A DNA stretch of 64,000 bases from Raillietiella orientalis (GCA_036172245.1 JAYWIR010000109.1:1-64000), one strand, 5' to 3'. Positions 1 to 64,000 are shown, numbered from the stretch's first letter. Made by a program: numbers and translations. Notes: generated by a model from the letters alone, not told the origin.

Positions 1-3000
1 GATCCGGGAGTGGTGAGGATATCCTCCTTGCCAACGTTCTTGAATTCCTCGCAGCGTATGCTGTTTCCTCCTGCAGGTGGGTTCGATGGTAAACCATTCT
101 TCTTCTCGACCTTGCAGCGCAGTCATCGGACCTTTCGAGTTGCTTATCAACAACGAATAGGTTTTTTGCGTTGCATATGGCAAGTCGTCCCAATGAGCAG
201 CAATATCCAGGAGGTGTCGCGTTTCCATAATCTCCATGGAGTTTTCCACCGACTTCATCCCGGAACCGCCTTCCTTCTTTGGATGACATAAGGGTTTCAG
301 TCTGACCCTCGGTCGGTATCCACCTTAAAGGGTTTTTCTCTGCTACTTGTCCACTTCTCTGCGGGTGTTTTTGTCCAATCTGCTAATGGCCGTTCCAAAG
401 AGTATCTTTGGAAGGAGTACTCCGTTCCAAAGATTAGCTCTCAGCTTCATGTTACACCATCTCGATATACCGGAGTATACGAGAATGGTGAAGGTAACCT
501 CTTCTCTATTCCTGGATTCTTTGCAAGGTAACTCTGGGCCGCTGGTATATCCAGCTCCTCGTGTCCGGGGGCACTCGGAGCATCCAGGGGATCACCAGCA
601 TGTATTTCTTCTGCCAGGGTTCCTTGCTTCTAGGGACGATCTTCAGTTAGTGCTTCCGCACCAACTGTTGTTTCCTTCTCCAGGTGGGATCGATGGTCAC
701 CAAACCCCTGCTAGGCTTAGTAGTGCAGTCTTCGGACCCTTCCAGTTGTTTAGCAACAACGAGTAGGCCCTGTGCGCCGCATAAGACCAGTCGTCCCAGT
801 GAGCAGCAATATCCAGGATTTCTCTCGTATCCATGATTTCCACGGAGTGGCCCTCCGCTTCATGTTGAAGTCCGTCCGCGTGTACTTTGTTGCTTCCTCT
901 GCTGTCTTCCCCAGGATTTCGGTCCATAACAGCTTCGACGCGGAGTCTTCGAGGATATGGACTCCCAGGTACTTGGCGTTGTCCACCGTTCGGAGTCCTC
1001 TCCCCGTGAGTGCGGAGAGATCCAGGATTCTGACGGGCAAAAGTTGGCTCTTCTAGGATTGATTCTCAAGCCCAATCCTTCTTCCATCAGCTCCACCACA
1101 TCCAGAAACACATGTTGATCTTGTTTTTCCTTGATGAAGAAGAGATCGTCCGCGTAAGCCAGATGGGTGAGCTTCTGGTCGTCGATGGTGATCCCTCGAA
1201 GGCGTCCACTTCTCTCGATGAAAGATGAGAGAGCCTCCATGTAGATGATAGACAGCATAGGACTCGGCGAATCTCCCTGGCGGACTCTCGTTCCATCCGG
1301 ATAGCTGGTATTTCCTCTCCATTGATCTTCATGAAGTGTTGCTCGTCGAGTATCATCCTCATGAAGGTGCTGAAGTATTTCGGGAGGCCCAGTTTTCCTA
1401 GAATCTTCAGCAGCATCTCATAGTCAATGGTATCGAAGGCCTTCTCCATGTCAGTGAACACCAGCACCAGGTTCTCGCCGACGTATCGGCTAAGTCCCAC
1501 GGTGGCCTGGACACACTTGACATTTTCCGACATATGACGTCCGGCACCGCGCATGTCTGGAACGGAGAAATTAGCTTCGCCATGACCTTGCCTAAGCGGT
1601 TGGCCCAGATCTGCGCCAACCACTTGGCATCAGAGTTGGGGACTGAGATTGGCCTCCATTGGGTAACCTTGGTCAGGTCACTTCCTTTCGGCAACAATCT
1701 CATCCTACTCTCGTAGAAGGATGCAGGTAGTCTTCCTTCTTGTCGGATGCAGAGGGTCAGCTGGTGGAACAAGCGCAGGTAGGCGTACAGTTACCGCTGA
1801 CAGTGCCTGATGGAGACACGGTCAGGGACTGCCGCCACATCCTTGCGTAGTTCCGAGAACGCCGCCTTCACCTCGTCTTCGGAGAAGTCCTCTTCGACTT
1901 TGTTCCGTTAGAGCTCGTCGATTTTCTTGCCGATGGTTTTCAAAAAGGCGTTTTGTGTCGCCGGACACGGATGTTGCCGCCGAAAGTGTTTCGTGTAGTG
2001 CCTTTGAAAGACGATGTTTTCCGACGTGTGCCGGCTGTGGCCGTCGTACTGGACACAGAAGATGTCCGTTGCCAGATTTTTCTTCTCCAGCACGCCGACT
2101 TCCCCTTTGATGTTCTTGAAGACCTACTGCCTCTCGTACTGTTCCCAGTACTTGGAAAGGGAACGATCTTGGATGTTCTGCTCTCGGTACGCTTCTTGCC
2201 TGAGTCGCTTGTCCCCATACTGCATGTTGCAGAATAGATGGACGCGATGCTTCAGACTGTCCCAGTCGGCGACTCTGTTAATGGTGGTGGTCTTCAGAAT
2301 CGCCTCGATGACTTCCTGATGACAGGGAAGCATCTCGAACCAGGTGGGCATGCAGATGAGCACCTCCCTTGTGTTCTGCTTCCGCCGAGGATTTTCCGTC
2401 CTTAGGGAAAACCGCACCAAAAGGTGGTCGGACACAGGGTCGGACACAGGGTCACGAAAACCTTGAATGCAGTTCCCTTTTCGATGCTGCGAAAGACGTG
2501 TTCGATCGGCTTGTGGCTAGCTGTTCGCCACAGAAGTCCGAACTCGTCGGACAGCCGTCGATACGCTGTTCTGCCTCTGGCGTCCTGGGAATGGGTGATT
2601 TCAACCAGGATATTCAGATCGCCTGCAACCATCACGATGTCCTTGGGTGCGACCTTTTCTCGCAGAGCTGCATGTAGAGCTTTCTCACACCGATGTTTTT
2701 GCTTGTGTGGTCCGTACACGCTCATCAGAAAGAGGTGAATAGTAGCGGACCAGGACAGTCGTACGCCGAGTATTCGTCCCGGCATGAGACAGACTTCCAG
2801 GATTGTGGGGGCCAGCTCGTTCTTTACTACCATCGTCACTTCCTCTGTGTTTCTCTGTCCCTCGCTGACGATCATTTGGGTGTTCAGGCGACGTTCCATT
2901 TCTAGGCTCATCTGATGACCCAACCTGTGGGCCTCTTGAAGACACACGATATCTTGATGTGCGATGGTCCGCACAATCCTTTTTCGTTTTTCCTGTCGAT

Positions 3001-3063
3001 TAGTCCATTGACATTCCAGGAGGCGATCTTGATCCTCCTGGCGGTGGACAAGGACGAGACCAT
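1..3063 (-). pseudogene. Retrotransposon ORF2 remnant (APE endonuclease and reverse transcriptase)
   Basis: ATG at 3063 reads MVSSLSTARRIKIASWNVNGL and overlaps the ORF1 end. Endonuclease motifs at ~2400-3030; RT motifs at ~950-1770 with YADD near 1146-1157. Multiple frameshifts. Confidence 0.92.
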
Positions 3064-4930
3064 AAAGGGGTTTTTATTTCTTCGCCTTCCTTAGCTTCTT
3101 CTGACGAGGAGACAGCTGGAGTCTCCCGGAAGAAGAAGGCTTCTCGCTGCCGGCGTCGCTCTCCGGTGAAGTCCGTAGATTCGACCTCCTCGGTGGAATG
3201 TTCCGCCTTTGCGATTGTTTTGCGTAAGAGCGTCTCCAGGCTCACCATCGCACAGTAATTCGCCTTGACGTCGAGAAGCTTGATCTCCAGCTTCTCGCAT
3301 TCGGCCGCTTCCACGAGTTGATTTATGTCCTCCTGCACCTCACAGATTCGCCGCAGGAGTTGTTCCTGCTGCTCCCCGCTTGGTTCCTGTCGGGCTTGTT
3401 CCGTCAGCTTCGCCACCTCTTCGGTTATTTGCAGGGTTTCTTGCGTCACTGGGGCTCCGCTACCTCCATTTTCTTGCCTTCCTCTGCAACTTCTGGTATT
3501 TGCGGCTTTTCGGAGGGTTCTTGCTCCTTGGTGAGCAACCTCCTCTTGCCCTTTGCTCACTTCAACGAAGCTGTCCGCAGAATCTGGAACGACCTCCCCC
3601 GCCTTCCTCGGCCTTTCTACTTGCTTTTGAGGATGTTCGTCCCCCTCCTTCAGAATTTTCTCCTGCACGGGGGAGAGCCCTCGTATGGTACGCCGATTGG
3701 CGTACTCCGGGCAGCTCCACATCGCGTGCCCCGGAGCCTTGCAAAAGGCACACACCTCACTCAGGTTCTTGGTAGTTTCACACTTGGTGCCCATGCTTGG
3801 CGCAGCGGAAGCACCAAGATCGCGGACAAGCACTGACCCTGTGGCCAAAGTGTTTGCATCGTGTACAGAATGCCGGTTGTTGTCGGTATCTGACATAAAC
3901 CTCCTGGGAGTCCCCGTCGACGTGGGCGAGTCCCGGAATCTTCGTCTCCTCGAAAAGCTTAATTTTTGCGACGGCATCGCCGGAGAACACCTTTCTGGAG
4001 TAGTTCTGGAACTCCAGATCCAGAACTTCCCCGTACTTGGCGAGGAAACTCCACGCCGTTTGCTTGCTGGTGGTCACGCAGACACCACCCAGAAACACCG
4101 TCGTATACGGCATTTCTCCGATGCCGCGAACCAATTCCCTGAATATTTATGCCCTTTTTGATTAGGGCCTCGATGAGGGGTTCACTGTCGGTATACAGCG
4201 TGAACCCCGTCGTGCTTGGTATCTCTTTGCGGCCTTTTGGCTAAGATCAAAGTGTGGCTTAGGACATGGGGCTTGGACATGGTCGAAGTCCACGTTCTCC
4301 TTGTAGAGGGCTAAATACACCTCTTTGATGTTATTTATGCGGATTAATCCCGTCTTGAATGTAACCGGCTTCACGTTTGGCCCTATGCGAACCATGGGCT
4401 CTTCAACATTTTCCACTTTCCCTCTTTCCGGCTTTCCAAAAGTGCGTTGCGGCTGGGCGTTGGAAATTGTCCGCCGCCACCGCCGCGTACGAGAATGGCC
4501 ACGTTGCCCTAGACGCACAAGATGGCGTCACATCCTCCGAACTCACCGCCACGTGGGAGGTCCTAGGTCGCGCCGCTGGCTCCGCCGCGAGCGTAACCCG
4601 TGACGACGCCGTCGCACAATCGCCGGACGCTACCCCCATCTGCTGGGGTGGCATCGGCCTCTCCTCCACCTACTGCTCCGCTTGCATCCTAGCAGCGGGT
4701 TGGTGAACTCCTGCCGCCGATGTGGGATGCAAGTCCACCGTGGAACCGCTGCTGCTGCTGCTGGTGGTGGTGGTGTAAGTCCTCCCCTGCACTCTCACTG
4801 GTGGGTGAGAGGAGTCACAGTCACTTCTCACTGCCTTTGGGTTGGGCGTTTGCCCGCTCGGGGCACACAAAAATTGCCGCGGCAGTGGTATTACATACTG
4901 CCTTGGAGGAGTATTGGGTAAAGTTTTCAA
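3000..4930 (-). pseudogene. Retrotransposon ORF1 remnant (RRM-like region, three CCHC zinc knuckles, coiled-coil-like tail)
   Basis: ORF pieces 4670-4930, 4403-4669, 4162-4518, 3778-4134 (CTRCKHFGHRVSAC, CFRCAKHGH) and 3000-3977 (CAFCKAPGHAMWSC), split across frames. Confidence 0.85.
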
Positions 4931-5579
4931 CTAGCAATAACCGCGCCTCCCTTTCGTTCAGCGGCCGCGATACTGCCCGTTCCATTTCTCGCCAATTCTC
5001 TTGTGCTTCACTGCCCTTCGTTCGTGTCGCCTCCCCTGTCGAGCACAGGACTCGATTCCTCCCCCTCGCGCGGTGGCCACGCGCGCCGCCCGGACAACGG
5101 CATCCCCTGGACTGCCCGCAGCAGCTTATTCCTGCCGCGTGTTCACCTTTGTTCGTCGCTCAGTCGCATCCCTGGTGCGGTCAGGCTGCGGTCCCACGCA
5201 GAGGAAGAGATCCGGTTTTCCATGTCGCTCTGCGCCTCGAGCTTCCTCGTTTTCCTCCATCTGTAAGAGTAGCTCGGGATGCTGGGTGATTCTGGAGCTG
5301 CGGCTAAGCGCTACGAACCGGGGAAGAAGGAAGGAAACTCGTCAGTCTTAGGGATACGAATCCGATCTTCACCCTGGGAATCTGCTGTGCTAAGAAACGA
5401 GAGGATGGTCGAGATGTGGCAGCTCCCGTTTCCGTGCTTTCCCCTTGGACTTGAGGAAGAGATGGGGAAAGGCACGCCGAGTGAGAACTCAGGGAGAGCT
5501 GAGGTTCGCCGAGGGGTCCAGAGCAGGCGCTCTCGGCTAGTGAACCCGAGATGTCAACCCGATTTCGAAAGATCATTGT

Positions 5580-5980
5580 AAAAAAAAAATACAAGTCCTT
5601 ATCATACAAAGGTTAACGTACAAATTTAGTCTAACATAAAATGCTAATATTTATCACCAGTAATATCGTAAGATGTGTATACAAATGTATATTTGTATTA
5701 ACATACACATTATTACTTTAACTAATGAACTACTTATTACATTGAAGATTATAAAACAAATATGTTTATTATCTATACGAAGACATAAATATCCATGCTG
5801 ATATATGTATGTCAGCATGTATATTTATGTTTTATAATCCTAAAAATGCACATAATCTATATATTTATGTACATATTAGCATATAGATTTATTTTTTTCC
5901 TAATCTAAAAGGAAAATATAGATATATACTAGGCATATCATTAATCATATGAATAATATTGATGTTAATACATATTTGTA
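5580..5980. repeat. Very AT-rich block, resembling the degenerate repeat at 45185-46600; contains a 48-nt near-perfect palindrome (5783-5830)
   Basis: Abrupt compositional boundaries; shares words such as cagtaatat..gatgtgtat and tgaagattataa with the 45-46 kb block. Confidence 0.55.
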
Positions 5981-6209
5981 CGGTTTTGTCACCGCCAAAT
6001 ACCTGCCGGAGAGAAGATTAGCAAAGACTTGCCGGGTGACAGACGAGGACGTCACTACTCGTACCATCCTCCTAGCCTCGAGGCAGTTTCTCCTTTGAGG
6101 ACCGCTTCCCCGAATGCATGCGCGAGTGAGAACCGTTGACTGACGGGTAGCGAGCGCGCCAGGGTGCCCGACAGAGCGACAGAAAGGTGGCTTTAACGAT
6201 ATGTTCTCC

Positions 6210-6328
6210 GTTTACGGCCACACCACGCTGAAAGCACCGTCTCTCGTTCGATCGGCGAAGTTAAGCAGCGTCGGGCCCGGTCAGTACTTGGATGGGCGAC
6301 CGCCTGGGAACCCCGGGTGCCGTGAACG
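6210..6328 (+). rRNA. 5S rRNA: 5S ribosomal RNA gene (single copy in window)
   Basis: GTTTACGGCCACACCACGCTGAAAGCACCG...GAAGTTAAGCAGCG...AGTACTTGGATGGGCGACCGCCTGGGAA...GTGCCGTGAAC, ~119 nt. The 5' GTTTACGGC pairs with the 3' GCCGTGAAC (helix I); box A and box C are recognisable. Confidence 0.97.
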
Positions 6329-6332
6329 CCCC

Positions 6333-6337
6333 TTTTT
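6333..6337 (+). terminator. RNA polymerase III oligo-T terminator of the 5S gene
   Basis: TTTTT a few nt after the 5S 3' end. Confidence 0.85.
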
Positions 6338-8940
6338 GGTGGCCGTCACCCTCGATTCGGACGTACGCGAAGACGGGAGCCACCGTCCGGGAGCGGCTGG
6401 AGAAGACGCGCAGTCCTGGACGGCGCGGCGCGGGCGCCAAACGGGCGCCTTCCTTGCGGGGACAACCGGAGGAGCACTTGAGACGGGGGATGCACTCCAA
6501 GGACGCCGGGCACAACGGACCCGGCAGGCGCTCACTCTCTTCAGCCTGGGTCCACAACCCCTCCGGCGTTCGTTTGCCACCTTGCAGAGCATCCATCTTT
6601 TGCCGGGATGAGAACGCCTGTGCCACTGCTCGTGCCATCTTCATGACCGCGAGGTAGTTCCTCCCAAGGAATCCGCTGCTTCCGTGTTGTCTTCGGGAGG
6701 TGGGGCCCCGCTCTTGGGCACTTGTGGGCGGCGGCACGAGAAGGCGCCGAACGGAGCCAAGGACGAACGGCGTGCCTGCTGCTCGTCTCCCGGACGACGC
6801 AGGCAGTGGGGCTGAACGGCGAGCGCTACGGCCTTGCAGCGCGTCGAGAGGGGTTAACCCTGGGAGGTAGTAGATGTACCTCGCCCTTCGCAACCGCGGG
6901 AATCCGAAGGGCTATATTTACGGAACTCCAGCGGGTTAGTGCCCTTTTTGCCCCTGGGACAGAGGTTTTGCTGGCAAACTCGGAGGTCGTTCCCCGGCAT
7001 GCCCTGAGGCTTTAGGGGAGGAGGACACGAACGGCGCGCCGCCCTCGCCTTAGCCAAGGAGGCTGCACACGGCAGAAGAAGACGCTGCGGTCCAGACGCT
7101 TCGTCCCTGCGAGGGTGGGAGGATTGGTCGCTGTACCTTTGCAGCCGGAATTTCCTTGAGGCACAGAGCTGCTGGGCGTCGAGCTGCGCCACCTTGTCCT
7201 CGTGCCCTCCACTGGAGGACTCGCCACCTTGGGCGGAAGAATCGGTCAAGAGTCACTTGGATTCGACGCTCCGTTGCGGATCTCCTGGATTGGTGCTCGC
7301 GGAAGGGATTGGGCGATGCATCCCAGTGGAGGGTGGTCACGCCCCCAGGGCTATAGGCAAGGAAGGTGGAGTCTGCGTGACCCGGGGGAGGCGAAGGCGG
7401 TCGGTGCTTGCCTCCTTTTGCTGCCGTAGCAACTTCCCCCGCAGGAGTCCTGCGATCGGGGTGGCCGATTTCACCTACGCCGGATGACCTCAAGAATGAC
7501 CCGGCGCCTGCCCCGGGGGCGCTCCATGCCAGCAGACCGGTTTCCGAGCAGGGACTGCTCCTACCTGGGAAGAGTCCCGGAAGTGGGATCCTCTGCTCAC
7601 CAGGGGGTCACTGGACTCACCTCTACGCTTGCCAGTGGCCTTTCTCTTTAGACACGAACGGGCGTGGAACGCCAGCGTCAACCTCAGCGCCGCCGGAAGC
7701 TAAGTGATCAGCTGAAGAAGATCCAAGGTGTGTGCCATCTCTGATGACGGTAGGTCTCCGAGGACACTGCCGGCGCGAGAGCTGACACTTCCTTCCGAAG
7801 AAGTTCTGAATCCCGAAATCCAAATCCCATGAGGCTGACCTGGAGAAAGGTCACTGCCGGGACACGTCCACCCTCTCCCTTACCGACCATGGGGCAGCCT
7901 GGAGAAGGCTGATCGGGTCCCGAACCGTCCTCCGGGGAAGCTGGGATAGCGCTTTGCTCTTCGAACCCCCAAACACTCTGGAGAAAGCTTCCGTCACTAG
8001 TGAGAGCAGGTTGCCTGGAAACAGCTACTCCTCCTTTGGTCGGAAACCCGACGCCATCAGGAAGCTGACTCCATGCTGCTCCATCATCAGCGGACACAGC
8101 GCCGCTTCCAAGGTAGCGGCCTACCAATTCTTCCGGGAAAAACGGAGCTCCGGAGGGACACCGCTTGGCAATCGTCTTTCCTCTGTGGGATTTGAATGTC
8201 CATCCGTAGGAATAGGCATCCAGAACGACCACAGGCCCTCCCCTCTGAGCGGGCGATCCGTCAGGGGCAGACGGCCGGGCGAGAAAGGTGTGGCCACCGT
8301 ACACCCAACCTGTCGGAGCTTCCTACCTGGGCGGCGCGCTATCAGCGTCAGAGGCAACCGGCTTCTTAGCAGCGGATCCTCCGTAGGTGCCGAACTTCCA
8401 GCCGGTGTGCGGCGAATACATGGGCTCTGCAGAGGTGTAAGTGGGTGGCCTCAGGGCAGGTCCTCCTGCAAAACCGTTGTGACCCGGGTCACCGCGAGGG
8501 AGCATCCCAGAAGGCGCGACTGGTTCCAAGCGACCCCCGGGTGGAGATAGCCCCAAGGAAGCGGCGTACGCCGACAGCATTTCAGGTCCACCCGGTCCTG
8601 GCAATGGCGAAGGCAGGGGAGCATCAGTGGTTGCTACGAGCGCTGGACGGAGCTGGCAAACCTCGATTGAATCCTTCCGTCGCTCCAGGCTGATAGGCCG
8701 CTTGCTGGGGATAAACAGGGTGTACCCGTCTCCGCAGAGCGTTCTGGTGCCTCCCGAAGGCGCTGCCTGGAGCTCCGGCATGGCCGGTATCAAGAATCAC
8801 AAGCATCGCGGCGCAGGAGATTCGGTGCCAAAACCTTCAGAAGAGTTCGAAACGTGCGGAAGCGTCCCTGCGGGAGAAGGAAGGAATTGCAGAGACGAAC
8901 GGCAATGCCTCTGCCCCCGATGCAGGCGCGTTCCCAATAA

Positions 8941-9122
8941 ATAGATAAATAGATAGATGAATGGATAGACTGATGAATGGTAGAACGGACGGATAGATGG
9001 ATGGATGGATGGATGGATGGATGGATGGATGGATGGATGGATGGATGGATGGATAGATGGATAGATGGATGGATGGATGGATAAATGGATGGATGGATGG
9101 ATGGATAGATAGATAGATAGAT
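8941..9122. repeat. (GGAT)n/(GATA)n compound tetranucleotide microsatellite
   Basis: Long ggatggat run flanked by gata units, read directly. Confidence 0.97.
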
Positions 9123-9830
9123 ATACATGTTAACATGAGTGTGTATATGTTGATTAAGGTGCCTGTGAGGCAGTGCCGCCGAAACTGCATTAGAAGGGAA
9201 TGCGGTACCCTTGATGAACTGTATGGCGGCGACCGTTGGTGATCTGTCAGGCCGTCCATACCTCCGAATTTTCTTTTCTCTTTTTTGGACCGCCAAGTAC
9301 TGAAGAGTCGTTCGACCAACGGAGCTCTTTGGCGCCTCCTGCGCTACCCAAGAGTGCGTGCTACTCTTCAAGTTATAGGGACAACTCCGTAGGGACCACC
9401 CTATGAATGAAAAAGGAAAGCTAGGAGGAAACAGTTTCTCACTCTTGAGCTTGGGAGGGAGTCCCGGAGGAACCTTCACCCTGTTTGTCTCCGGAAGGAA
9501 TCTTCAAGGAAAGCCAATTCTGGTTTCCTCCTCTGAAGAGGACCCCGAAGGGGACGACGCACTTCTTGCACTCTGCAGAGGCAACCCCCGAAGGGTGCAT
9601 CAACCAGCTCGCTGGCTCGGCCCCATTTGTGCAACTGGAGAAGAATCTTGAAGGACTCCTGGATTCTTGAAAGGGCCTCGGAGGGTCCACTTGCAATCCC
9701 GGAGGCCAGTCAGCGGGGCATCCGCATCCACCCAGTGCCACACTTGAGACCAACTGAGGCCAACCAGCGTCATCCTGCTAGGGGGACTCGACACTCACGA
9801 CGCATGTCCACTCCTCGGAGTCGATCCTTT

Positions 9831-9910
9831 CCCCGGGCAGGATTCGAACCCGCGCCGCCTGGTGCTGCTCGCGGAGGCCGCAGCCACAACGGCTGCCAAT
9901 GCGGGCTGAC
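9831..9910 (-). other. Degenerate tRNA-like sequence (T-arm/B-box); possible SINE head or tRNA pseudogene
   Basis: Minus strand GCGGG-TTCGAAT-CCTGC-CCGGGG forms a canonical T-arm; no convincing acceptor stem or anticodon arm. Confidence 0.4.
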
Positions 9911-12900
9911 GCTTCACTTTCGTCAGCCATCCTTAAAAGCCGCTCTGTTTTTATGGCCCTTGAAGCGAAATCAGATGTGAAAGGAAGAGGAAGGGTGGTG
10001 GCCCCTTTCCTCTCGGAGGCGGGCAGGAAGAAAATTCCATTCTTGCACGCATTTCTGTGAGGGACCCGAATATCTCGGTCGGATTCTAATGAGACGACTT
10101 GCTCCTTGAAGAAAATAGGAGAGACCCAAAACAATCGCCAGCCTCGGTGACTCACGCATGCTTTCGCCGATGCCCGGAGGGCCGGGTGCCACTGAAGGCA
10201 CTCGCTGTTCCGGAAATCTGCAAACCAGGTTTCCTGGGGGATGCGGGTTTTCGATTCGTTGATCCCGTGCTGCGTGACGAGAACACTCGATGATCTGCCC
10301 AGTGACAGCGGTCCCGTCCAATCTGGAGAGCGAGCAGGCTGCGCGAATGCTGCTGCAAGACTTGGTGCACAGGGAATGCATTCCTCATCGGAAATCCCAG
10401 ACTGCGACAAAACGATCTGACATCAGCGTTGCCATGGTTGATGATCTCTCGATGACACTTGGAGGTGGTACCACCTGCAGGTTTCGACCCGTCGAGTCTT
10501 CGCTGCCAACGAGACTGCTGAGGAAACCCCACCAACGCGTGACAGGCATCCAGAAAACGCACTGGAGGGGGAAACAGCATGCACCAAACTCAAATCCGAC
10601 AGTGGTTTCCCTTGGACATAAAGGATCCCTGGTTCCTCCCAAGACGGTGGTTCTTGCATTTTTAGAGAGAAGCATCACCGACTCGTCGCCAATCTCGAAG
10701 GTGGAAACGATCCAGCAGTGGTTGTTCCCAAGTTTGCAATTTTTCCGCGCTCTTAGCGTCAGCCTCTATTAGTGGTGCCATCTGAGGACCGAAAAGGAAT
10801 CCTTCCTGAGAAGTTTCGATCCTGTCCTTCATCCTGTATACGTTTCCTTGGATTACCTTCGGATGAATCCTTTCTCCTTCCCCTTCCATCCCCCCACGTG
10901 ATTCCCTCTGTTATCCACCTCTCCCAGAAAAACGTACGGGAACCCCGACCGCAACTTCCGTAGGAAGGAACGTAACGCCTCCTGCACGAAGCACCCTCCC
11001 GTGAGAAGTTGGGGTTCGAAACCACCGTCGCGCAGCCTTTTGCAACAGCGAGGTACGGCAGGAACCCCAGGACCGGGATCAGATGACTGGCCGCACGAAC
11101 CCTTCAGCGCCCACGTTTCTCTCCCGGTGCGCTCTCAGCAAAAGCGGCCTCCTCCCATTAGGAGGCAATTTTCCAGTCTGGCAACAAGTGGCACTCATGC
11201 CTCATGAATCCCATTTGCACGATGAGGTTTCTTTGTCCTCTCTTCCCCGGCTTCGCTCCCCGATTGCTCCATAGATCTCGGCCTCTTTCTTTCGAGTGTT
11301 TTTGTTTCTCCATCCCATCGCATTTACTGATGTCAGCATCGAAAAATTATGAGTGCAGCTCCATTTGTTCGTGTGAGGACTTGACGCTGTTTTAATTGTA
11401 GCTTGCAAGCAATGCCCGCGCAGCAATCGAATTTCCTGTAACAGTCGAGTTCCCATTCTTGAACTCGAATGCCCTATGCAAAATAGGGAAAGTGAAGCAA
11501 GTGTTTATTCGCCAGTGGTGTTTTTTTCTCACCGTCCGTTATTGGTGCGATTTCTGTCCGTTAATTCTAGGATTCGCGAGTTAAAAAAAGAAAAGAAATT
11601 GAGTCCGTGCCGAGGAATCTTTCTTAGGTTCCCTCATTCCTACATTCTTGCTTACGGAAAAAGTCGATCCAGTTCTTGTCGTTGGGCTGCTTGCTTTGGC
11701 ATGCAAGTAAGTCATCAAGGAAGATAGGATTCCGATGTGTTTGCTTTGGTACAGCTGCTTCGTGGCAACGCATCTTTCGAATTGTTCCTTTCCTTTGAGG
11801 CTTACTTGCTGCATTTGGGGGGAGAGTGTAGAAGGGAGAAGTGGGTTTCCAATCCTCCTGCACAAAATTCACTCCATGAAATGACATTGGATCTAACAAG
11901 GCAAGCATATCAGGGGATCGTTGGTGTTGGACTGGAATTTGCATAGATTTCATGAAGCTCCCACGAAAGGCGTCACCGGAGATCCCCTATTCCATAGCTT
12001 CCACTCTTGAAAGCGACTGTTCCCTCAAGTTTGCCCTTTCTGTTACCAGAAGTCGGTAATGTGGTTTTCTATTCAGTTTTAGCATGAGTATTCAAAGCAT
12101 ATACTCTAAGCGTTTGCCTTCTGGAAACGTGTCCTTTTTAAAGAACCGAGAATACAAGCATGGGAACACTGCATAGAAAAATGACCGCATTTCCCTCTTC
12201 GCTTTTCAGTTTCCGATACAAATGAGGACGCCGACGTGTTCCTACTGAGGTTGGAAACGGGATGTCCTGCCACTTCTGCATTGGGGAGGTTCTGGTGCAA
12301 CCAGCGCAGGAACCCGGTTTCCGGGGGAGTTGCCTCCCCGAACCGTCCTAGGATCGAATCGTTCCCGAAACTCTTGTTGGACTGCAGTGCCCTCGAGGGC
12401 ATTTCGCGGCGACTGGCTTTGGCGTTCCCTCAACCGGACACCGCTACGGACTTGAGCAAGGCGACGTGATTGCAACGAGATGCTGCATTCGTGCCAACGT
12501 CGCAGTCACCTCCGTGACGGAGTCTCGTTCGCAGCGAAGGGAGGCCACCAGCATGGCAGCCGCCTTAATGAGGACGGCTGCAAGGTGGCCTCACCTGCTA
12601 GAAGTCGCCAAGGAGACTGCCAGCATTCGGCGCCATCTCTATGAAGAAAGGAGCAGCTGAAACCAATGACCCCGCTCCTACCATATCCATTTTTTTTTTT
12701 TTTTTTTTACTGTATTTACTGTCCTTTCTCTCCTACCTCTTACTCTCTTAGAAGCCGGTCTGCAAACCGGTGGTCATCCCCAGTGAACTTTTTTTTTTGA
12801 GTGACTTATGGTTTTATTTTCAAAAAAAAAAAAAAAAGTCCCGGAGTGACCGGGTGCAAAACCAATGAGGACACTTGCCTGCAGGGAAGCACTGCATCGG

Positions 12901-15900
12901 GTCTTTCATTGCATCGGGCACTCTGAAAGCTCTTCCAGATCAAGAATATGCGCTCCCGTGGTGCCCAGAGGTAATTTTTTGCCCGTTATGTCCAGGTGGT
13001 AGAGTCCGTTCCCAGATGAATCGCTGCATACCAAACCCTTCGATCTCCCCAAGCTGCGGAGCAGGTTTCTGAAAGCCGCTGGCTTCGTGGATGAAAAAGA
13101 AGCTGACTTCCTCCTGCTCAGGATCGCCCCTAGAACTCGCGACGACGAAGAACCGCTGCCGACCTTCTTCCACCTTCCAACTTGCACCCAACATCTCAAA
13201 CATTGATCTTCCTCCATCCCAAGAAACGAATGTTGCTGCAATGTTCTTCTCCTGAACTCCTCAGCTGCAAGGGAACAAACTGTTCCTGAAATCAACATAT
13301 CGGCAACTCCACTCTCTAGAAATGGAAAGGAATGATAGCCGCAGCATGAACAGGAGAGAGCACTCCGGAACCAGCACGAGAAGTGATGAGAGATCACGTT
13401 TTCTCGATCCGTCACTTCGGACAACGTTCGTCTCAGGAAGCAAGCAAAAATAAATTGCAATAACCTGGAGGAAGAAGAATCTTCTAGTGCGACTACGACT
13501 TGAATCCGCCTTGCAATCTCAGCGTGTCTCAACAACGCTGTCGTAAGCAATGGGATTCTTTCCTGTTTTGTAGTGACCTCACCTCTGGTCATCTGACTTC
13601 ATGCAATCAGATTAGACGTGGATGAGGAAGTGGTTCCAGGCGGGGATTTCCGGTTCGTTTAAATAAAGAACCATCATAAAACATCATATTCAAAGTGTCT
13701 CCGGTTCTACCTTCCCTGGTAATCCCCACAGTTCAATGGCTGACGAGAGACCGATGATGATAGGTGAAGAAACAGAAATAAGAACTGCTTTCTGATGATG
13801 AATGGAGAAAGCTGCTTCCCTTTCCAGTAAGAACAGCTTTGTCTGCGGCTAATCGCAATCTGGCTCTTGGTCTTGTCATTGTTTTGTTCTTTTAGAATTT
13901 TTAAGAAACGCATCGAACGTTACTGTTCTTGTACTGCAAGAAAAACAACGCTTTGCAAAATGAGATCATTTTGAACTAGGAATGTGTGACCAGCAAAGGT
14001 AGTCCGGAAAGTCTCTTGAAACCTCGAGATACACCATTACGAAGGGGATCATGAATGCTATTTCCAGCAGAGTCTTTCTCTTCCCCTAAGACTTTCAATA
14101 GAGATGAGGCAACCAACATGATCGGGTCAGGTTGCACATCCAGATTGCAACGAGGCACCACCACCGTTATGATGATACCTGCGCATTGAAATCGCGATTA
14201 CCAATAAATTCACAGTTGATGAAGACGTTCATATGATTGCACTCTCATGAGCAGGTTAAAGAAAAGAAAAAAAAAGACGCAACTTTTAGGTAGAAGCATC
14301 TGTGCACGGCTCCATCGCCGACTTTGGTCAGCAAATGGTTTCCTTGGACGCGAAGACTTCAGTCGTTGCTCTAATTCAACCCTAGAACTGGTTTTAAGAA
14401 AAGCAAATATAACGCTGCAGACATCCGAACGCAACAGCGGAGGTTTATGCAGGTGAACCGAGTTCCACCACGTGTCGGTGTGCTTGCAATGCGACAACAC
14501 CTTGAGCTTTTAGGTCAACAGCGCATCAAGTCTCTTGAACTGCAGATTACCAGCTCGAGAGAAAACGCTGCAGACAGCGTTTTCTCACCTGTTAAGGACA
14601 TGTTCAAGTATTTTCTTTGAGAAATACCAGCAGCCTGCCACCAAAACCCATCGAATCCCAACACTGGAATATTTTGATATATATACATTTTCTCCCCCCC
14701 GATATTTGTTCATTCATCTCCCTTCTTTCGGCTCTCTCATTCTCTCTCGACTTCAACCAACACGGGATTTCAAAGCTTTTTACTGCCGTGATTTGCACTC
14801 AGTCTTTCTCTTTTTTGCTTTTAAAGTCAGATGACGAATTGAAATGGCTTCCTACGACGCGTAGCTTTTTACGCTGCGCCTACTTTTCTTTTGTATACAT
14901 TAGCCATTGAGAAGAATTTCTCGAGCGGAAAATTTCCCGTACAGGAACCATTAGATTCTTTCTTCCATAGCTCCTTGCACTAGAGCTCTCGGTTTGGCAA
15001 GGTTATTGGTAATACCATTTGCCGCAAGAAACACCTAACAAGAAAACATCTTCACTCACAAAAACTGAGTACTCTTGAGAAAAGAACACAGCTCACTCTC
15101 TTTTTCAACCTTGCGCTCCTAGGAAAAGCAAAAGAATTCAACTCTTGAATCAATAATTGCTTTTGATTTTTGAGTGCTTGCTTCCAAAAAAAGCCACGAC
15201 TAACTCAGGATCCTGAAAGGCAAGACAATTTAATAATGAGGCTTCCAAGCTGTAAGATCGTCTTAGAGGAACTTCTATGAGAATACAGGTTACTTGTTCC
15301 TGATCGTTTTCACTTCACAGCCAATGCATTACCAAGGCTAGGATAGAAGATTTTCTCCATAACTCTTGTTTGCTGAATGCATTCGATGGACGTTGGACAT
15401 TTCGGAGTGATAACTCGTGATCCTGGCACTCCCTCATGCCGTAGAGACTCTGGGCGTCTTTCGAGATCTCTTGCCCATTACACCTTGATCCCACTTCCTA
15501 CCAATCGGTCGAGATGGAGCGTACCGATGCTATGGAGATGGAGCGTACCGAAAGTGTGACGTTTGAAGAACGCTGACCTAACAAATCCAGGTAACCGCAT
15601 CAGCAACATCTATCGTGGGACCTTCACATTGTAAGTTGCGTACAAAACCAAACTATGAGAGGCTGAACACACTTCCGAAGAAAGCCGCCCTCTTCAGAGA
15701 AGCGAAACCGACTAAATTGTGCGATGTGTGGCAAGCACTGTTATCTCGGTCTCTGTCCAGAACGAGTGCAATCTTTGACCTATGCAATAGAGCTCTCTTA
15801 GCCTTGGACATCAATCCCTCCATTCTCTTGTGATTCTTGCCTTCTTCAGCAGCATGTTTTTATTTCACTTTTCATTTGCAGTTGTTCTCTTCTGATCTTG

Positions 15901-18900
15901 TTTTGAATTCTTTCTGCTCCTTGTTTTCGTTACTGTTTTTCCTGTAGCAGATTCTTCTCCGGAAATCTACTACAAGGAGAATGAGACACAGTCCCCTAGG
16001 GATTCCCATCCTTTAGTCGCATTGCTCAACTACCTGTCACAGAGCATAGACAGGACACAAAAGAAAAGGGCACTCGTACCTACCTTTCTTCCCCTTTACA
16101 ATGCTCACCGACCTCACAAAGTCGAGAATTCTGGGGACTGCGTTGGGATCCAATTAAGATTCTTCCCCGTTTCGTGGGTTCTATAGATTGCGCAACAATT
16201 CCTCATATTCACCTACATGAGAAGCGTCCGTTCATTTTTTTTTATACATAAGATTATAGGATATCAAAGATTCCAATTAGAATTTGCCTCAAAACTTTGC
16301 CCTGGTACTAAAGGGTTCTTTTGAAAGTGATGGTCACATCAGATATGACAGAAGACAACTTGAGTAGTGCAAATACTTTGATCATAAAAGAGGTCCCAAC
16401 AGCCATATCAGAATGAAGGCGTCAAAGAAAAAGGTATAGGTAGGCGGACTAAGAGTATTTTATTGGCACACTCTACAGAAAGTCTGCAATCCAATATAGG
16501 CACCTACTGAGCATCCTGCTAAACAATCCCTTTGGCAGGCTTCCTTACTCCTGCTGAACAGCCAAGGCATTAGAAATGGACTTCAGTTTCCCCATCCAAC
16601 AGTCATGGAAGGAGCATACCCAAATTGGGAGAACGGAAAGATGATACTTCTGAATGGGACAATGATAACAACTGCTTCATTTTAACATGGTGTTCAGCTC
16701 CCTTTTAAAGATGCAGAGAAACAGGTTTTACTGAAGCACACCATGTATCCAAGGTGTGCTTCAGTATAACCATGCATGATGCCTTCACCATGCATGATGC
16801 CCTCACGGTGAGATCCAATGACTCCAAGTTACAAAAGCCATCCTCTCAGTGGACACAGATCTCACCTAAGTGGTTGTTTCACAGTTCATGTTTACATGAT
16901 TAGCAGTGATGCAGACAGCAGCTAAGTTCATCAGTGACTCACAGAAATACACATCTGTGCATGTTTGCAAAATTTCCATGCAAACAAGGCCTACCCTGGC
17001 AATCAGAGAATACGAAAATCATGATTGCAGGAATTCCAATGAGCTGGTAAACAGTCTTTTGCAACAGTAAGTCAGGGGACAGACAACTTTTTGAACACAG
17101 AAGATGCAACAGCACCATCAAGCCCAGTTGCATGGAACAATTCACAAGGAAATTTGGAGACTAGGAAGTGCATACTCAGACTTACCATAATTAAACAATG
17201 AATGCATGTTACTACAAAGCTTACAGGTAGAAACTTGGTCTTGAAAAGGAAATTGGAGCTGCATTCTTTTGGCAATATAGCTGTAATTCTTTGCCCCATA
17301 CTACATGTGGCTACAGTTGTTCAAGCATGCAGTCCGACCTGTTCATCTTCTGCATCCAAACCCAATCCCCACATCTGTAAAAACCAACTTTCTGTATGGG
17401 ACAACATGAAAGAACATGGTTAGGATGCAAAGCATTCTGAAGGTAACATGACTGCTACACTCAACTGATAAAGCTACCTGTCTGTCAGTGTAATAGTAAA
17501 CTCTGTATGGCTGTACATCAAAGCCATTGCACTATATGAGGCTAACTACCTCAACTACAGTAGCTGCAAAAACAACCAGTACATAAACCTATAGTTTTGC
17601 CACCATTCCCATATTCCCATGTAACAACTCTTCAGAAAGTCATTTGTGAGTAATAACTATTGTGATACAAGACATCAATTTTTTGTAAAAAGATATACAT
17701 ATTTGGAAACACTCCATTAAGAAACAAGTCACTAAAATTGCAAGTGATGCAAGAATGAAAAATAAATTTCTGAAGCAAAAGTACATGCAACTGGAATGCT
17801 AAATGTCATTTTGCACATTGTTTCATAAACCCAGTTCAATGTGAAATAAGCACATGAAAATCCTCACATTAACCTGATATTTTCTTTTTGATGTTTCTAA
17901 ATATACTCTTTGATCCAGATGAAAAAAACAGAAACAATACAGCTCAAATCATAACTGTTCCGTGGTTAAATGAACAGAATGATAAATGCTGCTTTGAGAA
18001 CAATAAATGCTGCTACTCTGTTTAAATGGATTTGTTGCAACATACTGGACACCTATTTGCAATGAAACTGTGCATTAGAGCATAAAAGGCAAATGTTTCA
18101 TCAGTGTAGAACCAAATAATATTAACCGAAGCTACCTAGCCATTTCAATCATCACGACTGGTTCATATTTTAGAGACTGAAATGTTCACGTTTAACTTGA
18201 ATGTTGCAACTGTCAGTTTTCAATTTTCATGACGTCCAACAATTTCGCTATGCATTTTGAAACATGCAATCTTGAAGGAAAAATGAAAAAACAAACAGTT
18301 TCAGAAAAGCTTGCAGGAGTATCCTATTCATGGGCACTCCTGATCAGCTAACGGATATCTTTCTTCTATACATGACAAAACGCGTTAATTTTGGTATTAC
18401 CATAACTACTAGGCATGAAAAAGACTACCCCCTCTTGGAAATAGATTCATTTTGTTTAGTACTTGAATGAAGACCCTCCTGAGAACCCGTGTGCTGTACA
18501 CAACACATACATATATAACGTCTGCCTTTAAGTTATGGAACGTATTTCAAGTGATTCCCATTTTATCGATTCCTTTTTTCCCCTTTCTCTCTCTTTCGCT
18601 CTTTTCATTGCTTATGACAAGTTTTTTGCTATATCATCCCTCTTTGACCTTGCTCCATTAAATAACTTTAATATGGATCTTATTTTAAAAGGGTAGTATA
18701 AAAATCACTGAAACTACAACAGCGTTTACTCACCGCATACACATGGAGAATCCCTAGCCAGAGTTGCCAGATATTCACAAGGAACCTGTGGTATGCTTTT
18801 CAATGTAACCCAGCTTCCCAGTCAAATCAAACTTGTGCATATCCTTGAAAAATTCATCCACAATAAATAGTTATTATTAGATTATGTAAAAAATTATCTA

Positions 18901-20994
18901 AAGATTATTCAAATCATCTCATCAAATGCTGTTTAATTATTCAAAACAATTATTTAGGGATTATTAAGAATTCGAAATAAATCATTGCAGTCTGGTTTTT
19001 AAGTCTTCTTTACTAATTTTATTTTGAAAAATTCCAATAAATGGCAGGAGAATTGATATTTGTCTTAATGTTTTATTGCATATCATATTTCCTTTTAGAG
19101 GCTTACATTCCATTCCAAAATTTTGCCTATCATTGACTATTCTTGCATGTACTCAAGGAACAATCCATATTCATCTTTTCTCCAAACCACAGACATCCAT
19201 ATGAAAATTCGCCCCGGCGAAGCACTGAGCACAGGTATGAAGTGGAATAACTAATTAACTCAAAATGAATTACCGAAAATGACCTCGGGAATAAACCTAT
19301 TTGCAGCCTATCATATGTCATTAATCAGAATATCTGTTTTTTAGTGAAAAGTTTCGAGGATAACTTCTAAAAGAATATCGTTGTGGATTCGTGCCCAGAT
19401 AGCTACTCCACTATCTTACTGATTCAAAAATGCTACTTGCTACTTGTTGCTACTTGTTGATTACTAAAAACTGATAACTAGATACATTGCAAGTATGGCC
19501 AGGAATGCTTCATTCACCAGACTGGATGGAATCCTCCACATGGAACAGATAGAGAGCACGTCTCAGGAGGGAGCCTTCTTCCCATGACAACCGCTGGAAA
19601 CGCTAAAAGAGAACCAGAAGCTTCCAGAGAATGAAGGAGGAACGCGAAGGCACTGAGCCAGCAGCACCCATGCTGGTGAGCCAGGCACCCATGTTGCAGT
19701 ACGCAGCCTCCGACTGTACGGTTGATGCGACCCTCCTTGCATTCTCTTAGCAGCTTGTGAAGAAAAGGGGCCATGGCAGTGAGAGAAATACAAGAGACTC
19801 GAGGAAGGAGCTCCACGGGAAGATGAACCGAGACGGCGAGATTTGGAGAAACCTCGGGTCCAAACCGCTAGAGTTCTCCTCCTCCTCCTTTCCTTTTGTT
19901 CTCATGGGCACACCGAGCGCCGGGTGGCCTAAAAGCAAACACCTGCCTTGCCCCACTGTGGACATCCGGAGAGTACTTCGAACTTCCAGCTGCTCGAGCC
20001 TTTCCCATCCTCGACCTCACCTTCCATTCGTCGCCTCGGACGCGCGCCTTGCAGACGGCGTTTCTCCTGGAAGCTCCGTCCGCAGAGAGCATGCAAAGGA
20101 CAGGAATTGAACGAAAGGAGGGAGGATGGGAAGAGAAGACTCTACAGGGATATCGAAACTATAGGGAAGTGGAGGAGGGGGGGAAGCAGGGAAATTTATC
20201 ACCATTCCCTTCCCTTTCTGCATACTGAAGGCCCATTCCTTGGAGATGCTGGAAGAGGTACACACCACCACCGAGTAGACCTCGACAAGAGAACATTCCG
20301 GTTCCATTGGGATAGGAGATCGGAAAAATGAGCGAGACGGGACTTTCCCTGAAACGCAAGGTGAATACGTCGCACGATGGAACCTCGGTTGCCTTCGCCA
20401 CCGCTCGGAACGCGAACTCGAGGGAACTACCGGAAGGTTGCTGAAGAAGACGTCGAAGAGGTGACAAAACTCAATCCCTTCTTCCGACCCTCTTAGCCAC
20501 CCACGAAAGAAACTTCCTCCCGGTAGATTCTTATACATCCCCCTACCTTAGACTTTCGTTCAAGGAAAAGAAAGGGGGTGGTCCATCTCTCGGGGACGTA
20601 CGCTCCTTGCTTGGATGCACCGGTCAAGGCACACTGCAGGCAATGAAAGCCAGAGGAGGACCTAGCGGATCCTCGGAGATGCTTCCTCGCTTGCCCGAGG
20701 TGCACCAGTCTTCTCCCTTCCAGTCCAAGGTGGCTGGAGGCACGGAAACTCCACGGAACGCTACGCAGAGCCACGAGCGCTGAGCACACACCTTGCTAGA
20801 AAAATCTCTCTTGGGCGCACTTTGCCGCTCAGCAACTCTCCCTACACGAATCCTTCATCTTTTCTCTAGCAATCCGACTAGAGGAGAGGAGGGAATGTTT
20901 GTACGAGAATGGGAACTCCTCCAGGAAGATCGTGGAACCGAAGAACATCAGGCAGACCGGCTCCGCCTTTCAGAGCCGCGCTGGCTTACCATCC

Positions 20995-21110
20995 TTCCCT
21001 CCTCCGTCTCTTCTTCCCTTCCTCCTCCCCCTCCTCTTCCTCTTGCTCCCTTCCTTCTCCTCCTCCTCTTCCTCCCTTTCTCCTCCATCTCTTCCTCTTC
21101 CTTTCCCTGC
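20995..21110. repeat. Polypyrimidine (CT-rich) low-complexity tract upstream of Gsx
   Basis: Runs of cctcct/cttctt read directly. Confidence 0.8.
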
Positions 21111-21313
21111 ATCCGCCGATCAACCGCCACGCGTCACGCACGCCGGAGGCGGGGCGCCTCCATCCACGCATCCAATGGAGCGAGCAGTCGCGCGGCGGGA
21201 CGGTTCCCCTTCCTCCCTCTCCTCCCGTCCCTTCCGGGAGAAGCGGCTGCAAGGTGAAGGGACAGGTCGCCCGGAGCTCATTCGCGCCCGCGGAGCAGCG
21301 CCGGCCGTCCGCC

Positions 21314-23331
21314 ATGTCGGCGACCTTCACGGTGGAGGCGCTCATACGAGGGGACACCGAGCGTGTGGCCTGGCTGCGGCGGCGCCAACAACAGCCTTGC
21401 GGCGGCGGCACCGAGGTCGGCAGCAGCGTCTTCCCCATCGGGGAGTTTCCCGTCCGCGTCCCGGAGGGCGCGTGGTGCCGTAGGCGATCCTTCCCGCCCG
21501 CTCCGGTGCCAGCAAGCTCCCTCCCGCCCTTCGCTTCGCCGCCTTTTTTCTCCGGTTGCTGCACCCTGCCCTTCTCAGGCAGCTTCTTCGAGGGAAGTCC
21601 CGCCGGCTCTCGAGCGCGCACACCATCCATCTCGGGCTACCTCGGGAAGCGAGCCGCCGGCGGCAAGGAAGATGACCCGACCGACCGTGAGTCCGACCTC
21701 TTTCTTTGGGTTTCCTCCCGCGCGTGGACCGGGTGGCCGAAGGGCGTATCCCCGTCCGGGACAAGCCCTGCTGGGACGAGAGATTCGAAGACACGCGCCG
21801 CCCGAGAAGGCGCCTCTCCTTCGGAAGTCTTCCTGGTCCAGCCTGCCCTCCCTCCGGGCCCATTTCTTCCCCGGGAGAACTCTCCTGGTTCCTGACGGGC
21901 CGCCGCTGAAAAGGAAAATTTCAGGCAGCGGTTAAGGTGCGCGAAATGCGAAGGGGTAGAGGGTAAGGTGGAGTCGCGTAGGGTGAGGACGGGAGTGAGG
22001 AGAAAGGTGGGAGCGTGGGCATGGAAACGTCGGACAGCGGAGACAGTGTTGTGATGAGAGGGCAAGCGCCTTCCTGGAGAAAAGTGTGTTTCGAGGCCTC
22101 AGAGAGGGAATGCGTCGGGGGAGCAGAAGGTGGCGCAGGGTGCCAGCAGGAGCGCTTCCCTTCGCAGGAACCTCGCGGGCTCGTACCAACCTCGAAAACC
22201 CTGCGGATCCCCGTCCTCTCGTCGAACGTCCAACGACATTGTCCAGCATCCCTGTGAGAGAAGGAAGAAGCAGCCCGTCAGCTATCAGGTTCGGGCGGCG
22301 TCCCCTCTCGGTTCAAGAATCTCCGGGATGAGTCCCCGCCAGCGGAACCCTGATGGCCACGGGGGAAAAAAAGGGTTTTGTCTTCGGCTTGCTACGGGGT
22401 GCGGTCGATCGGTGGGATGCGGGGAAAGAAGAGATGAAGGAGGAAGGGAGGAAGAAGATAGAGAGAGGAAGGGGAGGAAAGGAGGAAGAGCATCCGTCCG
22501 CCGCTGCCATTTCCGGTGGAGGTTGTTGCGGGTACCCGGCATGGCGCCCTTGTCGCACCTCCAAACGCCGTGAGAATGCGCTGGAAATCCTCCCATCATA
22601 GGGGCGCGCTTACCAGCAGGAACCCCAGAGGACGGACGGTCTCTCTCCGCTCGAGCCCCCCCAATCCTCCAATGCTGCCTGACCTTTACGCACTTCGGAA
22701 GGCCGGTCTCCGCATTGCTGCACTCCCCATTCCTCGCCTACGCCTGCGTCTCCACCGAACATACTCCTGTCTCCGTTTACCCCGCGCAGGGCCCTCCTTC
22801 GTCAGCAGCTTGAAGGCTGTCCTTGTCCACGAAAGCCCAGAAGGAAAGGGGGGATGGAGTGGGGAAGCACGCTGTGGATCACGTGATCTTTCTCTTCCAG
22901 CTCCCACGCCGGCCATCGAGTCGAGCTGCAAGAGGAACCGCACAGCCTTCAGCAGCGTGCAGCTGCTGCAGCTGGAGCGGGAGTTCTCCTCCAACATGTA
23001 CCTCACCCGCCTGCGGCGCATCGAGATCGCCAACTGTCTCGACCTCTCGGAGAAACAGGTCAAGATCTGGTTCCAGAACCGCCGCGTGAAGCTCAAAAAG
23101 GAAGGGGTCGCGCCGACCTCGGCCTCTTCTCGGGATTACCCTGAGGTCGCTGGATGCACCTGCCGCCTCAGAGCGCTGAGGGCAAAGGACGCCAGACCCA
23201 CGACCACTAGGTTGGCGGACGACAGGGAAGAGGGAAAGCCGCCTTCCCCGGAGGGAGCAGGAGGTCTTCGGAATCCACGTCCCCCGATCCTCATTCCCAG
23301 TACACCGGACCGCGTCCCAGAAGGCGGATGA
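21314..23331 (+). CDS. Gsx: Gsx/ind ParaHox homeobox transcription factor; simplest model exon 1 21314-21686 + exon 2 22901-23331 (~267 aa); an in-frame acceptor at 22790 could add sequence
   Basis: N-terminal [11 protein letters not shown] matches the Gsx MSRSFxVDSLI repressor motif. Homeodomain [59 protein letters not shown], followed by the CxC motif (GCTC). GTGAGT donor at 21687 and ttccAG acceptor at 22900 are both phase 1. Confidence 0.93.
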
Positions 23332-26300
23332 CCGATCTTTGCCCTTCCTCTCCTCCCTCCACCTTCTTCCAGCTCCAGCTCCCACCACCAAAAAGTTCCG
23401 AAAGCGGCGACCACGCGGCCGTGCACTGGTGTGGTTCGATGAACAGGCGGTAAGCGAGCGAAGGGCACGTACTCTCATTCGCCCCCGACCAAACCTCGTT
23501 TTCCTCGCGCCGCCTCCTCCCTTCCTCGTCCCCTGCGTCTTCCGCAGCTCCGTGGAAGGGAGCAGATGCAAATCCCAGCGTCAAGTTTCTTCAAGCTGCC
23601 GGTGAGGTCAATGCCAGCGGGGCAGCACAAACGCTGCTTTATCGTTAGAAGCACTCCGAGCAGGAACCCCACAACCATCGTTTGTCCCTTTTGAAAATGC
23701 ACACATTGCTGGCCACTCTACACACACGCAAGAGAAGAAAAAACACACACAAACAGCAATGCGAACGCGTGCCCATACGTGTTCCCTTGCAAATAAATCA
23801 AACACAGCAGTGTACTTTTGGATTGACCTTTCATTTATGTATTACTCCAATACTAAATACGAAAGATCACATCCTCCAGACAAAAATTCCCTGCCTTTCC
23901 GGGTTAACATCTGTTCGTCGAGGTGAGCTGGTGGGTTAATGATGGTGCGTGGACTACTCACTGTCGGACATCGAAGCAACAAAGTTTTCAACTATCTCTT
24001 TGCACTGATGCTGCCTCTTCTTCTTTTTCTTCTTTTCTTGTTGCTGTTTTCCCCTCCTCGAGCGACACTCAAGGAACGCACCTGTAATCGAACGAGGCTT
24101 CTCGCGGCTCGACCGGTGGGAAAGCTCCCGTTTGGACGAACAGCTGGAAACTCGTTCGGGAAGGAAGGGACAAAAGGGGGAAGAGTGAGCGATCTCGAAA
24201 TTGTGGAAAACGAGGGGTTCTGGAGTGCTTCACTACGGAAGCAGTCTAGCAATCAGCCGCTGGCAGCTCTGTACGAGCGCAACGAGGAAACCACGTGGCC
24301 TGCGCTCACGATGGCGCGATCTTCAAAAGAATGCGAGCAGAAGGCAAAAGCCAACCGCGAGAGAAACGCGTCCTGCCGCAGGTTTCTGGAGGCGGCCCGC
24401 GCTTTGGAGGCAAAGACAGGAAAGCGGATGTTAAACAGACAAACGAAAGGAAAAGTAGAGGGAGTGTTGAAGACGGGAAATGGGCCGATTCGGTTTCGAG
24501 GAGCGCTCGCGCCTTGCGGCCTACGCCACCGCCGCTGTTCCTGCTCCCTTCCTGATCTGAAAAGCCGTCCACTGTGTAAACACCCGTGGAGCGGACGTGG
24601 TCACGCCGTAATGGGGAGTTGTGACGGGTTGTGACTGGATGCCCGAGCAGGGGAGGAGGAGGGGCGGAGGGACGAACAAACGCTCGCGCGCGGTAGACGC
24701 TTGGAGGGCGACTTCGAGTGGGTGCCCCCTCGCTTCGTCACGGGTGCTGGAAATGAAAGGCCACCGAAATTTCGAGCCGTGTAAGCAGCGTTGGAACAGG
24801 AGCTTCACATTAGCTCCGGGGATGGAAGGAAAAGGTGGATGGTGAGGATGGGGGAGGGGAGGGACAAAGGAACGCTCTCGCAACTGGGGAGAGAGGGGAA
24901 GGTGAATGAGGGCTACACGTGAAAGGAGATTCGACGAGCACTCAAACGGTGGAAGCCAGCAATTTGGAAACGGTACCACCTCCACTGCTCTTTGTATATG
25001 CCCTATTTAGCTCGACTCAGTGTCTTTTCTTCCCCTCCTTCTCTCTTTCCCTACTCTTATTCCTGGAAAGTAAAGGGGTAGAGGTAGGAAGAGAGAGCTA
25101 GCGTCTCTTGGTACAGGCCGATCGACGCCGTCTTGAAGATCAGCCAAAAGTCAGGAGACGAGTGTGGAAGAGAAAGCGAAACTCGCCCGTTTCTATCTGC
25201 GGCGGACTCTCCCGTTCCTCAGCGAAAGGATGTCGCCTTGGAAACCTCACTGCACACTGATCTCCCGCGAACCAGCGGAGGGGGGAACTTTCCTGGTCCT
25301 GCAGTCCTCGGCAGCTGTATTACTCTCTTCCCCCCCCCCCTTCTTCCGGAGGGAGAAATGGAGGATTCCGAAAATGTGAAGACAAAACTGATGAGAAGCG
25401 GGAAGATGGGAAATCTGGGAGTCTTCACCTCCCAAGACCCGGAAACACCGCGGCGAACCACCTGTAGAGTGTCCTAGCACCGAGAGATCCTCTAGGATGG
25501 ATCGGACCGCTGAGCATAAGCGACTTTCCAGGAAGGTTCGGGAGAGCTCTGAGTCCAAGACCTTCGGAGGGGCTCCACTGCGATTGGTGGCTCCCACCCG
25601 CCTCACCTCGAAAAAATGCCCTTCTTCAGAGCCAGGAAGAATCATCCTTGCCTAATGGCCGAAAGCAGGCAGCGATTGAAGTTGCGCGGATCGAACGTGG
25701 CAGCAATTGAATTCTTTTTCTTTTTTTTCGCATGGATGCCGATCGTAGTCGCAGGACGGAGAGACCGCCGGGTTCCTCAGGAAACTTCGCTCACTCTTCC
25801 AGCGGAGCGAGCCCGACAGCAGGAGCCTACCGCGCGGCGCTGCTCTCGGGCGCCCACGTTCTCTTCAGCCCGGCATGCTCCTCGAGTCCGCTGGTATTAT
25901 GGCCGCGTATTGACGGAATGTGCGTAGCAGGATTCCCAGCAGACCCAGGAGCTCTCCCAGGACTCCGAAGAAGGGGGAAGAGGTGAGAAGTTCTCTCTCC
26001 CTTCTGCTGGCTCCTCTTTTTTTGCGCATCATCATCGGCTGCGCTGCCATCTTTCCTCTTTCTTGAGGAAGGCCTCCCTATTCCTCTCGGGTTCCCTCGA
26101 GCTGGAAGGATGGAGCCACTGCTTGGGGACGTCTTGGGTTACCAGCTCCGACCCGGCTTCTGGCCAATTGCTACTGGTCCGGAGGAGCAGGAAGAGCGAG
26201 GATGCCATCAAGATCTTCCAAGCATACGTTCCCTTTCTCCTGCTTCTTTACTGAGAGGAGCAGCGCCTCCCAAGAACTTCCTGCCTATCTTCCATCCCTC

Positions 26301-29300
26301 CTGCAGCAAGATGCTGCCGTCGGAGCTCCCGTCGCCGAGGAGACGCCCACGTCCCGATCCGTCCATTCTGCCTTTCGGGTGCACCCCCCCCCCCACCCTG
26401 TATTGGCAGGCGACCGGGAAATCCCCAGGATCCACCTCCTCCGGCCTCTCCTGGCAATGGACGTGGAGAGGGAGACATCTCCAGGCAACGCACCGAGACT
26501 GGAGGGCGGAAGACGGGCAGCGCCAGCCGGGAGGAACGAACTCCTCCTCTCCCGCCACTGCAAATTCACCGTGAAGGGAGTCGCCGCGACCGACGTGGTG
26601 CGGGCGCCACCGGCGCCATGACTTCACGCCGCTCCCTACAGAGGTTCTCTTGGAGATTCTCGGAAGCTGATGGGGGAGGGGGGGAAGGAACCGGCAAGAC
26701 GACCCCATGGAGCGTTCATCTCCTCCCCCGAGACACCGTTGGATGTCTCCGCAGCGGCCCGCGCTGTGCCAACTGCGGCCCCGTCGACCCTGACGTTCCC
26801 CCGCGAGTCGGGGCTCTACAGGGAGGGGGGGGAACCCCCGCGTCCTCGGAGGCCGCGCAGGAACAGCGCACGCGCCACTGCTTTCGTTCCTCACTGCGGG
26901 GTGGGGGACGGCGTCGGCCGATCCGCTCGTGGAGGTGGACCACCCTGGCCGCGGAATGGCTCCCCTTCTGGGCTCGCGCTGGCACTCCGCAGGAAGCGGT
27001 GGCGGCAGCGGTTGCCGTGGAAATGAACTCGTCAGACAGGACGCATCCCCCCCTCCCGCCTGCCCTTCGTGGCCGCCACGAGGCACAAAGAGAGGGCGCA
27101 GGAGAAGGGGTGGGGCGGCGGCAGCGACAAAGGGAAAGGCCGGCAGTCGGGGGAGGGGGGGGGAACTCCAAAAAAGGAGGAAAAAAAGGGGGAAGAAAAA
27201 AAAAGGGGAGGAGGGGAACGAAAAAAGGGAGGATGGGCGGGCGGGCAGTTAGGCGGCTGCAGGGAGGCGGGACGCCCAGCTCTTCCCGGAGGACACCGGC
27301 GGGTGCCCGTCCGGACCCGCCCGCGTCTCGGCATCCCGCGACGGGGGGGAGGAGGCGGGACGAAAAAAGAAAAAAAACGCGCAAAAAAAGGAAAAAAATT
27401 GAAAAAAGTGGGTGGGACGGGGGCGGGGTGGGATCTCCCTCGCTTCCCATCCATCCTCTTTCCCTCCGCCCCTGTCGCTCGTTTCCGGAATTTCTCGTTT
27501 TTTCCCCCCCCTCGACCCCTTTTTTGAGGGGGAGGGGGAGGGTCGAGATTTATGGGCGCGCGCGCGCCATCTGTGCGTTGGCAAAGGCGACTGGCACGCC
27601 CGCGGGCGCCTTCCGAAGAGGTCCCTCTGCCAGCCTCTTCTGTCCCCGTTCCAGGGAATGCTCGACCTTCGGGCATGATCTCGCGGCTGCTCGGAGCGAC
27701 CTGTGTGGCTGGCCCCCGTGACGGCAAGGCCCCCGTCGTGGTGCCGCGGAACCACGCCGCGGGCGCGTCCGGGAAGGGAGTGCCCGCCCCTTCTTCCACT
27801 TCCGGGATGCCTCCTACCTGGGAACAGCAGAGGAACGCCGCCCCGCGATATGTATGGAGATGGTCGCAAGAGGACGAAGAGAACCAGGAGATCTCGGCCG
27901 CAACTCCACCGACCTGACTCACTGTCTTCAGGAAAAGGAGATGGTACCGGCTTCCCGAGGCCCCTGCCCATCCCCAGTCAAGGCACGACCTCCTGAGGGA
28001 CGCCTCATGGGCCGGCACAAGTCCAGAGATCAGTCCCTAGGGCGTCTGCAGGGAGGGTCACCGGCCTGGCGGCGCCGCGCGCAAGCAGCGTAGGAGCGGC
28101 TTCCTTCTGAAGGCAGGCGGCTTCGGTGCAGCCCCACGAGGGGCATTCTCCCCTGCACAGGGGGAAGGAGAGGGACGGGTTGTGTGAGTTCTCCGCGCGG
28201 ATCCACGGCACGCACACCGCTGAGCGGAGGGACAGAAGGCAGTTCCCCTGGCGACCGGCAGGCCCTCGCTCGTGGCGTGTCGGACCCCTCGGCCCTCGTG
28301 GACCCATGCCCCCTCCTTCTCGACACCGGGGATGGCACCTATCGGAAGAGGCGATTTCGCGGCCGTCCGCTGACAGTTGGCGCGGAGGACGCCTCTCGGG
28401 CGGTCGGCCGCGTGCTCGGCGCCTTGGCACGGCGGAGGCCCCTGGTACCGCACGGTGGGCGGACCACTCAGAGAGGGAATGACTCCGAGCTGTACCCCCA
28501 CCACAGCGCTCCCACCTCGTGTCCTGGAGCACCCCTCAGGCCACGACTAAGCACCGCCCCCTTCTTGGGCCGGGCCTCCGAGCGCCAGGAGGCGTCGCGA
28601 CGGTAAGCGCCCCCTGCCGGTGCGCCGCTGGACCCAGAGGCGCTGCCCTCGGTTTTTTCCCAGCGCAGCGGCAGCATGCCCCCCTCGGGAAGCCCGGTGT
28701 CCACGCCAGTCATCCCGGGGCATCCTGGGATCCTCTTTGTTGCGGAGGGCCACCCGCTGGCCAGCACCTGTTCAGGGAGATTAGGAGCGAAGCCGCCGGG
28801 AGTCCACCATCTCCTCAGGACCGAAAGTCCGGTCCATCTAGACACCCTGGACTCCGCCCTTCGCTCCAGGAGAACTTCTACCTACCCGCACGGGCACACA
28901 CTCTCAGGACCTACGCCCCAGGGGATGTGGTCGCTGGCCCTCTCTACCCTCCCTTCTTCCTCGTAGCTTTGTCGTAGGTTTCCCCTTTGGACGGTCTGCC
29001 CGGCTCACCTTCAGCCGGGAGCGGAGCGCACGGGGGACCCGTCCACGTGGACTGCGCCTCCGAGCCGGTTGCAAGGGACCCTGGTAAAAGAAAAATTTCT
29101 TCTTCTTCTTCTTCCCCTTCCGTTGGCGGTGCTGAGAGAGCAAACCACCGCCAGAGAAGAATGGTGCTGATCCCAGGGGACTCCCAGACGGCCACCAGCT
29201 CCCGGTTCCTGATTCCGCTCTCCCTCAAAGCGAGCCAAGGTGCGGGTGGATTTTCCGGAAGTTTCGCCGTACCCACGACGGCGACCAGGACCAGCGGAAG

Positions 29301-32300
29301 GGCAGCTGCGCGCGTCGCTCGGATGCCCCGGGAGTCAAAGCGCATGCGCGCGCAGAAGAACAGGAGCTCTCGTGGGCGATTTCTCCTCCTCAGAGGTGAC
29401 TGCGATGCTTTCCCTCGACCGATCAAACGGCGTCGGGAATTCGCTCTCGGGACATGTGAACAGGATACGAGGGAAGACGCATCCATTAGTTCATATTTGA
29501 TTTCCCTTTTCAGCTAATTCGCTCCATTCTCAGTCCCAGAAAGTCATCATCGGACGAGCAAGATTAATTATGAAGTACCCACTGCTTCCTCGCCAGTCGG
29601 AGCGTCCTTCGACACGTCGCTTTCCTTTTGCCGTGCCGCTGGTTTTTGAGCTGTCAACCGGCTTGCAGCTGTCCGTGACCAATCACGCTTTCTATTAATG
29701 TCTCACAGAGCATTCAACATGCAGTATTTATGGGAGAGATCTCGGAATACGTGATAGATCGGCGGATCGTCTGTTTTTGCAAACCACTCAAGAAGGGATC
29801 AATTATGAACGTGGGACTGGTCTGTCCTAATCGGAAGGACGAAATCCGAGCGTGCGCAATCCATTGGCAAACGTGCAAACACAAGTTTTATTGCTCTCGC
29901 TACGCTTTAAGAGTTTGCTTTACCGCGTGGGCGCACGCGCCGTGTGCACGGCACGCGCTCCGGAGAAGCCGCCGTGCTGCGAAAGTTGCTGAAAAATTGA
30001 TGCTCCCGGGAAAGAAAGAACGACCACTGGCTGCTCTGCATCCGAAAAATGCCCGAAAGGATCTCTGGACGGAGAAAGTTGGCTCTGGATAGCTCCCTCG
30101 CTTCGCTGGCGACCCACCAAGCCCCTTTTTGCGTGAGGATACGCGTGTACGTGCGGAGCTGCTCCCTCGATCCAGGGAGACTTCTGGCCAATTGCTCTGA
30201 TGCGGCGTTCAAGCCAAAGCCCATCGTGCTTTGCCTATTTTCGCAGACTTATCTGCAAGCTTCCTTACTATGTACTTCCTTATGATGTAGGAACACGAGG
30301 AAAACATCTTCAAGTGTTCTTACCCAACGAAATTTCTTCGAAAGTTCTCGAGGGGAATATCCCCAAGCATACTGATTACACAAAAAGGCATTAGGAGGAG
30401 CAAAAAGTTTAGTTGCGCGAAGATTTTTGGCTCAATCGAAGTGTGGCGCAAGAGAATTTAGAAACATAATTCCTCAGGAGCTATTACCAAACCCAACTTG
30501 GATGGTTCTGCTGTGTGGAACGAAGCGAGAAACACCGAGAACTAGAGCAGCTGTTTCCATGGCAATGCTGAACCAAACAAGCAAAGATGCAGGAGGCATA
30601 AACTTTCTGGAAATCAGAAGCAATGGAATCAACATCTGAACACGCTGCACCTCTGCTTATTCTTATTCCTAAGACATTCATATCTATTTATTAAAAAAAG
30701 ACAACAACACGATTTAGACTAGCGAAATTAAATAACTTTTGCTTATTCATCCAAGTTTTTCCCGTGTGTTTAGTTTCTTTGTTTTACTTTTTTAAAAAAA
30801 AAAAAAAAAAAATGGCATGAGATTAAAAAGTCATGGCAACGTTGAATGCCAACGTTTGCTAGTAGAACACGTGCTGTTCCTTGCAAACGCTTCGAAATTA
30901 TTCGAAACGGACGTGTTAATGATATTCTGCATGTTGAGTGTGCAAGCATATGGGGCTTCACAAGTTGTTTCTATTGACAAATTGTTTTCTGACTATCAAA
31001 TGCATTCCTGTTAATGCACTTTAGATTCCAAATTCGTTTTGCTCGAGCATTCTCTGAATTTGGCTGCTGACATGTATTATCAGCTACTAAGAGAGTTTCA
31101 GCTTTGACCGTCGATTATAAAGTGTACAAATTGGACACCTTTCAACTCAGCTGTTGAGTTTCGAAATCACTTTACTGCTTCACATCAATCATTTGAAAAA
31201 AACCGTTCCACAAAAACATGACGATAGATCCACACACATCGTGATGAGTGAGATCGGCCGCTCTTTCCATTTACCTAGCAAAGCCTTTCATGTGCTCCGA
31301 GTCCTTCTGAGGCCTGACTTTTAAATGCCATCAACCATTTAGTTTTTTCAAACACTCCCCACCGTTTCAAACGAGAATAAACTTCGGTGCGTAGCGAATG
31401 AATGTCGGTGAATCACAAGGATCGAGTAGAGAAATTTCTCATGAATCCTTTCTTGTGTAACGCGAGCAACTCTAACATGAGCTACCTAGAAGTTTCCAAT
31501 ATTTTCGAAACTCGTGGCAATTCTGTATTGGCACTCCTCTTCGAGGAGAGACGGAAGCCTATTTGCTTTCACAATGAGCAAGCTGAGAACCCAAACTGGA
31601 CAATCTTTCAACGTCCAGTCTCTCGCAACTACGAGGTTCTTGAACATAAACCAAAAAAAGAATGCAGAAACAAACATGGAAAGAAGTGGATTTTTCGTAC
31701 CTACCCGGGATGGTCAGTCTTTAAACGTGTTTCAAATCCAAAAATAATCACGATGCATGGAGGTGACCCGATGGATGCTAAAACGATTTCCTAAAACTAA
31801 CCGACTAAGAAGACCTGAACTCTTCCCACGGACCTCTATTTGAAATCCAATGCAACCACATTACTTTGAGTTCTAAAAAGAAAAGCCGGAGGATTAAATT
31901 AAAAAAATGAAGAAAAGAATTTCTAAACAAATGAAAGAAGAAGAGAAGTTGAGGATGAAAAGAGAAGATGAGGATTTGCAAATGTCTCCACAAAAACTTA
32001 CAAGTCAATAATTTTTAAAAGGGAAAAGTGCATGAGAAAATTTGCAAAATAACTATAAACTCCCACGGTCGCGCAAACTTTTTATTTTCTTATTGTATAT
32101 AGAGCAGTCAAAACAGTACACTTAAAATGAATAGCTCTTCTAAATGAAGTTTTTCACCATACGTTTAACTCCTTGCCAGATTTAGGATCCTGTATACTAA
32201 CTATGATGTCCGAACATGGTAGCCCTAATGCTATCTGCTTCCGAAGTATAATTAATTCAGTTTACAAAAATGAAAATTTTATAGAAAAAGGAACCGAATT

Positions 32301-33880
32301 TACAATGTTGCTGCTTGCAGTTTACATTTGTCCTGTTTTTACACAATTCACACTTGACCGAATTTGTACGAAGCTGTGCATTCATCATACCACATGAAAG
32401 TCAATAGATATTGTCAAAACAGTACGAAGAAAATTTGTTTTGTAGTCTGAATGAAAAGGAATTTCACACTAGTGGAACATCTTGGGGTCCTAGTTACCCA
32501 TGCATGGTTGTTAGAAGTTGAGCATTCATACTTGAAGGTTCAACTTTTGAGTGAAGCAATCTTTCTCTTGATTTTCTTCCAGAAAAGCAAGTTTTGAGGC
32601 CCTCGTGAAGTAAGCAGCTGCACTGAGAATTAATGTCTTTTGTAAGGTTATCAAAAAAGCGCCTACTTCATTGTATTATCCGTTACATTGGAATTCATGA
32701 AGACCTGGAGATTTATTCTGAATCGAGAATATCGGTTTGCTCTTATCGAATTTATTTAGAGCAGAAAAAAAGAGATCGAATGATTCAATGAGATGATTCC
32801 AGGAATTTCGGCTCATTTCGGAATCAGGCGGCTCGGACACAATGAAAGAAAAGTCAAAGAAATGCAAAGTTGTGATTCTAAATAATGTCGGGCAAATGTT
32901 CAAAAAGAAATCATTTTATGGATCATTCCAATAAAGATCCTTAACTAAATGGTTTTTTTTTTTTTTTGACTCTTTAAGATTCGTCCACTTATAGCTTGCG
33001 TATGTTTTCCATTAATGATAGATAACTTTCTAATGCCATTTATGAGAATTTATACAGTATAGACGAAATTACATTATCATATAAAGCCCAACAGAATCTA
33101 AACGAATAGACTGATGAAAAACAAACAAATTGAATGATGACATCTAAATAATAACTGGACTGGCTGATCTTGTTTACCACAAAATGAAGACACATTTTAA
33201 ACTAAACTGTGGACATAATATCTCATATATTACTCCACGAGGTTTGAATTAAACTTTTTTATGATACAATAATTTCACATTTCATATGCTCATATTTGTT
33301 TATTTTTATAATTCTATCATGGACGCTATCATATTCCCCTAAATTTAAAGTTGTCATTTTAAAGATTACAAACAGTGCGGTACACATTTTTGAGGTTATT
33401 GTTTCCTCTTCTTGAAGCACCAAGATGAATAAACAGAACGTGATGCTTTCTAAAAGGATTACACGGGAGTTAATAAGAGATCAAAGACTCAAACATATCG
33501 TTAGGGGAAAAAATGTATGGCATCTGTGTGACTGAAGTCAGCAATCCTGATTATCAAATCGGTACAGATCCGGTACACAAGTTTTCATGTTTTGTGTGTT
33601 CTTTTACCATTCATATGAGTGTGATTCATTTGTAAAGTAGTATTTTTCTGAGACCTAGTTATCAAATGACTTCAGCATCTTTCCGGAAAGCATGCTTGTT
33701 TTAAATATAAAAACATGGCAGTTGTGATAGTAAGTGAATGCAGTGTATACGTGTTTAGAAATTAAAAATGTGTTCTTTGCAACGTAGTCGCTAGTTATCT
33801 AATTGTAAAAAGCCATATTTTTACCCAATGGACTATTGCAATCATATTTTTAAATTTCGCGTTTGTTGACAAGTGAAAAA

Positions 33881-36800
33881 ATGCTGACCACCAAAACTTT
33901 TATGAGAAAGACTCGTAGAGGAAACGTGCTAAAAATTGTGCGAGAACATTACTTAAGAAATGATATTTGGTGTGGATCTAAACTGTGCAAAGATTGCCCT
34001 CAAGATAAGTGTGTATTAGAAGCGAACCCCGTCTCTGATTCAGATTTAATTGTTCATCCACACTACATAGTTCTGGATACCAATGTTATACTTCACCAGG
34101 TATTCAGGAAGTAATTGAGTATTTGAAAATTTTGTTATTCACAGAGGGACATTATCGAATCATACGTACTGAGAAATGTCATAATTTTTCAAGTTGTATT
34201 GGAGGAAGTTAAAAAAAGAAGTATCCCTGCATATCAAGCAATAGCAAGTGTAATTAGTAACCCAGATTATAGGTTTTTTGTTTTCATCAACGAGCACCAT
34301 AAGTAAATATATAGATTTAAAGAGGAATTTTATGCTGTTTCGTTTCTAGAGAAACATATATTGAAAGAATCAAAGGAGAATCTGCAAATGATAGGAATGA
34401 TCGTGCCATTAGAACAGCATGCCTTTGGTACAAAAATCATTTGTGCCAAAATGGGAATTCAGCTGTTGATATAGTGCTTCTGACCAATGATGCCTTGAAC
34501 AAGGAAACAGCTTTGAAAATGGGTTTATGTACTCTGACAGGTAAGGTGGGGAGTGGGGTGTTTTCATTTCTGGTAAAATCTGTGAAGTGGAAGAATATGT
34601 GAACAGCGTAGCACACAAACATCCTGACATAGTGGATAAACTGAATCGAGCTGAAGATGAAAAGCATGTGGTCTCCATTAATCAGCACAATCTCTATCCT
34701 GAGCACTTGTCACTTAGCAGGATGCATGAGAAACTTAAAACAGGCACTGCTTACCAGGGGGTATTCCATTCAAGTCGAGATAATTACTTGGAAGGCAGTG
34801 TCAGTGTGGAAGGCCAGGATCAGGATGTAAGAATTGGGGACACATGATTCACATTTGGGAAAGATCCTTATACAAGGGCTCTTGAATTTGAATCGAGCTG
34901 TACATAATGATGTGGTTGTTGTGGAGCTGCTTGTCAAAGAAGAGTGGTCCCGTCAAAGTGATATTGTGTTGGATGATGAGGTGGAGGATCCAGGTAAGCA
35001 CAGTTAACTTCAGTTCAAGGCATCATCTTCCCATCAGAGGGAGGCGTCCTGGAAAAAGAAGTTTTGTTTAAAAGCTCTTCAAAACAAGGATCATGTCAGC
35101 CTACTGGTCGTATTGTTGGCATCATAAAGCGTCGTTGGAGACCCTATTGTGGAGTGTTGCAGCCTTGTGCTCTGCCTAGGGCTACACGACATTTGTTTGT
35201 GCCTGTTGAACGGGGAATACCCAAAATTCGCATCGAAACACATCAGGCTGAATGGCTCAAAGGTCAGAAAATTGTGGTCACCATTGATGCATGGCCACGT
35301 TTCTCCAGATATCCACAGGTTGATAGTCAATTGGTGTACAAGTGATGCATCTTTATATTTCAGGGCCATTATGTACGAGCACTAGGCAAGATTGGAGAAA
35401 AGGAGACAGAAAGCGAATTGTTGCTTCTAGAGCATGATGTACCCCATGGCACTTTTTCAGAAGCTGTGAAAGCTTGTCTTCCTAGTTTGCCCTGGGAAAT
35501 TCCTAATGAGGTACTCCATCTTTTTTTATTTGGGGATTTAGACCTGAGATTCATGCAATTCGTTAACCAATTCGTTCATTGCATGAGTAATAGTGGATGC
35601 TAGATCACTAGGGAAAAGGGAAAGGGTTGCACTATTTTCATCTAGGCTGAATAAGTTGGAGGCTGTTGGGAAATTGTTTCCATTTAGAGGTTCATGCTGA
35701 GGTTCCATCAGGGACTGGATGCTGGAATAGTTGCTGTCTTCTGGTTCTGCCGCTCTACCATGTGGGCTCATGCATGTCGGAGACAAGTATCCCATTTGAT
35801 AGCTTCCAGCTAAAGATGCAGCAGGAATAGCTGGATTGGAAAACAGGCTAGAGTCAAGCTGGATCAGGTTGTTGTTGAAACTGAAATGCTCCAAATCACG
35901 GGGGTATTGTGAGAAAGAGTGACAAGTGAAGTTGTTATTCTCATCTTTAAGTTGCTCAGAGTGCAGTGAGGGTTGATTCATGAGTTTGTTGTATGCAATC
36001 TTTGAAGGTCGTAAATGAAATGGTGTATTTGCTCCAGAAGGTGAGTGGGCATTTGATGGCACAATGGTGATGAAGGTTGTCTTTTGCTGTTTTTCTGTCT
36101 CGTTGCAGGGTGAATCTTTGAAAGAATTTTCGATTGCAGGTAGCCCACACGGAGCCAGGGTGGTTTGACCATTATTTGCCTGCTGTCTTCCTTCAAGCTG
36201 CCTAATCCTTCGACGTAATAGGAGCTTGAGGCAGTTTTGAGTTTCGGTTTTCTGATGTAAATCATGCAGTAGGTTTTCCAAGGTTGCTAAGTTGGGACTA
36301 TGTTTCAGTTTTTGCCATCTCTGCCACAGTGCTTTATCATGTTGGTGGAGCATTGACTCAATCTCAGTGGTTTCTAAGATTTTATGTTTTCCCTGTATTG
36401 TTTGTTACACTATGTACCTTTGTGAGTGAGTTCGGTGCACAGTCTTCCAGTTTCTTCTTTGTCCTTTTCAACTGCCACGGTTACTTGTTTTATCCGCCTG
36501 ATATTGGCTTGGGAAGCACGTACTTCATCGTACAAATGAACGAGCTCATTTACGTTAGCTCTGAGTTTTTTTTTCCATTTCCTGCAGGAATCCAGTAGGT
36601 GATAGTAACAGATCTGTACTCACGCTTCCTTCTGGTGTTCTCTGTTGAGGGCAGTGATTAGGTAACGGTTGTACTCGACGATTTCGCCCATCATTTCCAG
36701 AAAGCATCTCAGTTTTTCCTCTCCATTTACTTCCTCCAAACTCTTTAATATTTGCATGACTTCGAGTGTTTCCTTCGTTTCTGGCAGATTGAATGCTTCC

Positions 36801-39800
36801 GAACTTGACGGATTTAAGGCAGGACTGGACCCTTCGGAAACACCACCAGCGTTCTGATATGACATCTTGTGAGACACCCACGTCTCTGGGATATTTTTCC
36901 GGCCCTGTTTCTCCTTAGCCTTAGCCATGGATTAGTAAACCCGAGTCGTTGAATGCTGCCGGTAAAAGGGTTTACTCACGAGGCTGCTCTTACTGTGTTC
37001 CTTGGAGAAATTTCCTTTGAAGTACACAATCTCGGCGCTTTGGTCGGAACGGTTTATCAGTTTGTCGATGAACTTTTTTATCTGACCCTTCTTTGTTATT
37101 GGTAAGGTTTTAGGTTTTTCCTTTGCTTGTCCCTCAGCCTGATCGTCCGTGTAGCGTTCTGTGGATACACGATGGTGCACGATAAGTTTCCCCAACAACC
37201 ATAGCATTCGGACTCCCGGCTCGTGTTAGCCCCCTTGGTCTGGAACGAGCTGCATGAACCGTTATTTTTGTTACCTTCATCACCGTTGTGCCTTCGGTTT
37301 TTGCCGCCATCAGGCTCAAGTGGTGTGCCCATGGATCGGGTGATGTGCGGGTGTGCGACTTCAACACTGGGAATTTAATTGTGAATTTGGCGATAGGTGC
37401 GGGGGCGTTTCGGCCGCTGGCTTTTGGAATTCTAGAACCGAGCGTGTTTCTCGAGCGCATTGTTAGTGTCGTGCGCCCGGGGCGGGTGATTGTAGTGCAT
37501 ATTGATCGTGCCCGGTGTTTTGGACCGACCCGGTGTGTGCACGTGGTCAAGTGGTCGTCGGTGGGTGTGCGCCGCCACAGCTCCTCAACGTAAAGCACGT
37601 TGTTGCCGTGGCTCGTGTCCATTCGTGGTGGCGTCACGGTGGAGTGACTCCTCCCTCTCCGCCGGGGCAGCTCGTGGCCGGAGGTGGCCAGAGTGAAAGC
37701 GAAAGTTTTGCCCGATGCAGTTGTGAAGCGGAAGCCGCTCCTCCGACCAAATTGCTGCCCTCAGCCACGAGCCGTGCGTGCACTGGGTCTGCACTGACTG
37801 CTAAATGAGCGCCTGATGATTGAATTAGGCCGGCCTGGAATGGACACGTTCCAGTCGCGCGTGCCGACTCGTGCGAAGCGCGGTTCGTCGAGTTTCTCCA
37901 TCTGCTTGCAAATTCCCCGTCGTCCGGTCGTTTTGCGTCACCTTCGCGGATGGTGGTCGGGGTGAAGCAAGCGTGTCGTGTGTCAAGGCTGCACGCGGTT
38001 GTATGTTGTCGACGTTATGCAGGACAAGGACCGCAAATCCGCAGCGTTGGGGGAGTGTCTCAGCCGTCCCAGCTGGGTAACTGCCTCCGTTCCTGACCAA
38101 GGGAAGGTCGTTGTTCCCCCGAAACGGAAGAGAGCGCTTGCTTTTGTTTTCGTTTCTTTGTATCTGTTGTTCCCCTCGGACGTGTTTCTCGGAGCGGGGC
38201 ATCTCTGGAAGTGTCTTCAGTTGGCACCTTCCTTTGCCGATTCGGTGAGTCAGGAAGAGTCTAGCTCATCCTGGCTCATCGCGTCTCAGACATCTAAGGT
38301 GTGAACTTACCCCGTAAGCATCCTCGTGGTCCATCCGTAGAATCGCCAGCTCCCACTGCGCTCCGTCATCTCCAGATGCGGCACCTCATGCTCGCGCGCG
38401 CGTCCATGAGCTCGAAGACGGAGGAAACACGGCTATCGTGTGTGCTCCGTTGGTAAGGGCCAGTGGTCAGGTAGACAGACGGAGGGGGAAGGGGTTCTCT
38501 CGTCACCTCTTGTGCCCCCGGTTTCACCTTCTTCCGCTTAGGAACTGCTGCACCGGGAGGATTTCCGCGGCGCTGTCGTGTGCTCCGTCGATCCTCCAGG
38601 TTGCGTCGACATCGACGACGCCTTGCACTGCCGTCCCCTGGATGGCGGCGGATACGAGGTAGGGGTGCACATCGCGGATGTCTCCTACTTCGTACGCCCC
38701 GGATCGGCGCTGGATAAGGAGGCCGCCTCCAGGAGCACCACCGTGTACTTGGTCGGCCACCGCATCGATATGGTGCCCGGTAATTTCGCCCCAGAGGACC
38801 CCCGGACTGCACGCAAATGCGATTTCTGTTTCCTCCCTGTAGAAGTGCTCAGCGCCAACTTATGCTCCCTAAGGATGGGTGAGGACCGCCTGGCCTTTTC
38901 GTGCGTGTGGGAGATGACTCCCGAAGCGGAGGTGTGCAACACGAGGTTCTGCAAGTCCGTTATTAGGTTGGTTGGAAGACCAGGTGGATACGCACCCCAC
39001 CCTTCTTCCTTTCCATCTTTCCCACAGGTCGCGAGCATCCCTTACGTACAGCGAGGCCCAGCTGCGCATCGACGATCACAGCAGGTCGGATGAGATCACA
39101 GAGTCCCTGCGCATGCTCAATGGTCTGGCGAAGCAACTCAGGCAGCGCCGCCTGGAGCGCGGTGCGCTCGTGCTGGCGTCTCCCGAGGTGCGGTTCGAGG
39201 TAGATAGCGAGACCCACGACCCCGTCGACGTGGCAGCGAAGCAGCTCCTGGAGACCAACTCCCTGGTTGAGGAGTTCATGCTCCTGGCGAACGTGTCCTC
39301 GGCGGAGCGCATTCTGGAAGAGTTCCCAGACTGCAGCCTCCTTCGCCGTCATCCGAGCCCTCCCGTCTCCCACTTCGACCCCCTAGTAAAGGCTTCCCGC
39401 GTGCACGGCATCGATCTGATCGTGGACAGTGGGCTCGAACTCTCCCGGTCCCTGGACAAGGCCGTAGTTCCCGACAACCCCTACTGGAACACCCTGCTCC
39501 GCCTGCTCGCGACGCGGTGCATGCTGCCCGCGTCGTACTTCGTCAGCGGACTCCTTCCCCGGGAAGAGTACTTCCATTACGGACTGGCCTGCCCCGTCTA
39601 CACCCATTTCACGTCACCCATCCGCCGCTACGCTGACATCGTGGTGCACCGCCTCCTGGGCGTAACCGTCGGCAGCGGGAACATCACCCCGGTCCTTCTG
39701 GACAAGAAGGCGATGCAGGAGTTGTGTACGAATCTCAACTACCGCCACCGCATGGCGCAGCACGCCGGCAGGGCGTCCGTGGACCTTCATACCAAGGTCG

Positions 39801-40388
39801 GTGATTCGCCTGTCTCCTCCCACCTTCCCCTGCCCTACCCACAGTCATCCTTCTCCCCTTTGATATCGCCATCTCCCGCTCTTCTCTCTGTCTCTCCCCA
39901 CCACCACCAGCAGCACTTGTGCGCCCTTCCCACACTTTCCGCATTTCTTTCGGGCCCCGTTTTCCCAGCCTCATCGCCTTGCAGCTGTTTTTCAGGAACC
40001 GCCTTCAAGATGAGAACGCATACGTTTTCGGGGTGCGCAAGAACGCTCTCCAGATTTTCGTTCCCAAATACGGGCTGGAAGGACTGTTATTCCTGGATGC
40101 TCCTGAGGGAGGCGGCGGCGCGGCAGGGGCACCGGTCTTCGTCTTTGACGAGGACGAGCCTTCCCAGCGTTGTGGCGATGTCGTTTTCCGACTCTTCGAG
40201 CCGCTGCGCGTGCAGCTGAGCATCAAGACTTCGGACACGGGCATTCAGAAGCTGGTGGTGCAGCTGGTCGATCCGGAGGTAGGAGGAGGTTCGGAGCCAG
40301 GTGGAATACATCTGCCGCCGCTTTCCAGATCGAACGCTTCAGCGTGGAGCCCGCAAGCAACTCCCAGAAGAGGCAGAGGCTGTCGTAG
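33881..40388 (+). CDS. DIS3: Exosome catalytic subunit DIS3/RRP44, ~949 aa. Exons 33881-34099, 34145-34302, 34350-34540, 34588-34826, 34864-34993, 35038-35318, 35364-35510, 38542-38779, 38843-38966, 39028-39796, 39985-40278, 40329-40388
   Basis: MLTTKTFMRKTRRGNVLKIVREHYLR; CR3 cysteine motif; PIN motifs LDTNV, DRNDRAIR, LLTND; RNB motifs SVDPPGCVDIDDALH, GVHIADV, NSLVEEFMLLAN, HYGLA..YTHFTSPIRRYAD. All 11 GT-AG junctions are phase-consistent and total 2850 nt. Confidence 0.97.
35525..35530 (-). promoter_or_regulatory. Poly(A) signal AATAAA of the nested gene
   Basis: tttatt on the plus strand, about 8 nt past the nested gene's TAA. Confidence 0.65.
35538..37332 (-). CDS. Nested antisense gene in DIS3 intron 7; uncharacterised ~535 aa protein with a central helical/coiled-coil-like region and a Ser/Asn/Pro-rich tail. 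Exons 37332-37200, 37158-36980, 36919-36624, 36581-36418, 36373-35538
   Basis: Four GT-AG introns (41, 60, 42, 44 nt) join five ORF pieces into a stop-free 1608-nt frame. Intron 2 has a TACTAAT branch-like site. The start exon is the least certain part. Confidence 0.8.
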
Positions 40389-40452
40389 ACTCCGTTCGTC
40401 TACCGCCCGTATCGGGACAGCTTCTTACCCGAAAGCCCTTTCTGATCCTTTC

Positions 40453-40458
40453 AATAAA
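40453..40458 (+). promoter_or_regulatory. Poly(A) signal AATAAA of DIS3
   Basis: AATAAA ~65 nt after the TAG stop. Confidence 0.75.
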
Positions 40459-43400
40459 GCTGGCTTCGGGGGGCGGCCGTCTGACGTGTGCATGCACACT
40501 TGCCGACCGCCGCATGCGGGCCTCCCGGATTTCAAGACGGTGGAGGCGGAGACTGTGAGGGCGCGAGGTGCACCCGTGTTGCTTCCTGGGTTTGCGCCCG
40601 GGACGGAGGATGTTCGCGCGGACAGCAGCAGGTGTGACCGACCGGATCCGGCGAAGATGGGCACGGAATCCCACTCACTCTCCCTCATTCCGGACCCGTT
40701 TTCCCGGCACCGTGGGAGGGCAGTAAAGAAAGCGGAGGAGCACGCGATGAGTGGGCAAGGTTCGATTGGTTCCTTGCGTATCCTCGGGTGCAGCGGGCGT
40801 GGACGGGAGCACGGTGTCAGCATCCCCGTTGCTGCCGCTTACCCCGTGTTCGCCTGTCAGCGTTCCCCGCAGGGGACGGTCGTTGTGGTCTGTTTTCCCG
40901 GGGTGTCACTGAACGAACTGAGGGTCCGTCCAGAGGCAGCTGCGGAGTAGTGCACACGGTTTGCGAATGGGTAGAGAAACTCTTTCCGGTTTGGTAGGCA
41001 TTCTCCGCTCTTGGAGGGCATCGTGGCGACAGCGCGATCGCCATTTTTTCCTTGTTAATCGTGGTGGCGGTCGTTGTGAAGGCAGGGTGGATGCACGTGG
41101 TGGTCGTAGGTGGCTTTCCCTAGGTGGGCCGCTGGTTGTGTGTGATAGGGCAGCGCGCGAACGAGTCTGCATCGCAACAAGAAAGAAACTTGGGTGGTGG
41201 ATGTCGATGATTTTGCGCAGGGCATGGCTTCTCCAGACTAGACGAAGGTGAGTTTGCAACGGTGCCTGCAGAGACTTTCGTATCCTTGCGCCAACTTTTG
41301 AAGGCTCTGAAAATTGGCATCACGGATGCGGAGCTACGGAAGTGTTTCCCTGTTTCATCTGCACATCTTCAATGGAAGATGGAAATACTGAAAAGGAAGC
41401 GTGCACAGAGTGGGAGCAAAGAGCACTTGCGAATTGCACGTTACGAGTGTGATTTATAGCTGGGCTGGGCTGGGCGAGCCTCAGGTTTGTGTTGTTTCTT
41501 GCGGCAGTTGCAGTCTTTCTGCACCCAGCACCACACACCAGGACAGCGCCAAGCCGTGTTGCCCCCTTCAATACGTTCGTTTTCCCCGATCGTTGTGCAT
41601 ATTGCCACTTAAATCCATTCATGGCTGTAGGGTTTTCGGCAGCGTGCGCAGCTCTGGAGTTTTGAGCCTACGAGCAATTCGTGGCAATGCTGACACCTAA
41701 CTCTACCTCGCATAGCGTGATCTTATGAATTGCAGTGGAGGTTAAGACCCGTCGGTCCATGCTTTTAAATGGTCGAGATCGCGTTGACTGGTTTTCGTAT
41801 GACTTGTGCAACTGCCATTCTCTCTGCTTTCCTTACCCGTACCAAGGCTGCGAGGGAAGACTGCCGTGACGCGAAACAATACTAAAGCAACTGGTTGATG
41901 ACTTTAATCACCATTTTGTGGCTGTGAGTAGTAGAAACGCCATTTCTTGCCGTCGCTCAACTGGCAAGCAGCGTCTTCCAGGAGCATCCACTTCGAATTG
42001 TTAAGAACGTTTTGTCAAAAGCAAAAAAAGCTGAACTTCCCTGCCATTGTGTAGGCGAAGTTCTGCCCAACGCATCTCATGAACATGTTTACTACACTCT
42101 CGGACTGATAGGTAGCATTGGAGTTTCCTTGGGCACAGGACGGGAAAGAGCTTTGGTGCAGAAGAGAACGTTACGAGCACTCTTTACCAGCAAGTACTTC
42201 AGTGACAACGCGACTTCAGAACCGTGGCCGTTACAGGATCTTGGTGTATTTCTTTGGTGTTCAGGTAGTTCTGCGTCATGTACGAAATGTTCGCGCAACC
42301 GCAAATCCTTTCTGATTGAGGGACAAGAGGAGTTGAGTTCCTCTCGGCGTTACTAACTTGTGGAGAATCCCAAGCCCAGCACAGTGGGAAGACCACACGA
42401 AGCTGTAGAGTTTTTGGATTAGCGTGCACGCACCGTGCGGAAGAGTTCGTTGTCGCTTCGTCGCTGCCGCACGATGCGTGTACGCAAATCCAAAAACTCT
42501 GATGGAAAAGACCGAAGGCTCCCATGTGGATATCCAGGTTTGCAGAAGACAGTGAATCGTCCCTTCGCAACCGCACATCAAACTTGGGATTGCGAACGCA
42601 CACCGCAGCCCGCGCTCCATCGAAGCAGCAATCAGGAAAGCCAAAGAAGAAAAAAAAAGACTTCTCAACTGTTCTCAAGAAAAGATAAGCGTGCTGTACA
42701 CTTCGATGACAAAAACTGATCCGCCTATCCAGGGCATAAGCGAGCATGGAGTGTACTTCCTTTCACCTCGCTGTTCCTCTTTCTCCCTTCCCCTATGCTC
42801 ATTGATGCAGTTGATACGTCCACGGTGCAAGTGAGGAAACAGCTCCTCTTCGTTAAAAGAGAGACCACGAGAAATAGAAGGACCATCTTCTATTGTATGC
42901 AAGTTGTGTGCGCTCTTCGGATTCTGTTCGCCCCAAACGACAGCAATGAGCACCACTGACGTGGCACATCCGCCGATAGCAGGACTGGGTGTTTGCTTGC
43001 TGCCATTCGGGGGGGTGGGGAGCGAGGCAGAGGAGGAGGAAAGGAAAACCTAAGGTTATTCCCACACATTGTCGACCTCGCGAAGGAAATCTTCGCCAGA
43101 ATAGAAGAACTCCTTCATGCCTCCGTAGCGATGTTTGTTTTTTCTTTTTTTGGTGGGTAGCAGGTATCCTCTTTACAAGTCGCCTGCGAGCGAGCGAGTA
43201 GTCCGTGCGTGCGTGTTCGCTGCTGCCACGAATTTCTGGAAGCGCGCGATGGCGACGCGGCTGCTGCTGACGGCTTCTCTCCGTGATCCCGGGTCTCGAG
43301 AGGCACACTCGATCACGGAGCCGAACGCGCAGCGAAGCCGGGCGGGTGGTCCTTCGAGAAGGGAAGGTTCCCCTCCGTTGCCTTGGCCAGCGGAAACCTT

Positions 43401-45184
43401 CCGCGCACCGCGGTGCGAAGAGGCGACGGTTCGCCTCGACAAGCGGGGGTTACCGGAGCGTCCCCCACGGCTTTTTGTTGTTTTTCTTTCCTTAATTTTA
43501 TTTTATTTTTTTTTCCTTCCGACCTAGCTCTCAGCTGAGGGCGCATTCAAGCTCGGTTGCCTTTTCCTCTGCGGCGCCACCGAACTCAGGTGTTCGCTCT
43601 ACCCTCGATTTCATCATGCGCCCCATGTGGCATCCACCTTGCAGCCCACGCTCGCTCTGTTTGGAAACCACGGAAGGTTTTTTCCGCTTCCATGCCAACG
43701 GTTGCTTCAATGAGAAGATTAGGCTAATCTGGGAAAAACAGCTTTCCAGACTATGTGAAAGCGGCAATCGTTTTTAATGAACCAGGCTTTCGTGTCTGCC
43801 TGTGCGTTTTCCAGGAAAGCAGGCCATCCTGCAAAGCGTGCTGTTGATTAAAGATGTAGCCCGAACAGGCCGGGGACCGAAGACGCTCGATTCACGGACG
43901 GAGGGATCAAAGAACGCATTACCTCTGGTGGGAAATTTAAGTTTATGGATGGCAGCATCGGATTGTAGAGTGGAGATCCACTTTCGATGGAATGCGACTC
44001 GATGGCGCAGCTTTCGGCAGACCGAAGTCCGAAGACGAGCAGGGATGCGGTGCGCCGGACGAAGAGGAAGAACCGGGAGGCTGAAAACGTCACGAGGGAG
44101 ACGAGCGGAAGCAAGAGACTGAAGACGCAGACGGTCACATGGGAGGAGAGTTTCAAGATATGGGCGGGAAAGTGCGGCGATGGTGGGTTCGAAATGCAGC
44201 TCCGACGGGCGGGAGGGCGGAAACCTCGGGCGGGTGATGCCTCGTGAATGCGGAGTGGGGGGAGTGGCACCCACCTCCGGAAAGAGAGGTGGTCTATGCG
44301 CTGCGGATGTAGGGTCAGGAGATTTCACGTTGAAGATGCAGCGCCGATACCAATGCATCCCGTGAGCGGAAGACGTGTGTGTGTGTTGGTCTACTGCGGG
44401 GGTGAAGATGTGCGCAGGAACACCGAGGCTGAGCAGCGGGCAAGATTCGACGAACGTGGACCATGCCTGCAGGTCGATCGGAGGTGAAGAGTTCACAAAT
44501 CGATCAGCTGGCCAGCGCGGCCAGGCTGCGTACTATACAAGTCAGCTTCGGTGGATCGAGCGCTTCTCTTGTCAACGAGCGGGGAGAGACGACGGGAACC
44601 TGGAAACCGAAAACGAGACGTCAGTTCGCTGAAGGTTTCGGAACACGGGATGGGCGAATGCGGGAGGTGCGACGCAAGCGCAGAGACCCGTCGGCGGACT
44701 GTTCGGCGCGTGGAGGGTCGAACGGGGTTCAGCCTCCCAGCGATCGGCACCCCAATCCTCCTCTGAGTCCGTGTCTGCCGACGAATCCGGACAGCTGCCT
44801 ACAGCAGCCCGCCGTTCCCCCCGCCTGCCTGCCGACTCCCCGATCCGATCTGGTAAGAGGAGGAACGGCACCCAGGTGGAGTAACGGCGATATAGCTCGG
44901 CTTCCCTCTGCCCCGTCCGCCCTTCCGTGCCCTCACGTTTTCCCCAGTGGCTCCAACCCTCCCCCACGCGAGCTCTGCGAAAGGCGCGGCAGCCCGTGGG
45001 AAGTGCGACGAGCATTTCCATCCCAATCATCTCCGCCTCTTCCCCCAAAGGAACCCTTCGACCTTCCCTCGCGTTGCTTCCGTCGCTCGGGTTCGAAACG
45101 ATGCCCTTTCCGGGGGTCCGGTCGAACCCCAAAAGACAGAGAAAAATTGGCGCACGACGGAGCATTCTGCACGCATCGACACGA

Positions 45185-46600
45185 ATTTATTTCCATGTGC
45201 ACACTTATTCCTATTTAGTAACTTATTCTTAGCTGTATTACTATTGAAACAGATATATATGTATATATTTATCAAAGTTGAGTGCTACATTTTATTCGTA
45301 AAAGTGATAGGTTGATCATTAAAAATAAATGTATGTGCTTATACTGCTTGTACTGCTATATGTATTCATCTAATGAATAATATATAAGGCAATATGATAA
45401 GCATGAAGATTATAATAAGGAAACGTATGTGCTCATTTCACACGAATTAGTATTCAAATCTATTTTCATGTACATAATTATTCCTGCTTATTGACGTACG
45501 TAGTATTTACGGAAATATTATTGGTACAGATGTATGCATTAACATTTATTGGCATAAATGCTATTCATAAAAGTAATGAGCTGATTATAAAAAATAAACT
45601 TTTGTCCTTACTTGACATGGATCAATATGCAAATTCATTTTAATATGCATCGTTATTCCTATTTATTAACGTGCCTATGGTTAACGGTACTTTTATTGAA
45701 ACACATATATTTATTAAGGTCGAGTGAGATGCATTTTATCAAAATAAGTTATAAGTTGTTGATTATAATGTTGATATATACAATAAAGACCATAACAAAT
45801 AAACATATGTGCTTATTCTACATGGATTAATATACAAATTCTTTTAATGTACATAGTTGTTCACATTTATTAATGCACATATTCTTAGCAGTAATATTAT
45901 TGAAACAGATGTGTATTTTAAGATTTATTGACACACATTTTCTACTAATATAACTCATAAGTTGTTGATAATATTGTTGACATACATATTTGAGATTAAA
46001 GAAAATAAATATATATGCTCATTATATGTATTGATATATATACTTATGCAAAGATTAATACATGAATTAATATGTATCATGAAGATTATAAAAAATCAAT
46101 ATACATGCTTATTATATATAACCACATATATAGTTCTATATATTAAATGAATATATAAATATCAAGTTTTTGTAACGAAATAGTGGGAAAAAATACAAAT
46201 CCAAAGAAATAGAATAAAACAAAAAAAAGAAAATCTGATATTCATGCATTCATTAAATATATATTCCATTAAATATATACTCAATCGTAATGTACATTAA
46301 AAAACAAGGTTCTACCTATCTATGTATCTATATCTACATCTATCTACATCTATCCATCTACCTTTCTATATACGCTTCTACGTATACACTTCTATATTTA
46401 TGCACCTATAATATATGTATAATACACAATATATATAATATAGTATATACCTTTGCGCATAAATATGTATATGGAAATATAAATAAATACATATATATGT
46501 ATATATACATAATTATAAATATTGCTGCATATAACCATGTTTATTTTTTTTCTTTACTATATATACATATATATCAACACTACGATCGACAGCCTATGCA
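45185..46600. repeat. AT-rich degenerate tandem repeat (about four units of ~180-280 bp) grading into TA/TCTA simple sequence
   Basis: The motif ttattcct..att(g)aaacagat(a/g)t recurs near 45243, 45520, 45696 and 45899; aaataaa..atgtgcttat also recurs. Confidence 0.7.
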
Positions 46601-48471
46601 TATACACGCTACTGCACAACCGTGTACATTACGGTGAATTCGCACGTCCGGGTGTGCGGAGCAGCGCAGATGCGTTTGTTTTTCGTGACCTTTCGGGATT
46701 TTGATCGCGGCCGCCTTTCCGGGTTGCGGAGGGAACGCACTTCGCGGCGGCGAGGGAAAAGGCGAGGGTGGCACAGCAAACAGGATAGGGGGGGAAGCAG
46801 CCCTCTGGATGCACCCGGAGCACCTCCTGGCACGCACGCCAGAAACGGGGCGGGGCCGGCGCACCGGCCGCCGAGGGGCCGCGAGGGACTCTGCCTGCGC
46901 CGCCCCCATCCTTGCCCGGCCCCCCTTGCCCAGTGCCCCCTCACAGCTTCTTCCACCTCCCGCTCCTCTTGCTGCCAGCGGTCGCTGCGGGCGCCCGAGG
47001 GTGCCCAGACGTGCCCGAGGGTCACCCGAGCGCCGGACGCAGCTCACCCCTTCGCCGCAGGGAGGGCACCACCTCCGGAACGTGGGTTTCTTGCGCATCG
47101 GGGGGATGGGCGGCTGAGGTTGAGGTGAGAGACCTTGGTGGGGGCAGAGGGGGCTGAACAGCTTAACGTTGCGTGCGCGGTTGCGTGGTGACGGGGGATG
47201 TTTCCTTGGCTCCGTTACCGCACGTTCATCAACGCGCGTTAGGCGGTTCCATTGCTCCAAGGCGATTCTTTTTTATTTTTTTCGTTTATTTGTTGTGGGG
47301 TGTGGGGTGTTTGCCCGATGAGATGCGGGGGGGGGAGCTCGGGGGAGGAATTACGGGCACAGAGCCAAGTGTTGGAAATGGGACACTGAGATAGATACGT
47401 TTAATCAATCGGTTGCCATTTGATTTACGTCACCTCTGGAAAGGAATGTAGCGTTTCTCATAATCCTCCGGGAGAGTTGCATAACGATTTGATTTACGGA
47501 TACCAAAGATATGCGGAACGTAACGGAATGGGACAGGTCGGATGGTGTGCCCTGCAAAACGATAGGGGAAGAAGGACATTGAAAAAAACAAACAAACACA
47601 TTGATTTTTTGAAGTTGTTGAAGACCAGCTAAGGAGAATGCGATCGCTTGGGTTGCAGCTTTTCACTCTTTGCACACGATGTAAATTAAAAATCATTTAA
47701 TGTAAAGTGAACTGAAAATTGAGATTGCCTCTTTTTTGCGTTGGATTGTTCGTTTGTTTCACTTTTGTGTATAAAAGTCGAGGGTTCGTTTAATGGGAAT
47801 ACTTCGCTTAAGGAAGGAGAAAAGGTTCTTAATGCGTCAATCAACATGGCGGGGCAGGAAAAGCTAAATTTAGGATTTAATTGTGCTTAGTCTGCTTGCT
47901 AGAAAGGGAGACCAAACGGTGAAACCGGCCATTTCCTCCGGCAAAATAAGAACGACTATCGTTGCTGCCGCGGCCAGACTGGGGTTTGGCTGTACGCGTA
48001 CGATTCCACGGTGGCCCGTGCACACGACCTCAGGTCAGGTCACTTGGATTTGTGGTTGCCTCCGCCCAGTTTTCACAGCAAGGGAACGGCGCGTCGTCTC
48101 GGCTTGATGAGAGCAAGGGAACCTTCCTTGACCCTCGGTAACGGTAAGTTCACTGCAAGGGCGCGTGCGAAGGGAGCGTACGTGACCGGGGCGTGTGGCG
48201 GTCGACACGTGCCGCGTGACACCTTCGAAGTGGCCGGGCGCGCGTGCACCCCGCGTACGCGTGGAAGGTGCGAGGCGCGGAGGATAAGGGACAAAGGATG
48301 GCGCCATAGCAGACGGGGAAGGGCGGGAAGAGGAACTCGGGGTCACACTGCGATCTGGGAGGCATGGAAGTGCTCGGAACGGGCTACATGGATCTCGACG
48401 ACGCCTCTCGAGGGCGTCTCCGTCCTGCGGCGCACCCGCTGGTGCTCTCGGGGCGCGCACGAGAACGCCGA

Positions 48472-48583
48472 TTGAGGGAACCCGACGGCCCCGAAAGTGG
48501 GCGCCGACCAGCCACCATCGTCTCGCCAGTTTCCCTGAGAGGGAGAAGGTCGGGAACTCCGGTCCGGCAGCACTGACCGGGGC
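48472..48583 (-). repeat. Left arm of a ~112 bp inverted repeat (partner 50006-50116)
   Basis: Reverse complement matches 50006-50116 with about 8 differences by manual alignment; the inner 43 nt are identical. Confidence 0.92.
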
Positions 48584-49789
48584 CTCCGCTCGCCGCTACC
48601 GAAGACAGCAAGCTCCAAGCCGCCCCAGCGGATGACTGGTGAGGAGGAGGAAAGAACAGCCAGGTCCCGGCCGTAGTTGCAGTGCGCAGCCTTCGCCTTT
48701 TCTCCCGATCGTCCCGAAAGGAGGGGCATGCCGCGGGATGGCTCGCGAGGGGAAATTCAAGGGGAGCCAACCCTAAGGCCGTCGCTATAACGCGTAGGCG
48801 CCTGAGGTGTGCAACTGGCGAAGAGGACGACTTCGGAGCGTTGTGCGATCTCACGGGGGAAGAGAGGGGAAAGGGCGTTCTAAGAGAGCCTTCGGAGAAG
48901 CGCGGGTCGAGACATGACCGACGAACCCGAAGGTTCTCGGGACTACCTGCGAGGTGGATGCCGAGACCACATGGAGTCCAGCGCGCGGCCTATCCTCTTG
49001 GCCCGAAGGACTCGTGGTGAGGGAGGGAAGTTCGCTCGACCAGACTCGTCGCAGCTCCGCGCCCCGTCGCGCCGGGACGTTCGTTCTGACCAGAAAACGT
49101 ACGTTGGCGTGTCCTGGGAGAACGAGCCAAGGAGCGCCTACACGCAGGTCGGCAGCTGGGCGGAAGGCGGGCGCAGTGAGGAGGACTGCGGGGGGGAACA
49201 GAATGCAAAGGGGATGCCGTCTCCGGGACAAATGGGGAGGGGTGGAAAGCGACGATCGCCAGACTTCTGTCCTACTGCGCCTTCCTTATGGTCTCCCCGC
49301 AATCCGAGCTTCATCCTTCTCGACTTGGGAGGGGAACTGGGACTACCTTGCCTCCCTCCTCGTCATGGGTCAGGATAAAGTGAGTCCCCTTGCTCCGGTG
49401 CGGCCGCTGCTCCATCTCTTGTGCGAGTCGCGGCCTCCGCTCGGGTGCGGCGTAGCATCTCTGGCGGCCCGTGCGGTCGAGAGCCCCTATGTCGTGCAAG
49501 AAACGCCTCAGGAGCTGCTGCTGAAGGAAGTCCCCCGGATGCAGGAGGGCTGCTGCCACTGGCCGCCACCCTTTGGGGAGGGACTAACAGTCCAGAGGCA
49601 GGTTCGGAGTCTACTCCATCGCCCGGTGCGCCCGGTGCACAGTTCGTGGACGAGTTCCCTCCTGTCAGGTGGTGCCGGCGTCGCTCACACGGGAGACTCC
49701 AGAGCAGGAAGGGAGTCGCTGCGTTCTGTCACCGGAAGAGGGAACTGTCCAAGAGGTAATGCACCGAAGTGGAAGTGAATTCTGTCCGT

Positions 49790-50210
49790 CCATCAGCTCA
49801 TCGATGAAGATGTGAACAGTGTCTGCCCGCAGGTGCAACAATAGAAATGTGGGCAGTGTCTGTCCACCAGTGCAACGATATGGATGTAGACATGTCAACC
49901 AGTGCGTCGATGGGAATGTGGACAGTATCTGCTCCCCAGAGAATCGATGGGGAGGTGGCGTCTCCGGGACAAATGGGGTGTTAACAAATGGGGTCGGACA
50001 ATGGCGCCCCGGTCAGTGCTGCCGGACCGGAGTTCCCGACCTTCTCCCACTCAGGAAGACTGGCGAGACGATGGCGGCTGGACGGCGCCCACCTTCGGGC
50101 CGTCGGGTTCGCTCAACTATCTGTTCATCTACACATCGAGGTAGATGTGGACAGTGTCTGTCCACCAGAGCATCGCTGGGGATGTCGGAACTGCCTGCTC
50201 ACCAGTGAGC
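49790..50210 (+). repeat. Degenerate ~32-37 bp minisatellite (gatgtggacagtgtctgtccaccagtgcatcgat-like), interrupted by the right inverted-repeat arm
   Basis: About four units at 49790-49955 and one or two more at 50135-50210. Confidence 0.75.
50006..50116 (+). repeat. Right arm of the ~112 bp inverted repeat
   Basis: gccccggtcagtgctgccggaccggagttcccgaccttctccc...gtcgggttcgctcaa. Confidence 0.92.
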
Positions 50211-53200
50211 TTCCCGGAATCCAACTGGTGAACGCTTGCTGTTGTGGCGTCCGAAAATTCTGGAGCCGGCCACGAACTCGTAGGTTTTGGTGACTCCCGC
50301 CATGCGGCAGCCAACCTCCCTCGTAGCCGACTAACGGGCGTCATCACACTGCCATGGGTGGGGGGAGGAACTGGAGCGAGGGGCATGCCCAATTCTTGTT
50401 GTCCCACGGTACCTCCTGGTGGGGCCACTGTCCTGAGGGGTCGTATGGAGCGGAACGATTATGGGCTGCTCCGAGGGCCAAGTGACCGCAACCTCCATCC
50501 TCTATGCACTCTGATTCCTCTCGGTCGTTCTTGACGACGGGATCGTCCAGGGCAGGTGGTCGAGAGCAGAATCGTCCCTGTTGAGGGGCGTGGGGTGTTT
50601 GATAGGCATCAGCACGATCCCCATTATAGCGGAAAGCTCTCCTTGCCCTGCTGCCCGCCGCCGGTAGGGAAGCGTAGGTCATGGGTGCGGACTCGCCGCT
50701 GCACCAAAAGCGTCCGAGGCGCCTTCGTTTCCTGAGGAAGGTCATCAAGGTGGTGCGCGGTGCCTCCGCCGGGGACGGTCGTCATCGTAGGCTGGGCGAG
50801 ACGAACGTCGAAGAGGGTGGTGGCTTCTGCAGCTATTGGCACTCGGTCCGGTCGTGGGGCCTGCGCTCCCGGACTCTCTCATCCATCAGCTGGCAGGGGG
50901 TGGAGGAGGAGGAGCGTGTCTTCCGCTCTGGGAGTGACGATGGACGGGCGCGGGAGCGTCGCCCTCCTCCAAGAGCGGCGCTTGCCAACAGCGAGTGAGC
51001 CTGGTGGATTAGGGAACCCCAGGAGTACGGCAGGTCACTTCAACTTTACCGGAGCGCCCTCTTCCTCCTGATCCCAACTGATGGAGTAATGAACGTGCGT
51101 CCTCAGTGGTCGCAAGCTGAGATCTGGAAATGGACTAATGTCGTTCTGTACCCCTGCAAGGGAAAGTTTTCCCGGTGGTGCTGTTGGTAGGCCGTATGAG
51201 TCTACATTTCCAGTAGATCCTGTAGCCACACCATCCTGTTCAGAGAGAGGCTGGACGTCCACTAATGTTCCTCCAGCAGTCGCGCAATCGGGCCGTAGGG
51301 GTAGCGCAGTCCTCTGGCACTACTGCGGTCAAGCGAGAGGATCGACGCCAATTCTTCTCCCTCATGAGAATGCTCGAAGAAGTACGAAAGAGAGTCCATA
51401 CTATTGGTGGAACCAAAGCTCTCCTCCGTCTTTCAGCCGAGCTTCTGTCCGGTCATCGTACGGCCTTCGTCGGCATTTCTCTTGACGAATCAGCATCCTT
51501 CTTGCCGTCTCGAACGCGTAGTTCCTTGAGGCGCGTCTGCTTCCTCCTTGAAGCCCTCTTCTTTGTCACTCCCTCCCTGCTTCGGTGCTCCTGCCACGTA
51601 CTTCCTATATCATTTAGTAATCCCAGTTTCCTCAAACGTCTACTTTTGATGAGGGGGGAAAAATCAAGTAAGGTTTCCTAAAGAGGAGCGAAACCATGGC
51701 GCTGAGCTTCCGATGCTCGCAGACATCCCTCAGTACTGAATACCGAGCGTGCTGCTTATGCAGAAATAATGAGCTAAGATTGCCGAAGCAGTGAGAATGT
51801 AAGACCTGACATTTTCAAGCGACGAGAACGCAGGACCTGACTTTTGGAGTGGCGAGAACATTTTTACTACCACAGTGTGCCTGCTTTGATCCCACCGCTG
51901 CTTCAGCAAACTTTTTGCGAGATGGCATCATTTACCTCCATCTAACCATATCCGGTGAACTAGTTTTTTCTGGTTATTTTCGTCCCCAGATGACTTCCCG
52001 TTTGGAAAATTGCGAGTTCCCGAACTCATTTCAAGAGCTTTCTGTCTTCAGGTGCGTTTTTGTCTGAGCCGTCAGGATTCGTGGAGAGGGAAAGTGCTTT
52101 TCTTGCAAGCGTATCCTTGCGACCAACCCACCTATTCAACAGTGCGCACCTTCGCCTTCTGGATTTTCTCTTTCCCGTGTCCCTGCGGACGAAAGTCGCG
52201 ACTCCGCCACGTGAACTTCGCTGCACTTCGTGCAGCCGGTTCTTCCGCCGGTCCGTCTCCCGGCCGGCCAAACGGCAAGAGGGAAACCAGTCGTCAACGA
52301 GCAGGGAGCGTGCGAGAGCTTCCTTGCCACTCTCAGCAAGGGGTCGTGGGGTCAGGGCAGCATCCTGCGGTCCGGTTTCCTTCTCGACTGCGGCGTGGGG
52401 AGATGCCTCTCTCCTGGCGTCTATGAGAGGACACCCTCCTGCCCCCGACGTCGGAAGACCCCGAGCTGGCCGAGGTCGTGAATGTCGCTCCAGCTGCTGC
52501 GCTTGGACGTTGGCTGCCTTCCGGACATCCGATTGCAGCTCCACCGACCCGTGACCCGCGGGGCCGTCCAGCGCTCTCAGGGCGCACTGCAGGATTTGCT
52601 GAACAGGTCGTGCGCGCGCCCCAACGCCGGCGTGCGCGGCCCGATTCCAACCTCGGGCCCTTGGACGCGCGCCGTGGAAACGGCATGCGTCCAAATGAAG
52701 CGGCCGCCTTCCTCTTCGTCTCGAGGTGGCTCCACATGCAAAGCGGCTCGAGCGGGGGAGGTTGCCAGGGAAATGTGGGAGAGACGTGTCTTCGCGGCGC
52801 CATCTTTTGATGTCCTATCATTGGTCCCTGTCCCTCCTGGATCCCGTCTTGGGTGCGGTCGCTGGCTCCGCAGGCGTTACGAGGCCACCTACCAGTGCTG
52901 AGGCGGTTCAGCCACTTGGCATCAGCCGCCCTTCGGTGCGTGAGCGGTCGTCGTGGTGGCTCGCAGGGAGGAACAGGGTGGCCAGCCATTTTGAAATTCA
53001 GGTTTGGCACTTACGACACGCGCCTTCGGGGAGATTCTGCGCAGTTTTGCCACCAGCTAGTCATTCTGTCGGAAAATCACCCTGGCTGGCGACCCCGCGC
53101 GTGTCCCCACTGCACGTAGCTGCCTGCTGGACGTTGTCGAGATCTGGAGCCGTGTCCCTGGGTCTGCGGGCTCCCGTTTTCCCCTCGTTTCTTCATTGAC

Positions 53201-56200
53201 CTGGCTGGCCGAACAGTGGCTCCACCGCTTCGCGAGGATCTCTGGCTGGAAGGAGCACCGTCTGCTGCACGCTCGATCCGCGTCGCTTGCCGAGGGCTCC
53301 GTCGCCAGATTTAATGCCGCGCAGTGCGGGCGAGAAATCGGAGGTGCGCCGCAGGTGATCGCGGCGCACGGAGAAGGGTGATGTTGCCCAGTGCAGGACG
53401 TGGCTTTCTTCCGAGTGGTTCTGTGACCGTCCGCCCCGTTCTCCAGGCACCCACGGTTGAAGGCTTGCCTCCCGGAGATAGCGCTTCCGCGAAATTTTCG
53501 GAGCGCGGATGACCACCCTGCAGCCCCTTTTGGTGTTTTTCATCCGGTCACGCAGGGGCGTTTATTTTATAAAAAATAAACCAGTTGGGAACCTATAGTT
53601 CCCAGCCGACGAATACACGCAGGCCGGGACAACAGAAAGTCCGGAACGGGGGAGGGACAAGGGGATAACAAAAACAAACAAAAAATAAAAATAGAAAAAA
53701 GTGGGTGGGAAGGGGCAGGGATTTTTGGGTTCCCTCCGAGCGCCGATGGAAAGGGGATCGTCTCGAGGTGAAAACAAAGAGCACCGGGGAAGTCACGGAG
53801 CCCCGTTTGGTGTCGGGACTGCAGCCAAGCGCCCTCCGCACCCTTCCACGGCATGCGATCGTGCGGTCGTCCGGGGCACCATGGCAACGCGTCGACCTCG
53901 CGATAGGATCGTGCGGAAATGTGGGAATCGGTGAGTCTATGCGCGTTCCCTTAGGCACCCGGGAGTCGCGCAGAGAGGAGGATCAGATGCAAGCACCTGT
54001 CTCTTCGCCCTCTGATTGCCAGAAGCACTGTGCAGGCTACACGCCGGGGGGGCTCTCTTCTTCCGGGACCACTTCCCTTTGACGGGTTCATCCGTCTCTG
54101 CCGGACATCACTCGGAAACACGGCAGACTCTGGGGCGCTCCACGCCGAAACCCTCGCGAAATTCGGAAAGTGAAAGTCTCTCTCCTCAGGGTCAAAAAAA
54201 GCGTTCGCGGAACGGCCTCACGATACCATCCCACACGGACTGACTTTTTTTTTTTTTTCCTTTTCTGTTGCATTCTTATAGAAAAGGGAAAAGAAACAAA
54301 AAAAACAAAAAAAAAAAACACGCAACGCACGTATCTAACCTGATCGGTTTTTTAATCTGCTATTACATACAGCAGCGATGACTGAGTGTTTCTTAATGAC
54401 AACAACAAAAAAAAAACAGCAACGTGCACTCAAGAAAAGGGACTGCACAATCCCATTACTGCCAGAGGTATATAAAAACAAACGAACAATGGAGATCCTT
54501 CAAGCGGAGGAGCACTTTTGATTGACCTCCTCCAACAATGCCTACTTCTCCATTTTGTTTGCTTGTTCCCTTCTCCCCCCCCCCCCGCCCCCCGCCCACT
54601 TTTTTTACAAAAAAAAAATAAAAAATTTGTCAGAGCGACGCTCGGGCCTGTTCGCTGGGCCGATTCTTCGGAGGTTCACCCTGAACCACAGCACCGCGGT
54701 GGCTCCTGGCCGGCGACGAACGCACCCCCCTCCTCCCCTCCCAGGAAAACACCCCCTCACGGTGGCGCGCCTCGCGGTTTCCTGCGCGACGGCGGGCGAG
54801 CACGCCGCCGCGCGGGAGGCCCGGGGAAACGTCCCTCGCCACAGGGCGAAGCCTCCACCCGCCGGCCCACTCCTTGTCCCCCCCCCCCCCCTTTTTACCG
54901 GCCCTCGCCAGCCGCTCACGCAAGAGGCGCAGCTCCTCCGCCGCCGCTCGGGTCGCCCGGCCTCTCCGCGCGCGCAGGTTCTTCGCTTCCGAGACGGCGC
55001 TTCTCCGCAGGAGAATTCTGGGAGTCCCCTTCGCCCAGCGCAGGCGCAGCAACGCAATTCCAATGTTACAATAGACGGTCGGGTGTTCCCTCAGTGTTCT
55101 GCACACACGTGATTCCGTTCGAAAGGGTTGCTCGTGTGTGACGATATGAATAAAGAAAATGCGGGAACACATTCGTAGAGTGCCTCCGCACCGCCGTGGA
55201 CGTTTGGTGTGTGCATTGTGTCGCGAAGTGCTGCTTTAGTAGGTCAGACGAACGATGTTGCGAGTGACATTGAAGTGCACCTTGCATCCATAGTTACCGT
55301 CGGAATGCTAGCGACCATGGATACCACGGTAAGATCGTTTGTTCAGTGTTGGGGTGAGGGGGGGGGGGAGGCGGGGGGGTGCATGCGTTGCACGCTTCTC
55401 GCACCGCCTCTGTTCTCCCGAGCGGAAAACTCGCAACACACACACACATACACACAGCCGTGCAGCGCGTGTGTGCCGTGTCGTAGTGTTGCTGTTTGGC
55501 GGGAGTGTCTTTTGGAGGGGGGGAATTCGCCTCGCGCGGGTTCGGATCGCGTGATCTCGCGGTGGAAAATTTCGTCTCGGCGGTCGGAAGGAGCGCTTCG
55601 CTCGGCGAAAGACACGGCAAAACCACGCGTTCGGTTTCGGCAGTTTTTTTGTGCACCGCGCGAGGCGGTGCGTTTTGTGCGCGCGCGCGCGCGCAGATCG
55701 TTTCTCCCAAGTGAATTCGGTGTCTTCAAGCATCGTGCAGCACTTCCAGACGGTATGTGAGGCCCTTTTCTTCCCTTCGTAGAGCCGCTTGTGAACTGGA
55801 CACTTTGTGCGCGGCAGCGCAAGCGCGGCTCTCAAGCGGGCCCGGGCAACAACACGTTCATCATCATCTCTGGGGGGGGGGGGGGGGAAGGAGAACAAAA
55901 GGCGAATCTGTTCGCGTTTTCTCAATGTGCGGAAAAAAGGAGAAAGAAAACTTTCCTCGGTAGTTGGTGGATCTTTGCCCACCAAGTGAGGCAGCGCAGC
56001 GGGACTGTGTGGAAGAGGAACGGTGGATTTTGCACGTCAGTTCTTCCTGGGCGCCGGACGACGCAGTGAAGAGTCTCTTCCGGAGCAACGATGAGGCGAC
56101 TTGGCTTCCTCCTGGCGTCCGGCGTTACCCTCTCCTTTCATGGCTCCCGTGGATCGCTGCGATGCTTCCAGCACGCCACGCAGACCGTCCACAGTTCGCC

Positions 56201-58044
56201 TCGCTCCCTCCTCACGTGGCTGCTGCTGCGGGGAGCACCAGTTGCTTCCAGCCCGCGCGTGCGGCGCAGCCACGTCCGGTGCCGCACGGCTGCGAACCAA
56301 TGCTCCCGCGTTCCCGCTCGCGCGAGCAGGACGATAGCCAGCCGCCCGTCCCGGGAACCGCGCTGTGGAAGACGTCCCTGCCGTGCGGCGGAAGAACGGC
56401 AAGCAGCGTCCCCAGCGGCGTTCCGCTCGGAAACTCGTGCTGACCCTTGCACGGAGGAGGCGAAGGAACACGCGTCCGGTCTCGCCTTCCCTCCGAGGGG
56501 TGGCTACCGCAGCGTGCACCGATTCCCTGCCCCATCGTCCTGTTGCAGCCATTAGCCACCGACCGGTATGGGGAGCCTGCCTGCCGCAAAGCCTGGCTGT
56601 AAAACACGGATCGCAATGGACGCAGCTGCGTCCGTAGCCGTCAGCGTCTCGCGTTCAACTCGCTCTTCGGGTTTTCTTGCCGGATCTGCTTGTTGCTCGG
56701 CTGCAGGGTTTGCTGCTCCTGGAGTCCATTCTCGCTGGTGTCCCCACCGAAGACCGCTTCAAGAAACCCCTTAGCGGTCACTCTCCATCGTGCGCCGTGC
56801 CAGTTCATAGACTGAAGCGGACTCTCTCGTGCAGGCCGTGAGGAGATGTGTGTGTCATGCTGGTATCCGGACACCGGGCAGGGTATCTTCCTCCCTTCCT
56901 CCCCCTCTTCCCTCCCCCCCCCCACAAGTCTTGCTTGAAATCACGTGGTCCGCCTCGCGGAACGGCGGCGGTGGAAGGACACCCGAGGCGCGTGTTTCGA
57001 TAAGGTTCTGGCGTCACGCTCAGTGTTACCTTACCAATGGTTCGCAGGTGTTCTTCGTGAGCGCGAGCAGGGATGTTTCGGTCGAGTCTCCCCTTGAACC
57101 CAGCCACCAGGGAGCGCGATTCGGACAAGGACTTCCGTGGCCCAGGAGCCGTCGAAGGGCGTCTTTCGCGGCGGGTGCCAATGCGGTTGCAGGCAGCTCG
57201 TGCCAATCGCCATTGCGTTTTCCTTCGCGTGTCGTACCCGAAGTCAAGGATGCGCGCGTAAAAGCGCGAGGCACGCCTCGCGGCGGCGCGCGCGCGCTCG
57301 CTCGCTTGCTTGCTGGTTCCCATGCACTCTCTCATCTGAATCCGCAATCCACTCACCACGTGGATTTGCGACTTCCGGCTCAGTGATGAATCTGCGATGG
57401 GTGGTGGGCGGTGGCGTCCGGAAAGCGTAGGTTCGGACTTTGATGAGCGGCAGGGGGCGCGCGACGGGCGTTGAATTTCCCGGGGCTGGTTTCCGGGAAT
57501 CGCGAAACGGAACCACGGGATCTTCTGTGACCGGCATGCCTGCAGAGTCGTGGAGATGCAACTTGGATGCTCAGCAACGAGGCAGTCAAGCAGCGATCGG
57601 CGTGCTTGAGCGATGCCGTTGGGCACCTTTCGTGCTCTCTCGATGCCCGTATGGGACGGAAGAAAGAGGAGGGGCCAAGAATCGGAAAAGCGTTAGCGGA
57701 AAGAACCGCATGTGGAAGCCACGTGGCCATCTTGGAAAATCTTCGAGCCCTGTGCATGCGCTCCTCACTCTCCACGCGATCTTTCAAACGGCATTGGCGT
57801 TTTCCTACAGCAACAGCCCCTCCGTCCAAGGTTTCTTCGTTCACGCGCGGCTCATGACGCGCGTATGAGCCTCGCGGCAGCTCTTCCGTGCCCCCGTCGG
57901 AGGAGCGCTTCTTCACTGCACGATTGGATTTCGTTTTCTGGCAGGGGGAAGGTAAGAGTTCGCAACGACGCACATGGCGTCCTTTTCGTGCACAGCACGC
58001 GCGTCCCTGTGTAGTGATGCATTGTGGAATTCATGGTCTTGACC

Positions 58045-58290
58045 TTCCTATCTTCCTTGTACCTTTCTCCTCTTCTTTCTCTTCTCTTCCTACTCTTCCC
58101 TTACTCTTACTCATCCTTTCTTCCTGCCTTTTTCCTTCCCTTCCTCTTCCTGTCTTCGTTTTCCTCCTCTTTACTTGCTCCTCCTCTCCCCTTCTTCTTC
58201 TCCTCCTCCTCTCCTCCTCTTCCCTTCTGTCGACTTCCTCGTCTTCTTTCCCGTTTTTCTCCCCCTCCTTTTTCGCCTTGCTCACGTTCT
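58045..58290. repeat. CT-rich low-complexity tract
   Basis: Polypyrimidine runs; these account for the Leu/Ser/Phe-rich and Arg/Glu/Lys-rich ORFs here. Confidence 0.8.
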
Positions 58291-61200
58291 TTCTGCTCCA
58301 GGTAAAATCCTCCTCGGCGTTCCCTTGGCCCGCTTTTGCTTTTCCGGCCCCAACGGGCTTGTCTCCTGCTCCTCCGCACGAGGGAACTCCGACTCCCGGC
58401 ACTGAAGTCGGCCGTGGCGGCGCTCAGTCGATCTGCCCGCATTTTTTCCCTCTCCCGCTCCGTCGCCCACGTCGGGCGTGGAGACCGTGAAGGAGGGGAG
58501 ACTCGTCACGTTTCCGCGCCTCGAGTCGACCCTTCGTCTGTCCTCCCTCCCGGGTGAGGTCACACTGCCTGCGCGACGTCTTCGGCTCCTCCGCGCGCCA
58601 GCACAACTCGAGCGGGGGTAGTCGAGGAGGGAGAGTGCAGGGGAAAAGGAAGCGCCACTGTCTTGCTGCTCCCGGGTGCGACCTCGAAAGGAAAGGCGAC
58701 CGTCCCGTGAACCGCAGTCGACCCAGGAGGGTGCAAAACAACTGAAAAAAAAGTTTTGATTGGGGAGAAGGGACCTGTCGACTATCGCGCACTTGCGAGG
58801 GGAGAGGGGGAGGGAGGGAACTCTCGCGTTCACGCACGCGCGCACTCGGGAACGCGCGCGCGCGCCGCTTCGCAAGCCGGGCGCCGGTGAGCCTCGCGCG
58901 TCTCAGCCTCTCATCTGTAAGGGACAGCGGTGCCTTTGGGGGTGCAACCCTGCAACGCACCTCTACCATCTCGGTCGGGCAGGCCTGACCTGCGCCGTGT
59001 GGTTGCCCCGCGGGTCGCCGTCCTCAGGCGGAGCGCCGACGACCCTTGCCAGACCCAGCCTGCTAGGTAAGCCGGTGGTCGCTGGGGGATGCGCGGAAGA
59101 AAAGGAGGCGGGGGCACGGGAGCGCGAAAGGGAGACGCTCCTGCAGGAGGCGGCGCTCTCCTCTGTGACCCTTCCCAAGCTAGCTTTCCCTCCCGACGGG
59201 CACCGAGAGCCGGGCATGCATCGGGGGAAAGCTGAAGAGCTCCTGGCACTGCCTTTACTATCTTTTTTTTTTTTTTTTTGCTTGCCGTAGGCGGCGGCGA
59301 GGAAGGCTGGAAAGAGCGCGGCTACCGTGGCAGGGCCCTTCTGCAGTGTGATCGCGCGAGATGCACCTGCGGCAGCGCGGGAGCGGTGAGTCACGGTGCC
59401 CGCACAGCCGCCGCCAGCAGCTCTGCACGGCGGGCGGGCGTGCGAGCGCACACTCCGGGAGGAGGAGCGCAGCTGCCTCTCCCTTTTCTCTGAGGCAGCA
59501 GCAGCAGCAGAAGGACCCACACCCGCGCGGGGTCGCCGAAGATGCCGCCGGGGGGCGCATCCGGCAGCGTCCGAAGGCGCCCTCCTCCGAGGCTGCAGGT
59601 GGGATGACGAGCAGTACGCGCTCGGCATTCTCCCTTCCTCCTCCTTCTTCCTCCCTTCTTGCCTGCCTCCTCCTCCAATTCTCCTGCCTCCCTCTGCAGC
59701 CTTCGCGGGGTGGCGACCCATCCACTTCTCCGTTTCCCCACCTTCCCCGCGCGGCTGCCTTGGGGGCCAGCTCGCGCCTTGCATCCGGCAAGGACTTTTT
59801 GGGACTCAGACTCTCGAGGGCCGGGCAGCGTGAACCCTTCCGGCGTGGCCTCTGCCTGCATCCCATCCGGCGACGCGGCTCACACATAGAAGGTCGCGGG
59901 GTACCGGCCAACCGTCCAGCGGTCTCGGCTGACCTTGTGGAGTGGAGGCGGGGTCTTCTGGTTGCTTCCCCCTCCCTCCCTTCCCCCCTCCCCCGTCTCC
60001 GCGCCCGCTGCCTCCCATCCGGCCTTGTGCGATGCGGCAGGCGTTGCTGCCCGGCTGCCGATCCGCGCGCCCTCCGTTTGTCGTCGCTCAGGTTCCCGAA
60101 AGCCCCGCCGCGTGTCAGCTCCGTCGCGCGTCTCGCCGCGGCTTCTGGCGCGAAGGATCGCTTCCGCGGGATACCCCGTAGGACCCGCCGCTCCGCTCTC
60201 TGGGGCATCGGAGATGAACGGGGTGGTCCTCGGGGCAGGATGCTGCGTACTCCGGCCGCCCTGGATGGTCCACACGACCTTTCCGTACCTTTCTCCCCCC
60301 GCGACCGAGAAGGGGTCGTCCGTCGAGCGGCCCAGTCCGTGGCCTCTTAGCGAACTTGTCCTTGCGCACGCGGACCCGCCCAGGCTCGGCCGCGCAGGCC
60401 AAGACCCGAGCTCGGTAGTCCTCATCAGCGCCGCCTGGTGGCTGCTCGCGAGGGGACGGGGACGCGCGCGAGGGCACTGCAAGCGTGGGGAGAGCAGAGC
60501 GGCGAGTGCGAGCCTTCCTCTTCTCTGCCCACGGACTGCGCATGCGTCCTCAGGGTTCCTTTCCCGCCCGCGGGTCGACGGCCGTAGGCCCTCCGCCTTG
60601 TCCGGTCCTCGTGCTTCCTCGTCGCGACTCACGCCAGGCGCGCGTCTCCTCTTCCGGGTGACGCGCGCGCGCGCATGCGCGTAAACGCAGCGTTGGTTCG
60701 CGAGCGCGCGAGAAGAGAGCGCGCCGCACCGGCTGCTCTGGCAGTTGTCCTGCGCTTCTGCCCCCTTCCGCCTTTCCTCCTCTTCCTCCCCCTCCTTGGC
60801 GAGAGGGTACGCTCTACGTGCCTCCGCAGCGTCCTGCATTCTCGTATGACTGACCACCGTTCAACGCCGGAGGCACCGTTCCGTTCCCCGGTCGGTTCTC
60901 CTCACCTTCGCGGGACTGCAGAGCTCCTGACGTCACTCCCGACTGCGTGTCACGAAGTGCCTCACCCGCTCCCGTCTCCCCCTTTCTGGGTCGCCATCTT
61001 GGGCGACATCCTCCCACGAGCGTCCCGCCATCCAGACGCTGCGGGGTCGCTTGGCCTCCTCCCTCGAGCTCTGCGAAGAATCGGCTGCGATGCCAGCAGC
61101 GGCGCGTGCCCGCGTCGGCCCTTCTGCTCCCAGGTGGACCTCAGGCGGCTTCTCCGAAGGCCCTGGCCGCCTCCTTTCGAGCCACCGAGAACTACGCTTG

Positions 61201-64000
61201 CACGGAGGGGGAAACCACGGAGAACCGAGAGCATCCACCAAGGGTGGCGACCGAAGCGGCAGCTAGCGGCGTCCGCTGCGTGCGGTCGCTGTGGCGACGG
61301 AGGTAAAAGTCGACGAGCCGTGTAAACAGCGGCATGGAGGACACGCGAACCCCCCACCTCCGCGTTTCCACCCCGCTATCCCGGACACCAGTCCACAACC
61401 TTACGGTGGACCCTCAGAACAAAGCGGAAAGCTTCCCGTATCTGCCCGGAGACGGCGTGTACCTCCAGGGAGGGAGGGGCCTCCTCCCTCTCAGGCGCAT
61501 CTTGATCGCATCGACCTGCCCAGGTATCCAAGTCCTCGCCTCACCCCGCCCTTCCCCCTTCCCGGACGCTTGGGGAGCGGAGAGGCGCTGCCCGCCGCCA
61601 AAGATAGCGAGCGCTCCTCCGTCGACCGTGCTGACATCTCTCGTCCGCAGGGAGGGAAGGCGCGGAGTCACCACAAGTCCGTCGGTTCGCCGCTAGGTGG
61701 CGCTCGCTTCCAGCTCTGGACTGTATTGATCGTCACGCTCCCAACGGCTGCGTCAGGGGAGACCTGTTGCCCAAGGCGGGGCACCGGATGCTGGGCTGCG
61801 GCGGTTGCGTGTCATGAGGAGGAGGAGGAAGAGAAGGAGGAGGCGAAATGAGTGCGGCGGCGGTGCTGCGTACCGGTGGAGCACAGGGAGGGCGCTGCTG
61901 GAAGGAAACTGCGCGTCAGCTCTTCGTTCCACTAGCGCCACTATCCACGCCAGCACGCAGCCAGGACGAAAGAGCGCGCGGAGGGTCCCACCATTTCGGA
62001 CCGGGTCCGGGAAACGGGGGTCCGTGGATTGCCAGGACGGAAGAGGGCGCGAAGGTCAGGCGAACGCCTGAGGCACCACTGAGGCAAGGCAAGGGGCCGG
62101 GGAGGGATCACCTCGTTCCTCGGGACTCCGGCTGCTACGCTCGCTGCTACCACTCTTCTCGGCATCTCCTGCGGAGCAGGTCGCTCCCGCGCCTCTCGCT
62201 GAGGGCCGCAGGCGCAGAGACGAGGGGTGGCGTGCCAACATCTCGGCGCGAGCGTACGGGCGGGCGGCAGCGGTCGCCTTCTCCGCGACGCTGTTGCTCT
62301 CTCGCGGGGAACGCGACCAACCAGGATCGCTTCTCCTGGGGCGGCGCGCCGGGCGCATCCCAGGAGGAGCTTCGGGGCTTTGCTGGAGTCCCGCGAACAT
62401 GACTGCAAGATGGCACGGATGTAGGCTGGAAACGCTGAGAGCCCGGTGTCGCACTCCTTGCCACGCTTCCCCTTCCCTCTTCCCCATCGTTTCACCCTGA
62501 AGCTTTCGTCCTCGCTCCTGGCAAGGATGAGGGCTGTCGGCGGGCACATCCGCGCATGCGCTCGGAGAGGAGGCTTTCGGGACGAGCGGACTGTCAGTGC
62601 TCCTTCCTCGCCCTTGCACTTCTGCTCGTCAGCTTCCTCGGGAGCCTTTCTACGGCCCCCAGGAGCACCTACCGAGTGGACGACGGCGGATTCGTACGCC
62701 CCCGGGATTCCAGAGGAAAAGCGTCACCGCCGCAGAGGGCGCGAAGGAGCGGCAGAGGATGAGGGGCGGGTGCACGAGGCAGCGCCCTCCGGGACGCAGC
62801 CGCGTTGCGTAGGTCTCCTCCATGGCGTGAGCCGAAGCACAGGATCGCCAGCTGCTTGATTCTTTTCCCTTTGAGCGCCTCCGTACCGCTCTTCCTCTGA
62901 TCCCCGTCTACATCCCTTCACGCTTTCAAGCCGCTTCCCACACCTCAGCCGAGACTGGCCACCCCCAGGAAACGTCCGTGCTCTGCACGTGCCGACGCCA
63001 CTTTGGAGGAACGAGCTGGCGGAGGAAACTCCAAAGCCCCCATGGAGCAAGTTCCCTTTCTCTCTCGCGCGGGGCAGACAGGACGTGCGGGCGCTCCCCA
63101 GCTGTTGCTTCTCACGCTGTTGCATTCCGTCCTGTGGGCCTCGGTGCGAGCATAGGAAGCGGTGGTGGTGTGATGGGCTCACCTACATCGACTTCGTAGA
63201 CAGACGGAGATTCCGTTGACCGCACTTAACGCCTTGACCCCCTCTCAGGCAACGCCCAGGAGAGCTGTTCTTCTGCCCAGTATAAGGAACGGACCCATAG
63301 TTTCGGGCCCCTCCTTAAGATGTGGTTCTAGGATGGACTCTAGGGGGATCTCGAGACTTTTTTCTGTGGGACTGCGTGCCCGCGCACGTAGGAAGAGTCT
63401 GCGTGCGCATCTTCGCGGCTAAGCGCTCCATACCTGACCGCGGGATGAAGCTCGGGAGGCAGCAGTCGTCGCGATGGCGCCAGAGAAACCGTCCGTGTTG
63501 CTACCCTTTCCGCCATCCAGGAGGCCTCCTCTCACAGGCAACCTCACTCACCAGCAGCAACAGAGTCGTTCTTTAAGGAGCGCTAGGGGATCTCTAAACG
63601 GCAGAGTTTCACGCGCACGCGTTTTTCAAGAGGGCTGTCCACAAGTCCGTCAAACTCCAGCCGGCAGGACCCTCCAAAGACCTCAGCTCTGCCGAGAGAG
63701 TGCAGTGCATTCTTGCTCATGGTTTCCGGCGGCTGAGCGGTGACGTGCAGCGCCATGTTGCGAAGAGGTTTCGGTCTCCCAAGTTGAGTCCGCGAGAATG
63801 TGCCGTGCGCCTTTCCTTCTGTTGTTTGCGGAGAGAGAGCGCTGCATGGTCCGGTTTACCTTCCTCCCGCTCTGCCCCACTCCCGCGCCAGCTGCCACCC
63901 AGCGCCGTACATTTCGAGGAATGGGCAGGAAAATTTTCACTTCGAGGGTCGGTCGCAGCACGGTGCCGCGGAGGCCTTCATTTAACTCCCCAGGCAGGTT

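Follow-up and report, generated by a model that had tools for sequence, protein, structure and literature searches.

The closest described systems to the locus presented here are the nested and including gene pairs of Drosophila melanogaster. As given by Lee and Chang (2013, PMC3814207), nearly 10% of D. melanogaster genes are nested, and 71% of the nested genes lie on the strand opposite to their host. The same account describes nested genes as faster-evolving, younger, and more narrowly expressed than the genes that include them, and the coding sequences and UTRs of the two partners as non-overlapping; nested and including gene pairs of this species are also treated by Assis (2016, PMC5174743). 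Genes nested antisense to their host are a common feature of arthropod genomes, and the arrangement described below is in itself unsurprising. A second point of comparison is provided by taxonomically restricted, or orphan, genes, whose relation to homology detection failure is a subject of Weisman et al. (2020, PMC7660931).

Here, we analyze a window of 64 kb from Raillietiella orientalis (JAYWIR010000109.1, positions 1-64000; this is the whole stretch of DNA under study, and all coordinates refer to it), in which the only long intron of the exosome gene DIS3 holds a spliced open frame on the opposite strand. We consider this frame to be probably a real, intron-bearing protein-coding gene nested antisense in DIS3 intron 7, a reading to which we assign a probability of about 0.7 from the sequence. 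It would share with the Drosophila pairs that a whole gene with its own introns lies on the opposite strand within a single intron of a host that is conserved and broadly required, and the fast evolution of the Drosophila nested genes fits a gene without recognizable relatives inside the conserved DIS3. Unlike those pairs, it fills its intron up to the host exon, its stop codon lying 28 nt and its candidate poly(A) signal 15 nt from the donor of exon 7. With orphan genes it has in common the lack of a homologue in sensitive searches and a helical, disordered, low-complexity character; however, established orphans require sampled relatives, and the nearest DIS3 available here shares no more than 68% identity in the most conserved exon.

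Results

The DIS3 host gene has a single long intron

DIS3 (RRP44) occupies positions 33881-40388 on the plus strand, with 12 exons that encode 949 aa; the assignment draws on the exon model, its translation, Pfam, an alignment, and named relatives. Pfam recognizes the PIN, CSD1, CSD2, RNB, and S1 domains, of which CSD2 is carried by exons 6-7, and residues 1-946 of the model align to DIS3 of a thrips (P0007) with 59% identity. Introns 1 to 11 measure 45, 47, 47, 37, 44, 45, 3031, 63, 61, 188, and 50 nt. Nine of the ten short introns thus have 37-63 nt and one has 188 nt, and intron 7 (35511-38541, plus strand, GTACTC...GCTTAG) is the sole long one. It separates the CSD2 from the RNB domain: exon 7 (35364-35510, donor GAG/GTACTC) contains the end of CSD2, and the Pfam RNB match begins four codons into exon 8 (38542-38779). 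The initial annotation had given the same intron sizes and limits, which are borne out by the exon model and by the gap-free exon 7/8 joint in the alignment to the thrips homologue, and had correctly placed intron 7 just before the RNB catalytic domain.

A three-exon frame lies antisense within intron 7

Three minus-strand exons within this intron, 36928-36624, 36581-36418, and 36373-35538, are supported and together encode 434 aa; a dynamic-programming search with a maximum of two introns returns exactly this model. The whole coding region (36928-35538) lies inside the single DIS3 intron at 35511-38541, the arrangement that defines a nested gene. Coding exon 1 (36624-36928) opens with an ATG at 36928, which directly follows an in-frame TAA and whose Kozak context reads as poor, and contributes residues 1-101 plus 2 nt. 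Intron 1 (36582-36623, 42 nt, GTGAGT...CTGCAG) would, if retained, introduce an in-frame TGA at the donor. Exon 2 (36418-36581) encodes residues 102-157, its end codons being split with exons 1 and 3, and carries the clearest heptad pattern of the protein. Intron 2 (36374-36417, 44 nt, GTACAT...TCTTAG) shifts the frame and contains stops, and exon 3 (35538-36373) provides residues 157-434, ending in a TAA stop codon at 35540-35538. Both introns are of the GT-AG type and match the ten short introns of DIS3 in size class.

A candidate poly(A) signal, AATAAA on the minus strand at 35525-35530, lies 8 nt past the stop codon of the frame, and 15 nt separate it from the final base of DIS3 exon 7. 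On the other side of the frame, 36929-37201 is a likely 5′ UTR with a promoter predicted nearby: the 271 nt ahead of ATG 36928 are free of ATGs, with 3.25 expected (P(0) = 0.034), and the next ATG, at 37202, ends at 37200.

The initial annotation had described this frame as five exons of about 535 aa with introns of 41-60 nt. A spliced minus-strand frame does exist, but its supported part has three exons, 434 aa, and introns of 42 and 44 nt, and a chain of 535 aa could not be rebuilt; the longest minus-strand chain with up to four introns of 37-70 nt comes to 519 aa. The two additional upstream exons of that chain depend on weak splice sites (GTTTAC..CCAGAG and GTTCAT..CACGAG) and lengthen the frame by 255 nt, from 1305 to 1560 nt, where random sequence gains ~190 nt when two more introns are allowed. 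Given these weak sites, a length gain at the level of chance, and an upstream frame without coding signal, the five-exon model is unsupported.

A further upstream extension is optional (36920-37207, minus strand). An ATG at 37207 begins a 76-codon frame, followed by a 60-nt intron (36979-36920, GTGAGT...CTAAG), and its inclusion would give a protein of 507 aa. The nested gene could therefore be real but longer than our model, with additional coding exons on its 5′ side, a length of 507-535 aa, and a start codon at or upstream of 37207. The consensus GTGAGT donor at 36979 and the TACTAAT branch-like motif in the 60-nt intron, which joins the 76-codon frame in phase, agree with such an extension, yet the 76-codon frame itself has no coding signal (chi-square p = 0.20) and no Pfam match. 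Purine-rich, weak acceptors likewise have precedent in DIS3 introns 3 and 4, but the 255 nt gained from a third and fourth nested intron stay close to the random ~190 nt, the maximum remains 519 aa, and the stretch without an ATG in any frame before 36928 resembles a 5′ UTR. We regard a longer gene as unlikely and continue with the three-exon model.

The frame exceeds chance expectation

Could a frame of this length simply be open by accident? In Markov-2 simulations of the same strand, none of 1000 sequences attained the 816 nt of the unspliced frame or the 1305 nt obtained when two introns are allowed. A Gumbel tail gives p ~1-2e-4 per 1.85-kb stretch, corresponding to ~0.01 expected over both strands of the 64-kb window. 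Exon 3 has no stops in the nested frame versus 11-24 in the other five frames. The nested minus-strand frame exceeds chance expectation. Its codon-position base bias yields a chi-square of 28.2 against a null of 10.6 ± 5.1 (p = 0.0025), a periodicity much weaker than that of the 5′ half of DIS3 as a positive control (65.4) and non-significant for each nested exon taken singly (p = 0.10-0.18) and for the tail alone (p = 0.12). A codon-usage likelihood relative to DIS3 codons (+4 for the nested frame, -115 to -142 for the other frames) was set aside because the other frames are penalized mainly for containing stops.

The base composition of the intron has to be considered here. The minus strand of the whole of intron 7 is T-poor (plus-strand (T-A)/(T+A) of 0.22-0.25, like other DIS3 introns), which lengthens chance frames, and the same strand holds chance ORFs of 146-208 aa in the GC-rich half of the intron with little or no coding signal (p = 0.32 and 0.047). 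These features, together with the non-significant periodicity per exon and the empty homologue searches described below, are what one would see if the T-poor antisense strand merely happened to be open, by chance or as the remains of a decayed frame, with no protein made and any transcript non-coding. Such a frame, however, should not outrun all 1000 composition-matched simulations, nor should both of its breaks fall exactly in GT-AG units of 42 and 44 nt; in one of these units, a consensus GTGAGT donor is paired with a pyrimidine-CAG acceptor. The overall periodicity (p = 0.0025), the ATG-free upstream stretch combined with a properly placed poly(A) signal, and the confidently predicted helices also argue against it, and we judge a chance or decayed frame to be improbable.

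Composition and other content of the intron

An inner boundary is seen in the composition of intron 7: a step at 36500-37500 divides an AT-rich, CpG-depleted left part from a GC-rich right part with normal CpG. The observed/expected CpG ratio is 1.09-1.14 at 37001-38000, compared to 0.94 for the whole window and 0.93-1.04 for the 3′ half of DIS3; what stands out is the depletion at 34001-36500, where the ratio falls to 0.23-0.49. The CpG-rich region noted earlier upstream of the nested gene thus stands as a contrast to the depleted neighboring gene bodies, but it is near the normal level of the window and forms no special CpG island. A CpG-island promoter was rejected for the same reason, its ratio not being clearly above the surroundings. 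Rfam gave no match to intron 7 at gathering score and none at E ≤ 1 over 35400-38650, and no tRNA was found in the intron.

A retrocopy or mobile-element origin is improbable

The initial annotation had argued from the introns that the gene is not a recent retrocopy, and as far as can be read from the DNA this holds: two canonical short introns are present, there is only a run of seven A, and flanking duplications are lacking. A processed gene was accordingly rejected, as the frame needs its two introns, nothing longer than the 7-A run follows the poly(A) signal, and no direct repeat is shared by the ends of intron 7, where the best shared word is an inverted 7-mer. The sole tandem repeat found is one 20-nt unit.

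Origin from a mobile element or virus would be another way to obtain a long intron: a captured gene, for example for a coiled-coil Gag or LINE ORF1-like protein, would have landed in the intron and lengthened it. The extra 3 kb do look insertion-like beside the other ten DIS3 introns, nine of 37-63 nt and one of 188 nt, and the genome is LINE-rich, with RT and endonuclease ORFs of LINE type recognized by Pfam at 863-3073 in the window. LINE ORF1 proteins typically begin with a coiled coil, which counts in the same direction. Yet Pfam finds no transposon domain, be it RT, endonuclease, integrase, transposase, or Gag, in the nested exons or in the other ORFs of the intron, and neither blastn nor tblastx detects a second copy of the nested gene within the 64-kb window, so the match to a transposon protein that would have pointed to an element did not appear. 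No look-alike was present among the indexed DNA windows either. A downstream ORF2 would not fit, as the frame stops 28 nt from DIS3 exon 7, and the frame requires two introns. No terminal repeats or target-site duplications were found at the ends of the intron, and composition and CpG depletion match those of the neighboring DIS3 exons. We hold a mobile-element origin to be highly improbable.

Homology searches and the question of an orphan

All homology searches were performed exon by exon. Pfam, searched with the three nested exons at E up to 1, returned a single sub-threshold match, Nsp1_C at E 0.068. HMMER found no match to exon 3 among 1.84 billion representatives, and a word-seeded search of 5.8 billion sequences found none for exon 3 (targets of 152-485 aa) or exon 1 (targets of 178-2000 aa). 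The best hits of the nested exons to PDB sequences had E 0.31 and 0.13. In the Atlas, exon 1 gave one arthropod cluster at 0.82, which counts as a lead only, and exon 3 gave nothing. Among metagenome contigs, 83 pattern matches to the nested gene were obtained, of which 0 were confirmed.

What do these empty searches mean? As a control, we used DIS3 exon 10, the most conserved exon of the host. Its best relative has 68% identity. Among insects the values are 60-68%, no lower than 63% for all named insect entries except two, and molluscs lie at 63-65%. A metagenome scan with the same exon gave at least 80 loci, the best with 65% identity; in the eight examined, DIS3 is nearly intronless and has no intron at the intron 7 site, and these distant, intron-poor loci are uninformative. 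With the best DIS3 relative only 68% identical, empty searches are expected even for an old gene, and the status as an orphan is therefore unproven. Helical, disordered, and low-complexity sequence loses detectable similarity quickly, and a fast-evolving protein of this kind would be invisible at such a distance, making the empty searches weak evidence for an orphan. The earlier claim of a lineage-specific gene agrees with every search but is not established, homology detection failure being a sufficient alternative at this distance: the nested gene may be either lineage-restricted or an old gene that has diverged past recognition.

The predicted protein is helical with a disordered tail

AlphaFold2 was run on single exons. 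In the exon 1 model, residues 1-50 are disordered and helices span residues 52-68 and 70-100, with a pLDDT of 94-97 for 52-100. The exon 3 model, of low confidence, has helices at 159-224 (pLDDT 64-81). An extended disordered tail comes next, and an amphipathic helix at 412-431 (pLDDT 62-72) closes the chain; the protein ends in S-Q-V. The helices at 52-100 and 159-224 agree with the initial description of a helical protein. The helical region as a whole (~52-224) is poor in Pro and Gly and rich in Leu, Glu, and Lys, and a simple a/d heptad score, which is not a calibrated coiled-coil predictor, reaches 0.52-0.60 in residues 71-98 and 113-154. The disordered tail (225-411) is acidic, with a net charge of ~-12, and rich in Ser, Asn, Leu, and Pro. 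A Foldseek search of the PDB with the exon 1 model gave nothing at E ≤ 0.001 and two entries near E 9-10.

Our best guess from these features is an adaptor or scaffold whose helical region would mediate binding to itself or to partners and whose tail would offer short docking motifs. On account of two basic clusters and acidic-hydrophobic patches in the product, a nuclear co-regulator would be the single most likely role, a tentative assignment with odds well short of even. Two LxxLL motifs are present where ~0.5 are expected, which is not significant.

Discussion

We have described a spliced minus-strand frame within the only long intron of DIS3, and we consider it likely to be a real, ordinary nested gene of no recognized family. 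Its expression can be pictured as follows. A promoter of its own, at ~36950-37300 on the minus strand, would drive the gene, and the transcript would be spliced twice, removing introns of 42 and 44 nt, a size typical of this genome, to yield a product of at least 434 aa. Polyadenylation would take place at the AATAAA, and the 3′ end would reach or slightly overlap the donor of DIS3 exon 7. Cleavage 10-30 nt downstream of AATAAA is the textbook spacing; such cleavage would fall at the edge of DIS3 exon 7 or up to ~15 nt inside the exon.

A more speculative reading adds a functional link to the host. DIS3 is the exosome nuclease that removes antisense and read-through RNA. The gene might have arisen or become fixed in the DIS3 intron in this lineage and be functionally coupled to it, its antisense transcription or 3′-end formation tuning DIS3 splicing or output, which, if true, would place a young gene and the RNA-decay machinery in a feedback loop. 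We consider this coupling very unlikely, and an ordinary nested gene remains our preferred explanation.

The case also illustrates the weakness of the term 'orphan' in an unsampled lineage, as the DIS3 control retrieves nothing closer than 68%. As the nested gene extends all the way to the host exon, its transcript and that of DIS3 may come into contact. If real, the gene accounts for the ~50-fold greater length of one DIS3 intron relative to most others, and it would add one more fast-evolving protein of no recognized family to an arthropod-type genome, which would be useful for annotation.

Results

DIS3 (DIS3/RRP44; 33881-40388, plus strand), modelled from a three-frame reading of 33850-40450, has 12 exons encoding 949 aa, and all 11 of its introns are GT-AG (45, 47, 47, 37, 44, 45, 3031, 63, 61, 188 and 50 nt). 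The exon model reproduces exactly the bounds that the initial annotation gave for intron 7 (35511-38541, plus strand, 3031 nt) and bears out its range of 37-188 nt for the ten others. Pfam places the PIN domain in exon 3, CSD1 in exons 4-5, CSD2 in exons 6-7, RNB in exons 8-10 (starting at the fifth codon of exon 8), and S1 in exon 11, so that intron 7 does fall just ahead of RNB, as had been proposed. The alignment of the model to thrips DIS3 (P0007; residues 1-946, 59% identity) runs uninterrupted across the exon 7/8 joint, which indicates that intron 7 is a genuine intron and that the assembly is coherent across it. Introns 3 and 4 (34541-34587, 47 nt; 34827-34863, 37 nt) end in purine-rich acceptors, TGTGAAG and GGGAAAG, without a pyrimidine tract; weak 3' splice sites seem to be tolerated by the very short introns of the Raillietiella orientalis genome.

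On the minus strand of intron 7, a head-to-tail series of three stop-to-stop ORFs can be joined via two canonical introns, giving exons at 36928-36624, 36581-36418 and 36373-35538 and a spliced frame of 1305 nt (434 aa). Intron 1 (36623-36582, 42 nt, GTGAGT...CTGCAG) has a TGA in frame at the donor site, and intron 2 (36417-36374, 44 nt, GTACAT...TCTTAG) shifts the frame and contains stops; both must therefore be removed for the frame to stay open. When two GT-AG introns of 37-70 nt were permitted, the longest ATG-to-stop chain found by dynamic programming was exactly this model. With three or four, upstream pieces were added through weak sites to yield 508 and 519 aa, a gain (255 nt) close to the ~190 nt gained by random sequence. 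The five-exon chain of about 535 aa in the initial annotation could not be rebuilt, the maximum being 519 aa, and is unsupported. One likely part of it is a 60-nt intron (36979-36920, minus strand, GTGAGT...CTAAG) that links a 76-codon upstream frame for a total of 507 aa; in this upstream frame, the codon-position signal is absent (p=0.20) and a Pfam search gave no match. The 271 nt upstream of the ATG at 36928 hold no ATG in any frame versus 3.25 expected (P(0)=0.034), and an in-frame TAA immediately precedes the start. The ATG-free stretch looks like a 5' UTR, and both features count against the longer model. At the other end, an AATAAA (35530-35525, minus strand) follows 8 nt past the stop; the final base of DIS3 exon 7 is 15 nt away from this signal.

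Could such a frame have arisen by chance? T is scarce on the minus strand of the entire intron, as it is antisense to the other DIS3 introns; this makes chance frames longer, and the intron's GC-rich half does contain ORFs of 146-208 aa. Because of this bias, the same strand was simulated 1000 times with a second-order Markov model. None of the 1000 reached 816 nt unspliced (maximum 807 nt) or 1305 nt with two introns (maximum 1089 nt), and the Gumbel tail gives p ~1-2e-4 per 1.85-kb stretch. Across the span of exon 3, each of the other five frames holds 11-24 stops and the nested frame none. With bases tallied by codon position, the chi-square is 28.2 versus 10.6 +/- 5.1 in open random frames (p=0.0025); this signal is modest, is not significant in any one exon or in the C-terminal tail by itself, and compares with 65.4 for the DIS3 5' half. 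Taking length, stops, periodicity and the AATAAA together, we put the probability that the frame is a real coding gene at roughly 0.7.

The predicted protein begins with a disordered segment rich in S, A, K, E, G, N and P (residues 1-50; pLDDT 40-49 up to residue 40, rising to 67 in 41-50), followed by two confident helices (52-68 and 70-100, pLDDT 94-97). The best heptad pattern falls in residues 102-157, encoded by exon 2 with shared end codons (a/d score 0.40-0.60 in covering windows). Residues 159-224 are helical (pLDDT 64-81), 225-411 disordered and rich in S, N, L and P (pLDDT ~30), and 412-431 form a terminal helix (pLDDT 62-72) before the chain ends in S-Q-V (432-434). Residues 231-434 carry a net charge of -12, and two basic clusters lie at residues 105 and 210. 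Two LxxLL motifs (188, 205) carry little weight, since ~0.5 would be expected by chance.

All homology searches of this protein were made exon by exon. No relative of the nested exons was found with Pfam, in the Atlas, among PDB sequences or in metagenome contigs; nor did exons 3 and 1 find one in a word-seeded search of 5.8 billion proteins, exon 3 in a full HMMER search of 1.84 billion representatives, the exon 1 model in Foldseek, or the gene in the scan's own index of windows. As a control, the most conserved DIS3 exon (exon 10) matched no protein above 68% identity: insects reached 60-68% (only two named insect rows fall below 63%), molluscs 63-65%, and the best metagenome DIS3 locus 65%. 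The lineage is thus unsampled, and a helical and disordered protein that evolves fast would escape detection at such a distance. The argument of homology detection failure, as outlined in PMC7660931, applies to these missing relatives. The searches are empty, but with even the DIS3 control topping out at 68%, the initial label of "orphan" is unproven.

The initial annotation also described a CpG-rich region upstream of the nested gene (37340-38540). CpG observed/expected is 1.09-1.14 at 37001-38000, but the window as a whole averages 0.94 and the DIS3 3' half 0.93-1.04, so a special CpG island is not supported; the outlier is instead 34001-36500, at 0.23-0.49. Of DIS3, this depleted stretch takes in exons 2-7 and 2.6 kb at the 5' end; of the nested gene, it takes in two thirds at the 3' end, including the greater part of exon 3, although nested exon 2 within it is not depleted (1.01). 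It looks like the pattern expected of past germ-line, 5'-biased gene-body methylation. GC content steps as well, from 0.33-0.47 (GC3 ~0.36) in DIS3 exons 1-7 to 0.57-0.65 (GC3 ~0.80) in exons 8-12, and the step lies inside intron 7 (~36500-37500), a short distance 5' of the nested ATG. A single gene, DIS3 (33881-40388), straddles two composition regimes. T exceeds A in the sense strand of every DIS3 intron ((T-A)/(T+A) 0.09-0.29), and the G/C skew changes sign between introns 1-6 (+0.36) and introns 8-11 (-0.33).

Elsewhere in the window, a full-length U4 snRNA gene (4852-4989, minus strand, 64.1 bits) and a full-length 5S rRNA gene (6210-6328, plus strand, 103.6 bits) are separated by 1.2 kb within a GC-rich block adjoining LINE remains (863-3073, minus strand). 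The latter comprise a reverse transcriptase ORF (RVT_1, E 5.3e-08) and an endonuclease/exonuclease/phosphatase family ORF (E 7.7e-04, below the curated cut-off); upstream of them is a 357-aa ORF (3003-4073) without any family match. About 10 kb upstream of DIS3, in a GC-rich stretch, an ORF at 22462-23328 (plus strand) encodes a complete homeodomain (Pfam E 1.1e-20).

Discussion

How did one DIS3 intron become so long? Since nine of the other ten introns measure 37-63 nt and one 188 nt, the extra 3 kb probably came as an insertion. Terminal repeats, a target duplication and a poly(A) remnant were not found at intron 7, Pfam detected no mobile-element domain in any of its ORFs, and a second copy of the nested gene was not found within the 64-kb window. 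The nested coding part (GC 0.41-0.46; exon 3 CpG observed/expected 0.26-0.39) shares the composition of the adjoining DIS3 exons and therefore looks long resident.

Its composition suggests that the protein may be an adaptor, with a helical interaction region and a motif-bearing tail, and possibly nuclear.

DIS3 and the nested gene form an ordinary nested/including pair. In Drosophila melanogaster, nearly 10% of genes are described as nested and 71% of nested genes as antisense, and such genes are characterized as evolving faster, being younger and often testis-biased (in the account of PMC3814207). What is a little unusual compared with an ordinary pair is how tightly the nested gene adjoins DIS3 exon 7. 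Cleavage occurs at a usual spacing downstream of AATAAA; if that spacing applies here, the 3' end of the nested mRNA would lie at or barely inside DIS3 exon 7. Intron 7 of Raillietiella orientalis DIS3 thus likely houses an antisense gene of unknown family but ordinary kind, for which the three-exon, 434-aa core is supported.
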